The position numbers were made by a program, and so were the translations under genes. The notes under the pieces are model-generated. The model worked only from the letters and a program-made list of their open reading frames with translations, was not told the origin of the DNA and did no database searches. DNA of 64,000 nt from an uncultured Gemmatimonadaceae bacterium (GTDB lineage Bacteria > Gemmatimonadota > Gemmatimonadetes > Gemmatimonadales > Gemmatimonadaceae): NCBI GenBank assembly GCA_963817955.1, contig CAWFQK010000004.1, positions 800,001 to 864,000 on the forward strand. Direction: 5' to 3'. Each line of letters starts with the position of its first letter. The first letter of the stretch is position 1. Below, piece by piece: positions 1 through 64,000 of this stretch.

Positions 1-2038
1 CGACCTCGCCGCGTTCCTGCAGCCGAACGATCTCGGCCAGTTTCGCATCGGGGAGCACCTCGGAGAGCACGCGTTCGATCCCCGCCGCGCGTGCCACCGC
101 TTCTGCTGTGTGACGATGGTCTCCGGTGAGCATCACCACCTGCAGTCCCATCGCGCGCAACCGCGCAACGGCGTCGCGTGACGTGGGCTTGATCGGATCG
201 GCGACGGCAATGAGGCCGGCGAACCGACCATCGACGGCGACATACATTGGCGTCTTTCCCTCATTGGCCAGTCGCGCGGCGTCCTGAGAGAGCGTCGACA
301 GATCGATTGCATGATCCGACATCAGCGCCTCGTTGCCGACAACCACAGCCCGGCCACCGATGACACCCATGGCGCCACGTCCCGTGACCGACTGGAAATC
401 CTCCGCATCGGTGAGCGCCGCGCCCTGCTCCTTTGCGTACCGCACGATCGCTTCGGCGAGCGGATGCTCGCTCGAACGCTCCAGCGATGCGACCAGACGA
501 AGCAGGTCCGACTCAGATGCCGGTCCCCCCGGTGCCGGCAACAGGTCGGTCACCGTCGGCTTGCCCTCCGTGACGGTCCCGGTCTTGTCGAGGACCACGG
601 TGGTCAGGTCGCCCGCCCGCTGCAACGCTTCACCGCCCTTGATCAGGATGCCGAACTCGGCGCCCTTTCCCGTCGCCACCATCACCGCGGTTGGAACGGC
701 GAGTCCCATGGCGCACGGACAGGCGATGATCAGCACCGCCACTCCCGCGGCGAACGCCCGCACGACCGCTGCGCCCGGTACCCCGCCGCTTGCCTGCACC
801 GCAACGAACCACACGACGAACGTCGCGATGGCCAGCGAGATGACGACCGGCACGAAGACGGCGCTCACCCGATCGGCGAGCTTCTGGATGGGAGCGCGCG
901 AGCCCTGCGCGTCTCGCATCAGTTTCATGATCTGGGCAAGCACACTGCTGGCGCCGAGCGTCGTCGCGCGGTAGCGGAACGCGCCCGTCCCGTTGATCGT
1001 CGCGCCGATCACGCGGTCACCTGGATGCTTCTCGACGGGAAGGGACTCCCCGGTGAGCATCGACTCGTCGACCGCACTCCGCCCGGACACGACCTCGCCG
1101 TCCACCGGCAGCCGCTCGCCGGGGCGCACGATGACGATGTCGCCCGTGCGCACCTGCTCGATGGACACTTCCAGCTCATGATCCTCGCGGATCACACGGG
1201 CCGTCTTCGGCTGGAGTCGCGCCAGCGCGCGAAGCGCGGCGGACGTCTGGCGCTTGGCCCGCGCCTCGAACGCGTTGCCGGTGAGAATCAACGCGATGAT
1301 GATGACGACGGCTTCGTAATACACGTCCGGCTGCACGCCGTGGCGCAGAAAGAACGCCGGCGCGAGCGTTGCCACGACCGAGTAGACGAACGCCGAGCCC
1401 GTCCCGACCGCTATGAGCGTATTCATATCGGCTGCGTGATGCCGGAATGATGCCCAGGCACGTGTGTAGAAATGGCGTCCCGCCCACGCCACCACGCCAA
1501 GGGTGAGCCCGAGCAGCGTGTACGAGAGGACCGGTGCCGGCAGCGCGTACAGCCACGGCATCACCGAGCGCAGCGCCGGCGAGAGTGAGGTCATCGCCCA
1601 TCGCATGAAGGGATCGGCCACCGAACCGTGCGCGGCGGTCATGAGCGGCATGGAGATGATCATGGCGATCACGCCGACGACGCCGCTGGCGATGGCCTTG
1701 CGGCGCAATTCGCGGAACTCCCGCTCCTGCGCGTCGTCCCGCGCGGCCTGTTCCTCGAACGCACTGCGATCCTGCACGGGAAGCTCGGCGCCGTATCCTG
1801 TCGCGCGAATGGTCTCGACCAGTGCCTCGGGAGACACCGCGGCCGGGTCGTACGCCACCGTGGCGCTGCCCATCATCAGATTCACCGTCGCGTCGACGAC
1901 GCCCGGCGTCTTGCTCAGCGTCCGCTGTACGCGACCCTGACAGGCCGCGCAGGTCATACCCGTGACCGGAATGACGAGCTTGTCGGTGTGTTCCGGTGCC
2001 CCCGGTGCCTGTGGATGTGTGGTGTGCGTGTGCGTCAT
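1..2038 (-). CDS. copA: Copper-translocating P1B-type ATPase (3' end beyond the window)
   Basis: Manual translation from ATG 2038: [10 protein letters not shown]...[11 protein letters not shown] (HMA domain), TGES, ACPCAMG, DKTGT, SEHP. Missing from the ORF track because it has no stop in the window. Confidence 0.95.
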
Positions 2039-2044
2039 ACTCGT

Positions 2045-2428
2045 TTACTCGGCGATGAGACGGCCGTGCAGCATGCTCATGCCGCACGTGAACTCGTATG
2101 TTCCGGGCTTGGGCGGCGTGAGCTCGATTATGGTTTCCTGATGCGCCGGCAGGAACCGCCGCACGCCAAAATCCGGAAAGACGATCTCTTCCGAACAGCT
2201 GGACGTTTCCTGCCGCGCGAAATGGAGCCGCACCGGGCGTCCTGCTTTCACACGGATCGTGGCGGGATCATAGCCGCCGCGGACGACTACAGTGATGTCC
2301 TGCTGACCTGGCGCGGAAGCGACCACGGCAACCGTCCGCCGGGCGAAGAAGAAGTACCAGTTCACCCACACGATCGCCGCAATACCGCCGCCAATGACCA
2401 GCCAGTTCGTGACGCTCGTGGTGCTCAT
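2045..2428 (-). CDS. Membrane-anchored cupredoxin-domain protein (CupA-like copper chaperone)
   Basis: Last 127 aa of ORF 2045..3133: N-terminal TM helix, GGYDP, SSC and YEFTCGMSMLHG; directly upstream of copA. Confidence 0.9.
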   Translation of the reverse strand: MSTTSVTNWLVIGGGIAAIVWVNWYFFFARRTVAVVASAPGQQDITVVVRGGYDPATIRVKAGRPVRLHFARQETSSCSEEIVFPDFGVRRFLPAHQETIIELTPPKPGTYEFTCGMSMLHGRLIAE

Positions 2429-2479
2429 GGTGCGTTCCCTCGTGCAATCGACATCGGAGTAGACGGAGGCGAAAAACAT

Positions 2480-2537
2480 ATACCCCATGTGGGTATGCTC
2501 CGGAAGAGAATTTACATACCCCCGACCGGTATGTCTA
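2480..2537 (-). promoter_or_regulatory. sigma70 promoter of cupredoxin-copA with two CsoR-type operators
   Basis: Minus strand TAGACA (2537-2532)-N17-TAAATT (2514-2509). Palindromes ATACCC-CATGT-GGGTAT (2480-2496) and ACATACC-N7-GGTATGT (2514-2534). Confidence 0.8.
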
Positions 2538-2689
2538 TTCCCGTCGTGCCCAGCAAGCCGAGCGGCAATTGCCGCACATCGTTGCTGCATTCGCCTACAG
2601 ACCAGCCGGCACATCGGCCCGACGTTGAAGGGTGGCCCGCCAGCCTGCGGGCGGCACCAACCGTCAGCAAGCGCTACTGGAGATTCGTT

Positions 2690-3346
2690 ATGAAGACAGA
2701 TTCGGAGCTGCATCAGGACGTGCTCGACGAACTGACGTGGGATTCGCGACTCGACGGAAGAGAAATCGGCGTTGCGGCAGCGGACGGGGTGGTGACGCTG
2801 ACAGGATGTGTGCCGAGCTATGCGGACAAGATTACCGCCGAGCGCGCCGTGGCTCGCGTCGTCGGCGTGAAGGCCGTGGCGAACGACCTGCAAGTGAAGA
2901 TTCCGAGTGCGTTCATGCACTCCGACACCGAAATCGCGCACGCGATCGTGAACGCGTTCACCTGGGACATTCAGGTCCCCCGCGACACGATCAAACCGAG
3001 CGTCGCGGATGGATGGGTGACGCTCGACGGCGAGGTCGAATGGGCGTTCCAGCGCGATGCAGCCGCGCGTGCGGTACGCTATCTCGCCGGCGTACGCGGC
3101 GTCACGAACGACATCAAGGTCATCCCGAAGCATGTATCGCCCGCGGACGTGACCCGGAGCATCAGGCAGGCCCTCGAGCGCCGCGCCGACCGCGCCGCCA
3201 ACCGCATCACGGTGGACACGACTGAGGGCGTCGTCACGCTGTCGGGATCCGTGCCGTCATACGGCGACCGGCGCGCAGCCGAAGGCGCAGCGCTGTCCGC
3301 GCCGGGAGTGAAGGAAGTTCGCGACGAGCTGGCGGTGGAGTTCTGA
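2690..3346 (+). CDS. BON-domain protein (three BON domains, OsmY-like)
   Basis: MKTDSELHQDVLDEL start; three repeats of the GVVTLxG...GVxxVxNxL pattern; GGAG upstream. Confidence 0.9.
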   Translation: MKTDSELHQDVLDELTWDSRLDGREIGVAAADGVVTLTGCVPSYADKITAERAVARVVGVKAVANDLQVKIPSAFMHSDTEIAHAIVNAFTWDIQVPRDTIKPSVADGWVTLDGEVEWAFQRDAAARAVRYLAGVRGVTNDIKVIPKHVSPADVTRSIRQALERRADRAANRITVDTTEGVVTLSGSVPSYGDRRAAEGAALSAPGVKEVRDELAVEF

Positions 3347-3373
3347 GACTGATACCGCGCAACCCGCGTTGAA

Positions 3374-3844
3374 TCAGGGCGCCGGCGGCCGCATGGTCGC
3401 CGGCGCACGGACCGCAACCACGCGGGCGCGCGCGCACGCTTCGTCGTTGGCCGAAATGGTCAGATCGACAATCACCTTGCGGGCGCCGACCTCCACCGCG
3501 TGCCCGCGTAGCACCAGTTCCGGCCCGAGTGGCGTGGGACGCAGGAAATCGAGGTGCAGCGACGCCGTGACGAAGCGCGGCGTCGGATCCTGTCCGGGCA
3601 CCTCGCCAGCAGCGGCCATTGACGCGCCCGCTGCCGTCGCCATCGCGTGACAGTCGGCGAGCGAGGCGAGCAATCCGCCGTACACGAATCCGGGAAGCGC
3701 CATGTGGTGCGGCGCAGGCAGAAATCGCGCGACACTCTCGCCATCGTGCCACTCACTCTTGACGTGCAGGCCGTGCTCGTTGAGTCGGCCGCATCCGTAG
3801 CAATACGAGAAATCGTCTGGGTAGAGATCTTGGAGAGCATGCAT
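3374..3844 (-). CDS. PaaI/hotdog-fold thioesterase
   Basis: CYGCGxxNxxGL, GFVYGGLLASLADCH, VTASLHLDFLRPTP. Confidence 0.88.
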   Translation of the reverse strand: MHALQDLYPDDFSYCYGCGRLNEHGLHVKSEWHDGESVARFLPAPHHMALPGFVYGGLLASLADCHAMATAAGASMAAAGEVPGQDPTPRFVTASLHLDFLRPTPLGPELVLRGHAVEVGARKVIVDLTISANDEACARARVVAVRAPATMRPPAP

Positions 3845-3989
3845 GCACGAACAGTATGCGCACTGAGCCGCGAATGCACCTGTCGTGCTCGGCTTGCCAA
3901 CTCGAATTCAGTGCACACCGTCTCCGCGGAACGGGAGTTGAAGTCATCATCACGGGTACTGTTCTTCTGCCGCACCGAGGAGATTCGCC

Positions 3990-4421
3990 ATGCCAAAGTC
4001 CAACCGTGATCCGAACCGCAAGAACCGCCAAACTCGTGACACTGCATCAGGCACAACGGCTCCGCGCGGCGAGCCAGACAAGAACGCGCAGCAGCGCGAG
4101 AGCGGCGAGCCCGGCGGCGGCGCGGGTCGTCGCGACGAGGTCGGCCCAACCGGCGTCTATCCGATGTCTGGCGGCATCCCAAAGGACAAGCACCTCGAGA
4201 TTCGGACACCCGCAGCCTGGGGTCAGGGAGATCGCGGCGCCGAAGGGTACAATGACGCCGGCGGCTCGGAGCTGGTCATGCGTGATGGCCAACTACTCGG
4301 CGGCACCACCGCTGGTCCGAATGGTGAGCCGACGATCGACATCCACGGCGGCGACATTCCGGCATCCGCGCCAAAGACACCGTTGAAGGCGAAAGACGAG
4401 GTTCGAGACGACGAGTGCTGA
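3990..4421 (+). CDS. Hypothetical hydrophilic Gly/Asp-rich protein
   Basis: GAGGAG RBS before ATG; fills the gap between the thioesterase and the cusA stop. Confidence 0.7.
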   Translation: MPKSNRDPNRKNRQTRDTASGTTAPRGEPDKNAQQRESGEPGGGAGRRDEVGPTGVYPMSGGIPKDKHLEIRTPAAWGQGDRGAEGYNDAGGSELVMRDGQLLGGTTAGPNGEPTIDIHGGDIPASAPKTPLKAKDEVRDDEC

Positions 4422-4431
4422 CTCGACGGGT

Positions 4432-7400
4432 TCACCCATCGGCCCGAGCCGGCGTCGCCGTGGAACCAACCCGCGGTGCAATCCCGGGCACGACAGTCGG
4501 CGCGACAGCGGAACGGGCAGCCTTGTGCACGGACTGCTCCTTCCAGAGCGAGTACACCGCGGGAATGACCACGAGCGTGAGCACCGTACTGGAGATCATC
4601 CCACCCACCATGGGTGCCGCGATGCGCTTCATCACGCTCGCGCCCGTGCTGTCGCCCCACAAGATTGGCAGCAAGCCGGCCATGATCGCGGTCACCGTCA
4701 TCATCTTCGGCCGCACGCGCTCGACCGCGCCTTCAATGACCGCCTCATACAACTGCTGAACCGTTGGCCGCTCGTCGCGTGCGAGCCGCTCTTTCCACGC
4801 GTGGTCCAGGTAGATGAGCATCACGACGCCGGTTTCCGCGGCGACTCCGGCCAGCGCAATGAACCCGATGGCGACAGCCACCGACCAGTTGTACCCCAGC
4901 CCCCAGACAAACCAGATGCCGCCGATGAGCGCGAACGGGAGCGACAGCATGACGATCAGCGCCTCGCCGACGCTCTTGAAGTTGAAGTAGAGTAATAGAA
5001 AGATGATCGCCAGCGTTGCCGGGATCACGAGCTTCATCCGCTCCTTCGCGCTCTGCATGTACTCGTACTGGCCGCTCCAGACAATGGAGTAACCCGGTGT
5101 GAGCTTCACCATCTTGTTGACCATCTGCTGTGCTTCCGCCACATAGCTGCCGATGTCGCGTCCGACGACGTCCACATACACCCACGCCGTGGGGACTGCG
5201 CCCTCGGTACGGATGACCATCGGACCGGCAACTTGCTTGATCGTCGCGAGTTGGCCGAGCGGGATCTGCGCCACTCCGCCGCCCCCCCCCGCTGCCCCAC
5301 CCGCCATCGGTGCGCCGCCCATGGCGGTGACGCTCCCCGCCGCCACGCCGGCATCGTGCTGCATGGGTACGAGCACTGACGCGAGGCGCTCGGGCGTGTC
5401 ACGCAGCTCCTGCGGATACCGCACGCGCACGCCGTAGCGCTCGCGCCCTTCCACCGTCTGCGTGATGGTCATGCCACCAATCGCGGTCGCGATCACTGCC
5501 TGGACGTCGGCCACGTTCACACCATGCCGCGCCGCAGCCGCGCGATCGATATCGATGTCGAGGTAGTAGCCGGACACAGCGCGCTCCGCGAATGCGCTCC
5601 GCGTCCCGGGCACCATCTGCACGGCCTGCTCCACCTGCTTGCCGAGTCGCTCGAGCTCACCGAGGTCGGGGCCAAATATCTTGACTCCGACTGGCGTTCG
5701 GATGCCCGTGGCCAGCATGTCGATGCGGCCTTTGATCGGCATCGTCCACGCGTTCGTCACACCGGGAATGCGCACCGCCGAGTCCATGGCGGTGATGAGG
5801 CCATCGTAGGTCACGCCCGCGCGCCATTGGTCTTTTGGCTTCAGCGAGATCGTGGTTTCGAACATGTCCAGACCCGCCGGATCCGTTGCGGTGTTGGCAC
5901 GCCCCGCCTTGCCCCATACGTGTTCCACTTCCGGAAAGCGCTTGAGAATGGAATCCTGCTGACGCAGGATTTCGCGCGCCCGAGCCACCGGGAGCCCCGG
6001 CAACGTGGTCGGCATGTAGAGAATCGTGCCTTCGTCGAGCGGCGGCATGAACTCACTCCCGATGCGCGTCCACGGGATCCACGTCAGAATCAGGGCGACC
6101 GCACCGGCGAGAATCACGGGGCCGCGATGCGCCATCACGAAGTCGATCACCGGTCGGTAGACGCGAATCATACCGCGGTTGATCGGGTTCGCGCGTTCCC
6201 GGAAGATGCGACCGCGAATGAACAGCCCCATGGTGACGGGGACGAGCGTCACCGAGAGCAGGCTGGCCGCAGCCATCGAAAACGTCTTCGTGAAAGCGAG
6301 CGGCTTGAACATTCGGCCTTCCTGCCCTTGCAGCGTGAACACCGGCAAGAAGGAAACGGTGATGATGAGGAGCGAGACGAAGAGTGCCGGACCGACTTCC
6401 TTCGCGCTCTCGATCACCACACGCCAGCGCTCGGCGGGCGTCAGGACGGACGAATCGAACGATCGCGTGAGCCTCTCACCAGCGGCCGGATGCCCCGCCT
6501 TCACTGCCACGGCGCGCTCGAGGTGCTTGTGCATGTTCTCGATCATCACGATCGCGGCATCGATCATCGCGCCGATGGCGATGGCGATGCCCCCCAGCGA
6601 CATGATGTCCGCGTTCACACCGAGCGTTCTCATCGCCAGAAAGGCCATGAGGATTCCGACCGGCAACGTGAGGATGGCCACCAACGCCGACTGGGCGTGA
6701 AAGAGAAAGATCACGCAGACGAGCGCGACGATGATCGATTCCTCGATCAACTTTCCCTTGAGCGTATCGATCGCGCGCTCGATGAGCGTACTGCGATCGT
6801 ACACGGGAGTCACCACCACGCCCGGCGGCAGCCCCTTCTGTACCTCGGCGAGCTTGGCCTTCACGGCATTGATCGTCGTCAGTGCGTTCTGGCCGAATCG
6901 CATCACGACAATGCCGCCCACGGCGTCGCCACGACCATCGAGGTCCGCCACGCCGCGGCGTATCGCGGGCCCTACACCGACGTTGCCGAGCTCGGCGACG
7001 CGGATTGGCGTACCCGCGCTCGTCGCGCCGACCACCACGTTCTCGATGTCCGCGATCGACTTGAGGTACCCGAGCCCGCGCACCATGTACTCACGCTCCG
7101 ACAGCTCCATCGTCATCGCGCCCACGTCGTTGTTCGCCGCTTGTATGGCACTCATGACGCGCGTGACGGGAATGCCATAGGCCAGCAGCTTTGCCGGGTC
7201 GATGTCGACCTGGTACTGTTTCTCGAAGCCGCCAATGCTGGAGACTTCTGAAACGCCGGGAACCGCGGTGAGTGCGTAGCGCAGATACCAATCCTGAACG
7301 CTGCGCAACTCCGCGAGATTGAGCCGCCCCGTCGTGTCTTCGAGCGCGTACTGGTACACCCAGCCGAGCCCCGTCGCATCGGGCCCGAGCGTCGGCGTCA

Positions 7401-7773
7401 CCGACGCCGGCAATTTTCCCTTGATGCCGTTCATGTACTCGAGCACGCGTGAGCGTGCCCAGTAGAGATCCGTGCCATCCGCAAAGATGACATAGACGAA
7501 CGACACACCAAAGAACGAGTACCCACGCACGGTGCGCGCGCCGGGCACCTTGAGCATTTCAGCCGCGATCGGGTACGTGACCTGATCCTCGACGATACGC
7601 GGCGCTTGCTCGTTGTAATCGGCCTGGACGATGACCTGCACGTCGGAGAGGTCGGGAAGCGCCTCCAGCGGCGTGCGCCGAACGGCAATCACGCCTCCGA
7701 CGATGGCGGCAACCGTGAACAGAATGACAAGGAGTCTGTTCGCGACCGACCATTCGATGATTCGCTTGAGCAT
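4432..7773 (-). CDS. cusA: CusA/CzcA family heavy-metal efflux RND permease
   Basis: ALPDLSDVQVIV, GPDATGLGWVYQY, AIGAMIDAAIVMIEN, GRIDMLATG, RVRPKMMT; 1113 aa. Confidence 0.95.
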   Translation of the reverse strand: MLKRIIEWSVANRLLVILFTVAAIVGGVIAVRRTPLEALPDLSDVQVIVQADYNEQAPRIVEDQVTYPIAAEMLKVPGARTVRGYSFFGVSFVYVIFADGTDLYWARSRVLEYMNGIKGKLPASVTPTLGPDATGLGWVYQYALEDTTGRLNLAELRSVQDWYLRYALTAVPGVSEVSSIGGFEKQYQVDIDPAKLLAYGIPVTRVMSAIQAANNDVGAMTMELSEREYMVRGLGYLKSIADIENVVVGATSAGTPIRVAELGNVGVGPAIRRGVADLDGRGDAVGGIVVMRFGQNALTTINAVKAKLAEVQKGLPPGVVVTPVYDRSTLIERAIDTLKGKLIEESIIVALVCVIFLFHAQSALVAILTLPVGILMAFLAMRTLGVNADIMSLGGIAIAIGAMIDAAIVMIENMHKHLERAVAVKAGHPAAGERLTRSFDSSVLTPAERWRVVIESAKEVGPALFVSLLIITVSFLPVFTLQGQEGRMFKPLAFTKTFSMAAASLLSVTLVPVTMGLFIRGRIFRERANPINRGMIRVYRPVIDFVMAHRGPVILAGAVALILTWIPWTRIGSEFMPPLDEGTILYMPTTLPGLPVARAREILRQQDSILKRFPEVEHVWGKAGRANTATDPAGLDMFETTISLKPKDQWRAGVTYDGLITAMDSAVRIPGVTNAWTMPIKGRIDMLATGIRTPVGVKIFGPDLGELERLGKQVEQAVQMVPGTRSAFAERAVSGYYLDIDIDRAAAARHGVNVADVQAVIATAIGGMTITQTVEGRERYGVRVRYPQELRDTPERLASVLVPMQHDAGVAAGSVTAMGGAPMAGGAAGGGGGVAQIPLGQLATIKQVAGPMVIRTEGAVPTAWVYVDVVGRDIGSYVAEAQQMVNKMVKLTPGYSIVWSGQYEYMQSAKERMKLVIPATLAIIFLLLYFNFKSVGEALIVMLSLPFALIGGIWFVWGLGYNWSVAVAIGFIALAGVAAETGVVMLIYLDHAWKERLARDERPTVQQLYEAVIEGAVERVRPKMMTVTAIMAGLLPILWGDSTGASVMKRIAAPMVGGMISSTVLTLVVIPAVYSLWKEQSVHKAARSAVAPTVVPGIAPRVGSTATPARADG

Positions 7774-7778
7774 CGCCG

Positions 7779-9014
7779 CTACTCCTTCTTCGTCGTGAGC
7801 GGCTTGGGCGGTGTCGTCATGTCCATGCCCGGCATGTTGCCCATGCCGCCGAGCGCCGTCCCCAGGTTCGACTCCGCGTCTACGAGGAACGTGGCCGATG
7901 AAACCACCTTCTCGCCCGCCGACAACCCGCGGACAATCTCCACGCGATCATCATTGGTTGCACCAAGGGTGACTTCGCGTGACGTGAGCTTGCCGCTCGC
8001 GTCGCGCACGAAGATGATGCTCCGTTCTCCGGTCACCAGCACAGCGGAACGAGGCACGGTGAGCACATTCGCGCGTGCCGTGCCCGCAATCCGAATCGTG
8101 GCGTACATGCCCGGCTTGAGACGGAGATCTCCATTGGGGAGCACGATTCGCACGCGCATGGTGCGTGACTGCGGATCGAGCGTGGGATAGACATACGAAA
8201 TGCGGCCCAACCGGGACTCGCCCGGAAGTGCATCGAAATCTGCGTGTACCGCCTGGCCCACGCGCACGTTGGCGATGTCCTGTTCGAACACTTCGCCATC
8301 CGCCCACACCGTGCTCAGATCCGCCACCTTGTAGAGCGCGTCGCCTGCCATGATCTTCTGTCCGGCAAGCACATTCTTCTCTACGACGTAGCCGCTCGCC
8401 GAGGCGCGCAACGTGAGCGTTTTGCGCACCTGTCCGGTACGCTCGATCTCGGCGATCTCGCCGGCTGGGATGTCCCAATACGAGAGACGCCGCCGCGCCG
8501 ACTCGAGCAGATCGGATGCATTCTGCCGCGCCGCGTCGCTCGCGCCGGCCACTTCGCCCTCGAGGCGTTTGGCGAGCAGCAGCTCTTCTTGCGCGCTGAC
8601 CAACATCGGCGAGTAGATCGTGAGCAGCGGCTGGCCGACCGATACCGGTTGGCCCGTCGCATTGACGAAGAGCTGGTCAACCCAGCCGTCGATCTTTGGC
8701 GCGATCGTCCGCACACGCGTTTCGTCGAACGTGATCTGCCCTACGGTGCGCACCTCTTTCGCGAGCGGACCCACCAGCGCCGTTGCGTACGTCACACCGA
8801 TCCGGCGTTCGTCGCCGGGTGACAGCATCACGGACCGCCCCGTATCGCCGCCGGCGACCATCGCCCCATGATCATGCCCCGCGGCGCCCGGTGCGACTGT
8901 CTTGCCACGAGTCGCCACGTAGACGCCGCCCACGGCTGCGGCGATCACCACTCCATAGATCGACACGCGCATGATGCGCACACCGGCACCCGATCCAGCG
9001 TTGTCTCCGTTCAT
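7779..9014 (-). CDS. cusB: Efflux RND periplasmic adaptor (CusB-like)
   Basis: IYSPMLVSAQEE, LKPGMYA, FLVDAESNL; His/Met-rich ends (GHDHGAM, GMGNMPGMDM). Confidence 0.92.
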   Translation of the reverse strand: MNGDNAGSGAGVRIMRVSIYGVVIAAAVGGVYVATRGKTVAPGAAGHDHGAMVAGGDTGRSVMLSPGDERRIGVTYATALVGPLAKEVRTVGQITFDETRVRTIAPKIDGWVDQLFVNATGQPVSVGQPLLTIYSPMLVSAQEELLLAKRLEGEVAGASDAARQNASDLLESARRRLSYWDIPAGEIAEIERTGQVRKTLTLRASASGYVVEKNVLAGQKIMAGDALYKVADLSTVWADGEVFEQDIANVRVGQAVHADFDALPGESRLGRISYVYPTLDPQSRTMRVRIVLPNGDLRLKPGMYATIRIAGTARANVLTVPRSAVLVTGERSIIFVRDASGKLTSREVTLGATNDDRVEIVRGLSAGEKVVSSATFLVDAESNLGTALGGMGNMPGMDMTTPPKPLTTKKE

Positions 9015-10414
9015 TCTGCACCTCGCGCCGCACGCGTGGCGGCGATCTGATTCGGGTCAAAGAGCTCACGCCCAGTCAGCATCTCCAGCTCGGCCCAGGA
9101 TTTTCCCTGGTCGGCATCGAGCGCATAGAGCTCCTGCTGATACGTGTTGGCCGCCATCTGGTCGTCGAGCAACGTCATGAAGTCCACATTGCCAACGCGA
9201 TACGCCGCGAGCGCGGAGGCGACGGTCGCCATGGCCTGCGGGAGCACCGTCGTCCGATAGAGCTGCGACAGGTTTCTCGCGCGAACGAGATTCGCGTACG
9301 CCTCACCGATCTTTCCGCGTGTGTCCGCGCGCATGCTGGCCAAGTCCGCCTGCGCCATTTGCTTCATGGCGGCGGCTTCCTCGCGCATTCGGAACTGCCG
9401 GTCACGGGCGAACACCGGGATCGATGCGCCGAACATGAGACTGCCCATGCGCTCGGTTCCCATCTGACCACCCTGCTGTGCGTACTGCGCGCCAATCTGG
9501 AGGTCGGGCCAGATCTCCTTGCGCGCCAGCGTCTCAGAGGCCTCCGCGGCGCGAACGTCGTCGAGGCCCGCGCGGATCATTGGACGATCGCCCAACGCGA
9601 ACGCTTCAAGGACTGAGCGGGCCGGCAGTGAGTCTGGAAAGCTCGGGAGCGCGGGCGAGGCGACGGCCGCATCGGATGCGCGATCGAGCAACGCATCGAG
9701 TCTCGCGACCATCGACTGCCGCATCGCCTGCATCCGCAGCGTGTCCTCGGCCATCTTCGCGATCTGCACCTGTGCGCGAAGCACGTCCGTCTGGCGTCCC
9801 TGGCCCACGCGGTACATCGATTCTGCGGTCTTCTCGATGTCCTGAAGCAGACGCAACGTCTCGCGTGCCACGCCAAGGCTCTGGTCCGTGGTATAGAGAT
9901 CGTAGAAGGCCATGGCGGTCTGACTGCGGAGGTCCCAGACCACGTCGTTGGCGCGCTCATTCGTGGCTTGGGCCTGTGCACTTGCCGCTCGGCCAGCCAT
10001 CGCGAGCTTTCCGCCGAGCGGCAGCATTTGCATGACCTGGAATTGCGTCATGCCCAGCGTCGCCATGGGCGCCAGGTTCGGCAACTCGTAGTTCATGAAT
10101 CCGAGCTGCACCTGGGGGTCCGGCGGTCGTGTAGCGCCTGGGACACGCGCCACTGCTGCCTGGGCGAGCGAACGAGCCGCCGAGACGCGTGGATTCCCGC
10201 TCTGCACTCGAGCGTAGAGATCCCCGAGTCGAACGACTGCGCGAGCGTCAGGCGGCAGTTGGGATCCGGCTGTCGCCTGCGCCAGCGCGGGCGCCTGCCA
10301 CGCGAGCGGGATGATAGTTGAAATGATCGCGAGAGTCCGCCGCACTCGCTGGAATGCGAGCGCGCGACGGCCCTGGCGTCGCCGAGAAAAACACATTGTA
10401 TTGAACGCCTCCAC
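9011..10414 (-). CDS. TolC-family outer-membrane efflux protein (CusC-like)
   Basis: OEP repeats (YRVGQGRQTDVLRAQ, YRVGNVDFMTLLD); ATGA overlap with cusB. The start may be ATG 10396. Confidence 0.9.
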   Translation of the reverse strand: MEAFNTMCFSRRRQGRRALAFQRVRRTLAIISTIIPLAWQAPALAQATAGSQLPPDARAVVRLGDLYARVQSGNPRVSAARSLAQAAVARVPGATRPPDPQVQLGFMNYELPNLAPMATLGMTQFQVMQMLPLGGKLAMAGRAASAQAQATNERANDVVWDLRSQTAMAFYDLYTTDQSLGVARETLRLLQDIEKTAESMYRVGQGRQTDVLRAQVQIAKMAEDTLRMQAMRQSMVARLDALLDRASDAAVASPALPSFPDSLPARSVLEAFALGDRPMIRAGLDDVRAAEASETLARKEIWPDLQIGAQYAQQGGQMGTERMGSLMFGASIPVFARDRQFRMREEAAAMKQMAQADLASMRADTRGKIGEAYANLVRARNLSQLYRTTVLPQAMATVASALAAYRVGNVDFMTLLDDQMAANTYQQELYALDADQGKSWAELEMLTGRELFDPNQIAATRAARGAE

Positions 10415-10500
10415 AAGAGCATCCCGCCACCAGCTTGGGACGCGACGTCACCTGCTCGCCTCGCCGCGTTCGCGGCGAAGAGCGCACTCCGAGTGGGAGG

Positions 10501-10950
10501 CTAGGCGCGCGGAGGTGGGACTTCGGGCGCGAACGCGGGCCCGAGGGGCATATCGGCAGATGCGACGACCTGCACCGCGACGGGCCTGGGCGCGGTCACC
10601 AACGCCGTAGCGGCCGGCGTGGCAGAAACGGCAATGACACAGTTCGCCATCGACGCACATCCGCTCGGAGCGAACGGTACGTCGCAGGACTTGCCGGTTC
10701 CCGTCATGTCACACCCGCCAACCGGCGCCTTGGGTGCGCTCGGCGACTTGCCGGCCATGTCCGTCATGGCCGAGTCGTGCGCTCCGTGATGGGCGTGTCC
10801 TGCGCCGGCGGCTTCCATGGCACCCGATGACGCTGTCGCGTGGTCGCCATGCATGGGACAGACCGTGCCGCTCGCCAGCACTGAAAGCTGGAAGAGCAGC
10901 GCGCCCGAGAGCACGGCAACTATGCGATGAAGACGCTTGAGGCGGGGCAT
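10501..10950 (-). CDS. Small His/Met/Cys-rich membrane or exported protein ending PEVPPPRA; candidate regulatory leader of cusCBA
   Basis: Basic N-terminus plus hydrophobic helix, CPMHGDH, HAHHGAHDSAM, several Cys, Pro-rich C-terminus; directly upstream of the cusC-like gene. Confidence 0.75.
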   Translation of the reverse strand: MPRLKRLHRIVAVLSGALLFQLSVLASGTVCPMHGDHATASSGAMEAAGAGHAHHGAHDSAMTDMAGKSPSAPKAPVGGCDMTGTGKSCDVPFAPSGCASMANCVIAVSATPAATALVTAPRPVAVQVVASADMPLGPAFAPEVPPPRA

Positions 10951-11033
10951 GTGATGAACGTGAGTACACCGATCACCGGAATACTAGCAAGGGAGCATCA
11001 GCTTGGCATCACCCCCGGGCACGCGCGGGAACA

Positions 11034-11903
11034 TCACCGTGGCAACAACGACCAGGCCAGCTTCAGTCCACCGTTTGCTCCCGGGACCACCGATGCACCC
11101 AACAGCCAATGATCGAGACGATTGCCGGGATGGGTGCGGTGGTTGAAACGGACGACCTTGTTGCCGGCAAAGATCCCGATGCCGGCCCCCATGATCACGT
11201 CGCTCGCCCAATGCTGGTTGTCGTACAGACGGTCGAAGGCAACACCCACTGCGCCGGCATACAATACTGGACCGACGTACCACTGCGCCCCACGCCACCA
11301 CCGGCCACTCTCGTTCGTGACCGCGGCAGCGGCAGCGAACGCTGTCAGCGCGTGTCCGCTGGGGAAGGAAGAATAGTCGCGTCCCTTCCTGAGCCCACGC
11401 AGCAGTTGGAAGTCGCGTGGATTGGTGTCTGCCACGGCGTACGGACGCGCGCGGCCAGCCGCGTCCTTGAGCACGTCGTTCACCACCGATCCAATGGCGA
11501 TCGCCTCTGAGCCGTGAAGACCGAGGTCCGCCACGTTGTTCGAGTGACCCAGGCGGCCGATGGCGTAGAGCGATGCTCCGATGTAGAGAGCTCCCGGGTA
11601 CGTCACGAGCTTCACAGTAGTTGCAAACTCGTGGATGATCGCTCGGTTCTGGAGGCCGCGGCTCTGAAACTTCTCCGCGATGCGCCTGTCAAATGGTGCG
11701 AGGGCGGCCGTTCCGGCAATCATCAGCAGACCGAGGTACGCGTCGTCACGCGTAAAGAGTGGCACCGTTGGCATGCCGGCCGTGCTCGCCGCAGTCTGTG
11801 ACACGCCCGGGCGGGCCGAGACGAGGAGCAATGCGAGCGCGACTGCGCGCACCGTCGCGTATCTGCCGAAGCGCCTCATGCGCCCCACGATCGAAGTCTG
11901 CAT
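11034..11903 (-). CDS. PAP2-family phosphatase
   Basis: KDAAGRARP, SFPSGH and RLYDNQHWASDV motifs; signal peptide. Confidence 0.9.
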   Translation of the reverse strand: MQTSIVGRMRRFGRYATVRAVALALLLVSARPGVSQTAASTAGMPTVPLFTRDDAYLGLLMIAGTAALAPFDRRIAEKFQSRGLQNRAIIHEFATTVKLVTYPGALYIGASLYAIGRLGHSNNVADLGLHGSEAIAIGSVVNDVLKDAAGRARPYAVADTNPRDFQLLRGLRKGRDYSSFPSGHALTAFAAAAAVTNESGRWWRGAQWYVGPVLYAGAVGVAFDRLYDNQHWASDVIMGAGIGIFAGNKVVRFNHRTHPGNRLDHWLLGASVVPGANGGLKLAWSLLPR

Positions 11904-11918
11904 CTGTACTGCCCTCCG

Positions 11919-12779
11919 TCACCCCTCGCGCTGTTCGAGCGCGGCCCGTAGCTGCTCCAGTTCCGCCGCCTCCGCCTTGTACACGTGCGCCGCGTCTGGA
12001 TACACCCTGCCGCGCACCTCCGCGGCGTAGCGCGTGACCGCATCGATCATCGCGTGCTTCGCTTCGGCGTACCGCTTCACGAACTTCGGCACGTGGACGT
12101 CGTAGAGACCCACGAGATCGGCAAACACCAACACCTGTCCGTCGGGCGCAGCGCCGGCGCCGATGCCGATTACCGGAATGTGCAACCGCGGGACCAGCAG
12201 CTCCGCGACCGTGGCGGGAATCGCCTCGAACACGAGCGAGAAGCATCCCGCCGCCTCGAGGGCCAACGATCCGCGAAGAATCTCGAGCGCATCATCCGTG
12301 GTCTTTCCGTGAACGCGGAACCCTTCCACTCCCACGCTGTGTTGGGGCGTGAGTCCCACATGACCCATGACCGGAATGCCGGCCGCAACGATGGCGCGGG
12401 CACGGTCGACGATGGGGCCGGCCCCTTCGATCTTCACCGCGTCGCAGCCAACATCCGCGAACCGTCGCGCGGTCGCGACCGCCAGGGCGTCCGACGACTC
12501 GTAGCTGCCAAAGGGGAGATCGCCGACGAGCAGCGGCGTCGTGATCGCGCGTCGTACGGCGCCGGCCAGCATGAGCATCTCTTCCACGGAGACGAGCCGC
12601 GTCGACTCGTAGCCGAGCACGGTCGTCGCGGCCGAGTCGCCGACGAGGACGATGTCGACCCCTGCCGCTTCGGCGACGCTCCCCGACACAAAGTCGTACG
12701 CGGTGACCATGACGATCTTCTCACCGCGTGCTTTCAGTAGAGCGAGGGCACTGGTCGTGACATCCTGGTGCACGCTCAT
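11919..12779 (-). CDS. panB: 3-methyl-2-oxobutanoate hydroxymethyltransferase
   Basis: MVTAYD, LVGDS, GDLPFGSY, VMGHVGLTPQ, IGIGAG..DGQVLV; ATG 12779 overlaps the panC stop. Confidence 0.96.
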   Translation of the reverse strand: MSVHQDVTTSALALLKARGEKIVMVTAYDFVSGSVAEAAGVDIVLVGDSAATTVLGYESTRLVSVEEMLMLAGAVRRAITTPLLVGDLPFGSYESSDALAVATARRFADVGCDAVKIEGAGPIVDRARAIVAAGIPVMGHVGLTPQHSVGVEGFRVHGKTTDDALEILRGSLALEAAGCFSLVFEAIPATVAELLVPRLHIPVIGIGAGAAPDGQVLVFADLVGLYDVHVPKFVKRYAEAKHAMIDAVTRYAAEVRGRVYPDAAHVYKAEAAELEQLRAALEQREG

Positions 12780-13627
12780 GTGGTGGCGGTCACGAGCAGA
12801 TTGTCGATCAGCCGCACGCCCCCCACGTACGCCGCCACAGCCACGAGTACCTCGCCACCAAGCGGGTGCACGGGCGCGAGCGTTTCGGCGGAGACGACCT
12901 CGAAGTACTCGGGTACTACGCCGAGCACGGCCATCGCCTCGCGACCGGCGCGCACCGCGGCCACCGGATCTCGCTCCCCGCGCCCGATCGCCGCACCGGC
13001 GGCATCCAGGCCACGCTTGAGCGCCAGCGCCTGCTGGCGCGTCTCGCGGTCGAGGCGGACGTTGCGGCTCGACATTGCCAGGCCGTCCGCCTCGCGAACG
13101 GTGGGACAGACCTCCACTCGCATGGGGAAGTCGAGGTCGCGCGTCATGCGCCGAATCACGAGTGCCTGCTGCGCATCTTTCTGGCCGAAATAGGCAGTGG
13201 TGGGCTGCACGATGTTGAACAGCTTCGCGACCACCGTGGCCACGCCGCGGAAGTGCCCCGCGCCACGGAGGGCGCCTTCCATTGGTTCGGCAACTCCAGT
13301 AACGGTGACGCTCGTTGCGTAGCCCGCTGGGTAGATCTCTTCCACCGGCGGAGCAAACATCAGGTCTACACCGGCCGCGGTGGCAATGGCCGCATCGTGA
13401 GACTCGTCGCGCGGGTACGCCGCGAGGTCGGCGCTCTCGTTGAACTGCGCCGGGTTCACGAACAATGACACGACGACGACATCGCAGTCGGCGCGGGCGC
13501 GCCGAATGAGCGACGCGTGCCCCTCGTGGAAGTAGCCCATGGTGGGCACGAAGCCTACGGTGTATCCATTGCGGCGCGTGGGAAGGAGCTCGGCGCGCAA
13601 TTCTGCCACCGTCCGTACGATCTTCAT
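12776..13627 (-). CDS. panC: Pantoate--beta-alanine ligase
   Basis: FVPTMGYFHEGH, FVNPAQF, YFGQKDAQQ, GLAMSSRN, RLIDN. Confidence 0.97.
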   Translation of the reverse strand: MKIVRTVAELRAELLPTRRNGYTVGFVPTMGYFHEGHASLIRRARADCDVVVVSLFVNPAQFNESADLAAYPRDESHDAAIATAAGVDLMFAPPVEEIYPAGYATSVTVTGVAEPMEGALRGAGHFRGVATVVAKLFNIVQPTTAYFGQKDAQQALVIRRMTRDLDFPMRVEVCPTVREADGLAMSSRNVRLDRETRQQALALKRGLDAAGAAIGRGERDPVAAVRAGREAMAVLGVVPEYFEVVSAETLAPVHPLGGEVLVAVAAYVGGVRLIDNLLVTATT

Positions 13628-14355
13628 GCGTGCGACTCCCGCGCGGTCGCCGCCAGCGCGCGCGTGGCGTCAGCGAGCGCGTCCCAGAGCGGCAGCAGAT
13701 CGGGCGCTCGGGTCGCCACGGCCGTCCGCTGCCACGCGACCGTTTCCACGTCGCCACGCGCGATCGGCCCGGTGAGCGCGTCGCGCGGGCCGAGTTCCAC
13801 GGCCTGTCTCACCGCACCGAGCGCCAGGGGCGTGATGTGTTCGCGCGACACGCCGGCGAGCGCGGCGAGATGCTCCGCCATTGCTTGGAGGGTTACGAGA
13901 TAGTTGGATGCCACGCTCGCCGCTGCGTGGTAGAGCGGCCGGTCTTCCTCGGCGACGACAAATGCATGCATGCCGAGCCGGCCCGCCAACGCCATGGCTG
14001 CGGCAAGGGCGCGCGGCGTGCTGCCGGCCACGGCACAGCCAGCGCCTATGAAGCTGGCGCCGTCGCGGGTGACGGAGATGAGCGGATGGAGCGAAAAGCG
14101 CTCGTGCGGCGCGAGCGGGTCGAGCGACGTCGCACCGGAGCAATGGCCAACGAGCGGTCCGGGTACCACAGACCGGGCCGCGCCAGCGATCTCCGCGTCG
14201 GGCACGCAGAGCAGGACCATCTCGGCGCCACTTGCCGCGTTGGTCTCGCCACGGCGCAGCGGACCAATCACAGGCGCGCCGGCAGCACGTAGCGCTCCCG
14301 CGAGCGCTGAGCCGAGGCGGCCGGCGCCGATGATGGCTATCAGAGGGGTGGTCAC
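13624..14355 (-). CDS. Rossmann-like/DUF2520 oxidoreductase (probable PanG-type ketopantoate reductase)
   Basis: IIGAGRLG, HCSG, LHP, YHAAASVASN, ALTGPIARGD; first gene of the pan operon; GTG 14355 lies 7 nt after TATCTT. Confidence 0.85.
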   Translation of the reverse strand: MTTPLIAIIGAGRLGSALAGALRAAGAPVIGPLRRGETNAASGAEMVLLCVPDAEIAGAARSVVPGPLVGHCSGATSLDPLAPHERFSLHPLISVTRDGASFIGAGCAVAGSTPRALAAAMALAGRLGMHAFVVAEEDRPLYHAAASVASNYLVTLQAMAEHLAALAGVSREHITPLALGAVRQAVELGPRDALTGPIARGDVETVAWQRTAVATRAPDLLPLWDALADATRALAATARESHA

Positions 14356-14428
14356 CCTGGGGAAGATAAACGCGGTTGGGGGGGGCGTCTTGTATCTACG
14401 CGAGGCGGTGCAGCCCATCGCGAGGCGG

Positions 14429-14578
14429 GGATTGGACTCCGGGCTCTATTCCGGCTGGGTGTCGCTGGCTGCTCCGTAACGGTCGGCCCGCCGGTCGGCG
14501 AGGTTCGAGTTTCCAGTTGTGAGTTGTGCGTTGTGAGTTTCTCGTGTCCCGTGTCCCGGGTCCCGTGTCCCCCGTCCC
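14429..14578. repeat. Dispersed element copy A (GC-rich hairpin region + heptamer array)
   Basis: 14451-14555 matches 28223-28327 at 101/105 nt; 7-bp periodic array from 14502 to 14578. Confidence 0.92.
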
Positions 14579-14579
14579 G

Positions 14580-16076
14580 TCACGGAATGTCCTTAGCCTT
14601 GACCGGTTCCGGGAACGTGTCGCGGTACTCGGGCTGCTTCGTGGCACCTTGAGGTCCGCGGAGCGACGAGAGGTATTGTGACAGTTCCTCGATTTCCTCG
14701 TGGCTGAGCGTCGGGGGACCGAACGCGGGCATCTTCGATGCCGGATGAAAGCGCGACGGATCCTCGATGAAGCTGTGCATCCACGCCGCGGAGTGTCTGA
14801 GCCCCACCTCGGTCAGGTCCGGCGCTTGGGGAACCTCGCCCTTCTTCTCCGGCGCCTTCTGGCCAGCCACCATATGGCAACTGCCACACTGCTGTGCCTG
14901 GAAGATCGTCCGACCCGCGCGCTCGACCGAAGTGAGCGGACGCCCAACTTCGGGCGGGACCGCCGGGGGTGCCTCGGCTGCCGACTGGCCGAACAAGAAT
15001 GCGCAGCCCACGGTGATGACCCCGAGCGACGCGATTGCCGCGGGACGGCGCCGGAGCGAACGGATACTGTTCGTGTCGTAAAACGGCAGCAGCAGTAAGA
15101 CGACGACGATGATCGCTGGCAGGCCCACTGCCACGACCGCCTCCATCGATCCCGGCACGAGCTTGAGCAGTTGGAAGAACGGGAGGAAATACCACTCGGG
15201 CCGCGGCGTATACGACGCGTCTGTGGGATCGGCCGGCGCCTCCAGTCCCGCCCCGACGAACAGCGCGAGCAGCACGAGGACAAGAACGGCGACCGTCGCG
15301 ATGACGACATCCTTGGCAATGATGTCAGGCCAGAACGGCACGCCCGCGATCTTGGATCGCGCGTACTGTTCGCCGTAGTACTCGGCGTAGTGTGAATCGT
15401 TCGTCATGCGCGGCGCGGCCTCCTCGAGCAGGCGCGGCGGCGGTGCGATCCCTTGTCGGATGACCAGCGCGACGTGGAGGAGCACGATTCCACCGAGCAG
15501 CACGGGCAAGAGCAGCACATGCACCGCAAAGAACCGGGCGAGCGTCGCCGCACCGAGCTGGCTGCCCCCGCGGAGCAACTTGACGAGCGTGCCGCCGACG
15601 ATGGGGGTGGTACCCGCGATGTTCGTCCCCACCTGGGTGGCCCAGTACGCCTTCTGGTCCCACGGAAGCAGGTAGCCCGTGAACCCGAAGCCCAGCACCA
15701 GGAAGAACAGCGCGACGCCAAGCACCCAGTTCGCTTCACGTGGGTACTTGTACGCCCCCATCGCAAACACACGAACCATGTGCGCCAACACGAGCACCAC
15801 CATCGCCGACGCACCCCAGTGATGTATTCCGCGCAACGTCGCGCCGCTCACGACACTGCGTTGGAGATACCGGATGCTGTCGTAGGCGTGATCCGGAGAC
15901 GGCGAGTAATACATCGCGAGCACGATGCCGGTGGCGAACTGCACCACGAACACCGCCAGCGTCGCGCTGCCCAGCGTGTGCCACCACGTCAGTTTTGGCA
16001 TCTTCCGGTCGAACACGGTCCGGCGAATCGCCACCAGATCCATGCGCTCATCGAGCCAACGAAAGATTGCGCTCAT
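14580..16076 (-). CDS. Cytochrome b (b6 + subunit IV-like) fused to a C-terminal monoheme cytochrome c
   Basis: RGIHHWGAS..H, FTGYLLPWDQ, FAVH..H, PEWY, CGSCH, MPAF. Confidence 0.92.
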   Translation of the reverse strand: MSAIFRWLDERMDLVAIRRTVFDRKMPKLTWWHTLGSATLAVFVVQFATGIVLAMYYSPSPDHAYDSIRYLQRSVVSGATLRGIHHWGASAMVVLVLAHMVRVFAMGAYKYPREANWVLGVALFFLVLGFGFTGYLLPWDQKAYWATQVGTNIAGTTPIVGGTLVKLLRGGSQLGAATLARFFAVHVLLLPVLLGGIVLLHVALVIRQGIAPPPRLLEEAAPRMTNDSHYAEYYGEQYARSKIAGVPFWPDIIAKDVVIATVAVLVLVLLALFVGAGLEAPADPTDASYTPRPEWYFLPFFQLLKLVPGSMEAVVAVGLPAIIVVVLLLLPFYDTNSIRSLRRRPAAIASLGVITVGCAFLFGQSAAEAPPAVPPEVGRPLTSVERAGRTIFQAQQCGSCHMVAGQKAPEKKGEVPQAPDLTEVGLRHSAAWMHSFIEDPSRFHPASKMPAFGPPTLSHEEIEELSQYLSSLRGPQGATKQPEYRDTFPEPVKAKDIP

Positions 16077-16080
16077 GTCG

Positions 16081-16611
16081 CTACGCCTCGATCTTCTGGG
16101 CAATGCCGAGCCGGAAGTCCTCGTACTTCACAAACACCGCACTATCGCGGATCTCCACCGGTAGTTCGTCCAGCGGCCGCGGCGGTGGGCCGGCGAGGAC
16201 CGCACCCGTTTTCACGTCGAACTGTCCCCGATGGCACGGACACAAGAAGGTCTTGTGTTCCTTGTCATATAAGTAGCTGCAGCCAAGGTGCGTGCAGTGA
16301 CCGTTGTACGCCTTGAACTTTTCGCCGTCCTCAGTGAACAGCCAGACACCGTTCAGCGTACGGCTCGACAACCACGCGTCTGTCGAGCTCTGAACGAAAT
16401 TCACGCGGATCGGAACCCCGATATCGAGCAACGCAATGTCATCGGCCACCTTGATCCAGTCGTCCACGCGCGGAGTGGGCAGCGCGGGGGAGATGAACGC
16501 GCGCAGCGTGGGAAACCCGACCAACACGCCGCTCAATAGTGCGCCGATCCCGCTCACCCAACGCAGGAATCCGCGTCGGCCGATCGGTTCCGGCGCCTTG
16601 AGGTCATCCAC
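16081..16611 (-). CDS. Rieske [2Fe-2S] subunit of a cytochrome bc complex
   Basis: Tat motif GRRGFL, CTHLGC, CPCH, GPPPRPL; GTG 16611 preferred as start. Confidence 0.92.
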   Translation of the reverse strand: MDDLKAPEPIGRRGFLRWVSGIGALLSGVLVGFPTLRAFISPALPTPRVDDWIKVADDIALLDIGVPIRVNFVQSSTDAWLSSRTLNGVWLFTEDGEKFKAYNGHCTHLGCSYLYDKEHKTFLCPCHRGQFDVKTGAVLAGPPPRPLDELPVEIRDSAVFVKYEDFRLGIAQKIEA

Positions 16612-16665
16612 CTGTCTCGGTCCGATCGCCAGGGGTCGCCTCCATCGAGAGTTCCTGGCATGGTC

Positions 16666-16680
16666 GCAAGAGAACGGCCA
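16666..16680 (-). promoter_or_regulatory. Putative sigma54 (-24/-12) promoter of the Rieske-cytb operon
   Basis: Minus strand TGGCCGTTCTCTTGC = GG-N10-GC, close to consensus TGGCAC-N5-TTGC. Confidence 0.55.
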
Positions 16681-16697
16681 CGGCGACAAACGGCCAC

Positions 16698-16725
16698 CGT
16701 GTCCCGTGTCCCGTGTCCCGTGTCC
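16698..16725. repeat. Tandem heptamer (CGTGTCC)x4
   Basis: Four perfect units just after the glgP stop codon; same unit as in repeat copies A and B. Confidence 0.9.
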
Positions 16726-16731
16726 CCCGTG

Positions 16732-19251
16732 CTATCGCTGCCAGTGGACCAACTGAATCTCCATGGGCACGATGGCGTCGGGATGAAATGGCACCACGCG
16801 CGGTGTAAAGTCCGACGCGGGACGGCTCGTGGCCACGAATGCGCCATACGTGGCGGGTGAAACGGTCGCGGCACCAGTGCGTGCCATCAGTACGCGAGTC
16901 ACAGGTTGCTCGCCAGTCGCATCGGCATAGAGCTCAACCCGCAGCATCCCCGGGTCCACCGGCCCTGCATCTACATCCACGGAGAACAACCATCCGTCGC
17001 GCCCGGCACAAACCTCCAGCGCACCAAAACGCACGGCGTTCCATCCGCGCTCGACCGCCTGTTCCCAAGCCGCCAACTCGCGGGCGAGTTTCGCGCCCGA
17101 TCCTGCTCGCTTGTTCAGACGCTCGGCAGCAGATAGATAGACGGTGTCCACGTACTGCCGGACCATGCGATTCGTACTGAAGCGGGGCGTCAACACAGAC
17201 ATGCTCGCTCGAACGCGCGCCAGCCATCGCACCGGAAATCCACGTTCGTCGCGCGCGTAGAACTCCGGCACGATCTCGCTCTCCAGCAAGTGGTACAGCT
17301 GGTCCGCCTCGGCTGCGTCCCATGCAAGCTCGTCATGGACGCGCCCATCTCCAATGGCCCAGCCGACCTCCGGCGTGTAGGCTTCGGCCCACCAGCCGTC
17401 GAGCTCTGAGATGTTCAGCCCGCCATTCACGAGCACCTTCATGCCGCTCGTGCCACAGGCTTCCCACGGACGGCGCGGGGTGTTCAACCAGAGGTCGACG
17501 CCGCGCACGAACTCCTGCGCGAGCGACATGTCGTAGTCCTCGACGAAGACGACTCGATCCCTCGCGCGAGGATCTCGTGCCAGTTCCATCCACTCGGCGA
17601 TCATCTGCTTTCCCTGGAGATCATCGGGATGTGCCTTACCCGCGATGACGATCTGGAACGGACGCGTTCGGTCTTCGAGCAGGGCGATCAACCTGGCGCG
17701 GTCGTGCAGCAGGAGTGTTGGACGTTTGTACGCGGTAAAGCGTCGCGCGAATCCAAGCGTGAGCCCATCGGGATCCAGCACCTGGCGCGCATGCGACACG
17801 GTCGGTTCATCGGCGCCACGCACGCGAAGCTGCCGCTCGAGTCGCCGGCGGACGCTCGCGATGAGCGCGTGGCGCGCTTCGTTCCGGCAACACCACAATT
17901 CCTCATCGCCAATGGTGGCCATGTCGCGCGTGATGTCCGTGAGCGCGCCCAGCCATCGCTGTTTCCCCGACTGTTTCTCCCACAGGCGATCGGCCTGCGG
18001 AGAATCCCAGGACGGCGCATGCACGCCGTTCGTGATGTGCGTGACGGGAACTTCGGCTTCGGGCCAACGCCGGTAGAGTTCTCGAAAGAGATGCCGGCTC
18101 ACGCTGCCGTGCAGCGCACTCACGCCGTTCGCGGAGCTGCTCCCACGCATGGCAAGAAACGCCAGGTTGAACGGCTCGCTCGTATCATCCGGATCGCGCC
18201 GTCCCAACGCGAGGAGGGTGGACAGCGGCACGCCCAGCTTCTCGGCATAGATCCGCAGATACGCGACGTGCTGATCGATGAATCCAGGTCCGAAACGATC
18301 GAAGGCCGCTGGGACCGCCGAGTGGGTCGTGAACACATTCCCGGCACGCGTCGCCCACAGCGCCTCGCGGAACGAGACCTGTCCGTGCGTCATGAAGCAG
18401 CGCGCGCGCTCGAGGATGGCCAACGCGGCATGACCTTCGTTCAAGTGGCAGATGTCCACGTCGACTGCGAGTAGGTCGACGAGACGCCATCCGCCAATCC
18501 CCAGCACGACCTCCTGGAGGAACCGCACGTCGGGGCTGCCGCCATACAGTTTGCCGGTAATGCTTCGGTCCGCCGGGCTGTTGAGCGGGTCGTTGCTGTC
18601 GAGCAGATAGAGCCGCGCGCAGCCCACGACCGCCTGCCAGACGCGCAGGAACAACGTTCGCCCCGGGAAATCCAGCTCGACGCGCAGCCACCGGCCATCA
18701 CCTGCCATCACCGGCGCAATCGGAAGGCTGCTCGGATCGTTATAGGGATACAGCTCGTGCTGGCCGCCCTGCGCATCGATCGTCTGGCGAAAGTACCCCT
18801 CCTGATACAGCAGCCCAACTCCGATCACGGGCACTCCCAGGTCGCTCGCTGCCTTGAGATAGTCGCCGGCCAACACGCCCAGTCCGCCCGCGTACAGCGG
18901 GAGCGCCTCACCCAGCCCGAACTCCATGGAGAAGTACGCGACACGGCGCAATTCGACCCCGGGGTGCGCCGATGCGAACCATCCACCATCGACGACGTAC
19001 TGCCGGCGCGCCTCATCAAGACGCTGGATCTCATGGGTCAGCGATGGGTCGGACGCCAGGCGGTCGAGCCGTTCTCGCGGCACCGCTTGGAGCAGCATCC
19101 AGGGATTCTCCAACGCCGCCCATGCCTCCGGATCGAGCGCCCGCCAGATGTGATCCGCGGCGTGGCTCCACGTCCACCGCATGTCGGCAGCGAGCGCGCG
19201 CAATGGCTCGAGGGCCGGTGGTAATGCCCGAGTGATACCGTAGGCGACCAT
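16732..19251 (-). CDS. glgP: Alpha-glucan (glycogen/maltodextrin) phosphorylase
   Basis: AYFSMEFG, YAGGLGVLAGD, HLNEGH, FARRFTAYKR, EACGTSGMK (PLP lysine). Confidence 0.95.
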   Translation of the reverse strand: MVAYGITRALPPALEPLRALAADMRWTWSHAADHIWRALDPEAWAALENPWMLLQAVPRERLDRLASDPSLTHEIQRLDEARRQYVVDGGWFASAHPGVELRRVAYFSMEFGLGEALPLYAGGLGVLAGDYLKAASDLGVPVIGVGLLYQEGYFRQTIDAQGGQHELYPYNDPSSLPIAPVMAGDGRWLRVELDFPGRTLFLRVWQAVVGCARLYLLDSNDPLNSPADRSITGKLYGGSPDVRFLQEVVLGIGGWRLVDLLAVDVDICHLNEGHAALAILERARCFMTHGQVSFREALWATRAGNVFTTHSAVPAAFDRFGPGFIDQHVAYLRIYAEKLGVPLSTLLALGRRDPDDTSEPFNLAFLAMRGSSSANGVSALHGSVSRHLFRELYRRWPEAEVPVTHITNGVHAPSWDSPQADRLWEKQSGKQRWLGALTDITRDMATIGDEELWCCRNEARHALIASVRRRLERQLRVRGADEPTVSHARQVLDPDGLTLGFARRFTAYKRPTLLLHDRARLIALLEDRTRPFQIVIAGKAHPDDLQGKQMIAEWMELARDPRARDRVVFVEDYDMSLAQEFVRGVDLWLNTPRRPWEACGTSGMKVLVNGGLNISELDGWWAEAYTPEVGWAIGDGRVHDELAWDAAEADQLYHLLESEIVPEFYARDERGFPVRWLARVRASMSVLTPRFSTNRMVRQYVDTVYLSAAERLNKRAGSGAKLARELAAWEQAVERGWNAVRFGALEVCAGRDGWLFSVDVDAGPVDPGMLRVELYADATGEQPVTRVLMARTGAATVSPATYGAFVATSRPASDFTPRVVPFHPDAIVPMEIQLVHWQR

Positions 19252-19494
19252 GATGCACCGAGATTGACCGATGTCGTGTTGAGGATAGGAACAGCAACAC
19301 CGCTGTCTGTCAGCGGCATGCCGCACCACGTCCTGGAAAGCACCGACGACCGGAGCAATTCTGGTTCTCGCATTCGGTTGCGGATATGCTCGCTTCGGCG
19401 TACGTTCGCGAGCGAATGAATGCCTAGTTTCCGAGGAACCCCGTCGTCACACCTTAGGGAACGCGCGCTCCTCCTTCCTGCTCAAGGCGCCGCC

Positions 19495-20253
19495 ATGTCG
19501 GATCTTCCTCTGCGTCAACGCACGACGACCGAGCTCGTCGATGTCGCGTTTCAAGTGTATCGGCGGGACCCCCTTCAGTTCATCCTCGGAGCGGCGCTCA
19601 TCTACGTTCCGTGGATGATTCTCCAGCTGGCGATTGGCATCCAGGCGACTGTGCTCCCGACGCCCACGCAGCTAGTCATCACCATGATTGGCGGCAGCCT
19701 CGTGTATGCCTTTGCCGGCGGCGTGACGACCATTCTCGCGAGCGACGTGTACTTCGGTCGCCCGACCGATCTTGCACGGGCGTTTCAGTCGGTGTTCACA
19801 CATGCTCTGCCGCTGCTCCTCACCTGGGTCATCACGCTCGTCTTCATGATGGTGGCTGCGGTCTTCCTGGTCCTCCCGGTGCTCTACCCCCTCGCCCGGT
19901 TCTTCTGTGTTCGGCAGGTCGTGCTCCTCGAAGACGGCTCCGCCGGTCGCGCATTGTCGCGCTCATCAAAGCTGTCGGAGGGCACCAAGCGGCACATCTT
20001 GAACACGTTGCTCCTCATCGGGCTGCTGGTAATGGCCGTCTCCATCGGCGGTGGGGCATTCGTGGGATTGATCCCGAACCGTATCATTCAATTGACGCTG
20101 CGCACCGCCATTACCGCGCTGATCTTCCCGTTCTGGGGCATCACGGAAACGTTGCTCTACTACGATCTGCGCATCCGCAAAGAGGGGTTCGACGTAGAGC
20201 ACCTCGCGTCGATCGTGACAGATGGCGAACCGACGACGGCGGCCTCGGCCTGA
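19495..20253 (+). CDS. Multi-pass membrane protein of the MoxR/DUF58 locus
   Basis: Several TM helices; C-terminal LLYYDLRIRKEGFD typical of this locus. Confidence 0.8.
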   Translation: MSDLPLRQRTTTELVDVAFQVYRRDPLQFILGAALIYVPWMILQLAIGIQATVLPTPTQLVITMIGGSLVYAFAGGVTTILASDVYFGRPTDLARAFQSVFTHALPLLLTWVITLVFMMVAAVFLVLPVLYPLARFFCVRQVVLLEDGSAGRALSRSSKLSEGTKRHILNTLLLIGLLVMAVSIGGGAFVGLIPNRIIQLTLRTAITALIFPFWGITETLLYYDLRIRKEGFDVEHLASIVTDGEPTTAASA

Positions 20254-20257
20254 GGGC

Positions 20258-20872
20258 ATGAGCACCCTCTCGGTCCCCTGGTCCGCTCGGCAGATTCACG
20301 ACACGATCGCCAAGATTGCCGCGCAGCCGGCGTACGCATCGCACGCGCGCGAATCCCTGCTCGGCCGCCTCCTGCGGTACCTGCTGGACCGACTCAGCGC
20401 GTTCATCCACTATTTCAGGGGCTCGGTCGATGCCCGCATTGCCTTGATCGTCGGGGCAGTGCTTGTCGCGGCCATCGTCGCTGCCCGTATCATCGTCACT
20501 CGCCGGTTGACCGAAGACCAGCGCCGGCGCGGACTGGGCATTCGCGCGAATCGCGGCGAGAGCGTGGACTATTGGATCGTGGCACGCGATGAGGCGTCGA
20601 ACGGCCGCTACGCTGACGCATGTCATGCAGTGTACGCCGCCGTGCTCGACACATTCGCGCGCGAAGGTGTCGTGACATTTCATCCGTCCAAGACCAGCGG
20701 GGACTACGCGCGCGAACTGCGGCGTGCCGGCGTGCCGGCCCTCGCCGACTTTCGAACGTTCACTCGGCAATTCGGTCGGGTCATTTTCGGCGAGCTGAGC
20801 GTGAGCGCCGATGATTATGCGCGTCTCCGCGCGTTGGCGGAGCGGGCGGCGCGCATTCAGGCGGCCGCGTGA
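20258..20872 (+). CDS. DUF4129-like membrane protein
   Basis: TM helix followed by SKTSGDYAREL...FGRVIFG; operonic position. Confidence 0.75.
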   Translation: MSTLSVPWSARQIHDTIAKIAAQPAYASHARESLLGRLLRYLLDRLSAFIHYFRGSVDARIALIVGAVLVAAIVAARIIVTRRLTEDQRRRGLGIRANRGESVDYWIVARDEASNGRYADACHAVYAAVLDTFAREGVVTFHPSKTSGDYARELRRAGVPALADFRTFTRQFGRVIFGELSVSADDYARLRALAERAARIQAAA

Positions 20873-22092
20873 CGACCGGTCTCGTCGTCGGTCATCGCCG
20901 CATTGGTCCAGGCGCACTGCTCGTCGCGCTCATCGGAGTGGCAATCATCGTTGCACTGATCACGCCCGAATCGCCGGAATCCGCGGCTGGAGGGCGGAGC
21001 AGTTACTCCACCGCGCCGGGCGGCACGCGAATGGTCTATGAGCTCGCACAGCGAATGGGATGGCAGACCGCGCGGCGGGAATCGCCACTCGACTCGGTGG
21101 CAAGCCCCTCGGTGCAGGTCGTGCTCGGGCCGCAGCAAGCCCTCGGCGCGGTGGAAGTTCATCGTTTGCTCAACAATGCCCGGCGCGGCGGCGGGCTGAT
21201 CTTCGACGTGGAGGACGCCGACGAGATCGCCGATTCGCTCGGCGTGACGCTGGATGCGACCCGTCAAGTGATGATGTCCGGGGTCGGCGACGCCGACTGC
21301 CATGACACGCGCTCGTTTCGCGAGCGTATGGCAGGTTCTCTGCCGCCGGTCGTACACGAGTTGCGATGGCGGCGGCCGCCGCCCGGCGTGGTGACCACCA
21401 TATCGGCAGCGGGAGGAATGCGAACCCGCCTCGCGGTGGGCGCCGCATTTGCGTTGGGGGCCGGCCGTGTCGTGGCCATGAGCTCGTCCGCGATCCTCAG
21501 CAACGACGCGGTGCAGACCTGCGCGTGGGGAGCTGATGTCGCATCGGCGCGCGCGCTCGACTTCGTGAGGCCTGTAGGGGTCAATCATCCCCTGATCGTG
21601 TTCGACGAGTACCATCACGGCCGCGGACTGCACGGCGGAAGCATGCGAGCGATGTCGCTATTTCTCGCGCACACGGCGTCGGGCCATTTTCTCGCACAGG
21701 CTCTGATTGCGGCGCTGGTGCTCTTGGTGGCGAAGATGCCGCGCCCCATCGCTCCGCACGACCCGGAACGCATTCCACGCCGATCGCCACTGGAGCACGC
21801 CGATGCGCTCGCGCACGCGTATGCCGACGTCGCGGCGACGCGTACCGCAACGGCTCGGCTGGTCGGCGGACTGCGACGGCGCACTGGGCGCACCGTTGCC
21901 GTGCATGCTGCCGACAGTGACTCGGCATTTCTCAGCGCGGTCGAGCGCCGCACACCGGCGCTTGGCGCGAGCATCCACGTGGTGCAGCGCGCCATGGCGG
22001 AACCGCTCCTGCCGCGGGAATTCGCCGCGGTTGCCGGCGCAATCCGCGACATCGAGCAGCAACTCACGACCTCTCCTCCAGCAAAATCATGA
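20869..22092 (+). CDS. DUF4350-like protein
   Basis: SSYSTAPGG, FDEYHHG, RSPLEHADALA; two TM anchors. Confidence 0.8.
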   Translation: MTTGLVVGHRRIGPGALLVALIGVAIIVALITPESPESAAGGRSSYSTAPGGTRMVYELAQRMGWQTARRESPLDSVASPSVQVVLGPQQALGAVEVHRLLNNARRGGGLIFDVEDADEIADSLGVTLDATRQVMMSGVGDADCHDTRSFRERMAGSLPPVVHELRWRRPPPGVVTTISAAGGMRTRLAVGAAFALGAGRVVAMSSSAILSNDAVQTCAWGADVASARALDFVRPVGVNHPLIVFDEYHHGRGLHGGSMRAMSLFLAHTASGHFLAQALIAALVLLVAKMPRPIAPHDPERIPRRSPLEHADALAHAYADVAATRTATARLVGGLRRRTGRTVAVHAADSDSAFLSAVERRTPALGASIHVVQRAMAEPLLPREFAAVAGAIRDIEQQLTTSPPAKS

Positions 22093-22126
22093 GCATCTCC
22101 ATAGCCAAGTCATGAGCATCTCCATA
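22087..22126 (+). repeat. Direct repeat TCATGAGCATCTCCATA x2 (23-bp period) spanning the gene junction
   Basis: Identical 17-mers at 22087-22103 and 22110-22126. Confidence 0.95.
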
Positions 22127-23077
22127 CAAGAAGGCTCCGCGATGTTGAGCACCGTCCGCGACGCGGTCGCGACGCGAGTCATCGGCCAGGAGGCGGCGAT
22201 CGACGACGTGCTCGTCGCGTTCCTTGCGCGCGGACACGCCCTGATCGAGGGCGTGCCGGGCACGGCGAAAACGCTGCTGGTCCGAACCATGGCGAGCGCC
22301 ATGACGGCGCGATTCACGCGCATTCAGTTCACGCCGGATCTCATGCCGGCCGATGTCACCGGCGTGGCGCTCTATCGCGAGTCCGCGCGCGGCTTCGAGT
22401 TCCAGCCCGGACCCGTGTTCACTGATCTGTTGCTGGCCGACGAGATCAACCGCGCGCCAGCCAAGACCCAGGCGGCTCTGCTCGAGGCGATGTCCGAGCG
22501 GCAGGTCACCGTTGACGGCAAGACCCACCCCCTCGACTCGCTGTTCACCGTGCTGGCGACCCAGAACCCGGTTGAACACGAAGGAACCTTTCCGCTTCCG
22601 GAAGCACAGCTCGACCGATTTCTGCTCAAGATCATCGTGGGGTACCCGCCGCTCGATGCAGAATTGCAGATGCTCACCCTGCACGAAGGGGGATTCGATC
22701 CTGACGCCGGCGGCGCGATGACGATCATCGAGCCTGTATTGACGGCTGACGCGGCGCGCCAATGCCGTGCGCTCACGGACAGTGTGCGTGTGGCACCGGA
22801 GATCCGTGAATACATCGCCTCGATCACGCGTGCCACGAGAGAGGACCCATCGCTCGTGCTCGGCGCGTCGCCTCGCGCCGGCGTGGCGCTCATGCGCGCC
22901 GCCCGGGCCGGCGCCGTGCTCGAGGGACGCGACTACGTCGTGCCGGACGACGTGAAGGCCCGCGCGTTGGCGGTGCTGCGCCATCGCGTCATCCTCGCCC
23001 CCGAGCTCGAAGTGGAAGGACGTAGCACGGACGACGTGCTCGCCGCCGTGCTCGACCGAGCGAAGGTGCCAACCTGA
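22112..23077 (+). CDS. MoxR-family AAA+ ATPase
   Basis: EGVPGTAKT, RIQFTPDLMPAD, LLADEINRAPAKTQAALLEAM, ATQNP, LPEAQLDRF. Confidence 0.95.
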   Translation: MSISIQEGSAMLSTVRDAVATRVIGQEAAIDDVLVAFLARGHALIEGVPGTAKTLLVRTMASAMTARFTRIQFTPDLMPADVTGVALYRESARGFEFQPGPVFTDLLLADEINRAPAKTQAALLEAMSERQVTVDGKTHPLDSLFTVLATQNPVEHEGTFPLPEAQLDRFLLKIIVGYPPLDAELQMLTLHEGGFDPDAGGAMTIIEPVLTADAARQCRALTDSVRVAPEIREYIASITRATREDPSLVLGASPRAGVALMRAARAGAVLEGRDYVVPDDVKARALAVLRHRVILAPELEVEGRSTDDVLAAVLDRAKVPT

Positions 23078-23079
23078 CC

Positions 23080-24435
23080 ATGTTCAACGCGGTCGCCGAG
23101 CGGCTGCGCCGACGCAATCCGCTGTGGAGCGTTTACCCGACGCCGCGGCTTGCGCTGCTCGTTCTCGCGCTCGGGGTGTTGTGGATCGTTCCCGGAAACC
23201 TTGGCGTAATTGCCGCGACGGTTGGCGTTGCCGCGATCGTCGCGGCCTGCGCCATCGACTACGTGCGGTTGCCGCATCGCGCGTACCTCGACGTGACGCG
23301 GACAGCGCCCGACGTCGTGGGGCTCGGCGACGCTTCAGTGTTCCGTTATGCCGTCCGCTCGCAGTGGCCATGGCCCATCCGCGTTCGGGTGAGCGACGAG
23401 ATTCCTTCCGCCATCGACGCGGGCGCACCGCCGGATGCATTCCGGATCGGCGGACGCGACGAGCTTCTCCTGAATCTGCCGGCCGTGGCGAACGAGCGCG
23501 GGCGAGTCCTCCTTGGCGCGATCGCACTGCGTATCACGACTCCGCTTGGCGTGCTGCAACGCATCTTGCGATTCGAACCGGGCGGAGCGGTGGTCGTGGT
23601 ACCGTCATTCACCAACGTGCGCCGCTTCCGGCTGCTCGCCATGCAGCATCGCTTGAGCGATGCCGGGGTTCGTGCGCTCAGACTGCGCGGCGAAGGAAGC
23701 GCATTTGCCGGCCTGCGCGACTACGTGCCGGGTGACGATCCGCGGATGGTCGACTGGAAAGCGACGGCCCGCCACGCGCGCCTGATCACGCGCGAGCAGA
23801 CGATCGAGCGGTCCCAGACCGTGGTGTCGATGATCGATTGCGGGCGCGCTATGACGCAGCTCGCGGGCCGGTACTCCCGCCTGGAGCACGTCCTGTCCGC
23901 CGCGTTGGTGCTCGGCGACGTCGCCGCCACGAGCGGCGATCGCGTCGGCCTGATTGCCTTCGATGATACTGTTCGTGCGTTCGTGCCGCCGCAGCGTGGC
24001 GTGACCGCGTTGCGAAGCTTGCGCACGGGCCTCAGCGCACTCAGTGCCACCATGACCGAGCCCGACTATGCCGCGGCCTTCCGCCTCTTGGCAACGCGAC
24101 AACCCCACCGCGCACTGGTAGTGCTGTACACCGATGTGATCGACGCCCGCACCGCACGAACGTTCATCGCCCACGTCGGCAGGGCGGCGCAGCGACACAT
24201 GTTCGTTGTCGTCGCCATTCAGAACGAGGCGCTGCTCGCCGCCGCGTATCCGAGCCCCGCCGGATCACTCGCGCTGTTTCGGAGCGCTGCGGCCGAGGAG
24301 CTCATCCGAGAGCGAGAGGAGGCCCTGGCGCGGATGCGCCGCGCCGGCGTCACGGTCCTCGATGTTCCTCCCGGTCAGATGGCTGCTGCGGTCGTCAACC
24401 GATACCTCGAGATCAAGGCCCGCGGGCTTCTGTGA
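23080..24435 (+). CDS. DUF58 / vWA-like protein
   Basis: GLRDYVPGDDPRMVDWKATAR, MIDCGRAM (degenerate MIDAS), GDRVGL. Confidence 0.9.
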   Translation: MFNAVAERLRRRNPLWSVYPTPRLALLVLALGVLWIVPGNLGVIAATVGVAAIVAACAIDYVRLPHRAYLDVTRTAPDVVGLGDASVFRYAVRSQWPWPIRVRVSDEIPSAIDAGAPPDAFRIGGRDELLLNLPAVANERGRVLLGAIALRITTPLGVLQRILRFEPGGAVVVVPSFTNVRRFRLLAMQHRLSDAGVRALRLRGEGSAFAGLRDYVPGDDPRMVDWKATARHARLITREQTIERSQTVVSMIDCGRAMTQLAGRYSRLEHVLSAALVLGDVAATSGDRVGLIAFDDTVRAFVPPQRGVTALRSLRTGLSALSATMTEPDYAAAFRLLATRQPHRALVVLYTDVIDARTARTFIAHVGRAAQRHMFVVVAIQNEALLAAAYPSPAGSLALFRSAAAEELIREREEALARMRRAGVTVLDVPPGQMAAAVVNRYLEIKARGLL

Positions 24436-26229
24436 TCCTGCGCCACCGCGCAGATAGGCCACGAGCAACACCAGTGTCGCGGCCGAGACCAGGAGTTTGA
24501 GCGACACGGGCCAGTACGGAATGGGCGAGACCATTCCCTCGAGCGATCCCGCGAAGACGAGCAGGAATGTCGCGCAAGCCATGAGACGCATGGCACGTTG
24601 ACTGTTCTCGGCGAGTGCTCGACGGCGGGTGCGATCGCCGGGCAGCAACAGCGCACCCGCGATCAAGAGCCCTCCCCCCGCGCCGATGCAGATTGCCGAG
24701 AGCTCCAGCACCCCGTGCGGAGCGACGAATGCCACGAGCAGCGACAGAATTCTCTTCGACGCGTACAGCCCGAACACGCCGCCGAGCGAAATGCCGTTCA
24801 GCAACAGTAAGAGCAGCGTCCCGATGCCGGCCGTCACCCCGAAGGCGAACGTCGCGATCGTGACCTGGACATTGTTCGCGATGATGCTGCTGGCCATCAC
24901 GGGCCGGAACACTTCGGGATCGGGGATGTAGCCGTCGCCGCTCTTTGCGCGCACAACGCCGGCCTCGGCGCGATCCAGCATGGTCGTGGGAATGAAGATC
25001 GCCGCCACGACGGGATCGCGAACGACGGCGACGTACGATATGCCTGCCGGCACGAACAGGAACGCTGCCGCGAGCACGATCGGCGCGTACGACCGTCGAA
25101 CCTCGGTCGGCACGTCGATCGCAATAAAGCGGAGAATCTCGCGCCAGCCACTCCGGCGATCCCGATATAAGAGATTGTGTGCACCAGCCACCAGCCGGCC
25201 CAGATAGAACAGGTCGTCGCTCGGCGCGCCGCGCGCGGCGGTGCGAAGCCGCGCGAGGTCTACGGATAGGGCCCGATACTCGGCGACGAACGATCGAACG
25301 CCGCTTTCACCGAGCGACTTCAATCCGCCATGCTGCGCCCTGGCAAGCGTGGCCGCGAACTCAGTCCACCGCGGCGAGCTGGTCGCGACAATGGCGTACC
25401 GTTCGCGCGTTGCGCCCGTAGCCCCGCGAGCCGCGGCACCGTGCTCGCGAGCCGTGCGCTCCGACGCGAGCAAGTGCAAGAGCCGCGCGCCCTCGCTCGA
25501 CGACTGCAACTCCGGCAGGGCGCGGGCCAGGCGTTTCGCCACCTGCACGGTGAGCTGCCGCCGGCGTTCGGGCTCGAGCGCACTCCGGCGGTCCGCCCAC
25601 CGAACGAGCAGATCGTACTCGTCGTCGGTGAGCTGTGCGAGTACCGTTGCGGGTAGTGCGGCAGCAGAGCTGCCACGCGTGGTAACACGAGCGGGCTTCC
25701 GCACCATTGCTTCCCGGACGACGAGCGTGCCCGCCACGATATCTCCAAGGCGCTTGCCCGACTTGGACAACGCCATGCTCGTGATTCCGACGGCATAACA
25801 GAACGCCGGTTGCAGATCGATGATGCGCATGAGATTGCGGACCGCCGACGCCGCGAATCCAACGGAGTACCCGCCGTCTCGTACCGTGCGGAGCCCGAGT
25901 ATCCGCTTGCCGGGAGTCTGTCCGTCGCGCAGTCCTTCGAACAACAGGTAGTAGCCCCACAACAGCACGAACTGGACAAGGATGATCACGGCCATCGCCC
26001 ATGCTGTCGAGGGCCCGGAACCGTCGTTCAATCGGACCAGAGCTTCTTTTGGACTGAGGGCTGCCGACGCAATCACGATCGCCAGCAACGTCACCATGCA
26101 GATCACGAGATCGATCAGGCCCGCGTACACGCGAGAACCGATGCCGGCTATGGTGTACGACACCACGACCAGTTCGGGCGTCTCGATGTCAACGGTCTGC
26201 GTCAGGTGTTCATGCTGGATCTGGGCCAT
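24265..26229 (-). CDS. RDD-domain / SpoIIM-family fusion membrane protein
   Basis: N-terminal RDD (GSR..AGLID, GQTPGKR, KRLGD..AGT) and C-terminal SpoIIM (IIANN, APHGVLEL). Confidence 0.88.
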   Translation of the reverse strand: MAQIQHEHLTQTVDIETPELVVVSYTIAGIGSRVYAGLIDLVICMVTLLAIVIASAALSPKEALVRLNDGSGPSTAWAMAVIILVQFVLLWGYYLLFEGLRDGQTPGKRILGLRTVRDGGYSVGFAASAVRNLMRIIDLQPAFCYAVGITSMALSKSGKRLGDIVAGTLVVREAMVRKPARVTTRGSSAAALPATVLAQLTDDEYDLLVRWADRRSALEPERRRQLTVQVAKRLARALPELQSSSEGARLLHLLASERTAREHGAAARGATGATRERYAIVATSSPRWTEFAATLARAQHGGLKSLGESGVRSFVAEYRALSVDLARLRTAARGAPSDDLFYLGRLVAGAHNLLYRDRRSGWREILRFIAIDVPTEVRRSYAPIVLAAAFLFVPAGISYVAVVRDPVVAAIFIPTTMLDRAEAGVVRAKSGDGYIPDPEVFRPVMASSIIANNVQVTIATFAFGVTAGIGTLLLLLLNGISLGGVFGLYASKRILSLLVAFVAPHGVLELSAICIGAGGGLLIAGALLLPGDRTRRRALAENSQRAMRLMACATFLLVFAGSLEGMVSPIPYWPVSLKLLVSAATLVLLVAYLRGGAGSQKPAGLDLEVSVDDRSSHLTGRNIEDRDAGAAHPRQGLLSLSDELLGRSAPKQRE

Positions 26230-26335
26230 TCAGGGAGCATGTGCACGAGGGCCGCTGCCGGCAAGGACCGCTTAGTATGCGAGCATGCCGGTTCGCGGGC
26301 TCATCATAGATGTGGGTGTGTGGAGGTTGCATAGA

Positions 26336-27232
26336 ATGCCTGGTCGTGAGCGAGCGTTGGTCCTTGGTGGTGGCGGATCGGCAGGTAACGCGTGGGAGAT
26401 CGGCGTCATCGCCGGCCTGTTCGATGCCGGGTTGGACGTGACCGAGGCCGATCTGATCATCGGGACGTCGGCCGGATCGACGGTTGCGGCCCAGATAACT
26501 GGCGCGACCCCGGCCAAACTGCTTGCCGACATCCTTGCCGCTGCGCCCCCGCCAGGGACTGGTCCGGTCGGATCCGACCGTGGACGCGTTCTGAATAGGC
26601 CGGTGGCGGACCATATGGAGAGGACGGGCGCAATCTTCGGCGCCGCGGTGGATGCCGCCGACATGCGCCGCAGAATGGGTGCGGCGGCGCTCGAATGGGA
26701 TGCGGCGTCGGGCAGCTCTTCGCAAGCGCAGTGGCGCGCCACGGTCGCCGGTCGGCTGCCCAGTGAGCACTGGCCGCAGCGACCGATGCTCATCGTGGCT
26801 GTCGATGCCCATACCGGTGAACCGGTCGTGTTCGACCGCCACAGCGGAGTCGACCTGGTGGACGCCGTAGCCGCCAGTTGTGCCAATGGCTTCGGTGTCG
26901 CTCCCCACAGTATCGGCGACAACCGATACATAGACGGTGGCTACCGATCCGTCGAGAATGCCGATCTGGCAGCCGGATACGGGCGGGTGCTGGTGCTGTC
27001 ACCATTCGGCGGCAGGTCACGGGCGCCGCTGGAGTGGGGCATCCATCTCGGAGCGCAGGTCGATGAATTACGCGCGGGCGGCAGCAGAGTCGAGACGATC
27101 TTCCCGGATAGCAACTCCCGCGACGCGTTTGGCGACAATGTGATGAATCCGTCGACGCGTCCGCCGGCAGCGCGAGCCGGGTACGACCAAGGCAGAGCGC
27201 TAGGGGGGCAGCTCAGCGAATTCTGGCGGTGA
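26336..27232 (+). CDS. Patatin-like phospholipase
   Basis: LVLGGGG, GTSAG and IDGG motifs. Confidence 0.9.
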   Translation: MPGRERALVLGGGGSAGNAWEIGVIAGLFDAGLDVTEADLIIGTSAGSTVAAQITGATPAKLLADILAAAPPPGTGPVGSDRGRVLNRPVADHMERTGAIFGAAVDAADMRRRMGAAALEWDAASGSSSQAQWRATVAGRLPSEHWPQRPMLIVAVDAHTGEPVVFDRHSGVDLVDAVAASCANGFGVAPHSIGDNRYIDGGYRSVENADLAAGYGRVLVLSPFGGRSRAPLEWGIHLGAQVDELRAGGSRVETIFPDSNSRDAFGDNVMNPSTRPPAARAGYDQGRALGGQLSEFWR

Positions 27233-27356
27233 CGCCCCGCGTTGGTTTCAGGCTGTCCCAGGTGGTATACTGACAGGGAATCGGCGGGTGAAGGTTCCGC
27301 GTGGCGTCCGATCGCCGTTGCGGGCTATCTTCTGAAGCTCCTGCAGGAGGGATTCA

Positions 27357-27719
27357 ATGGCGGCGCCGAACAACATCGACGTACGCGAACTGGCAGAGGA
27401 AGACCAAGCCCCCGCTGAGCAGATCCTCGCGAATGCACTTCAGCTCTATGCAGCCTTGCCCGCGCAGGCGCGAGCGGCAACGCTCGCCGCGCTCCGCTCG
27501 CCTGACCCGGCCGCCCACGGCCGGCTGATCCGGGAGGTCGTGCGCACGATCCTCAAGGTGCAGCTCCAGGAGCACCGCGAGTCCATGCTCCGCGCCGCCG
27601 GAAGCGACGACTTGCCGTCCGAGTCGCCCGTCGATCTCGCGGCGGACGAGGCGTTCGGGCAGGAGACCGTCGAGCTGATCAAGCAGTCGCGCGAGCGCCG
27701 GGCCGGGCTCCAGCGCTGA
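27357..27719 (+). CDS. Hypothetical protein
   Basis: Strong AGGAGG RBS, GC3-biased codons, followed by a hairpin. Confidence 0.65.
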   Translation: MAAPNNIDVRELAEEDQAPAEQILANALQLYAALPAQARAATLAALRSPDPAAHGRLIREVVRTILKVQLQEHRESMLRAAGSDDLPSESPVDLAADEAFGQETVELIKQSRERRAGLQR

Positions 27720-27745
27720 CACGCCGGAGACGCGCGTCCAGTGCG

Positions 27746-27771
27746 GCCTCGACTCTGTGTAGAGTCGAGGC
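27746..27771 (+). terminator. Perfect 11-bp hairpin after 27357..27719
   Basis: GCCTCGACTCT-GTGT-AGAGTCGAGGC; no U-tract. Confidence 0.5.
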
Positions 27772-28200
27772 AGGAATGACTGGCCGCCAGTTCCGCGGTG
27801 TTGCCGACGAGCACGCGCCGGGCGGCCCTTGGCGCGAGCCGCGCGATTTGCTGGTGGAACAGAGCCTGAGTAAGTGGTTGACTACCGGAGGCGCGGAAAG
27901 GACAAGGCCGGCATGTGCGGCCAGCCTCCGGCCTTGGAAATGATTACTGCAGTTGTCGAAATGGCTTGCCGCATCATCGGAACGGCCGGACAGGTCACCG
28001 GAACGGCGAACCAGTCAGCGGAACGGCGCGACGGGGGCGTTGGCGCCCGGTCACGCGGCGCGCGTACGCATGCGCGCTCGGGCGCGTAACCGGCTATCTG
28101 GCTCGCGGGGGAGGATCGCCGGTTAATGGCGATTGGGCAGGGGTTGGGAATTGGCGGTACTGGCGGCGAGAACGATTGCGACGGGTCCGCGGCCGGCCGC

Positions 28201-28378
28201 GGATTGGGTTCCGGGTCGATGACCGGCTGGATGTCGCTGGCTGCTCCGTAGCGGTCGGCCCACCGGTCGGCGAGTTTCGAGTTTCCAGTTGTGAGTTGTG
28301 CGTTGTGAGTTTCTCGTGTCCCGTGTCTCGTGTCTCGTGTCTCGTGTCCCGTGTCCCGTGTCTCGTGTCTCGTGTCTC
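28201..28378. repeat. Dispersed element copy B (hairpin region + 15 heptamer units)
   Basis: Matches copy A; heptamers 28274-28378 include nine GTGTCYC units. Confidence 0.92.
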
Positions 28379-28386
28379 GATTGCCA

Positions 28387-29607
28387 CTACGGATCGATAT
28401 CCGCCGTCCGGCTTCGATACGGTTTGAAATCGACCCCGGCATCGATCCCAATGAATTCAACCCGCATGTGATCGCCGTCCACGTGCACCACCAGGTAGTG
28501 GTACGGGTTCTCCCATGGCTCCATCGCGGGGCGCACCAGGTGTTCGATGGCAACTGATTCTGCGGCGCCGCTCCGGATGTAGGCCCGGAGATCCGGCTCG
28601 CCGCGATAGCCGTAGGGGGGCGCGCCGCCGCCACCGCTCACGATCTGGTCCAGCCGGTACGCCTGTCCCTTCGCATCCTTGTACCGCTCGACCCAGTGAT
28701 CGAAGAAATGCTCGTGTCCGGCGAGCACCAGATTGACGTGAAACCGGCGGAACAGCGGCATGTAGCGCGCGCGCATGATGGCTGCCTGCGGCTCGACGAC
28801 TGCGGCACCGTGGTCACCAGAGGAGAACGCTGGATGGTGCGCCACGACGACGACATGGCGGTACCGCGACCGGTCGAGGCCCGCGAGTTGCCCGCTCACC
28901 CACTCGTACTGCGTCGAGTCGCCGGGAACGTTGGTGTCCATCACCAGCACGAACGTATTGCCGTAACCCACCGCATAGGTGGGATATCCCGTGAGCCGTC
29001 GCGGCGAGCCCTCGGGCGGTATCAGGTTCTGATACGCCGCGAAATAATGCCCAATCCCTTGACGGCGGCCCGGCGAGGTGAGGTCGTTGGTGTGTGCCAC
29101 ATCGTGGTTGCCCGCCGCCGCGAAGACCGGAATGTTTCCCTGCGTCGTCAGCCGCTCAACGACGTCGACAAAACTCACATTCCATTGCTGTGCGCTCCGG
29201 CCATCGACGACCGCGTCGCCACTCGAGAGGACAAAGCGGATCGGATCGGGCCCGTTCGCACGCGCCGCGATGGTCTTCAGCATCGAGTTGACCACCATCA
29301 GATGCTCGTGCTGCAGCATGGTGCCGTCGAATCGGCCCCGCGTGTCCCCGTAGGCAATGAATGAGAAGCGCGTCGTTCCCGCGCTGGATGCCTCCGACGG
29401 AAATGGCGTCTTTGGCGCCGCGATCGCTCGGACGCTGTCGACCACTGTCGCATGGGCGGCCAACGGCGCGCGGCGGCTGAGCTGGACGCGCGGCCCCTGA
29501 GCCCCCGCGGCAATTGCGCCACCAACGATCATGAACAGCGAGAGCCTGGCAGCTATGGCTCGTTGCGCGGGCGACAAACCGGTGATGAGCACGGTATGGA
29601 GGGGCAA
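28387..29607 (-). CDS. Exported metallophosphoesterase (calcineurin-like/purple acid phosphatase fold)
   Basis: YGDTR, SGD, GNHD, HHP, AGHEH; start uncertain. Confidence 0.88.
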   Translation of the reverse strand: MPLHTVLITGLSPAQRAIAARLSLFMIVGGAIAAGAQGPRVQLSRRAPLAAHATVVDSVRAIAAPKTPFPSEASSAGTTRFSFIAYGDTRGRFDGTMLQHEHLMVVNSMLKTIAARANGPDPIRFVLSSGDAVVDGRSAQQWNVSFVDVVERLTTQGNIPVFAAAGNHDVAHTNDLTSPGRRQGIGHYFAAYQNLIPPEGSPRRLTGYPTYAVGYGNTFVLVMDTNVPGDSTQYEWVSGQLAGLDRSRYRHVVVVAHHPAFSSGDHGAAVVEPQAAIMRARYMPLFRRFHVNLVLAGHEHFFDHWVERYKDAKGQAYRLDQIVSGGGGAPPYGYRGEPDLRAYIRSGAAESVAIEHLVRPAMEPWENPYHYLVVHVDGDHMRVEFIGIDAGVDFKPYRSRTADIDP

Positions 29608-29845
29608 AGGATAGGCGGGGTCAAACGTGGCAGACCCTCATAAAGTAGCCCCACGTCGGCAATGGTTGCCACTTCTGGACGGTGCGTTCCGCGATGAACA
29701 ACCCGGTGGCGCCGAGGTGGCGCTTTCCGCGCATCACATCGATCTTCAACGCCGCAACATCTTCACGTCGCACCTGTCCCCGTGCGACTCCCGAATGGCC
29801 GCATACTGAGGTACGAATGTCGGTAGAACGCGAGATCGAGCCCAC

Positions 29846-31075
29846 ATGACCCGCCGCGTATTGCTCCTCGGACTCGGCGCGCAGGGCAGAGCTGCCCTGC
29901 ACGACCTGGTGACCGCTGACCAGACGACGCACGTCGTCGTGGCCGACGGCGATCCCGGCGTCACGGCGTACGTCGAACGCTATTCACAGGCGCGCGTGCG
30001 CGCCGAGCAGCTCGACGCGGGCGACGAAGCGCGTGTCGCAATGCTCATGCGCGAAGCTGACGTCGTCGTGGAGGCACTCCCCGGGCCGTTCGCGCTCCGG
30101 ATGGGGCGGCTCGCGGCGCAGTGCGGCGTGGGTCTCGTGAGCAGCATGTACTATCGCGATCCGCAGGAGCAGGACGCACGGGTGATCGACGCCACCGAAC
30201 GCGAGATCGCCGACACCGATCGCATGGCCAGGGACAAGGGGGTCGTCATACTCACCGAGTTCGGACTCGACCCCGGACTCGACCTCATCCTTGGTGCCAC
30301 GGCGCTACGCGAGCTGGACGACGTGCACGAATTCCACGCCTACGGCGCCGGCATTCCCGCGCCGAACGCGCGGAACAATCCGCTCATGTACAAATTCTCA
30401 TGGTCGCCGGCAGGCGTGATGCGGTCCTATCGGCGGCCGGCGCGGATCATTGCCGGGGGCAACGCGGTGGAGATCGACCCGACGACGTTGTTCGAGCCCG
30501 ATCGCTACCACATGCTCCACGTGGAGGCCATCGGGGCGCCGCTCGAGTGCTACCCCAACGGCGACGCCGTGCACTACGCCGAGTTGTTCGGCCTGCGCGG
30601 CTCCGTGTGCGAGATGGCGCGCTACACCGGGCGGCTTCCGGGCCATTGCGCGTTCTGGAACGTGATGGTGAAGAGCGGGTTCCTCGACCGAGCCCCGGTT
30701 GCCGTGGGTGACGTCCAGGTCTCACCAGCGGCGTTCACGACGTCGCTGCTCACGTCGCAGCCACAGTTCCAGTACGCCGATGGCGAACAGGACATGACGT
30801 TCATTCGCGTCGACGTGCGCGGCACGCGCTCGGGCAGAGGCGTGCGAATCGTCTACGATCTGGTGGACGTCCGGGACCTCGCCACCGGATTCACCTCGAT
30901 GCAGCGGACCGTGGGATTCACGCTCGCGCTCGGCGCCCGGCTCCTGCTCGACGGAGCGTTGCGCGCACCTGGGCTACACACACCGCTCGACGTCGCGTAC
31001 GAGGATGTCTTCCCGGCACTAGAGCGGCACGGGATTCACGTCGTGCGGCAGGAGTCCGAGTGGAGCGCTCGCTGA
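29846..31075 (+). CDS. Saccharopine dehydrogenase-like oxidoreductase
   Basis: GLGAQG, EFGLDPGLD, NNPLMYKFSWSP, TSMQRTVG. Confidence 0.88.
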   Translation: MTRRVLLLGLGAQGRAALHDLVTADQTTHVVVADGDPGVTAYVERYSQARVRAEQLDAGDEARVAMLMREADVVVEALPGPFALRMGRLAAQCGVGLVSSMYYRDPQEQDARVIDATEREIADTDRMARDKGVVILTEFGLDPGLDLILGATALRELDDVHEFHAYGAGIPAPNARNNPLMYKFSWSPAGVMRSYRRPARIIAGGNAVEIDPTTLFEPDRYHMLHVEAIGAPLECYPNGDAVHYAELFGLRGSVCEMARYTGRLPGHCAFWNVMVKSGFLDRAPVAVGDVQVSPAAFTTSLLTSQPQFQYADGEQDMTFIRVDVRGTRSGRGVRIVYDLVDVRDLATGFTSMQRTVGFTLALGARLLLDGALRAPGLHTPLDVAYEDVFPALERHGIHVVRQESEWSAR

Positions 31076-31100
31076 TGGGACGCTGAAGGGGCGCTGGTGA

Positions 31101-33371
31101 CTACCAGGCCCCCGCCGACGCCTTCAGGATGACGCTCGCGCCCGGAGCCGATGCAAATTCTTTGAAACGGCTCAGATAATCCTTGTACGACGTGTTGAGC
31201 GCGTTCCGCACATCCAGATCGAGCCGCAGCGGCCGGCCATGCACCGACCGCTGGGCAGACAGGTCGAAGTTGAGCAGCGTATACCCGTTCGTCGGAAAGT
31301 CATTCGGGCTGAGCCGCGTCTGCGTCTGATTGATCTCGACATCGCTGCCCAACGAGATGTTCTGCCATGCGCCGAACTGTCCCATGCCCACTGCGGCACC
31401 GAGAATCGTACGTGGCGGCGGGATGAGCGGCAGCGGCGTCCCCGCGCGGCGATCGTCGCCATTCACAAAGTCGTGGCTGCCACGAAGCGTGAGACGATCC
31501 GTCACTCGCACCTGAATCGACGCCTCGGCGCCGGTGAGCCGCGCGTCCGTTTGCAGATGGCGGAACACGCGCAAGCCACTCTGCATATCGGCCGTTGGCG
31601 TGGTGAAGATGAAGTTGTCCACCGTGTTCTGGTACACGTCAACGTCCGCGTGCACGCGATCACTTTCCCAGCGGATCCCGCCATCGAGGTTCTTCGACCG
31701 CTCCGTCGTCAGCGTGGGATCACCGATCTCGAAGCGCGCCTCGGCGAGATTCGGCCCATTGGCATAGAGATCGAACAGTGTAGGCGCGCGCCAGCCGGTT
31801 CCATAGTTCGCGACCACCGCAAGCCCGGCGATTGGGTGGTACACCACCCCGCCGTCCGCGCTCGTCGCAGACCACGAGCGACTGTCGGCGGGGCGGCTGA
31901 TCTCCGCTTGAGCATCTGACGACAGGTGACGCGTATCGCCGCGCACACCGCCGACGAACGTGACCGGTCCAGCCGCGAGTTGCTCGAACGCGAACGCCGC
32001 CGCCGAGTTGATCGTCGCGCTCGGGACGAGGAAGATCGGCCCTGACGAGCTGCTGGCCTGGGCCGTGCCCGACACGCCGATCGTGCCTGTCAGCACGTCA
32101 CCAACCGCATGGTGCGCGAGCACGTCGAGCGTCCCGGTGTTCAAGACAAGACCGAACGCCTGCTGGTCCTTGACCTTGGTGCACGTGGTCTGACCAGGAG
32201 CGGGAACACAATCGTCGGAAACCTCTGCGAGCGAATGCCGCTGAAATTGGGCCTTGGTCTCCAGGCGCAGGCCGCCGAAGAGATGATTGTTGGTTGCTTG
32301 GAGCCGGTCATCCATCACCTGGCGCACGGGGCCGCCGTTCGGGTCGCCGACCTCCGGACCTGTGGGCTCGAGCAGATGGAACTCGCCGCCGTAATGCGCA
32401 CCGCGGAACACGGTATTGTCGTGATCGCCGCGAATGCCGAACGCCCCTTCCCCGTTGAACGCCCAGAAGCTCGAGTTTGGAACGGCGCCGTCGGGAGTCT
32501 GATAGTTCTGAGCAAAGCGGCCAGTTCCCATGGCGCGCCACCCGTAGTTGGCCTGCGAGCCTTCCGCCATCGCGGCTCCGCCAAGCTCGGCGTTACTGCT
32601 CGCGCCATATGCCTCGACGGCCTCGCGCCGCGCTTTCGCTCCATCAGCGCTGAATGGAACGTCGGCCGGAACGACGTTCACGACACCGGACAACGCGTCG
32701 GATCCATACAGCACACTTGCCGGACCACGGATCACCTCGATGCGCTGAGCAATCCGCGCGTCGATCGAGGGACCGTCTTCGTCGCTCCACGAATAGTCTT
32801 CGAGCCGACTGCCGTCCGCGAGCACGAGAATGCGTGGACCAAAGAGTCCGCGGATCATCGGCTTTCCGATTTGCTGTCCCGTACTCACGTTGCGAACGCC
32901 GGGGAGATTGGCAACCGAATGTGCGAGCGAGACTCCACCTTCGCGATCAACCTGATCCCCCGTCAGCACGCTCGTGGACAGTGGCGACGAGATCGCCAGG
33001 GTCGGCGCGCGTGTGGCCGTGACGTTCACCGGTTCAATCCGCTGGACGCCGATTTCGAGCGTGAGGGCGACGACGGTTGGAGCGCCGGCCGTCACCGTGA
33101 TCGTCATTGCCTTTGCCACGAACCCCAGGCGGCGCACGGAAATGGTGTATCGCCCGGCCGGCGTGGCGCCGAGCTGGAACGCGCCGGAGCTGTCGCTGGT
33201 CGTCGCACGATTCAACTCCACCAGACTGACGGTCGCGCTGGCAACCGGCTCACCACTGGAGGCGGAGATCCGTCCCTTCACCGTCCCGTCGCCCGACTGA
33301 GCGAATGCCGAAGTGCCGACGAAGGAGAAGAGCGCGAGGGCAACCGCGATTGCGCGGGGTGAGGCGGACAT
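31101..33371 (-). CDS. TonB-dependent receptor with N-terminal carboxypeptidase-regulatory-like domain
   Basis: Signal peptide, plug (RIEVIRGPASVLYGSDALSGVVN), beta-barrel, terminal W. Confidence 0.92.
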   Translation of the reverse strand: MSASPRAIAVALALFSFVGTSAFAQSGDGTVKGRISASSGEPVASATVSLVELNRATTSDSSGAFQLGATPAGRYTISVRRLGFVAKAMTITVTAGAPTVVALTLEIGVQRIEPVNVTATRAPTLAISSPLSTSVLTGDQVDREGGVSLAHSVANLPGVRNVSTGQQIGKPMIRGLFGPRILVLADGSRLEDYSWSDEDGPSIDARIAQRIEVIRGPASVLYGSDALSGVVNVVPADVPFSADGAKARREAVEAYGASSNAELGGAAMAEGSQANYGWRAMGTGRFAQNYQTPDGAVPNSSFWAFNGEGAFGIRGDHDNTVFRGAHYGGEFHLLEPTGPEVGDPNGGPVRQVMDDRLQATNNHLFGGLRLETKAQFQRHSLAEVSDDCVPAPGQTTCTKVKDQQAFGLVLNTGTLDVLAHHAVGDVLTGTIGVSGTAQASSSSGPIFLVPSATINSAAAFAFEQLAAGPVTFVGGVRGDTRHLSSDAQAEISRPADSRSWSATSADGGVVYHPIAGLAVVANYGTGWRAPTLFDLYANGPNLAEARFEIGDPTLTTERSKNLDGGIRWESDRVHADVDVYQNTVDNFIFTTPTADMQSGLRVFRHLQTDARLTGAEASIQVRVTDRLTLRGSHDFVNGDDRRAGTPLPLIPPPRTILGAAVGMGQFGAWQNISLGSDVEINQTQTRLSPNDFPTNGYTLLNFDLSAQRSVHGRPLRLDLDVRNALNTSYKDYLSRFKEFASAPGASVILKASAGAW

Positions 33372-33559
33372 CCACAAGCTCCGAGGCGGGTTCGTAGAGT
33401 AAAACGGGTTCGTAGAGAAACGAATGGCGGAGCGATACCGTTGGGTCCCGTTGCAGCCAGTCGGAGGGTTCCAAACGAACTCAGGTGGTAGCCCGGTGTG
33501 CTTCGTGCACCCTCACATGGAATCCGTCGCTAGAAACGATCATTCCTGCCGGACATGCG

Positions 33560-34573
33560 ATGTCGAACGTACTCGGCCTCCACCACGTAACCGCGATCGC
33601 CAGCGATCCACAGCGCAACCTCGACTTCTATGCCGGGCTGCTTGGACTGCGCTTGGTGAAGCGGACCGTCAACTTCGACGACCCACAGACGTATCACTTC
33701 TATTTTGGGGACGAGGTCGGGACGCCCGGGAGCATCATGACCTTCTTCCCGTGGCCGGCCGCGCGGCGCGGACGCCAAGGCAGCGGGCAGTTGGCTGTCA
33801 CGTCGTTTGCCGTGCTCCCGAGCGCGATCGACTTCTGGGTCGAACGGCTGCGGCGGTACAATGTCTCCTTCGAGGCCCCGACGCATCGCGGGTCTGGTGC
33901 GGACGCGGAGCAGGTCCTCGCGTTCAAGGACCATGACGGATTGCTGCTCGAGATCGTCGCGCATGCGGGAACCGAGGCACGCCCGGCTTGGGGCGGCGCG
34001 CCAGGGATCACAGAGGATCACGCCATTCACGGCTTTCATGGCGTCACCCTGTGGGTGGACCAAACAGAGCCCACAGAGCGAGTGCTCGTCGACACGCTCG
34101 GCTTCCACGCCGTCAGTGAGCACGGCACGACCAGACGTTATGCGATCGGCGACGCTGGGCCGGGCGCGCTCGTAGACATCCGCGAAATCGGAGACTTTGG
34201 ACGCGGCTCCAGCGGCGCCGGCACCGTGCACCACGTGGCGTTCGCCGTGGAAGACGACGAGGCGCAATTGGCGATGCGCGAGCGCGTGTTGCAGACGCAC
34301 CTGCAGCCCACACCGGTGATCGACCGAAACTACTTCCACTCGGTGTACTTCCGGGAGCCCGATGGCATTCTCTTCGAGCTGGCGACGATCCCGCCGGGTT
34401 TCGCCATCGACGAGCCAGTGGAGGCGCTCGGCGAACGGCTCATGTTGCCGCCTCGATACGAGCCGCATCGCGAGGCAATCGAGTCAGTGCTTCCGTGCGT
34501 CCACCTGCCCGTCTCGCAGGCCGACTTCAGCTTCATCTCCGAGACCACCGGCCCCGAGGACATCCGCCGATGA
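33560..34573 (+). CDS. Ring-cleaving dioxygenase (VOC/MhqO-like)
   Basis: GLHHVTAI, KRTVNFDDP..YHFYFGD, GTVHHVAF, DRNYFHSVYFREP. Confidence 0.92.
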   Translation: MSNVLGLHHVTAIASDPQRNLDFYAGLLGLRLVKRTVNFDDPQTYHFYFGDEVGTPGSIMTFFPWPAARRGRQGSGQLAVTSFAVLPSAIDFWVERLRRYNVSFEAPTHRGSGADAEQVLAFKDHDGLLLEIVAHAGTEARPAWGGAPGITEDHAIHGFHGVTLWVDQTEPTERVLVDTLGFHAVSEHGTTRRYAIGDAGPGALVDIREIGDFGRGSSGAGTVHHVAFAVEDDEAQLAMRERVLQTHLQPTPVIDRNYFHSVYFREPDGILFELATIPPGFAIDEPVEALGERLMLPPRYEPHREAIESVLPCVHLPVSQADFSFISETTGPEDIRR

Positions 34574-34699
34574 GATCTCCGGCGCTGACCCAACGCCGCC
34601 GTACGGCGATTCGGCTGATGATGCTCCGCGCACGCCATTAGAGATCGACGACAGTACGCCTGCGGCGTCCAGCGGAGTTGCCCGCCTCCCATTCCGCGC

Positions 34700-34749
34700 T
34701 TGACAGGCAAGAAGATAGAGACGATACTCCCCGGAGTTACTCCGTGGAG
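34700..34749 (+). promoter_or_regulatory. sigma70 promoter and palindromic operator of padR
   Basis: TTGACA (34700)-N17-GATACT (34723); near-perfect palindrome CTCCCCGGAGTTACTCCGTGGAG at 34727-34749. Confidence 0.7.
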
Positions 34750-34754
34750 CCACC

Positions 34755-35099
34755 ATGCCGTCCGACGTTTCCCTGCTGCCCGGCACACTCGACGCGCTCG
34801 TGCTCAAGACCCTCACCTGGGGGCCGCGACATGGCTACGCCATTGCGCGATGGATCAAGGATTCGAGCGACGATGCGCTCGCCGTCGAGGACCGGGCCCT
34901 GTACCTCGCCCTGCACCGCCTCGAAGACAAAGGCTGGGTGGAGAGCGAGTGGGGACAGTCCGAGAACAACCGGCGTGCGAAATTCTATCGTCTGACCACC
35001 GCCGGCCGCCGTCAGCTCAAGACCGAAGTCGAGCGACTCACCACGTATTCTGAAACGCTCATTCGCCTCCTCGGTATGCCGAGAGGAGCGATCTCGTGA
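34755..35099 (+). CDS. PadR-family transcriptional regulator (acidobacterial type)
   Basis: GTLDALVLKTL..HGYAIA, LYLALHRLE, SENNRRAKFY. Confidence 0.93.
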   Translation: MPSDVSLLPGTLDALVLKTLTWGPRHGYAIARWIKDSSDDALAVEDRALYLALHRLEDKGWVESEWGQSENNRRAKFYRLTTAGRRQLKTEVERLTTYSETLIRLLGMPRGAIS

Positions 35100-37852
35100 G
35101 CGCCGCCTGGACGGGACTGCGGCGCCTGCTCCATATCGCCACTCGTCGGGGCGTGGAGCGCGACGTCGACGCTGAGATCCAGTTTCACCTCGAGAGCCGG
35201 TCGAACGACTTGGTCGCCTGCGGACACGATCCCGACACGGCACGCGCGCTGGCCGAGCGCGAGTTCGGTAACATCGCCGACTCGCGTCGCCAACTGATCG
35301 ACGTCGCGCAGCACCGGCACGACCGCGCCGAGCGCGCCAGCCGCTGGGAGGCGCTACGGCACGACGTGGCGTTCAGCCTGCGGGCACTCCGTCGCTCACC
35401 GGGAATCGCCTGCACGGTCATCGTGCTGCTCGCGCTCGGCATCGGCGCAAACGCGGCAACGTTCGCCGTAGCCGATGAGTTGTTCCTCCGGCCGCCGGCC
35501 GGCGTGTCCGAGCCCGCGAGTCTCGTTCGCTTGTATGTCCGCACCAATCACACGATCGGGAGAGTCACCACCATCCAGCCGGAGCTCGAGTTTGCAGCGT
35601 ACACCGAGATCGCCGCGGCCCTCAACGGTCGCGCTACGCTCGCGGCGTACACGCCGCCAGATTCGGCGTTCGTCCGCATTGGCGAAGCGACGCAGACGCT
35701 CCGCGTCGTCTACGCCACGTCCAACTACTTCCCCGTGCTCGGCGCCGGAGTGTCGTACGGCCGCGCGTTCAGGGAGGCGGAGAACCAAATGGGTGCGGGG
35801 ACCCCGGTAGCCGTGATCAGCCACGGGATGTGGCAGCGTGTCTTCGGGGGCGACTCGGCGGTTCTTGGCAAACAGTTCGAGGTCGCACTGGCCCGGTACA
35901 CGATCATCGGCGTGGCCGCTCCCGCGTTCAACGGGCCCGATCTGGACCGCACGGACGTTTGGCTGCCGATCGCGATGAGACCGGGTCCAACGATCGGCGG
36001 GACGCCGTGGTATCGTGAATGGCGATCCGGTTCGTTCGTGCGCGCGATCGCTCGCCCGCGTCCGGGCGTGGCGCCGGGGAGCGTCGTCGCCGTGGCTACC
36101 GCTGCGTGGCACCGCGGCGAACGGGAAAACGTGACGTTCTCCCCCGACACGATGGGAACGGTACTCGCCGGCCCCGTGCTCGAGACCCTTGGGCCTTCGG
36201 TAACGCCTGCGGTCGAGCGCGCAATCACGTCGCGTCTCTTCGGCGTCACGTTCATCGTCCTGCTGATCGCCTGCGCGAACGTGGCGAATCTTCTCCTGCT
36301 GCGTGGCGTGCGGCGGCGGCGGGAGGTAGCGGTTCGGCTCTCCCTCGGCAGCCCGCGCGCGCGACTGGTGCGTCAACTCCTCATCGAGAGCACGCTGCTC
36401 GCACTTGCCGCCTCGATCGTCGCGATCGCCGTCGCCGCGTGGGGTGGCACCCTGCTCCGCGCCATGATACTGCCGTCGGTTCATTGGGCTACCAGCGCGA
36501 TCACCTGGCGCGTCGTTCTCGCGTCCGTGAGTACCGCGCTAGTCACGGGCGTGATCGCGGGCATCGCTCCCGCATGGCGCGCCAGCCGCACCGATCTGAG
36601 CGCGTCGCTCAAGAGCGGCTCGCGCGAGGGCGGTGCACACCGTTCGCTGCTGCGGACCGGTCTCGTCGTGAGCCAAGCGGCGTTGTCCGTCGTGCTCCTC
36701 GCGGGCGCGGGATTGTTCGTGCACAGCCTCCGCGCCGTGCATGCCATCGACGTGGGCTACGATATCAATCGCGTTGCCTACGGCACCGTGCGGTTCCGCG
36801 ACCCGGAAGAACGCTACCTCGAAATCTTCAGCAGCGAGCACGCCGCCGAGCTTGCGAGCGGGTTGGCGATGGTGGCCACGCGTCTCCGCGTTGATCCGGA
36901 TGTCGCGTCCACCACGCTCGCCAGCGCTCCGCCGATGAACGGGTTCGGCATGACGAGCATGTTTCGCTCGGATGGGTCCCGGCCGCCCGAGCTGAATGGC
37001 CGGGATCCGGCGCTCATCGCCGTCGAGCCGTCGTATGCGGCGGCAACTGGTGTGAAGCTCGTGCGCGGCCGATTCTTCAGCGAATCCGATCGAACAGGCG
37101 CCGCGCCCGTCGTGGTCGTGAACGAGACGACTGCGCGCACGTACTGGCCGGCCGGTGACGCGCTCGGGCAGTGCCTCCGGTTGGCGGAAGTCACTCGCGC
37201 TTGCGCGACTGTCATCGGCATCACCCACGACGCGCATCTCGAGACAATCGTCGAGGACGCGAGGGTGGAAGTCTTCGCGCCAATGGCACAGTCCAGCGGA
37301 TACCTGGCGCGGCCGTCGTTCATCGTGGTGCGCGCCGCGCCCGGCGGCACCGAGCGCGCGATCGGCGCCCTGCGGCGCGAGCTCGCGCGCGAGTTCCCAT
37401 CCGCCGAGCCACCCTACGTCATGTCGATGTCTCGCGCAGTCGAGCCGGAACTCCGCCCGTGGCGTCTCGGCGTCACGCTCTTTTCGCTCTTTGGCGCGCT
37501 CGCGCTCATCGTCGCTTCTGTTGGGGCGTACAGCGTGGTGGCGTACGCCGTGGACCAGCGCGTGCACGAAATGGGCATTCGCATCGCCCTCGGCGCGCGC
37601 CGGCACCAGCTCGTTCGGCTGGTGCTGGCGCAGGGCATGATGCCGCTCATCGTGGGGATCGCCATTGGCATTGGGCTGACGATAGCGCTCGGGCCGCTGG
37701 TCGCCTCGATGCTCTACGACACAGGGTCGACGAACCCATTGGTGCTCGCCGCGGCCGCTGGGGCGCTGTTCGTGACGGGGCTTCTTGGCAGCTTCGTGCC
37801 GGCGCGTCGGGCAACGCGCGTCGATCCGGCGGTCTCGCTGCGCGCGGACTGA
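35096..37852 (+). CDS. ADOP-type duplicated MacB/FtsX ABC permease
   Basis: EIQFHLE..A.REFG prefix, LALGIGAN, LLIACANVANLLL, EMGIRIALGA, VDPAVSLRAD. Confidence 0.92.
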   Translation: MSAAWTGLRRLLHIATRRGVERDVDAEIQFHLESRSNDLVACGHDPDTARALAEREFGNIADSRRQLIDVAQHRHDRAERASRWEALRHDVAFSLRALRRSPGIACTVIVLLALGIGANAATFAVADELFLRPPAGVSEPASLVRLYVRTNHTIGRVTTIQPELEFAAYTEIAAALNGRATLAAYTPPDSAFVRIGEATQTLRVVYATSNYFPVLGAGVSYGRAFREAENQMGAGTPVAVISHGMWQRVFGGDSAVLGKQFEVALARYTIIGVAAPAFNGPDLDRTDVWLPIAMRPGPTIGGTPWYREWRSGSFVRAIARPRPGVAPGSVVAVATAAWHRGERENVTFSPDTMGTVLAGPVLETLGPSVTPAVERAITSRLFGVTFIVLLIACANVANLLLLRGVRRRREVAVRLSLGSPRARLVRQLLIESTLLALAASIVAIAVAAWGGTLLRAMILPSVHWATSAITWRVVLASVSTALVTGVIAGIAPAWRASRTDLSASLKSGSREGGAHRSLLRTGLVVSQAALSVVLLAGAGLFVHSLRAVHAIDVGYDINRVAYGTVRFRDPEERYLEIFSSEHAAELASGLAMVATRLRVDPDVASTTLASAPPMNGFGMTSMFRSDGSRPPELNGRDPALIAVEPSYAAATGVKLVRGRFFSESDRTGAAPVVVVNETTARTYWPAGDALGQCLRLAEVTRACATVIGITHDAHLETIVEDARVEVFAPMAQSSGYLARPSFIVVRAAPGGTERAIGALRRELAREFPSAEPPYVMSMSRAVEPELRPWRLGVTLFSLFGALALIVASVGAYSVVAYAVDQRVHEMGIRIALGARRHQLVRLVLAQGMMPLIVGIAIGIGLTIALGPLVASMLYDTGSTNPLVLAAAAGALFVTGLLGSFVPARRATRVDPAVSLRAD

Positions 37853-37909
37853 GCCGCCGCGTTGATACGAGGTAGAACTTCCTATCCCCCGGCGGCTCGT
37901 GATCCGCTC

Positions 37910-37942
37910 TTGACACTACGTGTACTAGTGTGCATAGTACAC
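37910..37942 (+). promoter_or_regulatory. Promoter and YtrA-type operator
   Basis: TTGACA (37910)-N17-CATAGT; palindrome GTGTACTA-N7-TAGTACAC at 37920-37942, ending 1 nt before the ATG. Confidence 0.85.
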
Positions 37943-37943
37943 C

Positions 37944-38333
37944 ATGCTTCCGTTCGCGATCACCCTCAAGCCCGGCGAGTCGCCGTACCGCCAGATCGTG
38001 TACGCGGCGACGAAGGCCGTCGTCTCGGGCGAGCTCAAGGCGGGGGACTCCTTCCCGTCCGTGCGTGAGCTGAGTCAGGCGCTCAAGATCAATCCGAACA
38101 CGGCTCAGAAGGTGGTCGCCGAGCTGGTGCGCGACGGGATCATCGAGGTGCGGCCGGGGATCGGAACGACCGTCACTACCCGTCGCCGCGCGTCGGCGGG
38201 CGAGCGGAAGCAGCTCCTCTCCAACGAAGTCGAACAGCTCATCGTCGAGGCGAAGCGGCTCGGGCTCTCCAAGTCGGACGTCGACAACGCCATCGCCGCG
38301 CGGTGGGCGCAGCTCTTCGGGGACCATTCATGA
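37944..38333 (+). CDS. GntR-family regulator, YtrA subfamily
   Basis: PYRQI, GD.FPSVREL..LKINPNT; short C-terminus; followed by ABC genes. Confidence 0.92.
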   Translation: MLPFAITLKPGESPYRQIVYAATKAVVSGELKAGDSFPSVRELSQALKINPNTAQKVVAELVRDGIIEVRPGIGTTVTTRRRASAGERKQLLSNEVEQLIVEAKRLGLSKSDVDNAIAARWAQLFGDHS

Positions 38334-39241
38334 CCGACACCATCGTCGACGTCAGCCATCTTTCATACTACTATGGTCGTGTCGCCGTGTTGCGCGACGT
38401 GACGTTCTCCGTTCCGCGCGGTGCGCTGTATGCCCTGATCGGCCCGAACGGGGCCGGCAAGTCGACGCTGCTGCAGATCCTCAGTGGGCTTCGGCGTGCG
38501 CGCCACGGCGCCGCCACGGTGATGGGCAAGCCGAGCACCAAGCTCGCGACGGCCGACCGGGCGACGATCGGCTACATCGGCGAGGGGCAGTTGCTTCCGG
38601 GATGGATGCGGCTCGAGCAGTTGGAGGCATACCTCGCGCCGCTCTACGACACGTGGGACGCGCAGCTCGCCGACCACTTGCGCGAACGTTTCGAGCTCGA
38701 CCCGTCGCAGAAGATTCGCCAGCTTTCGCGCGGCGAATACATGAAAGCGGCCCTGCTCTGCGCGCTCGCGCCGCGCCCGCAGCTCCTGATCATGGACGAA
38801 CCGTTCACGGGCATGGATGCGCTCGTGAAGGACGAGCTCGTACGCGGCCTCCTCGAATCGGCCGGCAGCGAAGGATGGACGGTGCTCCTCTGTTCGCACG
38901 ACATCGGCGAGCTCGAGCTGCTGGCCGACTGGGTTGGCTTTCTCGACCGGGGCGTCATGCGTCTGTCGGAGCCGATGGACGTGCTGCGGCAGTGCTACAA
39001 GCACGTCGAGTTGACGACCGACGAGCCGCTTGGCGGCGTGACGATTCCCGACAGTTGGCTGTCTCTGGACCACGCCGCGTCGCGCGTCGAATTTGTCGTG
39101 GCGCACGAAGGCGACGACGTACTGAACCGCGTGGTGGCGCCTGTGCTGCCGCGCGCAACCAACGTGACGGTGCGTCCGGCGTCGCTCCGCGAGACGTTCG
39201 TCGCACTCGCGCGGCGTCCGCACCAGAGCGTGCCGGAATGA
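38330..39241 (+). CDS. ABC transporter ATP-binding protein (YtrB-like)
   Basis: GPNGAGKST, LSRGE, LLIMDEP, CSH. Confidence 0.93.
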   Translation: MTDTIVDVSHLSYYYGRVAVLRDVTFSVPRGALYALIGPNGAGKSTLLQILSGLRRARHGAATVMGKPSTKLATADRATIGYIGEGQLLPGWMRLEQLEAYLAPLYDTWDAQLADHLRERFELDPSQKIRQLSRGEYMKAALLCALAPRPQLLIMDEPFTGMDALVKDELVRGLLESAGSEGWTVLLCSHDIGELELLADWVGFLDRGVMRLSEPMDVLRQCYKHVELTTDEPLGGVTIPDSWLSLDHAASRVEFVVAHEGDDVLNRVVAPVLPRATNVTVRPASLRETFVALARRPHQSVPE

Positions 39242-40752
39242 CGCGCGCGACACAGGTGCGGCACATCCTCGCCAAGGATCTCCGCGAGCAGCGCTGGCCG
39301 ATCGCCGTGTACATGATCGTCGTCGCGATCGCGTCGGTGAACGGCGCAATGCCGACGGGCGAGGCGCGCGGGATGGCGGGGATGCTCGCCGTGATCGTCG
39401 TCGGAGTGCTGGTCGCGGCAGTCGTGGTCCAAGCCGATTCCCCCGCGCGCGCCGACGCGCTGTGGAAGTCGCGCCCCATCTCCCCCGCCGCGATGCTCGG
39501 CGCCAAGAGCGCGTTCATCCTGCTCGCACTGGTCGCGCTTCCGGTTGCCGGGGAGGCAATCGGCCTCCACGCCGCTGGCGTGTCCGCCGGCAGGCTCCCG
39601 GTGATGCTCGCCGTCGCCGCCGCAGCGTACATAGAAATACTCATTATGGCGGTACTCTTGGCGGCCGTCACCGCGACGCTGTCCACGTTTGCGGTTGCGC
39701 TCGTCGCTTGCAACCTGGCATGCATGGTCGTGATGGAAGGGGCGTTCGCCAACGTGAGCGAACACTCCCATTGGCGCGGCCCGGTGCTCATGATGGTCGC
39801 GGTCGCTGCGGCGTGCGGGGTGTCGGTTTTCGCTTACCGGACGCGCGCCGCACGGCGAGGCACGAGCGTCGCCGCGGTGCTCTGCGTCGCCGCGATCAGC
39901 GTTGCCTTCGAGCTCTCACCCGCGACGCCGAGCGTGTCGGAACACGTCGGCGCGGTAGGCATGCTGCTGCCGCTCACCGCACGGGTGAACGATACCCTGT
40001 CATGGAAGAACGCATCGTCGCTCGCCGGCACGCTCATCCCCGACACTACCGGGGATGCGGTACGGGTGTTGTACCAGGCCACTGCGGTCATTCACCTGCG
40101 CAACGGCAAGACACTACCCGCCCGGCTCGATCGCTCGATCAGACTGTGGGCGCCGCCGCCACGCGACATTGCCGGCGCGCACTGGATGGACGATCTCCCG
40201 TTGCAACCCCGCTTGGAAAGCGTTGTATTATATGTATTCCCCAAACAAGGCTCCGCGATCGGCGCGGCCGGGGGGTTCGAGTCCGTTACGATCAGCGGGT
40301 GGGTCGCGGAGTTCGTGCCGCACGTCGCGGGGACCATGCCGGCGCGCAACGGCGCGCAGCTGACCGCGGAGGGCTCGCGCTATCGAATTCGATCGATCTC
40401 GCGCGACTATCAGCGTCCCGCCGTCGAGATCTCGGAAACATCGGTTAGAACGGACAACACGTCGGCGCTTCCGCTGCCTTCAGGCGAACCACGCCCGCCC
40501 GTCCATCCCGCGCTCGCGCTGATCGGCGCGGCGGTGCCCGGAACGTCGGTGTTCAACCACGAAGAGACGCAGTGGAGCACATACTTGTTGCTCTCCGGAC
40601 CAGAGATCAGGCAAACCATTCGACGATACCGACTGTCGATCGCCGACACGCAGCAGACCGTTGGAGACATCTTCGGTTCCGCTCGCATCGTGCTTGTCGC
40701 CTGGCATCTCCGTTCCCTCCACCCTGTAAGGGTCGAGGTGAAGGCGCCATGA
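39238..40752 (+). CDS. ABC-2-type permease-like protein with large extracytoplasmic C-domain
   Basis: RHILAKDLR start, about 8 TM segments, W.SRPIS motif; ATGA coupling. Confidence 0.75.
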   Translation: MTRATQVRHILAKDLREQRWPIAVYMIVVAIASVNGAMPTGEARGMAGMLAVIVVGVLVAAVVVQADSPARADALWKSRPISPAAMLGAKSAFILLALVALPVAGEAIGLHAAGVSAGRLPVMLAVAAAAYIEILIMAVLLAAVTATLSTFAVALVACNLACMVVMEGAFANVSEHSHWRGPVLMMVAVAAACGVSVFAYRTRAARRGTSVAAVLCVAAISVAFELSPATPSVSEHVGAVGMLLPLTARVNDTLSWKNASSLAGTLIPDTTGDAVRVLYQATAVIHLRNGKTLPARLDRSIRLWAPPPRDIAGAHWMDDLPLQPRLESVVLYVFPKQGSAIGAAGGFESVTISGWVAEFVPHVAGTMPARNGAQLTAEGSRYRIRSISRDYQRPAVEISETSVRTDNTSALPLPSGEPRPPVHPALALIGAAVPGTSVFNHEETQWSTYLLLSGPEIRQTIRRYRLSIADTQQTVGDIFGSARIVLVAWHLRSLHPVRVEVKAP

Positions 40753-42284
40753 ACGCGGCTCGTCAAGTCGCTCACGTCGCCGCGAAGGACGTGCGCGATT
40801 CCGCAGGGTCGCTCGCCGGCTACTGGGCGGTCGTCATGCTCGTGACGCTCAACGCGCGCGCATGGCGTCCGGACTCGGAATTTCTCGCCGGCTCGTCGAT
40901 CTACCTGATCGTGCTTTATGGAATAGTCATCGCGGCCTCATTCGTACTTGCTGACTCTCCCACGCGCCCCGGTGCGTACTGGACATCCAAACCGCTCGCA
41001 CCGTTCGCCGTGCTCGCCGCAAAGTGGCTGGTGATCGTCGTCGCCGTGCTAACGCCGCCGGTAGTGGGCCAATATGCCGCACTGCACGCGCGCGGATTGT
41101 CCGGCGACCACCTCGGCTATTATCTGCTGCGGTCCGCGCTCACGTACGCCGCCTGGCTCCTTGCCGCGATGACCGTGGCGGCGATCTCACGTTCGTTGCG
41201 CGCCTTTCTTTTCACGGTAGTCCTCGTTCCGATCGGCGCGGTGATCGCGGCTGCTGCGTGGGGGGCGATATCGATCAACGAGTCGAATCTGCTCACGCGA
41301 TCGCTGGTCGTCGTGGGATTCGGTGGCTCCGTGGCGGTTTTGGTCGGGCTGTATCAACGGCGCGACGCCAGTCGTGCGTGGCGCAGTTGTGCGACCGCAG
41401 TGGCGGTCGCCGGTCTCGTGTGCCACATCGGTGTCCCCGATCTCGATGTCACCGCCATCGACTCTGAGCCTTCGCGACCGGTGGGCGCATCCGCATCGGT
41501 GATGACGGCGACGTTTCGCGACTACGCGCACCCTTTCTCGATCACCGTTCAGGCGAACACCACTGGGGCCGAGCAACTCGTGTCGGTATCCGACGAATCG
41601 CTCGTGTTCATGTTCCACGGAGGCGACAGTCTCGTGATGCCGCTCAGCGGGCGAAGGATCGTGCTCGCGGCGCCGCCGCCGTCCCTCGAATCGCCGTGGC
41701 AGTGGCGGCGTCCCGCTCCGTCCATGCCGATCGGTGCGACGCAATTCGACATCGAGCTCGACTCGGCGCAGCACGCGGCCGTGGTAGCGCACGTGGTCGA
41801 TTCGCTCGTTCTTCAGGGACGCGGCGCCGCGTGGGACGCGCACACCATCGCCGAGGTGCCGGCGCGGACTGGAGCGATGGCCGTCGGCGAAGGCGATCGT
41901 GTAACGGTCCTGACCGTCGGGCGACGGGACGCTGACGTGTTCGCCGACGTCCGGACGTCGGCCCTCTCACGTTCGATCGTCGACAGCCCCGGGGACCAGG
42001 GACTCTCGTTCACACGGGCCGCATTGGTCAACCTCGACACGCGCGAAGCAATCTCCCTCGAGCCGCAGTCGACCTCGTCCGGCACCACATCCCTGGTGCT
42101 CTCGTCGCCCCAGATACATGGCGACTCGACGCATTTCCGTAGTCCGATCGCGACGCCGAACGGCGAAGGGTTTGGCCCACGGGACGCATGGTTTACTCAT
42201 TCTCACTTACTGATCATCGGCTGGCATTGGCGCAGCAGCTTTTCGTGGCGTATCTCTGTCGGTCCGGCCAGGACTCGGCCTTAG
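40749..42284 (+). CDS. Second, paralogous ABC-2-type permease-like protein
   Basis: QVAHVAAKDVR, ADSP..PGAYWTSKPL..AAK resembles the upstream gene; ATGA coupling. Confidence 0.75.
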   Translation: MNAARQVAHVAAKDVRDSAGSLAGYWAVVMLVTLNARAWRPDSEFLAGSSIYLIVLYGIVIAASFVLADSPTRPGAYWTSKPLAPFAVLAAKWLVIVVAVLTPPVVGQYAALHARGLSGDHLGYYLLRSALTYAAWLLAAMTVAAISRSLRAFLFTVVLVPIGAVIAAAAWGAISINESNLLTRSLVVVGFGGSVAVLVGLYQRRDASRAWRSCATAVAVAGLVCHIGVPDLDVTAIDSEPSRPVGASASVMTATFRDYAHPFSITVQANTTGAEQLVSVSDESLVFMFHGGDSLVMPLSGRRIVLAAPPPSLESPWQWRRPAPSMPIGATQFDIELDSAQHAAVVAHVVDSLVLQGRGAAWDAHTIAEVPARTGAMAVGEGDRVTVLTVGRRDADVFADVRTSALSRSIVDSPGDQGLSFTRAALVNLDTREAISLEPQSTSSGTTSLVLSSPQIHGDSTHFRSPIATPNGEGFGPRDAWFTHSHLLIIGWHWRSSFSWRISVGPARTRP

Positions 42285-42407
42285 CGCGGGCGACCCCTTC
42301 GAGGGACCTCCAGGGCGAATGCCGGGTACGCAGCGCAGCTGCAACGCTCGAATCAGCGAAACCGGCCGCGGCCTTGCCATTGTGAGAGACACGAGGAACC
42401 CATCCCG

Positions 42408-45002
42408 ATGAAGCTGCACCAGTGCCTTGCCAGCCTGCTGCTGTGCGTCTGCCCGGCCGTCGTCGCGGCGCAGTCGCGGCCCGCTCCGCGGCGCCAGCCG
42501 CTCACACCGGAGCTCGAGCGTTCGGCATTCGCCGACTCGGCTGCCCGAGTGATTCTGCATCGCGCACGCGCCGCGCGTCTGACGCAAGACTCGGCGCTGC
42601 GCGGCTACGATGCCAAGACCTTTCTTCGCTTCTCGGTTGCGATGGGCGTGCGCCTGGCGCCAGACAAGCTGCTCATGCGTGCCGAGCAGGCGGCACACGT
42701 GCGTTGGACGCGCGGTTCCGGCGTCTGGGTCGAGCCGACTGCGCGGCGTACCGGCGTACCGATGGGCGCCGGTGACATGGACATGAGCGCCGCGACGCCA
42801 ATTCCCTATTTCCCCGGCCGCGAATCGCTCTGGATTCCGTCGAGCAGGATGGGCGTCGTCAACGCGGAGGTGAATGAGAAGGAGTTCATTCATCCGCTCG
42901 CGACCGGCGCCGAGGCGTACTACCGGTACGAAAGTGGTGGAGCGGTGAACATCACGCTGCCAAACGGACACGCGATTGCGCTGCGGGAGCTGCGCATCAC
43001 GGCGCGCCGGCCCGACTGGCATGCCTTCGTCGGGTCATTCTGGTTCGACGCCGACGGCGGCAATCTCGTACGAGCGGCCTACCGCATGTCGACGGAGCTC
43101 GACCTTTGGCAAATGTCCCGGGACGACTGGCGCCGTCAGATGCAGGAAGCCGAGGCGAAGGCCAAGTCCGATACGGCGGCGGTCTCGGCGGCTGCCCGCA
43201 AGGAGATCGAGCGGCTCAAGATGGGAGTGCTCCAGAAGCTCGGCGCCAAGACGACCGAAGGCATTTTCAGCCCGGCGAAGGCGAATCTCTCCGCGGTCAC
43301 CGTCGAATACGGGTTGTACGAAGGGCGCTTCTGGCTGCCCAAGCTGAATGTCGCGGAAGGCGAGATACGAGTCGGATTCGTCCATCTTCCAGTGCGCTGG
43401 CAGGAAGCTTTCGACTACAACAGTGTGAACGGCGCCGACGCGCTATCGCCGATGCCCGTTCGTGCACAGGGCGCGCACGCCGACAGCGACACGCTGTACG
43501 TCGGCGGCGGAAGCATCAGCATCGGCACCGACATGCCACGGCGTGGCGGCTCGATCGACACGATGGCCATGCGCGCGCGCGAGGATTCCGTCATTCGGGT
43601 ATCCTCACGCCGTGCCGATAGCTTGCAGCGCGTCGCGGACAGCCTGCGAGCGGCGGGCGCCGATACGGCGAGACTCAACCGTGTGCTCCGTCGGGCAACA
43701 CGCAATCGCGCGGCCGTTCGGCAGATCGAGCGGCGGCGCGAGGGCTGCGCACACGACAGCACGTATTACGCAGGCACGGCCTCGCGGTACAACGGCGCGC
43801 TCCACACGGCGATTCACCTGCCCTGCGATCCGAACAAGCTTGCCACCTCGTCCGATCTCCCGGGCTCGATCTACGACAATGGCGAGCAGCTGTTCGGCAC
43901 CACGGAGCGCGACGAGATGCTCAAGGCGCTCGACCTCGATCTACAGCCGGGTTGGGGACCGCAGTGGCCCACGTGGCATTCGGGCACCGATCTCATTCGA
44001 TACAATCGCGTCGAGGGATTGTCAGTTGGGCTGTCCGCAACATCATCGCTGGGCCTCGGCTACACCGCGCAGGCTATCGGGCGGATCGGAACCGCCGATC
44101 ACTCGCCCAATGGCGAGCTGTCCCTCTCGCGATCCAACGGTCGTCAAACGCTCAATGGCGCCGTGTTCCGCCGGCTCGGCGTCGCGAATGACGATTGGGG
44201 GCAACCACTCTCGTTCAGCGCCTCGCTGTCCAATCTGTTGTACGCGCGCGACGAAGGATTCTACTACCGCACCTGGGGCGCGGAGCTCGGCGGCACTCGT
44301 GACGCGCCCGGGCCCTTGACCGGTGCGAAACTGTCGTGGCGCGCCTTTGCCGAACGCCAAAGCAGCGCCGGCGTGACGCCGAACACGCAGGGATCGCTCG
44401 CACACGCGTTCAGCGGCACGAACTTCGTCGACAACATCGATGCCACAAAGCTTACGACGTTTGGCGTGAGTACCGACCTGTCGCGCACCTTCGGCGAGGA
44501 TCCGGACCGCATGCGGCTTTTCGCGCGCGCGCGAGTCGAAGGAGCGCTGACCAACCGCTCTGATTCCGTCGGGACGGCGGGCTACGGCCGATTCGTTCTC
44601 GACGCGACGGCCACGCATCACATCGGTGGATTCGATGCGTCACTGACGGGCGCCGGTGGTATTGCCGCCGGTGATTTGCCGATTCAACGCGCGTTCTTCA
44701 TCGGCGGCATGCAAACGGTGCGTGGCGAATACGCGCGTCTGGCCGGTGCTGGACGTGTCGGCGATGCGTTCTGGCTGGGCCGGCTGGAGACCGGGCCACA
44801 CGTGCCTGGCTTTCGTCCGGTCGCCTTTTACGACATCGGATGGGCGGGAGGCCGCGGCGATTTCACGCACGAGAGCCGGCCGCTGCAAGGTGCCGGCGTC
44901 GGTCTCTCGATGCTCGACGGCATGTTACGGATCGACGCGGCCCGTGGGCTCTGGCCCGAACGGAACTGGCGTTGGGGCGTGTATCTCGGCTCGCGGTTCT
45001 GA
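42408..45002 (+). CDS. Large exported protein with probable C-terminal outer-membrane beta-barrel
   Basis: Signal peptide, RYNRVEGL, FYDIGWAG, terminal WGVYLGSRF beta-signal. Confidence 0.75.
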   Translation: MKLHQCLASLLLCVCPAVVAAQSRPAPRRQPLTPELERSAFADSAARVILHRARAARLTQDSALRGYDAKTFLRFSVAMGVRLAPDKLLMRAEQAAHVRWTRGSGVWVEPTARRTGVPMGAGDMDMSAATPIPYFPGRESLWIPSSRMGVVNAEVNEKEFIHPLATGAEAYYRYESGGAVNITLPNGHAIALRELRITARRPDWHAFVGSFWFDADGGNLVRAAYRMSTELDLWQMSRDDWRRQMQEAEAKAKSDTAAVSAAARKEIERLKMGVLQKLGAKTTEGIFSPAKANLSAVTVEYGLYEGRFWLPKLNVAEGEIRVGFVHLPVRWQEAFDYNSVNGADALSPMPVRAQGAHADSDTLYVGGGSISIGTDMPRRGGSIDTMAMRAREDSVIRVSSRRADSLQRVADSLRAAGADTARLNRVLRRATRNRAAVRQIERRREGCAHDSTYYAGTASRYNGALHTAIHLPCDPNKLATSSDLPGSIYDNGEQLFGTTERDEMLKALDLDLQPGWGPQWPTWHSGTDLIRYNRVEGLSVGLSATSSLGLGYTAQAIGRIGTADHSPNGELSLSRSNGRQTLNGAVFRRLGVANDDWGQPLSFSASLSNLLYARDEGFYYRTWGAELGGTRDAPGPLTGAKLSWRAFAERQSSAGVTPNTQGSLAHAFSGTNFVDNIDATKLTTFGVSTDLSRTFGEDPDRMRLFARARVEGALTNRSDSVGTAGYGRFVLDATATHHIGGFDASLTGAGGIAAGDLPIQRAFFIGGMQTVRGEYARLAGAGRVGDAFWLGRLETGPHVPGFRPVAFYDIGWAGGRGDFTHESRPLQGAGVGLSMLDGMLRIDAARGLWPERNWRWGVYLGSRF

Positions 45003-45036
45003 TCGGAGCCCGGGGCGACTCGATCGCCGGATTCGG

Positions 45037-45705
45037 TCACGACACCGGTGCACAGTGATCGCAGCAGGCCTCGCCGCGTAGCCCCTTCAAGCCTTCGCGC
45101 ACGATGATGGGCGTCATCGCGAGCGCCGCCACGGGATCGGCCCACCACAAACCGAAGCACGCATTCAGCGCGACCCCTGAGAGCGCGATCACTGACAGGT
45201 ACGCGCAGAGCGAACTCTGTGCGGCGTCTGCTTCCAGCGCGCGACTCGACAGTCCCCGCGCGACCTGGCGCTTGTAATGCGCCAGGAGCGGCATGACCAC
45301 GACGGACATCACGAGAACTATGATGCCGACGACGCTCGGCTCCGGCCGCTCCCGGAGCCACAGCGTCTGTCCGCTGTCGTAGAGCACGTACGCGGCGAGA
45401 GCCAGGAAGCTCCAGCCGATCACTCGCACCGTTATCCCCTCGGCGCGCTCACGGCGAGTCGGGTCGATGTCGGCCCGCAATCGCCATTGCGCGGCGGCGG
45501 CGGCGGTCACCTCGATCGCACTGTCAAAGCCGAAGCCGACGAGAGCGACGCTTCCGGCGAGGAAACCAGCCAGGATCGAGGCGACCGCCTCGAGCGTGTT
45601 GTAGCCGATGGTCGCATAGTTGAGCCAGAGCCCTCGATTGACGAGACGCTCGCGTTCTTCGGCGGACAGCGCGGCGGCGGTCGCTCCGGTTTGCGAAGAC
45701 GTCAT
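45037..45705 (-). CDS. Cation transporter (short CDF-like) with Cys-rich tail
   Basis: YNTLEA, SVALVGFGFDSAIE, WWADPVAAL, C-terminal ACCDHC. Confidence 0.85.
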   Translation of the reverse strand: MTSSQTGATAAALSAEERERLVNRGLWLNYATIGYNTLEAVASILAGFLAGSVALVGFGFDSAIEVTAAAAAQWRLRADIDPTRRERAEGITVRVIGWSFLALAAYVLYDSGQTLWLRERPEPSVVGIIVLVMSVVVMPLLAHYKRQVARGLSSRALEADAAQSSLCAYLSVIALSGVALNACFGLWWADPVAALAMTPIIVREGLKGLRGEACCDHCAPVS

Positions 45706-45897
45706 TCTCACTCCGACGGAGAGTTTGGCGGTGGCTGGGGGCGCTGCGTGTGTAACAAACCTCCCGACGCGCGCTGACGCGAGTCCGGACCGCCACGCCG
45801 CTCCCGGATCAGGCATACACCGTGGATTGCAATCGGTTGGCAGACAGCGTTCGCTGTGGCATCTTTCTCAGCCGGCGTTGCCGAGCAACGTCTATTG

Positions 45898-45984
45898 GGG
45901 CAGGTGGCCGAGCGGTTGAAGGCACTGGTCTTGAAAACCAGCGGGCGCGCGAGCGTCTCGTGGGTTCGAATCCCACCCTGCCCG
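45898..45984 (+). tRNA. tRNA-Ser(UGA)
   Basis: Acceptor GGGCAGG/CCTGCCC, anticodon arm CTGGT-CTTGAAA-ACCAG, long variable arm, GGTTCGAATCC; CCA not encoded. Confidence 0.95.
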
Positions 45985-45988
45985 TGCA

Positions 45989-46711
45989 GTGCGTCATAAA
46001 GCCAGCACCCACCCGTCGTCGGCGGTACGAATCGACGCAGTCAACACTCGACTGACTCGCGTCGTCATACGTTACAGCAGCCTGACTTCGGCGGAGCTCG
46101 CAATCCTCACCGACAGCGACGAATCAAACCTCAACGAACTGGTCGCGCGCGCCCGCGAAGGCAGTGACGTCGCCTTCGACGCGCTCGCGTCGCGTGTGCG
46201 TGACCGAGTTCGTGGCTGGGCACGGCGTCTCACTGTGGATCATGACGACGCCGAGGACGTAGCACAGCTCGTGCTGTTGCGCCTGCATCAGCAGGTCACG
46301 GCGTTTGAGGGGCGGAGCCGCTTCACGACGTGGCTCTATGCCGTCACGACGCGAGTGGCGCTCTCGCGGCGTGCGAAGCAACGGCGACGAGAGCGTCTGA
46401 CGGAAGGTCGCGCCCATGAGCTGACGGCCGCGGTGGCAGCGGATCCCGTCCCGGGCGATGACGCATTCGCAGGCGATTCAGACGCAGTCCGCCTGGCCTT
46501 GCTCGTCCCGTCGTATCTCGACGTGCTGAGTGGCCGTGAACGGGAGATCTTTGAACTTGGCGACTTACGAGGATTCAATTCCACGGAGATCGCCGAACGA
46601 CTCGGCGTCAAGGCGGTCACCGTGCGGACGCAATTGATGAGAGCGCGACGCAAGATTCGTCTTCGGATGCTCGAAGAACATCCGGCGCTATTGGAGGGCT
46701 ATAACGCATGA
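45989..46711 (+). CDS. ECF RNA polymerase sigma factor
   Basis: DAEDVAQ..FEGRSRFTTWLY (region 2), EIAERLGV..TVRTQLMRAR (region 4); true start probably near 46082-46103. Confidence 0.88.
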   Translation: MRHKASTHPSSAVRIDAVNTRLTRVVIRYSSLTSAELAILTDSDESNLNELVARAREGSDVAFDALASRVRDRVRGWARRLTVDHDDAEDVAQLVLLRLHQQVTAFEGRSRFTTWLYAVTTRVALSRRAKQRRRERLTEGRAHELTAAVAADPVPGDDAFAGDSDAVRLALLVPSYLDVLSGREREIFELGDLRGFNSTEIAERLGVKAVTVRTQLMRARRKIRLRMLEEHPALLEGYNA

Positions 46712-47379
46712 AATGCTCAGCGATGTTGACGCTCTTGCTCGAGGCCGAACGAGCGGAGCTCGAGGGAATCGGAAGTTCGACCGTGGCGGCTCATGTACGC
46801 GAATGCGCGGCCTGCCGGGCAGTCGCATCTCGGTTGCTCACGGACACGTCGACGCTCGCGGCGCATGTCCGCGCTCGGGGAGTCCAGCTACGCTCGGCAG
46901 CGCCAGCGACGGCGAGGCGGACACCCAAGCTCGCACACGTTGCCCTCTGGGGGGGCGCGATCGCGGCTACGGCTGCCACTGTGCTGCTCCTCACGCTGGA
47001 GCGGCGCGCACCCGACGCAACACACCCGAGCGTAGCGACGGTCAAACCGGCGTTGCCGGCATCGAGCGTGGCAATGTGGCCGGAGGCGACCCGACCATCG
47101 AAACCGGTCGGTGCGTCATCACCGTCGAAACCACCCCGCCCGTCCTCACCGTCGAGACCAGCCCTTGCGACCCCACCGAGCGGTCTGGTCCCGGTGCAGG
47201 CGAAGCGTTTCCCCGATGCAGTCGCTGCAACACCCGTGCAATTCATCGCGTCTCAACCCGTGGAACAGCCGATGCGACCTTCCGACTCAACAGGCGTATC
47301 CGTCACTCCACCTGCCGGCACACGTTCCCTCGTACTGGCTACCAGGGATCCGAAGATCACCGTCGTTTGGTTGTATTAG
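46708..47379 (+). CDS. Zinc-binding (ZAS) anti-sigma factor
   Basis: HVRECAAC motif, TM helix, Pro-rich periplasmic part; ATGA-coupled to the sigma gene. Confidence 0.8.
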   Translation: MKCSAMLTLLLEAERAELEGIGSSTVAAHVRECAACRAVASRLLTDTSTLAAHVRARGVQLRSAAPATARRTPKLAHVALWGGAIAATAATVLLLTLERRAPDATHPSVATVKPALPASSVAMWPEATRPSKPVGASSPSKPPRPSSPSRPALATPPSGLVPVQAKRFPDAVAATPVQFIASQPVEQPMRPSDSTGVSVTPPAGTRSLVLATRDPKITVVWLY

Positions 47380-47401
47380 CGACCACAGAAAGGACTTTCA
47401 T

Positions 47402-48142
47402 ATGAGCACTCGATTTATTCGTGCGGCATTGCTTGCCTGTGTCGTGCTAGGCTCCTCGCGTCTGAGCGCGCAGGCGGACCAGGATCCGCAAGTCGTTCGG
47501 ACCTTTCCGCTCAAGTACCTCTCAAACAGTGATGCGGCGAAACTGGTGTCGCCGTACGTACAACTCACCTCGTTTGCAGCAGGCGTGTTCGAAGCTGGCG
47601 ATGCCGTGCACGCCATTACCGTACGGGCGCTACCACCGGTCCTGGTCCGTGTCGACAGCCTCTTGAAAGCCAACGACCGCCCGCGCCCGAACGTTGTCTT
47701 CCAGCTGCAACTGATCGCCGCCAGTGACTCGGCGGTGCACGATTCAGGCATTGCGCCGTTGGACGCGGAACTGCACAATCTCTTTCGATTCAAGGGCTAT
47801 CGACTGCTGTCGCAGAACACGGCGTGGACGAGTGAAGGAGGGACCTTCTCGACTACCATGCGCGGCGACGACGGCGATGTCATTTCTGTGTCGGGCACGT
47901 TGCGAAGCGTTCGGCGGGACGATCCGCAGACAGTGCAATTGGCGGTCGACTTGCGTCATGTATCTCGTCAGATCGACATGCTGAACGGTGGGAAGATGAC
48001 CGCCGAGGTGAATCGTCCGTTGCTGAGTACGGACCTGACCATTCCGATAGGCCAGACCGTGGTGGTCGGAAGCGCCATATCCGGGTGGTCGGCCCAGGCG
48101 ATCATTCTCACCGTTCGACCGGAGCTTCGAGCGAAGCCGTAA
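47402..48142 (+). CDS. Hypothetical exported protein (possible secretin-N/NolW-like motif)
   Basis: AAGGA RBS, signal peptide, RTFPLKYL..AAKLVSPY..DSLL...D pattern. Confidence 0.7.
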   Translation: MSTRFIRAALLACVVLGSSRLSAQADQDPQVVRTFPLKYLSNSDAAKLVSPYVQLTSFAAGVFEAGDAVHAITVRALPPVLVRVDSLLKANDRPRPNVVFQLQLIAASDSAVHDSGIAPLDAELHNLFRFKGYRLLSQNTAWTSEGGTFSTTMRGDDGDVISVSGTLRSVRRDDPQTVQLAVDLRHVSRQIDMLNGGKMTAEVNRPLLSTDLTIPIGQTVVVGSAISGWSAQAIILTVRPELRAKP

Positions 48143-48277
48143 GGGGCGATGCGGACAGGTGGTCTGTTGATCCGCTGGCCGAAAACCCGACCCCCGACGG
48201 CCGGGCAGCGACGAGGACGCCCTGTGCGTAAGTTACGCGTACTCCCTTTCATTCGGACGCCAGCGAAGGAGACCACC

Positions 48278-48829
48278 ATGATTCGCCGTAATCTGCTGCT
48301 CGCCAGCTTGCTCGTTCTTCCATCGGTCGCCGTCGCTCAGCGGGGCGGACGCGTGCACCCCGATGGCCATACGTCGAACGATGAAATCACGCCCAAAGGG
48401 CCCGCGTTACGCGTGCGCGACCTCGAGGACGCCAGCCCACTCAAGCTGATCATCGACAAGCGGAAAGACCTCAAGCTCAACGATGCGCAGCTCTCGCAGA
48501 TGAAGGACGCCGAGAAGAAGATGAAGGAAAAGACCGACCCGCAGTTGAAGGCGATCGACTCCACGCTGCATGAGATGCGGCCGCCGGTCGGCACACCGTC
48601 CGACGAAGACAAGGTGCGCCTGCGGAATGCGCGCGAAGGGGTGAGCACCGCACTCGGCGGCTTGAACACCACCTACGAAGCCGCCGCGAAAGAAGCTATT
48701 GCGCTGCTCGATCCGGACCAGCAGGCCAAGGCCACGGAGCTGGTGACCAAACAGCGCGACGAGACGGCCAAGATGATTCGCGAGAAGTTGAGTGGCGGCG
48801 AGCGCCGCGGTGGCGGCGAGCATCCGTAG
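48278..48829 (+). CDS. Periplasmic helical protein, Spy/CpxP-like
   Basis: AAGGAG RBS, signal peptide, LKLNDAQ and LLDPDQQ (LTxxQ-like) motifs. Confidence 0.7.
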   Translation: MIRRNLLLASLLVLPSVAVAQRGGRVHPDGHTSNDEITPKGPALRVRDLEDASPLKLIIDKRKDLKLNDAQLSQMKDAEKKMKEKTDPQLKAIDSTLHEMRPPVGTPSDEDKVRLRNAREGVSTALGGLNTTYEAAAKEAIALLDPDQQAKATELVTKQRDETAKMIREKLSGGERRGGGEHP

Positions 48830-48848
48830 GCCACGCCAATGCAGGCCG

Positions 48849-50741
48849 TCAGCGATAGCCGGCGGCCTGCATCGCAAACAGCTCGGCATACAATCCGTTG
48901 CGCGCCACGAGTGCCTCGTGGGTGCCCTGCTCCACGATCTCGCCGCGTGTGAGCACGACGATGCGGTCCGCCATGCGCACCGTGGAGAACCGGTGTGAGA
49001 TGACGATGGCCATCCGGCCCGCCATCAATGCGTTGAACCGCACGAACACGTCATATTCGGCACGGGCATCGAGCGCGGCGGTCGGCTCGTCCAGAATGAG
49101 GAGCTGCGCGTCGCGCATGTAGGCACGCGCCAGTGCCACCTTCTGCCACTCGCCGCCCGACAGGTCCACCCCACCGTCAAAGCGTCGCCCGAGCATCTGG
49201 CGATAGGCGCCGGGAAACTGCGGCAGCAATGACGACGCAAGCGATTTCTCCGCCGCGCCCGCGATGAGTGCCGGTGGCGCCCCGTCGCCTGGCGCCGGTT
49301 CCGCATCGAGGTAGGCACGCACGGGCTCGACTTCGCCGACTCCGACGTTCTCGTCAAAGCGCATGTCGTAGCGCACGAAGTCCTGAAAGATCACGCCGAT
49401 GGCCTGGCGCACTTCGGCGAGATCATACTCGCGCAGATCGATGCCATCGAGCAGAATGCGACCTTCGCTCGGGTCGTACAGCCGCGCAATGAGTTTGGTG
49501 AGCGTCGTCTTCCCCGCGCCGTTCTCCCCGACGAGTGCGACCCGTTCGCCCGGATGAATCGCGAAGCTGAGGTGACGAACCGCCCACCGCTCGCTGCCGG
49601 GATAGCGAAACCCCACATTTTCGAAGACAAACCCCTCGCGCACCGGCCGCGGCACGTGCCGCGCATCAGGTCGATTGCCGATCGCCGGCTGCATGTCGAA
49701 GAAGTCGAACAGATCCTTCAGGTACAGACTCTGCTCATAGATGCTGCTCGCTGACATGAGCAAGCTCTGAATCAGATCGCGGCTCTGGCGAAACGACGCG
49801 GCAAGGAACGTCAACATTCCAATGGTGATCGATCCACCGACGGCACGCAGCAGGATGACGACGTAGGCCGCGTAATAGCCGGCCGTGCCAAGCAGCGACA
49901 GCCCGGAGCTGACCACCGCCTTGCGGACGGCGAGCGCGCGGTTCTCGTCGTAGAATCGGTCCGACAGGGCGCGATACCGCCCAATCAGCCACGGGGCGAG
50001 CCCAAACAGCTGCACTTCCTTCGCGGTTCGGTCGCTGGCGCCGACGAATCGCACGTAATCGAGCTGCCGCCGTTGTGGCGTCCAGCGAAAGAGCAGCGAG
50101 TACGACAGACCGGCGAAGTGCGTCTCGCCCAGAAAGCTCGGGAGCACCGCCACCACGAGCAGCACCAGCAGCCAGGGCGCCTGCGCCGCGAGCGCCACGC
50201 TCAACGACATCAGGGTGAGGAAGCTCTGGCCAATACCGAGCAACTGGCTCAGCAGCGCGACGCGGCCCGTCGTTCCCTGCCGGGCACGCTCGAGATGATC
50301 GTAAAACGTGGGATCCTCGAACTGATGCAGGTCGAGCGTCGCCGCGTGTTCCATGATCCGGATGCTGATCCGATTGGTGAACAGGTCGCCGAGCAGTCCT
50401 TCGACCAGCCCCGACGCCCGGGCGAGCAGTTCGCCGCCGACGACCGTCCCCATCTCGATGGCCACGAGCAGCCAGAGATGGCGCGTCGATCCACCGGTGC
50501 GCGCGAGGCCGATGACCGCGTCGATGATCAGCTTTGCGACCCACAGGTTCGTGACCGGCACCACGGACCGAACCAGCCGTAGCGCGACCATGATGCCGGT
50601 GAACGCCGGCTGCGTCTCCCACACGAGCCGAACGAGCCGCGGCACGAGGCGCATCGCGGCGATCCGGTCGCGCAGTTTGGGCGGCGGCGCATTGGGATCC
50701 CGCCGTGGTCGTTTGCCGCCCACCACCATCACATGGGTCAT
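48849..50741 (-). CDS. ABC transporter, fused permease/ATP-binding
   Basis: GENGAGKTT, LSGGEWQK, LILDEPTAALD, SHRFSTV. Confidence 0.93.
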   Translation of the reverse strand: MTHVMVVGGKRPRRDPNAPPPKLRDRIAAMRLVPRLVRLVWETQPAFTGIMVALRLVRSVVPVTNLWVAKLIIDAVIGLARTGGSTRHLWLLVAIEMGTVVGGELLARASGLVEGLLGDLFTNRISIRIMEHAATLDLHQFEDPTFYDHLERARQGTTGRVALLSQLLGIGQSFLTLMSLSVALAAQAPWLLVLLVVAVLPSFLGETHFAGLSYSLLFRWTPQRRQLDYVRFVGASDRTAKEVQLFGLAPWLIGRYRALSDRFYDENRALAVRKAVVSSGLSLLGTAGYYAAYVVILLRAVGGSITIGMLTFLAASFRQSRDLIQSLLMSASSIYEQSLYLKDLFDFFDMQPAIGNRPDARHVPRPVREGFVFENVGFRYPGSERWAVRHLSFAIHPGERVALVGENGAGKTTLTKLIARLYDPSEGRILLDGIDLREYDLAEVRQAIGVIFQDFVRYDMRFDENVGVGEVEPVRAYLDAEPAPGDGAPPALIAGAAEKSLASSLLPQFPGAYRQMLGRRFDGGVDLSGGEWQKVALARAYMRDAQLLILDEPTAALDARAEYDVFVRFNALMAGRMAIVISHRFSTVRMADRIVVLTRGEIVEQGTHEALVARNGLYAELFAMQAAGYR

Positions 50742-50842
50742 TGCCGTAAGCTACAGACGGCGCGGGTCGCAAACCGCCAACCGCCTCATGCCCACACACT
50801 TGTGCGGACTCCGTCGCGGCCGATACATTGGATGGACGTTGT

Positions 50843-50932
50843 GGGGGGGTGGCCGAGAGGCTGAAGGCGACGGTTTGCTAAACCGCTATACGGTCAAAAG
50901 CCGTATCGAGGGTTCGAATCCCTCCCCTCCCG
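50843..50932 (+). tRNA. tRNA-Ser(GCU)
   Basis: Acceptor GGGGGGG/CCCTCCC, anticodon loop TTGCTAA, long variable arm, GGTTCGAATCC; TACATT -10 at 50824. Confidence 0.95.
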
Positions 50933-50935
50933 TAC

Positions 50936-50963
50936 GAAACGCCCGCCCTTGCGCGGGCGTTTC
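50936..50963 (+). terminator. Intrinsic terminator after tRNA-Ser(GCU)
   Basis: GAAACGCCCGC-N6-GCGGGCGTTTC hairpin. Confidence 0.75.
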
Positions 50964-51013
50964 TGCTATCAGCCCGCCGCAAGCCCCACTGCTCCAACCA
51001 TTACGTTTCCGCC

Positions 51014-52462
51014 ATGGACCATCGCCTGAGATTTGCCCCATCCCCGACTGGATTTCTCCACGTCGGCGGCGCCCGCACGGCGCTCTTCAACTGGCTGTTC
51101 GTCAGGCGATACGGCGGCCAGTTCCTGCTGCGCGTCGAGGACACCGACAAGGCCCGCAGCACGGACGAGAGTACGCGCGCCATCTTCGAGGGCCTCGAGT
51201 GGCTCGGCCTCATGTGGGATGAACCGGTCGTCTATCAAGGTGCCAACCTTCCGCGGCACCGGTCCGACGTCCAACGCTTGGTCGAAGCGGGCGCGGCGTA
51301 CCGATGTTTCTGCACGTCCGCCGAGCTCGACGAGCAACGCACGGCGGCGGAGTCCCGCGGCGAAGCCTTCAGATACGATCGACGCTGCGATCGCCTCGCG
51401 CCAGACGAAGTCTCGCGTCGCGTCGCCGCAGGCGTGCCGTTCGTCATACGCTTCCGAATGCCCGAGGGCGAAACCTCCTGGACGGACATTGTGCACGGTC
51501 CGATCACGTTTCCGAACCAGGACATTGGCGAAGGCGATTTCATCATTCTCCGCTCCGACGCCACGCCCATCTACAACATGGCGGTCGTGTCGGACGATAT
51601 CGACATGCGCATCACCGTGGTGATGCGCGGGGACGACCACATCTCCAACACGCCCAAGCAAATTCTGCTCTACCAAGCGCTCGGCGCGCCGATGCCGCAG
51701 TTCGCGCATCTGCCAATGATCCATGGGCTGGATGGAAAGAAGCTGAGCAAACGTCATGGAGCGACCGCGGTCGGCGATTATCAGCACATGGGCATTCTTC
51801 CGCAGGCGATGCTCAACTTCCTTGCACTGCTCGGCTGGTCGCCGGGCAACGACATTGAAGTGATGAATGTGCCGGAGATGGTCGAACTGTTCTCCGCGGA
51901 CGCCCTGTCGAAGAAGGCGGCCGTTTTCGACACCAAGAAGCTGGAGTGGATGAATGGGCAGCACCTGGCGTTGATGACCGCAATGGAGCTCGCGCCGCTG
52001 GTCACGCGCGGCATCGTTGCCGCCGGCTGGGCGACGGCCGATGACCTCGACGCGCGTGCGTCGTGGTACTTCGCACTCATCGACCTGCTCAAGGTGCGCG
52101 CGCGAACGATCGACGACGTGGTGCGTCAAGCTGGCCCGTACATCCTGGACGAGATCGTGTACGACCCGGAGGCCGTTGCCAAGCAGTGGAAGGACACGGC
52201 GGCCGCGAGCGCGATGCTTGCCGCAACGCGTGGTACATTGGCGGCGGTTGCTGTGTGGGAGTCCCAGCCCATGGAGGATGCACTGCGGGGGCTAGCCGAA
52301 ACCCAGGGGACAAGTGCGGGGAAAATCTTTCAGCCGCTTCGCGTTGCCCTTACGGGATCGAGCGCCAGCCCCGGTATTTTCGACGTGTTGGCGATGCTCG
52401 GGCGGGAGCGGTCGTTGGAACGCATCGATTCTGCTATCCGTTACCTCGCTCGAACGGGTTGA
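51014..52462 (+). CDS. gltX: Glutamate--tRNA ligase
   Basis: RFAPSPTGFLHVGGART, LRVEDTD, RGDDH, KKLSKRHG. Confidence 0.97.
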   Translation: MDHRLRFAPSPTGFLHVGGARTALFNWLFVRRYGGQFLLRVEDTDKARSTDESTRAIFEGLEWLGLMWDEPVVYQGANLPRHRSDVQRLVEAGAAYRCFCTSAELDEQRTAAESRGEAFRYDRRCDRLAPDEVSRRVAAGVPFVIRFRMPEGETSWTDIVHGPITFPNQDIGEGDFIILRSDATPIYNMAVVSDDIDMRITVVMRGDDHISNTPKQILLYQALGAPMPQFAHLPMIHGLDGKKLSKRHGATAVGDYQHMGILPQAMLNFLALLGWSPGNDIEVMNVPEMVELFSADALSKKAAVFDTKKLEWMNGQHLALMTAMELAPLVTRGIVAAGWATADDLDARASWYFALIDLLKVRARTIDDVVRQAGPYILDEIVYDPEAVAKQWKDTAAASAMLAATRGTLAAVAVWESQPMEDALRGLAETQGTSAGKIFQPLRVALTGSSASPGIFDVLAMLGRERSLERIDSAIRYLARTG

Positions 52463-52471
52463 CACAGCGCG

Positions 52472-52500
52472 TTGCCGCCTGTTGTCGGGCAGCGTACATT
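52472..52500 (+). promoter_or_regulatory. sigma70 promoter of lexA
   Basis: TTGCCG-N17-TACATT. Confidence 0.6.
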
Positions 52501-52579
52501 GCGGTTTGAACTGAGCCAACGCCAGGCATCTTGGCAAGTTGAGACGCTCGGCGTGGCTCTTACGCTGAAACGGGGGCCC

Positions 52580-53248
52580 ATGTCGGAGCCACTCACGCAG
52601 CTCGAACGGAGAGTCTATCACTACATGATAGACTTCCTGGCAGAGAACACGTTCCAGCCGAGTATCCGCGAGATCGCGCGCAAGTTTCGGATCAAGTCTA
52701 CGAAGACCGTTTCCGACTTGCTGCACGCCCTGGAGAACAAGGGCTACATCGAGCGCGATGAATCACGCTCCCGCGGCGTTCGGCTCCTCGGCTTTGCCGC
52801 AGCCGGTAACACTCAGCCGGTGCCCTACTACGGGCGCATCCACGCGGGCGAACCGATGCTGCGGCCCGAGCACCGCAAGGGCTTCATTACGATCGACCGC
52901 CGGTTCTTGCCGAGCGACGACGTCTTCATGCTCAAGGTGAAGGGCGATAGCATGGTAGGCCGCGGCATACTCGACGGCGACTTCGTGATGATCAGTCCGT
53001 CGGCGCGCGCCAAGGATGGAGACATCGTCAGTGCGCGGATCGGCGAGGAAGCGACGGTCAAGACGCTCACCCATCGCGGGTCGACAATCGTGCTCGAGCC
53101 GGCAAGTGATCTCGAGCGCCCGCTCGAGGTCGGACCGAAGGATGACTTCGCCGTTCTCGGTGTGATATGCGGCGTCTTCCGGCCATTCTGGGAGCAGGAA
53201 CCGACGCCAACCTTGGTCAGCAGCGACGAGCCGCAGCCGGTGAGCTGA
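52580..53248 (+). CDS. lexA: SOS repressor LexA
   Basis: wHTH (PSIREIA, LENKGYI), Ala-Gly cleavage site (GRIHAGEP), GDSM serine and ATVK lysine. Confidence 0.92.
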   Translation: MSEPLTQLERRVYHYMIDFLAENTFQPSIREIARKFRIKSTKTVSDLLHALENKGYIERDESRSRGVRLLGFAAAGNTQPVPYYGRIHAGEPMLRPEHRKGFITIDRRFLPSDDVFMLKVKGDSMVGRGILDGDFVMISPSARAKDGDIVSARIGEEATVKTLTHRGSTIVLEPASDLERPLEVGPKDDFAVLGVICGVFRPFWEQEPTPTLVSSDEPQPVS

Positions 53249-53258
53249 CCGGCGCGAA

Positions 53259-54125
53259 TCAGGGAATGATAGGCGCCGCCTTCTGCGGCGCCTTTTCCTT
53301 GTCGGTCTGGTCCTGCGCCCGCTCGCGGTCCTTGCGCTCGCGAATGCGCTTCACCGCCGCACGGAAATCGTCTTCGCTCATGCCCTGCGAGTGCGTATAG
53401 ATATCGTTACGAATCCAGTCGGCGTTGCGCCCCTCGATGATGCGCCTGCCATCCACTCCGCCAGGGTTGAACGGCAGCGCCGCAAGAATCGCCGACGGAA
53501 TCTTGAACTTTCCGAGATAGATGAACTGTGAGTCGAGGCCGAACTTCTGGCCATCGTGCTCCACAGTCCAATCGCGGGGGCTGCGTCCACGCCCAGCTTC
53601 GGCGGCGACCTCGGCCTCGCGATACGCCATATAGATCGCCTTCACCGCGCTGTCGTTCCGCTCCGCGGTAGAGAGCGGCACGCGCAGGGTATTGGGTCGT
53701 AGTTCGATGCGCGCGTCAGGCATCGAGGGCTCGATACCGGTCGCGACGCCAACGGGCGCGCCACCACTGCCCGTCCCAGTACCCGAGATCGCGCCGACGC
53801 TCGCGCCTGGAGGCGGCACTGGCGGAAGCGTAGTCGGCGTGAGCGCTGGTGCGAGCAGTGGCGCCGGCTTCAGCGCCTTTTTCGGCTTTGTCTTATTTGG
53901 ATTCTCGTCCGCTCCGTTGCCGACACCATAGGTGGATTTCGGCTGCACCTGCACGTAGGTGATTCGTTCAGTTGGGGCGTGATCACGGTCGAGGCCGAAG
54001 AAGGCCGCCAACGGATACCGGAACGTGATCGACGCGATCATCGAGATCACGACAATATGGACAGCGATCGAGACGACGATCGAGACCTTCTTGTCCGCTC
54101 GTTTCTCGAAGATGGACCGCTTCAT
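53259..54125 (-). CDS. Hypothetical membrane-anchored protein with Pro/Gly-rich linker
   Basis: TM helix with TonB-like SxxxH, Pro-rich linker, charged C-terminal domain. Confidence 0.7.
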   Translation of the reverse strand: MKRSIFEKRADKKVSIVVSIAVHIVVISMIASITFRYPLAAFFGLDRDHAPTERITYVQVQPKSTYGVGNGADENPNKTKPKKALKPAPLLAPALTPTTLPPVPPPGASVGAISGTGTGSGGAPVGVATGIEPSMPDARIELRPNTLRVPLSTAERNDSAVKAIYMAYREAEVAAEAGRGRSPRDWTVEHDGQKFGLDSQFIYLGKFKIPSAILAALPFNPGGVDGRRIIEGRNADWIRNDIYTHSQGMSEDDFRAAVKRIRERKDRERAQDQTDKEKAPQKAAPIIP

Positions 54126-55333
54126 CAGACCGCCGCTTCCGCCGGTGCGCGACGCTGGCTGACGCCGAACGACGCCAGGACGCGACCGGCGCGCACGGCG
54201 GCTTCAGCGATCCGCTCTGGCGACGTGATGAACGAGATCCGGAAGAAGCCTTCACCACCGGCACCGAATCCCGAGCCCGGCATCACGATCACGCCCGCGT
54301 CCTCCATCAGACGATCGGCGAAGTGCGCGCTGGGGATATCGTCCGGCAGGGGGATCCACAGGTACATCGTTGCACGCGGCGTGTCGCACGCGAAGCCGGC
54401 GGCGCGAAACGACCGGACCGCTGCGTCACGGCGCGCCTTGAACGTCGCCACGTTACCCGGGAGGAACTCGTCGTAACTCTCGATTGCCGCGACGCCGGCA
54501 GCCTGCACCGCCATGAACTGCCCCGTGTCGGTGAACGACTTCACCTTCGTGAGCACCGAAGCGATGTGCGGCGCCGCAGCGGCCCAGCCGCACCGCCACC
54601 CGGTCATGTTGTACGTCTTCGACAACGAGTGAAACTCGATCGCGATATCACGCGCGCCGTCGATCTCGAATATGCTCGGCGGCACATAGCCGTCGAATGC
54701 CAATTCGGAATACGCGTTGTCGTAGACCAGCAGGATGTCGAATTCCCGACACTTGGCGACCACCTTCTCCAGATACTCGCGGGGCGCGATCGCGGCGGTG
54801 GGGTTGTTCGGATAATTCAGGTACAGAATCCGCGTGCGGTGCAGCGTCTCGTCCGGAATCTCGTCGAGATCGATCAGGAAGTCCGTGCGTGGCCGCAGCG
54901 CGTACCGGTACGGTTCGCCACTCGCGAGCAACGCTCCGCCCTGATAGGCGTTGTAACCCGGTTCAGGAATGATCGCCAGGCGACCCGGCTCGAGATACGC
55001 AAGCGCGAGGTGCGAGATACCTTCCTTTGATCCGATCAGCGGAACGATCTCGGTGAATGGATCGAAGCGTATACCGAAGCGTTTCGTCATCCACGCCGAT
55101 ACGGCCTCGCGATAGGCGACGAGTCCGAGCCCGAAGCCGTAGCGATTCATGGCCGGCGTGTGCACGGCCGACGCGAGCACTTCCATGGCTTTTGCAGGCG
55201 GAGCCAGGTCGGCATCGCCTGCGCCGAGGTCGATGACGTCGACGCCGCGGGCCAATAATGCCCGTTTCTTCTGCGGGATCAGGGCGAGCGGGTATTCCGG
55301 CAGGGTCTGGAATCGACCAGCGATCTTTGGCAC
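54125..55333 (-). CDS. Class I/II PLP aminotransferase (LL-diaminopimelate aminotransferase-like)
   Basis: LIGSKEG, LNYPNNPT, DNAYSE, EFHSLSKTYNMTGWR. Confidence 0.88.
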   Translation of the reverse strand: MPKIAGRFQTLPEYPLALIPQKKRALLARGVDVIDLGAGDADLAPPAKAMEVLASAVHTPAMNRYGFGLGLVAYREAVSAWMTKRFGIRFDPFTEIVPLIGSKEGISHLALAYLEPGRLAIIPEPGYNAYQGGALLASGEPYRYALRPRTDFLIDLDEIPDETLHRTRILYLNYPNNPTAAIAPREYLEKVVAKCREFDILLVYDNAYSELAFDGYVPPSIFEIDGARDIAIEFHSLSKTYNMTGWRCGWAAAAPHIASVLTKVKSFTDTGQFMAVQAAGVAAIESYDEFLPGNVATFKARRDAAVRSFRAAGFACDTPRATMYLWIPLPDDIPSAHFADRLMEDAGVIVMPGSGFGAGGEGFFRISFITSPERIAEAAVRAGRVLASFGVSQRRAPAEAAV

Positions 55334-55945
55334 CTAGGCGTCCTGTGTCACGGGATTCTTCACCCGGCTGAGGCCGAGGATCTCTACTTCTACCTCATCA
55401 CCGGGCAGGAGTTTCCCCACGCCCGCCGGAGTTCCAGTTAGAACGAGATCGCCTGGGTCCAGGGTCATTACCTGAGAGATATAGGCGAGCACGTCAGGAA
55501 TGGAGAACACCATCTCCGATGCCGAGCCGCGCTGCCGTTCTTGACCATTGACACGAGTGACGACCGTTAGACTCGAAAGATCCGCCGGTGGGCTGGCAGT
55601 CTCACCAAGCGGACAGAACGTATCGAAGCCCTTGGCGCGCGTCCATTGCCCATCCGACCGCTGCAGATCGCGTGCTGTAACGTCATTGACGGCCACGATC
55701 CCGCCGACGGCATCGCGGGCTTCATCTGAACTTACGCGCGTGAGCCGCCGACCGATGACGATTCCGATCTCTCCCTCGTATTCCACCTGTTTCGATTGCG
55801 GCGGCAGCACAACCGGGTCGCCATTCCCGATGAGGCTGGAGGATGGCTTGAGAAAGATCAGGGGCTCTTTGGGGACGTCATTCCCAAGCTCTTTGGCGTG
55901 ATCAACGTAATTACGGCCGACGCAAACGATCTTACCGGGGCGCAT
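55334..55945 (-). CDS. Fumarylacetoacetate hydrolase family protein
   Basis: KIVCVGRNY..HAKE, EYEGE, NDVTARD, WTRAKGFDTF, TGTPAGVG. Confidence 0.93.
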   Translation of the reverse strand: MRPGKIVCVGRNYVDHAKELGNDVPKEPLIFLKPSSSLIGNGDPVVLPPQSKQVEYEGEIGIVIGRRLTRVSSDEARDAVGGIVAVNDVTARDLQRSDGQWTRAKGFDTFCPLGETASPPADLSSLTVVTRVNGQERQRGSASEMVFSIPDVLAYISQVMTLDPGDLVLTGTPAGVGKLLPGDEVEVEILGLSRVKNPVTQDA

Positions 55946-55963
55946 ATGGTCTGGTTGTAGGGT

Positions 55964-58473
55964 TCAGGATCGAGGGGAAGATGAATTCTGATAGAACCGC
56001 CGAATAGGCTCCAGTAGGTCGGCCCATTTGGCAATGGCGCGTTTCGCGGGAGGAAGCCCTTCGATCAGGCCGCGACCGTAGCTCTTGGTGACGACACGCG
56101 GGTCGGCGATCACCACGACGCCGCGGTCGGCGCTCGTGCGTATCAGACGACCGAAGCCCTGCTTGAGTCGCAGTGAAGCGTGCGGCAACATGTATTCACG
56201 GAACGAATCGCCGCCGCGCGCCTCGATCGCTTCACAATGTGCTGCCGTGACGGGCTCGCTCGGCACGCGAAAGGGAAGTTTGGCGATGAGGAGGGCCCGC
56301 AACGCGTCACCGGGTACGTCCACGCCCTCCCAGAACGAGGCTGTGCCGAGCAGTATCGCGCCGCCAGCATCGCGAAACCGGCCGAGGAGCACGTCACGCG
56401 TCTCCTCGCCATGCACGAGCAGCGGCCAGCGGCGGTCGATGCCACGCGCCCGCAGTTCGACCGCCATGGCGCGTACGTCGCGATGGCTCGTGAACAGCAC
56501 GAACATGCCGCCATTCGCCGCGTCGGCGACATCTACGGTAATGCGAGCAACGGCGGTGAAGTGGCCCGCAGGATCGACATTCGGCGGCGGGACGTCGGTC
56601 GGGATGCTGAGCATCGCCTGCCGATCGTACTGGAACGGCGATGGGAAAATGCCGGTCCGCGGCTCCAGCTCGGGCACGTCGAGGCCGAGGCGCGCACGGA
56701 GGAAATCGAACCGCCCATTGGTGGCGAGCGTCGCGCTGGTGATCACCGTCGTCGCCGCGCGATTGAACAAATCATCGCGCAGAATCGGCGCGAGATCGAT
56801 CGGAACCGTTGCAACGCTCACTGCGCGATCGCGCCCGCGTGTCTCGACCCAGCGCACGGTGGACTCGCCCTGCGACGGATCGAGTGCGCGGCGCAATCCA
56901 GCTCCCGCGGTTTGTAGCCGGCGCGTCACCGCCCGCATTTCGTTGAGCAACGGCATCACCGCGTCATCGGGCCGACGTGCGCCCTCGATCCGCTCGCGTA
57001 CGAGCTGCAGACCCTCGGCGAGCAGCTCGATCTCGCCAACCGTATCATCGAGCGAAACGCGAAGCCCGCCGCGCCAGATCGGATGCGTCGCAAAATCATC
57101 CGTGAGACGAAGCACGGATTCGCCGCTCTCCTGCAGGAACGTGTCGAGCAGATCGAACAACAGCGCACTTTTCTCGCGTGCCGCGTGCACGGCCGGCGAG
57201 AGTCGCGAGTTCACGAGGTCCAGGCTGGCGACGCTGAGCAGATCGTTCGATGCCGCGAGACGCCCGATGAGCGCGGCCAGCAGACCCCTGCCGCGGCGGT
57301 CGAGACGGTTGAACAGGCGTTGCAGCGAACGGCGCGACACGGTCGCGCCCAAGTGTGCGCCGGCCGCCTCTTCGAGGTGGTGTCCCTCGTCCACGACCAG
57401 ACGCGTGTACGCGGGGAGCACAGCGGCCTCGCCCCAGTTGCCAGTCGCGCGGCGCACGGCGACGTCGGAGAGCAACAGGTGATGATTCACGACGATCACG
57501 TCCGCTTGTGCCGCTTCCCGCCGCGCCTCGAACAGAAAGCACTTGGAGTAGACGGGACACTGCGCGCGCTGGCAGAGGTCGGGCTCGGCCGAAACCTCGT
57601 CCCAGACGTCAGGGCGCGGCGCCGACGGCAGATCACTCAGCGATCCATCGTGCGTCTTCTCCGCCCACGCGTGCAACGCATCGAGCTCCTGCTGCACGCC
57701 ATCCTCGAACAGCGCATTCCCGGACGCGCGCGCCTGGTCGAGGCGCACGAGACAGAGATAGTTGCGCCACCCCTTGAGCAGCGCGAAGCGAACGTTCTGA
57801 TCCCCGAGCGCGCGCTCGAGGAAGGGCAGATCCTTCCCGACGAGCTGCTCCTGCAAGTTGATCGTGTTCGTGGACACGATCGTGCGCTCGCCGTTCGCAG
57901 CGGCCCAGCGCAACGCCGGAACGAGGTAGCCAAGGGATTTGCCGACCCCGGTGCCAGCCTCGATCAGCCCAACGCCGCCCTCGTTGTACAGACGCGCGAT
58001 CGCCACCGCCATTGCCCGTTGGCTGGGCCGATCCTCGTACCGCGCGTGCTGCACGGCAATGCCGCCGGCCGGTCCGAGATCGCCGTCGATCTTGTCGAAC
58101 TGCAGCAGCTGGAACTCGGCTTTCGCCGGCACTTCGACGACGACATAGAGCTCGGTCGCACTGTTGTTGACGATGGCGAACCCGACGCCGTCGTCGTGCA
58201 TGCGCGCGGCGATGTCGAGATCGGGTCCCGATGGCTCGAGTAATCCCGACGGATGGTTGTGCACGAGCATCTCGCCGCGCGGCGCGAACCCGGGCAGCGC
58301 GAGAACGCTACTCACATCTCCGCGTGACACCACGCGAGCCGAATCCACCACCCCGTCGGAGTCGAGGTGGCGACGAAACAGACTTCTCGACCCCCAGCGA
58401 GCCGGATGGCCGCCCGAATGCCATTCGCGGCCGTCGGACTCAGCCGGAGCGCTGGATCCGCGGCGAGGGACAT
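55964..58473 (-). pseudogene. JAB(RadC-like)-DinG helicase fusion with an apparent 1-nt frameshift near 58366 (pseudogene or assembly error)
   Basis: ATG 58473 gives MSLAADPALRLSP...REVCFVAT; the next frame continues LDSDGVV...HNHPSG..PS..D, EAGTGVGKS, DEGHH, FWEGVDVPG, QGFGRLIR. Total length 2510 nt is one base short of a codon multiple. Confidence 0.75.
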
Positions 58474-58498
58474 GCAGGGAATTTAAGGGGTTGCACCC

Positions 58499-59779
58499 TC
58501 ACGTCTTCAACGGCTTCTTCTTCGCCGCCGGGAACAGCACGTTGTTCAGAATCAGCCGGTACCCCGGCGAATTCTTGAACAACGACAGATCCGTCGGCGG
58601 ATTGCCAATGGCGTGCTGCGGATCCTCGGGATCGTGACCGCCGTAGTACGTCCAGGTGCCTTTCCCGTAGTCACCGTGGATGTACTTCACCCATGGCGCG
58701 CCCTCCTCGTTGGCGAGGATGGTGACACCTGGCTTGATCACCGTCTTCATGAAGCTCGTCGTCACGCCATAGAAGTCGTTGATCACGGCCCGATGATCCT
58801 GGACCAGCATGGATGGAACGGGATCGAATTTCGCCGAGAAGTTGAACAGCGTGAACGTGCCGAGCGGTTGGCGCCGGCCGGCCGCGTTCACCTGGTGGCC
58901 ATCGATGTCGCTCATGGAGTTGACGAACGGCGATTGCTCCAGGTGTGCGTCACGAAACGCGAAGGTCCGACTCCAATCCATCTTGCGGTCGGCGTCCGGG
59001 TCCATTGGCGTGCCGTCGATGAAGCTCTGTGCGATATCGACGTTCTTGCCCGCAATGGCCAGCTCGAGGGTCTCCGTCGCCCCGCACATGGCAAACAGGA
59101 ACCCGCCGCGCTCGACGAACTCGCGGATTTTTTCGGCGACGTCTTTCTTCAGGGCCGGCAGGTTCGCAAAGCCAAGTCGCTTTGCCGACGCGGTGTTCTT
59201 TTGCAGGAGGTCGATGAACCAGGGCGCGTCGCGATAGGTCAGGTAGAACTTGTTGAGTTGTCCTGTGAAATCCTCGTGGTGCAGATGCAGCCAGTCGTAC
59301 TTGGTCAGATCGCCGTGCTCCACCTCGTCATCATAAATGGGGGTGTAGTCGATGCCCGCATACTTGAGCGCCAACGTCACCGCGTCGTCCCAGGGGAGTG
59401 CGTCTGCCGGCGTGTAGACCGCGATCTTCGGCGCCTTCTCCAGCGGTACCGCCTCCATGTTGTTTGCCGCGATCTCGGCGCGAATCTGCCCGAGACGGCC
59501 GTCGTCCACGGACTCGATGGAGATTCCGCTCAGTCCCGCCTGGCGGCGCAGTTCCGGCGTATCCGCAAGGAGGAACGATCCGCCTCGGTAGTTCAGCAAC
59601 CATTCCGCTGACGTGCCCGCCTTGATCGCGTTGTACGTGAGACCGTACGCCTTGAGATGGTTCTGCTGCGCGTCGTCCATGGGAACGAGCAACCGTTGCG
59701 CGCCGAGGGGCGACGCGAGAACGGTCAAGCCAACGAGGAGCACGGCTACGCGTTTGAGCGTTGTGAACATTGAAATCAT
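58499..59779 (-). CDS. Secreted class I glutamine-amidotransferase-like protein (family often labelled asparagine synthetase B)
   Basis: Signal peptide, WLHLHHEDFTGQ, FAMCGATE, GGHDPED; no asparagine synthetase ATP-binding domain. Confidence 0.75.
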   Translation of the reverse strand: MISMFTTLKRVAVLLVGLTVLASPLGAQRLLVPMDDAQQNHLKAYGLTYNAIKAGTSAEWLLNYRGGSFLLADTPELRRQAGLSGISIESVDDGRLGQIRAEIAANNMEAVPLEKAPKIAVYTPADALPWDDAVTLALKYAGIDYTPIYDDEVEHGDLTKYDWLHLHHEDFTGQLNKFYLTYRDAPWFIDLLQKNTASAKRLGFANLPALKKDVAEKIREFVERGGFLFAMCGATETLELAIAGKNVDIAQSFIDGTPMDPDADRKMDWSRTFAFRDAHLEQSPFVNSMSDIDGHQVNAAGRRQPLGTFTLFNFSAKFDPVPSMLVQDHRAVINDFYGVTTSFMKTVIKPGVTILANEEGAPWVKYIHGDYGKGTWTYYGGHDPEDPQHAIGNPPTDLSLFKNSPGYRLILNNVLFPAAKKKPLKT

Positions 59780-61488
59780 CCTGGAGGAATCGCGCTCTTC
59801 GCGATGTCGAGCTCGCGGCGAGCCTGCGGGACGAGCGCACTCTGCGGGTACGTGAGGATCATGTGCTCCAGGTGCGCCGCGGCACCCACGCTGTCACCCT
59901 TCCGGCGCAACAGCCGGGACCACTCGAGTTCCGCCTGTGGTGCCTCCGGTGTGTCCGATTCGTTCTTGACGATCCGGGCCCACAATGCCATGGCCTGCGA
60001 GTCGTTGCGCAACGCGGCGTGAATCTGTGCCGACGTCAGGAGCAACAGCGAACGCACGGCAGGGACGCGCTCCGCCGCAGCGGCGAACTGCGCAGCAGCG
60101 CCGGCGCTGTCGCCGCGCGCCAGCGCCAGAAATGCCTTGCCGATGTCGGGCGCGCTGTCAGCCTTGAGCCGGGCAATGAGACCGAGCGCGAGCGCCAGCT
60201 CAGGCGTGCTTTCGGTTCCACCGCGCAGCAGCGTTCGCGCCGTCTTTAAATTTCCCTCATACAGCGCCAGCCACCCGGCGGCATCGCTCGAATCGCCCTC
60301 GGCACCCGTCGCGGCCAGCGCGGCGCGTGCGCGCGTCATGTCGCCCGTGCGGACCCACCCCCACGCGATGGTGCGCGCGAGCGCGTTGTGCGCACCAGGC
60401 GACAGAAAATGATCGTAGGCCGTGAGCAGTCGTTCGGCTTCGGCTGGCCGGCCGAGCGCGGCAAGGGCCCGCGCATGCAGCGGGAGATACATCCGCGCGA
60501 TCGCCGCCGAATCGCCCCGCGCATCGCTGACCGGCGCGAGGCGGAGCGCCGCCGCTGCGTCACCGGCGTTCAGCGCGGCGTTTGCGGCACGAAGAGACAC
60601 CTGAGGCGTACGACGCCAGCGGAGCGCGGATTCCAACGCCTCGCGGGCGATCGTCCACCGATCCTCGCTTTCAGCACGCTGCGCGAACTCCGACCATGCG
60701 TCGGCAGCGGCACTGTCCGGTGGAAGGTCCTTGAGGGCATTCCAACCGTCGCCGGGCGATCCCCACGTTGTCTCGAGCTCGGCGAGCGCGCGCCGCGACG
60801 ACACTTCGATGGGAAGCGCCATGAAGATCTCGCGTACTTGCGGTCGCGACGACGGGGGCGTTGGCGCCAGCGCATACGCCGCCGCTTGTCCAAGGTAGTC
60901 GGCGCTGAGCAGCGCCTCCCGCCACGCCTGGGCAGACTCCACCCACTGCCCCTGCGCGGCGCGTGCTTGTGCGAGCTCGAGCTGCAAATCTTTGGTCGTG
61001 CCGAGCGCCTGGCGCGCAAGCAACAGGACGCTGTCGGCGGTCGCGGTCAGATTCTTCTGGAGCAGCAGCCGGGCGTATTCCCGATATGGAGACGCGCTGT
61101 TCGGCATGTCCCGCGTCCACATGCCGAACGCGCGGCGAAGGTCGTCGTCGCGGCCAAGCGACTGAAGCGTGCGAAGCTGCACGGTGCGGAACGTCTCTTC
61201 TCGAGGGCTGGCCGCGATCAGCGTGTCCAGCGGCGGCAGGAGCGAATCGGAGCGGCCCAACTCCGCGTAGACCCGTTCGAGACCCAGCAGCGCATTCACG
61301 CCCGCGGGGGTGTGCAGCGCGGTGCGAAAGAACGGAACCGCCTCGCGGTATTTGCCGGACGCCTCGAGATCCAGGGCCTTGTAGAAAGCCATCGTGTCGG
61401 CGGGGGGCGCCTGAGCGGCGATCGTGTTGCTCGGTACAACAAGCCTCAGCAGACCCAGACAGATTCCGCCGACGAGTACGCGGAGCAT
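59776..61488 (-). CDS. Exported tetratricopeptide-repeat protein
   Basis: Signal peptide, Ala/Leu-rich helical repeats, C-terminal YPQSALVPQARR; start uncertain. Confidence 0.8.
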   Translation of the reverse strand: MLRVLVGGICLGLLRLVVPSNTIAAQAPPADTMAFYKALDLEASGKYREAVPFFRTALHTPAGVNALLGLERVYAELGRSDSLLPPLDTLIAASPREETFRTVQLRTLQSLGRDDDLRRAFGMWTRDMPNSASPYREYARLLLQKNLTATADSVLLLARQALGTTKDLQLELAQARAAQGQWVESAQAWREALLSADYLGQAAAYALAPTPPSSRPQVREIFMALPIEVSSRRALAELETTWGSPGDGWNALKDLPPDSAAADAWSEFAQRAESEDRWTIAREALESALRWRRTPQVSLRAANAALNAGDAAAALRLAPVSDARGDSAAIARMYLPLHARALAALGRPAEAERLLTAYDHFLSPGAHNALARTIAWGWVRTGDMTRARAALAATGAEGDSSDAAGWLALYEGNLKTARTLLRGGTESTPELALALGLIARLKADSAPDIGKAFLALARGDSAGAAAQFAAAAERVPAVRSLLLLTSAQIHAALRNDSQAMALWARIVKNESDTPEAPQAELEWSRLLRRKGDSVGAAAHLEHMILTYPQSALVPQARRELDIAKSAIPPG

Positions 61489-61513
61489 GCGCCACCGCCC
61501 ACTCACCGCTGCA

Positions 61514-64000
61514 TCATGGGTTCGGCGCATTGATTCGCCTGAAGTACTCCAGGATCGACCGGCGCTCCTCGGCACTCAGTCCGCGTAGCTCGTCCCACGT
61601 GGGCTCGCGGAACCGGGCGACGGCGCGGCCGGTGGCGTTCGTGTTTTCCGGCTTCAACTCGTTGCCACCCTTGGCCGATGTCGCTTCACGTTTGTTCGTA
61701 TCGTCGCGCTCATCCTTCTGCAGCGAGTGGCCCGCATCGAGCAAACGGCGGAAGAGTTGCTGCTGGCGAGCGAGCGTGGACGCATCGAGCCGTCCGCCCT
61801 CGAGCGCTTCGGCGAGACGCTTGGCATCCTTCGCCAACTGCGCCGCCTTATCGCCGCCTGCGGCTTCGCCCAACTCGTCCAGTTGGGATGCGACCTGCCG
61901 CTGCTCGCGCGCGAGCACGCGCGCCGTCGCTTGCATGGACGCCGACATCGGCTGGCCCATGCCCGGCATCAGTCCCTGCGCCTGGGCGTTGATCGACCCC
62001 TGCTTCTTTGCCATCTCCTGCATCTGCTGGAGCATCTCGGCGAATCCCGTGGCCGAGCTCGACGTGTTCGCCTTTTCTCGATCGCGCGCCAGCGATGCCG
62101 CCGCACGGTTGAGCGCATCCGCCGCATCGCCGAGCGCGCTCGCTGTTTGCTGCGAGGCGCGCGCGTCAGCCGTGGACTGCATTCCTTCCGACACCTTTTG
62201 CTGCGCCTCGGACACGGCGCGCTGCGAGCGGCCGGACAGTAATGACGTCTTCTGACCTTCCTGTTGAAGCTTCTGCGCGGCGTTGTCGAGTCCCTGTTTC
62301 ACGGCGCTCTGTGCACCGCGCATCTCCTCCGGCTTCGCCTGTCCCGACTTGGCGTTCTGCTCGAGCTGCTGCTCCTGGCGGGCCATCTGTAGCATTTCCT
62401 GAATCGCCTGATCGAGCGCGTTCGTCAGCTCCGATTTCCACTCATTCACCTGCGACTCGCGCGCCTGCTTCATCGCGTCGGACGCGCGCTCCATCTGCGA
62501 CGCGGCGTCACGTGCACGCTGCTCCATTCCCTGCTCACCCGGCTGCTGCGCTCCACTCCCCTGCTTTGACTCACCTGGTTGGCTCTGTTGCTGGCCCGAC
62601 TGCTTCTGTGCACCACCATTCTGCGCACCACCATTCTGCGCCTGTGACTTGTCGGCCTGGGCCCCCTGCTTGTCCTGGCCGGCCGCTTGTCGCATGGCGT
62701 CCTCGGATGCGGCAGCGTGTTGCTGCGCCTCCTTTGTGTTTGACGCGCCGGCATTGGCGTTGTCCTTCTCCAATCGGTCCTGCAGCTTCTTCAATTCGTC
62801 GCTGAAACGTTGAGACCGATCGGCGAGTTGCTTGGCGTCGGCTTTCCGCGACTCGACCGCGTTGCCGCCTGCCGAGTCGGCGAGCGAGCGATCCTTCTCG
62901 GAAATATCCTTCGCTTCGTCCTTGAGCGTCTGCATTGCGCCCTCGAGCGCGGCGCGCTTGAGCATCTCGGCGCTCTTCTCGAGTTGCTCGCGCAGCTTCT
63001 GCTGCATGGCCTGGAGATCTTGGAGCGACTGCTGCGCCTGATCGCGCGACAACTGTTGTGTCGCGTTCTCCAGCTTCTGCATCTGCGCGAGGAGCTCCGG
63101 CGTCAGCGCATCGCGCAGCATGGACTGCGCTTCCTGGAATTGCCGAGCCAGGCTGCTATCGAGTGCACCAGCCTGTTTGAGCTGCTGCTCGAGCGCGGCG
63201 GCGGTCTGTTGGAGGTTCTTTACCTGTTCAGCCAATTCGCGCTGATCCTTCGCGACGGCCTTGGCCTTCTCGGCGGCCTCGTAGCTCAGCGAACCCAGTT
63301 TGTCGTCGCCCACGGCGTTGCTGGACGCGTCGGGCGAGGTACCGCGCCGGCTACGATCACGGGCTGCGTCACTCGTGCGCTGCTGCAGCGATTTCTCCGC
63401 CTGCGCGGCGGCACGGACCTGGCTCACCGCCGAGTCCATAGAGGCGCGGACGAGAGCGCGGCGCTCCTCCATGGTGGGAATCTTGAGCAGCACTTCACGG
63501 CTCTCTCCACGCTGCGCCCACGGCGAGTTGTCGATGGCGACGATCTTTACGTGCAGCGCATCGCCGGGTTTGAGGGCGCGTTGCGCCAAGTCGAGCACAG
63601 TGGCCCCACTCCACACCGCCAACAGCTGCCCACCGAGCGGCTGCGATTGGGACTGCACGGCGCCACCCTGTTTCCAGCTGACGACATCCACGCGCGACAG
63701 GCCGTGGTCGTCACTCGCCGTCGCCCGCAACGTGATCTTGTCGTCACCCGCCACGATCGTGTCGGTCGCCGGCGACACGAGCTCCACGTGCGGCGCGGAG
63801 TCCACGACCACGTCGAGCTCGACGGGAGCCGGCACATCCGTGATCGGCCCCGTGGCCCCACTCGCCAGCCACGCGTAATGCCCGCTCTTCCGCGCCTCGA
63901 ATCGTCCGCCAAATGTGTGGTCGTTCACGCGCAACACAATGGTGTCCGTCGCCGTCGTCAGGCGAACGTCGCGAAGCGACGTCGATGCGCGTCCGCTCAT
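61514..64000 (-). CDS. Large Gln/Ala-rich coiled-coil protein (DUF4175-like), 5' end beyond the window
   Basis: Ig-like A.DD.GL..A.DN segment, long coiled coil, RRLLDAG..., YFRRIN end. Confidence 0.8.
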   Translation of the reverse strand: MSGRASTSLRDVRLTTATDTIVLRVNDHTFGGRFEARKSGHYAWLASGATGPITDVPAPVELDVVVDSAPHVELVSPATDTIVAGDDKITLRATASDDHGLSRVDVVSWKQGGAVQSQSQPLGGQLLAVWSGATVLDLAQRALKPGDALHVKIVAIDNSPWAQRGESREVLLKIPTMEERRALVRASMDSAVSQVRAAAQAEKSLQQRTSDAARDRSRRGTSPDASSNAVGDDKLGSLSYEAAEKAKAVAKDQRELAEQVKNLQQTAAALEQQLKQAGALDSSLARQFQEAQSMLRDALTPELLAQMQKLENATQQLSRDQAQQSLQDLQAMQQKLREQLEKSAEMLKRAALEGAMQTLKDEAKDISEKDRSLADSAGGNAVESRKADAKQLADRSQRFSDELKKLQDRLEKDNANAGASNTKEAQQHAAASEDAMRQAAGQDKQGAQADKSQAQNGGAQNGGAQKQSGQQQSQPGESKQGSGAQQPGEQGMEQRARDAASQMERASDAMKQARESQVNEWKSELTNALDQAIQEMLQMARQEQQLEQNAKSGQAKPEEMRGAQSAVKQGLDNAAQKLQQEGQKTSLLSGRSQRAVSEAQQKVSEGMQSTADARASQQTASALGDAADALNRAAASLARDREKANTSSSATGFAEMLQQMQEMAKKQGSINAQAQGLMPGMGQPMSASMQATARVLAREQRQVASQLDELGEAAGGDKAAQLAKDAKRLAEALEGGRLDASTLARQQQLFRRLLDAGHSLQKDERDDTNKREATSAKGGNELKPENTNATGRAVARFREPTWDELRGLSAEERRSILEYFRRINAPNP

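Follow-up and report, generated by a model that had tools for sequence, protein, structure and literature searches.

The window analysed here is a stretch of 64,000 nt from an uncultured Gemmatimonadaceae bacterium (GenBank assembly GCA_963817955.1, contig CAWFQK010000004.1, positions 800,001 to 864,000). On its minus strand, a 149-aa leader ORF (10950..10501; ATG at 10950, stop codon TAG at 10503..10501) lies directly 5' of an operon for an outer-membrane factor (OEP), a CusB-like adaptor and a CusA-type RND pump (Table 1), in agreement with an earlier note on this DNA that had placed a 149-aa ORF before cusC/B/A. The pump scored 1161 bits against E. coli CusA and 508 bits against ZneA, and is by sequence far nearer to CusA. 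A cupredoxin-like protein and an HMA P-type ATPase are encoded next on the same strand, and no regulator families were detected among the flanking ORFs scanned. The absence of cusF, also remarked on earlier, extends to the 94%-complete genome, in which no CusF (PF11604) was found at E ≤ 0.01; EF-P is encoded in the genome.

Table 1. Features of the leader ORF, the spacer and the downstream operon (window coordinates).
Feature	Position	Strand	Evidence
CutF-like leader ORF, 149 aa	10501..10950	-	family search, motif and alignment conservation
Basic N-terminus and hydrophobic helix, residues 2-27; A-S-G then T-V-C31 after it	10870..10947	-	AF2, alignment
CPMHGDH, residues 31-37	10840..10860	-	C31 retained in ≥90% of family
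Cys cluster C80-x8-C89-x8-C98-x5-C104	10639..10713	-	C98, C104 invariant; C89 in ≥90%
Linker C104 to P145, 40 residues, fixed length, variable sequence	10519..10638	-	family spacing tally
Putative stall motif, codons CCA CCU CCG CGC GCC UAG (P145 P146 P147 R148 A149 stop), CCUCC inside	10501..10518	-	sequence
Post-stop box GCCUCC (last stop base and 5 nt), complementary to GGAGGC 10412..10407	10496..10501	-	pairing analysis
Intergenic spacer, 104 nt to probable OEP start	10397..10500	-	sequence
Local GC hairpin CGCCGC-GAAC-GCGGCG, no U-tract after it	10462..10477	-	fold
GGAGG, Shine-Dalgarno-like element of OEP gene, 11 nt before ATG 10396	10408..10412	-	sequence
Outer-membrane factor, CusC/TolC-like, PF02321	9011..10396 (or start 10414)	-	domain scan
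CusB-like periplasmic adaptor, PF16576 HlyD_D23	7779..9014	-	domain scan
CusA-type heavy-metal RND pump (CusA/CzcA-family)	4432..7773	-	TIGR00914, 1171 bits

The translated leader ORF contains the three segments named in the earlier note, namely CPMHGDH, HAHHGAHDSAM and the C-terminal PLGPAFAPEVPPPRA, and its C-terminus reads APEVPPPRA. The cysteine spacing given there (C-x7-C-x7-C-x5-C) was wrong; the actual arrangement is C80-x8-C89-x8-C98-x5-C104, with an additional cysteine at position 31. AF2, run on an 88-row alignment, predicted a helix at residues 2-27 (pLDDT 91-96) that is probably a Sec signal or membrane anchor, and gave no folded periplasmic domain, only the N-terminal helix (mean pLDDT 65). 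CruR of Bordetella pertussis has likewise been described as predicted to be poorly structured (PMC9426467). No ribosome-binding site is evident in the sequence 5' of the leader ORF itself. Three other readings of its motifs were set aside: a lipoprotein signal (the conserved S-G-x-x-C comes without a lipobox), a PEP-CTERM-like sorting signal (no hydrophobic segment lies beyond the motif) and an SH3 class II ligand (PxxPxR is out of register).

A single-protein scan for loci related to the leader ORF returned nothing and a word-based homologue search returned only one relative. An exhaustive phmmer all-against-library search, by contrast, recovered 121 representative proteins with E ≤ 1e-3, and 39 of these also pass E ≤ 1e-10; because of these relatives the ORF is a real frame rather than a chance one. 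The resulting unnamed family of 121 representative clusters ends in PPP-x-x-stop in 119/123 proteins (PPP[R/K]x in 118/123), most often as APELPPPRA; loci from a search with a narrower alignment were left out of these motif counts because that alignment selects for APELPPPRA. Among 88 aligned members, C98, C104, P142, P146 and P147 are invariant, while C31, C89, P145 and R148, as well as R9, A12 and Q21, are retained in ≥90%; the mean column identity across this alignment is 27%. The commonest cysteine spacing in the family tally is C-x8-C-x5-C (84 members), and the last cysteine stands 38-40 residues before PPP in 115/119 members. The pattern that the earlier note had suggested looking for, a conserved terminal PPPR and conserved cysteines around a diverging middle, is therefore present, with the PPP-x-x-stop ending near-universal, four cysteines kept and the remainder of the sequence variable. 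With more than 100 sequence clusters, the family also constitutes a clean natural data set.

Ribosome stalling at PPP is a general phenomenon that depends on EF-P, and production of CutO, encoded downstream of the leader CutF in Rhodobacter capsulatus, becomes Cu-independent in an efp mutant (bioRxiv 10.1101/2025.02.05.636593). The leader could thus be a plain EF-P-dependent slow spot that receives no metal input and merely couples translation of the pump to that of the leader or to EF-P status. We consider this very improbable, given that the four cysteines and the Cys-to-PPP distance are as strictly conserved as PPP itself and that the locus lies within a copper island.

Named families did not capture the leader ORF. 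Pfam and NCBIfam scans assigned it to no family, and this included PF11604 (CusF) and PF28244 (CzcI) in the Pfam scan. The CopL_fam HMM (NF033807, cut-off 40 bits) did not match it at E ≤ 0.1, nor in a genome search at E ≤ 10. DUF2946 (PF11162, gathering score 23.7 bits) gave no match to the ORF at E ≤ 1; a six-frame genome search with the same model at E ≤ 10 matched two other loci and not the leader ORF, and among the 88 family members the model matched one, at E = 0.074. Comparison of the leader family with four local DUF2946 ORFs of the phylum by hhalign yielded a probability of 2%, with a DUF2946 profile built from those 4 sequences only. The genome has a RAPP-type DUF2946 ORF of its own elsewhere (L035), and a homologue search seeded with it returned nothing. 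The leader ORF contains no CxxC (its cysteines are at 31, 80, 89, 98 and 104), and its terminus is PPPRA, not RAPP. In language-model features the nearest clusters were named CopL family (0.96), followed by clusters with DUF2946 or CzcI, which we treat as a lead only.

The genomic setting is shared by the relatives. OEP-MFP-RND genes lie downstream in 14/19 relatives' loci, and in 2 more the OEP gene is followed by the contig end, so that OEP is the next gene in 16/19; it is also next after the family ORF in 35/40 named Gemmatimonadota MAG loci. Whether homologues sit before metal transport genes had been raised as a check in the earlier note, and these counts answer it positively. Strict linkage to OEP-MFP-RND would also suit a stable, trans-acting extracytoplasmic metal-binding protein, either a CusF substitute or a CzcI-like pump accessory or regulator, whose conserved APELPPPRA end would serve in docking to a pump subunit or a protease and not in stalling. 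The lack of a CusF family member in the genome, the conserved cysteines with local His/Met runs, and the CzcI-like cluster among the nearer language-model neighbours are in line with such a protein, and a motif at the very C-terminus could equally be a recognition tail. Nonetheless, this explanation appears quite unlikely to us: it leaves the fixed 38-40-residue spacer of variable sequence unexplained, AF2 gives no folded domain beyond the N-terminal helix, and CutF, which has the same C-terminal motif, acts in cis only and is rapidly degraded after export (PMC9973294). The CusF-replacing chaperone is accordingly less likely than the stalling sensor, the two readings between which the earlier note had left a choice.

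The distance between leader and operon depends on the OEP start. Reported earlier as roughly 90 nt, it is 86 nt to the first in-frame GTG (10414) but 104 nt to ATG 10396. GGAGG (10412..10408) stands before this ATG, and 104 nt is inside the 82-172 nt span over which first in-frame ATGs occur in the 42 loci of the RNA analysis. In the minimum-free-energy fold this GGAGG pairs with the PPP/R codons; alternatively it can pair with the post-stop box. Relatives show this second pairing in the same register, with their stop codon and the nucleotides that follow complementary to a segment shortly before the OEP start. To quantify this complementarity, we took the longest ungapped helix between a box at stop -2..+10 and the segment 32-5 nt before the OEP ATG. 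Over the 42 loci, mean longest helices were 6.17 bp for cognate pairs, 4.96 bp for non-cognate pairs and 4.65 bp for shuffled sequences, and helices of at least 6 bp occurred in 25/42 loci vs. 17.5% of shuffles. None of 10,000 label permutations reached the observed mean, although permutation and shuffle counts, here and below, overstate independence because the loci are related.

One subclade shows clear covariation of this pairing, and the window's own subclade only a weak one. In the subclade with an AGUC-type box (22 rows), the named helix is 83.7% paired vs. 27-36% with the partner slid, one helix position reads CG in 10 rows, GC in 4, AU in 1 and UG in 1, and 0/500 shuffles of these related loci equal either the pairing or the covariation score of the real rows. 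For the 10 rows of the window's own subclade, pairing in the helix amounts to 75.4% vs. 35-67% when slid, with 10/500 shuffles reaching this value, and covariation is not significant (87/500 shuffles). Other measures gave little or no signal: the fold of the 166-nt segment of the window was no more stable than that of shuffles (z = -0.08), RNAalifold found 0 consensus pairs on the gappy 22-row alignment, and long-arm RNAduplex energies hardly separate cognate (-24.2), non-cognate (-22.9) and shuffled (-21.8) pairs in this GC-rich RNA.

Codon choice at the motif is biased as well. The middle proline codon is the rare CCU in 41/56 loci vs. 8/215 proline codons of seven window genes; this CCU creates CCUCC. 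The PPP codons contain CCUCC in 44/56 loci, and the stop codon is UAG in 39/56. A trans-acting protein would account neither for the position-specific rare CCU and the UAG preference nor for the covarying stop/post-stop pairing with the OEP leader. A ribosome with Pro146 in its P site would have the post-stop box begin ~13 nt further 3', at its edge and not in its interior, a geometry that fits, without proving, unmasking at a PPP pause; a pause at R-A-stop would fit equally well.

A transcriptional read-out as in CruR could act instead of, or together with, ribosome-binding-site unmasking. A ribosome paused at the leader 3' end would then shield a C-rich Rho loading site, and the metal-modulated pause would decide whether RNA polymerase reads on into cusCBA. 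From ~50 nt before the ORF end to ~20 nt past it, C exceeds G (0.44-0.49 vs. 0.27-0.31 in the window; family mean C-G of +0.16 to +0.20 in 55 loci), and a C>G bubble of just this kind is used, together with Rho, by CruR (PMC9426467). A promoter and terminator scan found nothing, including no terminator-like site in the spacer, although the sigma-70 consensus may not fit this phylum; the lack of an intrinsic terminator there also speaks for Rho. However, the C excess arises for the most part from the Pro/Ala codons of the conserved motif, a purely Rho-based switch has no need of conserved complementarity to the OEP start region, and the spacer is GC-rich with a strong hairpin whereas Rho sites are unstructured. 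We therefore regard the Rho-based switch as unlikely.

Taken together, the leader ORF probably works in cis as a nascent-chain metal sensor of the CutF type, most likely one for Cu(I)/Ag(I), and gates the downstream cusCBA-like operon. That the ribosome stalls, that the peptide binds metal and is exported, and which way regulation runs are inferred from the analogy with CutF and from comparative sequence analysis; direct observations are the conserved motif and its spacing, the shared gene order, the complementarity and the biased codon use. In the scheme that we propose for this sensor, the N-terminal helix would target the growing peptide to the membrane or the Sec translocon. Once the ribosome is at PPP (codons 145-147), the 38-40-residue linker would take up the exit tunnel, with the cysteine cluster (C31, C89, C98, C104) just past its mouth. 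Without metal, EF-P and the pull of export would allow the ribosome to finish, and a helix between the PPP-R-A-stop/post-stop segment and the GGAGG region would keep the OEP ribosome-binding site closed. Metal bound to the emerged cysteines would make the ribosome dwell on PPP-R-A-stop, where it would occupy the 5' arm of the helix, so that the OEP start would be free and the pump made.

A more tentative extension of this sensor is that stall signal and RNA switch share the same ~25 nt. CCN-CCU-CCN spells the anti-Shine-Dalgarno-like CCUCC, and the stop codon with the next 5-8 bases would supply the covarying helix with the OEP leader; PPP, two codons and the stop might then serve as a ruler, placing the front of the paused ribosome on the helix. 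This is possible, and we hold it with clearly less confidence than the sensor itself. If it were true, the near-universal PPPRx-stop ending, which is common to CutF, would be set by ribosome-footprint geometry besides peptide chemistry, and neither CusCBA pumps nor Gemmatimonadota would have had a documented CutF-type switch before.

Cu and Ag RND pumps are usually described as being under the control of two-component systems. At this locus, where the scanned flanking ORFs yielded no regulator family, a built-in translational sensor appears to fill the role of the regulator. It also appears that entire clades of this CutF-like regulator class escape the present Pfam and NCBIfam models, with the result that such genes stay annotated as "hypothetical". 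How an extracytoplasmic metal signal reaches the ribosome through the nascent chain was left open by the CutF authors. Because of its invariant stall motif, ruler-like Cys-to-PPP distance and covarying RNA helix, the leader family would be useful for testing how metal sensed outside the cytoplasm acts on the nascent chain and, through it, on the ribosome.

Several known leaders resemble this one in part. SecM, ApdA and ApdP-type monitoring substrates carry an N-terminal export signal (a probable one in the leader) and an arrest motif a few codons before the stop, and control the next gene through RNA structure, as is proposed for the leader, but their motif is R-A-P/G-P and they monitor Sec/YidC activity, not metal (PMC7897499, PMC10951233). 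In the leader the motif order is P-P-P-R-A and the target a metal pump, and it falls outside the RAPP/RAGP arrest peptides, its next gene being OEP and not a protein-localisation gene. CopL of Xanthomonas and Stenotrophomonas (NF033807) is likewise a small Cys/His-rich ORF upstream of copper-resistance genes and is needed in cis for Cu-induced expression (PMC9973294), but the gene downstream is copA/copB rather than an RND pump, and the CopL HMM misses the leader ORF. CzcI of Cupriavidus metallidurans (PF28244) is a small gene directly 5' of czcCBA-type RND genes and has been suggested to be a metal-sensing regulator; unlike the leader, it is described as being without a C-terminal proline motif (PMC9973294).

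The earlier note's account of CruR (DUF2946, CXXC, RAPP, control of a downstream Cu importer) agrees with the published one, in which the target is a TonB-dependent transporter (PMC9426467). CruR (Bp2923) shares with the leader an upstream ORF that heads a copper-related operon, an export signal (a probable one in the leader), a Cys motif at fixed distance from a C-terminal proline arrest motif (45 residues in CruR, probed there by shortening and lengthening) and a C>G-rich 3' end. It differs in its CXXC, in RAPP placed three residues before the end, in controlling an importer, in a 162-nt spacer and in its mechanism, in which Cu relieves stalling and triggers Rho termination and EF-P is described as not involved (PMC9426467).

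The closest counterpart is CutF (cutFOG; Ozturk et al., mBio 2023), which ends in PEPEGPPPRL-stop. There, Cu-induced stalling at PPP, which EF-P relieves, melts a stem-loop that hides the ribosome-binding site of the next gene (bioRxiv 10.1101/2025.02.05.636593; PMC9973294), and a PPP to PAP change abolishes regulation (bioRxiv 10.1101/2025.02.05.636593). The logic opposite to CruR, suggested in the earlier note, is experimentally shown for R. capsulatus CutF (bioRxiv 10.1101/2025.02.05.636593; PMC9973294). With regard to the operational definition of CutF-like proteins in PMC9973294, the leader falls below the limit of 150 aa (149 aa), carries its PPP at the C-terminus (residues 145-147 of 149) and lies at an admissible 86-104 nt from OEP. 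The same definition asks for a putative N-terminal signal peptide, where the leader has its basic N-terminus and hydrophobic helix, and draws its members from iterative jackhmmer searches with CutF seeds. OEP and RND genes are also the most frequent downstream neighbours of CutF-like genes (PMC9973294). Both are small exported proteins (probably so in the case of the leader) that head a copper-resistance operon, with a Cys site ~40 residues before a C-terminal PPP-R-hydrophobic-stop (we calculate 40 for CutF from C45 in mature numbering, a 90-aa mature part and PPP at 114-116 of 118), a short spacer and an RNA able to hide the ribosome-binding site of the next gene. The main idea of the earlier note, an arrest peptide that couples metal binding to expression of an efflux operon, is therefore supported by motif conservation and synteny; it is right, yet not new in kind, as the design has been published for CutF. 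What sets the leader family apart from CutF is the lack of detectable homology to Pfam DUF2946, a C...C-x8-C-x5-C motif in place of CxxxC, a CusCBA-type pump in place of a multicopper oxidase as target, its phylum (Gemmatimonadota goes unmentioned in the main text of PMC9973294) and a proposed helix whose 5' arm begins in the stop codon itself.

The earlier note had described a 149-aa ORF with an N-terminal hydrophobic helix, clustered metal ligands and a terminal proline motif ahead of efflux genes, and all of these features are present in the sequence: a basic N-terminus followed by a hydrophobic helix, CPMHGDH, HAHHGAHDSAM, a Cys cluster and a C-terminal PLGPAFAPEVPPPRA. The Cys spacing had been misread as C-x7-C-x7-C-x5-C and is C80-x8-C89-x8-C98-x5-C104. 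The proposed spacer of ~90 nt before the outer-membrane factor (OEP) gene holds for an in-frame GTG (86 nt) but not for ATG 10396 (104 nt), which has GGAGG at 10412..10408 ahead of it and an offset within the 82–172 nt range of first in-frame ATGs in 42 relatives' loci. Against E. coli CusA the RND pump scored 1161 bits, against ZneA 508. With this pump, and with the cupredoxin-like protein and HMA-domain P-type ATPase encoded further downstream, we regard the locus as a copper island. In line with the note's remark that no cusF is present, a search of the 94%-complete genome gave no match to CusF (PF11604). Regulator families were not detected among the scanned flanking ORFs, and EF-P is present in the genome. 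We also observed that an ORF at 1628..3346 (+) with three BON domains (E 3.5e-45) overlaps the cupredoxin-like gene on the opposite strand (Cupredoxin_1, E 9e-21); both Pfam matches are significant, and the overlap may reflect wrong gene boundaries or genuine antisense genes.

Features of the leader ORF and its locus (window positions)
Feature	Position	Strand	Evidence or location
Leader ORF, 149 aa	ATG 10950, TAG ending at 10501	-	sequence
OEP/TolC-like gene	downstream of leader ORF	-	PF02321
CusB-like adaptor (MFP)	downstream of leader ORF	-	PF16576
CusA/CzcA-family RND pump	downstream of leader ORF	-	TIGR00914, 1171 bits
Protein with cupredoxin-like domain	2045..3133	-	downstream of cusA
HMA-domain P-type ATPase	2..2038, runs past window edge	-	downstream of cusA

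Pfam and NCBIfam scans assigned no family to the leader ORF, and a word-based search found one relative. Exhaustive phmmer against 1.84 billion representatives returned 121 proteins at E<=1e-3 (39 at E<=1e-10), which together with the query and P0002, a further family protein, form a set of 123. The C-terminus reads PPP, two residues and stop in 119/123, PPP[R/K]x in 118 and exactly LPPPRA in 66; the members with other endings are P0044, P0068, P0109 and P0079 (SLPPRA). Across an alignment of the 88 full-length members, mean column identity is 27%, C98, C104, P142, P146 and P147 are invariant, and R9, A12, Q21, C31, C89, P92, P145 and R148 each occur in 90% or more of members. The terminal PPP and the cysteines are thus conserved while the middle diverges, as anticipated for an arrest peptide, and the His/Met runs that had been stressed are absent from the conserved columns. 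In 115 of the 119 members, 38, 39 or 40 residues separate the last Cys from the first Pro of PPP, a nearly fixed length despite poor conservation of the linker sequence. AF2, run with the 88-row alignment, modelled only the N-terminal helix (residues 2–27, pLDDT 91–96), with the rest as coil at pLDDT 50–60 (mean 65).

When 401 genomes of the phylum were searched in six frames, 42 gave a match at E<=0.01, many of the matches being weak and spurious. The family ORF occurred in 20 of the 30 loci returned, 19 of these 20 in the window's taxonomic family; the count of 20 includes L017 (from the unpublished genome G157), which enters no other result. Among 19 relatives' loci with extended flanks, OEP, MFP and RND genes follow directly in 14, an OEP gene and then the contig end in two, and two end too early to tell. 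In the remaining locus, L049, only RND fragments are left and the motif has decayed to PPLRA. A scan of named genomes with the pattern APELPPPRA gave 38 loci, which are unusable for counting the motif because it is the search pattern itself; all are Gemmatimonadaceae, Gemmatimonadales or Gemmatimonadota MAGs, bar one labelled 'bacterium', and the next gene is an OEP for 35/40 family ORFs in them. The expected position upstream of metal transport genes was therefore found in both samples. Taken with the motif and Cys conservation, this synteny supports, at the level of sequence comparison, the earlier note's leading interpretation of an arrest-type leader of an efflux operon.

Several individual loci deserve mention. 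L049 (G371:C9) is the sole relative with an operon reduced to RND fragments and the sole one with a decayed motif (PEIPPLRA), which fits a motif kept only as long as the pump is. Two loci, one in the window's genus, carry a second family leader ~2 kb upstream of the usual one (L057:1170-3260, L058:1377-3363); these end PEPPPPRA or PEPPPPRI and precede a ~500-aa protein without a Pfam family, giving the order leader, ~500-aa protein, leader, OEP-MFP-RND. One relative has another family ORF, ending PEPPPPKA, immediately after the RND gene (L052:7090-7465); it heads an ORF that stays open over 329 aa or more. In the same-genus genome G337 (L038 / L058), the OEP, MFP and RND genes following the leader align to the window's proteins as several fragments, which points to frameshifts or misassembly.

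Codon usage was compared over 56 non-identical loci. The middle Pro codon of PPP is CCT in 41/56, the first in 14/56 and the third in 11/56, against a background of 8 CCT among 215 Pro codons in seven window genes. CCTCC lies inside the PPP codons in 44/56 loci and the stop codon is TAG in 39/56; the Arg codon varies (CGC 17, CGG 15, CGA 12, AGA 7, AGG 3). This codon evidence, including the variable Arg codon, indicates that the P-P-P-R-A amino acids are selected as such. To judge from these sequences, there is added nucleotide-level selection, which would create an anti-Shine-Dalgarno-like CCUCC and fix the stop codon as part of a helix.

Such a helix is apparent in the relatives, where the stop codon and following bases are complementary to a box 10–25 nt upstream of the OEP ATG and both sides change together: AGUCCAC/GUGGACU, AGUCCAG/CUGGACU, AGUCCAU/AUGGACU, AGUCCAACUC/GAGUUGGACU, ACCUCUC/GAGAGGU, UGAUCUCC/GGAGAUCA and GCUUCCC/GGGAAGC, with GCCUCC/GGAGGC in the window. 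Pairing was measured in those 42 of the 56 loci whose downstream ORF spans 400 aa or more and has its first in-frame ATG 80–200 nt after the stop; the other 14, with no such start, were dropped. The measure was the length of the longest ungapped helix that joins -2..+10 around the stop to -32..-5 ahead of the ATG. Mean longest helix was 6.17 bp for cognate, 4.96 bp for non-cognate and 4.65 bp for shuffled pairs, helices of at least 6 bp occurred in 25/42 loci vs 17.5% of shuffles, and 0/10,000 label permutations reached the observed mean; the loci are relatives, so these and all pairing and shuffle counts below overstate independence. In 22 rows picked for an AGUC-type post-stop box, the 7-bp helix is 83.7% paired vs 27–36% with the partner slid, one pair appears as CG:10, GC:4, AU:1, UG:1, and 0/500 shuffles equal the real rows in pairing, in double changes or in covariation score. 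The window-type subclade (10 rows) is weaker (75.4% paired vs 35–67% slid; 10/500 shuffles), and its covariation is not significant. Ten of the 42 loci are in neither alignment, having no class or being a duplicate row (L037, L039, L046, L050, L053, L071, L074, L077, L090, L091). RNAalifold predicted nothing on the 22-row alignment, the window region folds no better than its shuffles (z = -0.08), and long-arm duplex energies did not discriminate. The minimum-free-energy fold of the window region joins CCUCCGCG, from the Pro-Pro-Arg codons, to UGUGGAGG, and the post-stop GCCUCC is an alternative partner for the same GGAGG. In AGUC-type relatives the post-stop box is followed immediately by a small hairpin, ACAAC...GUUGU (columns 31-37 with 60-64 of alignment A4). 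It is 67% paired and shows some double changes (CG:12 UA:3; AU:7 GC:2 CG:1); another local hairpin occupies 10462..10477 in the window.

If the P site held Pro146, the PPP-R-A codons would occupy the ribosome's decoding centre and mRNA channel, and its leading edge would sit at the stop/post-stop box. A ribosome dwelling there or on the last codons would make the 5' arm unavailable and leave the OEP start open. The 38–40-residue linker would fill the exit tunnel, so that the Cys cluster would sit just outside the ribosome during the pause, where metal binding may, as proposed for CutF, prolong the pause against EF-P and export pull. The leader ORF is richer in C than in G across its last ~50 nt (family mean C-G up to +0.20), which leaves room for a CruR-like Rho component of the read-out. 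Less probably, the product would act as a stable chaperone, as in the note's alternative of a CusF replacement, or in docking, but the ruler-like spacing, codon bias and RNA covariation would then be left unexplained.

The closest published parallel to an arrest-type leader is R. capsulatus CutF, described in PMC9973294 as a small Sec-exported protein heading cutFOG, in which Cu binding to a periplasmic CxxxC during co-translational export leads to stalling at a C-terminal proline motif. According to the follow-up preprint (10.1101/2025.02.05.636593), this motif is P109-EPEGPPPRL-118, PPP to PAP abolishes regulation and EF-P loss mimics Cu. The window ORF ends APEVPPPRA-stop and CutF PEGPPPRL-stop, with 40 residues between the last motif Cys and PPP in both, the CutF figure being our own calculation from published numbers. 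The 2023 paper also catalogued 5,334 'CutF-like' proteins (<150 aa, PP motif within the last 15 residues, signal peptide, same-strand downstream gene), mostly from Pseudomonadota and Bacteroidota and most commonly followed by the OEP of an RND system (PMC9973294). The leader ORF fits the length, PP-motif and downstream-gene filters, and its N-terminal helix is a probable signal peptide or membrane anchor; the profile comparisons below detected no sequence homology. Gemmatimonadota go unmentioned in the main text and two small supplements of that paper, and literature searches on CutF-like proteins and on CutF in this phylum turned up no publication describing such a family.

The note's account of CruR (DUF2946, with CXXC and RAPP) agrees with PMC9426467, in which CruR is Rho-dependent. 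PF11162 did not match the leader ORF, and a six-frame genome search with it at E<=10 matched two other loci instead. DUF2946 touched 1/88 family members (E=0.074) and DUF6153 weakly touched six (best E 0.029), hhalign between the family and four of the phylum's RAPP-type DUF2946 ORFs gave 2% probability, and the CopL HMM did not match the leader ORF. By language-model features the leader ORF lies closest to clusters with the name 'CopL family metal-binding regulatory protein' (0.96), and next come clusters that in part carry DUF2946 or CzcI; we treat this proximity as a lead, not a test. Two other leader-type ORFs of the same genome touch DUF2946, L035 (G000:C4:698489-698755, outside the window) and L036 (G000:C2:96446-96772): one is CruR-like, with H-C-x3-H-x5-C-x2-C and the ending CRAPPALVLGLA, and the other has 149 aa, a CCCPCC cluster and the ending GPPPLHV. 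This class of mechanism has already been published, and it has already been predicted where the neighbours are OEP/RND genes. The new elements are modest: a Gemmatimonadaceae family that lacks annotation and escapes existing models, a distinct Cys motif, and stall codons, stop codon and anti-SD arm superposed with unusual clarity.
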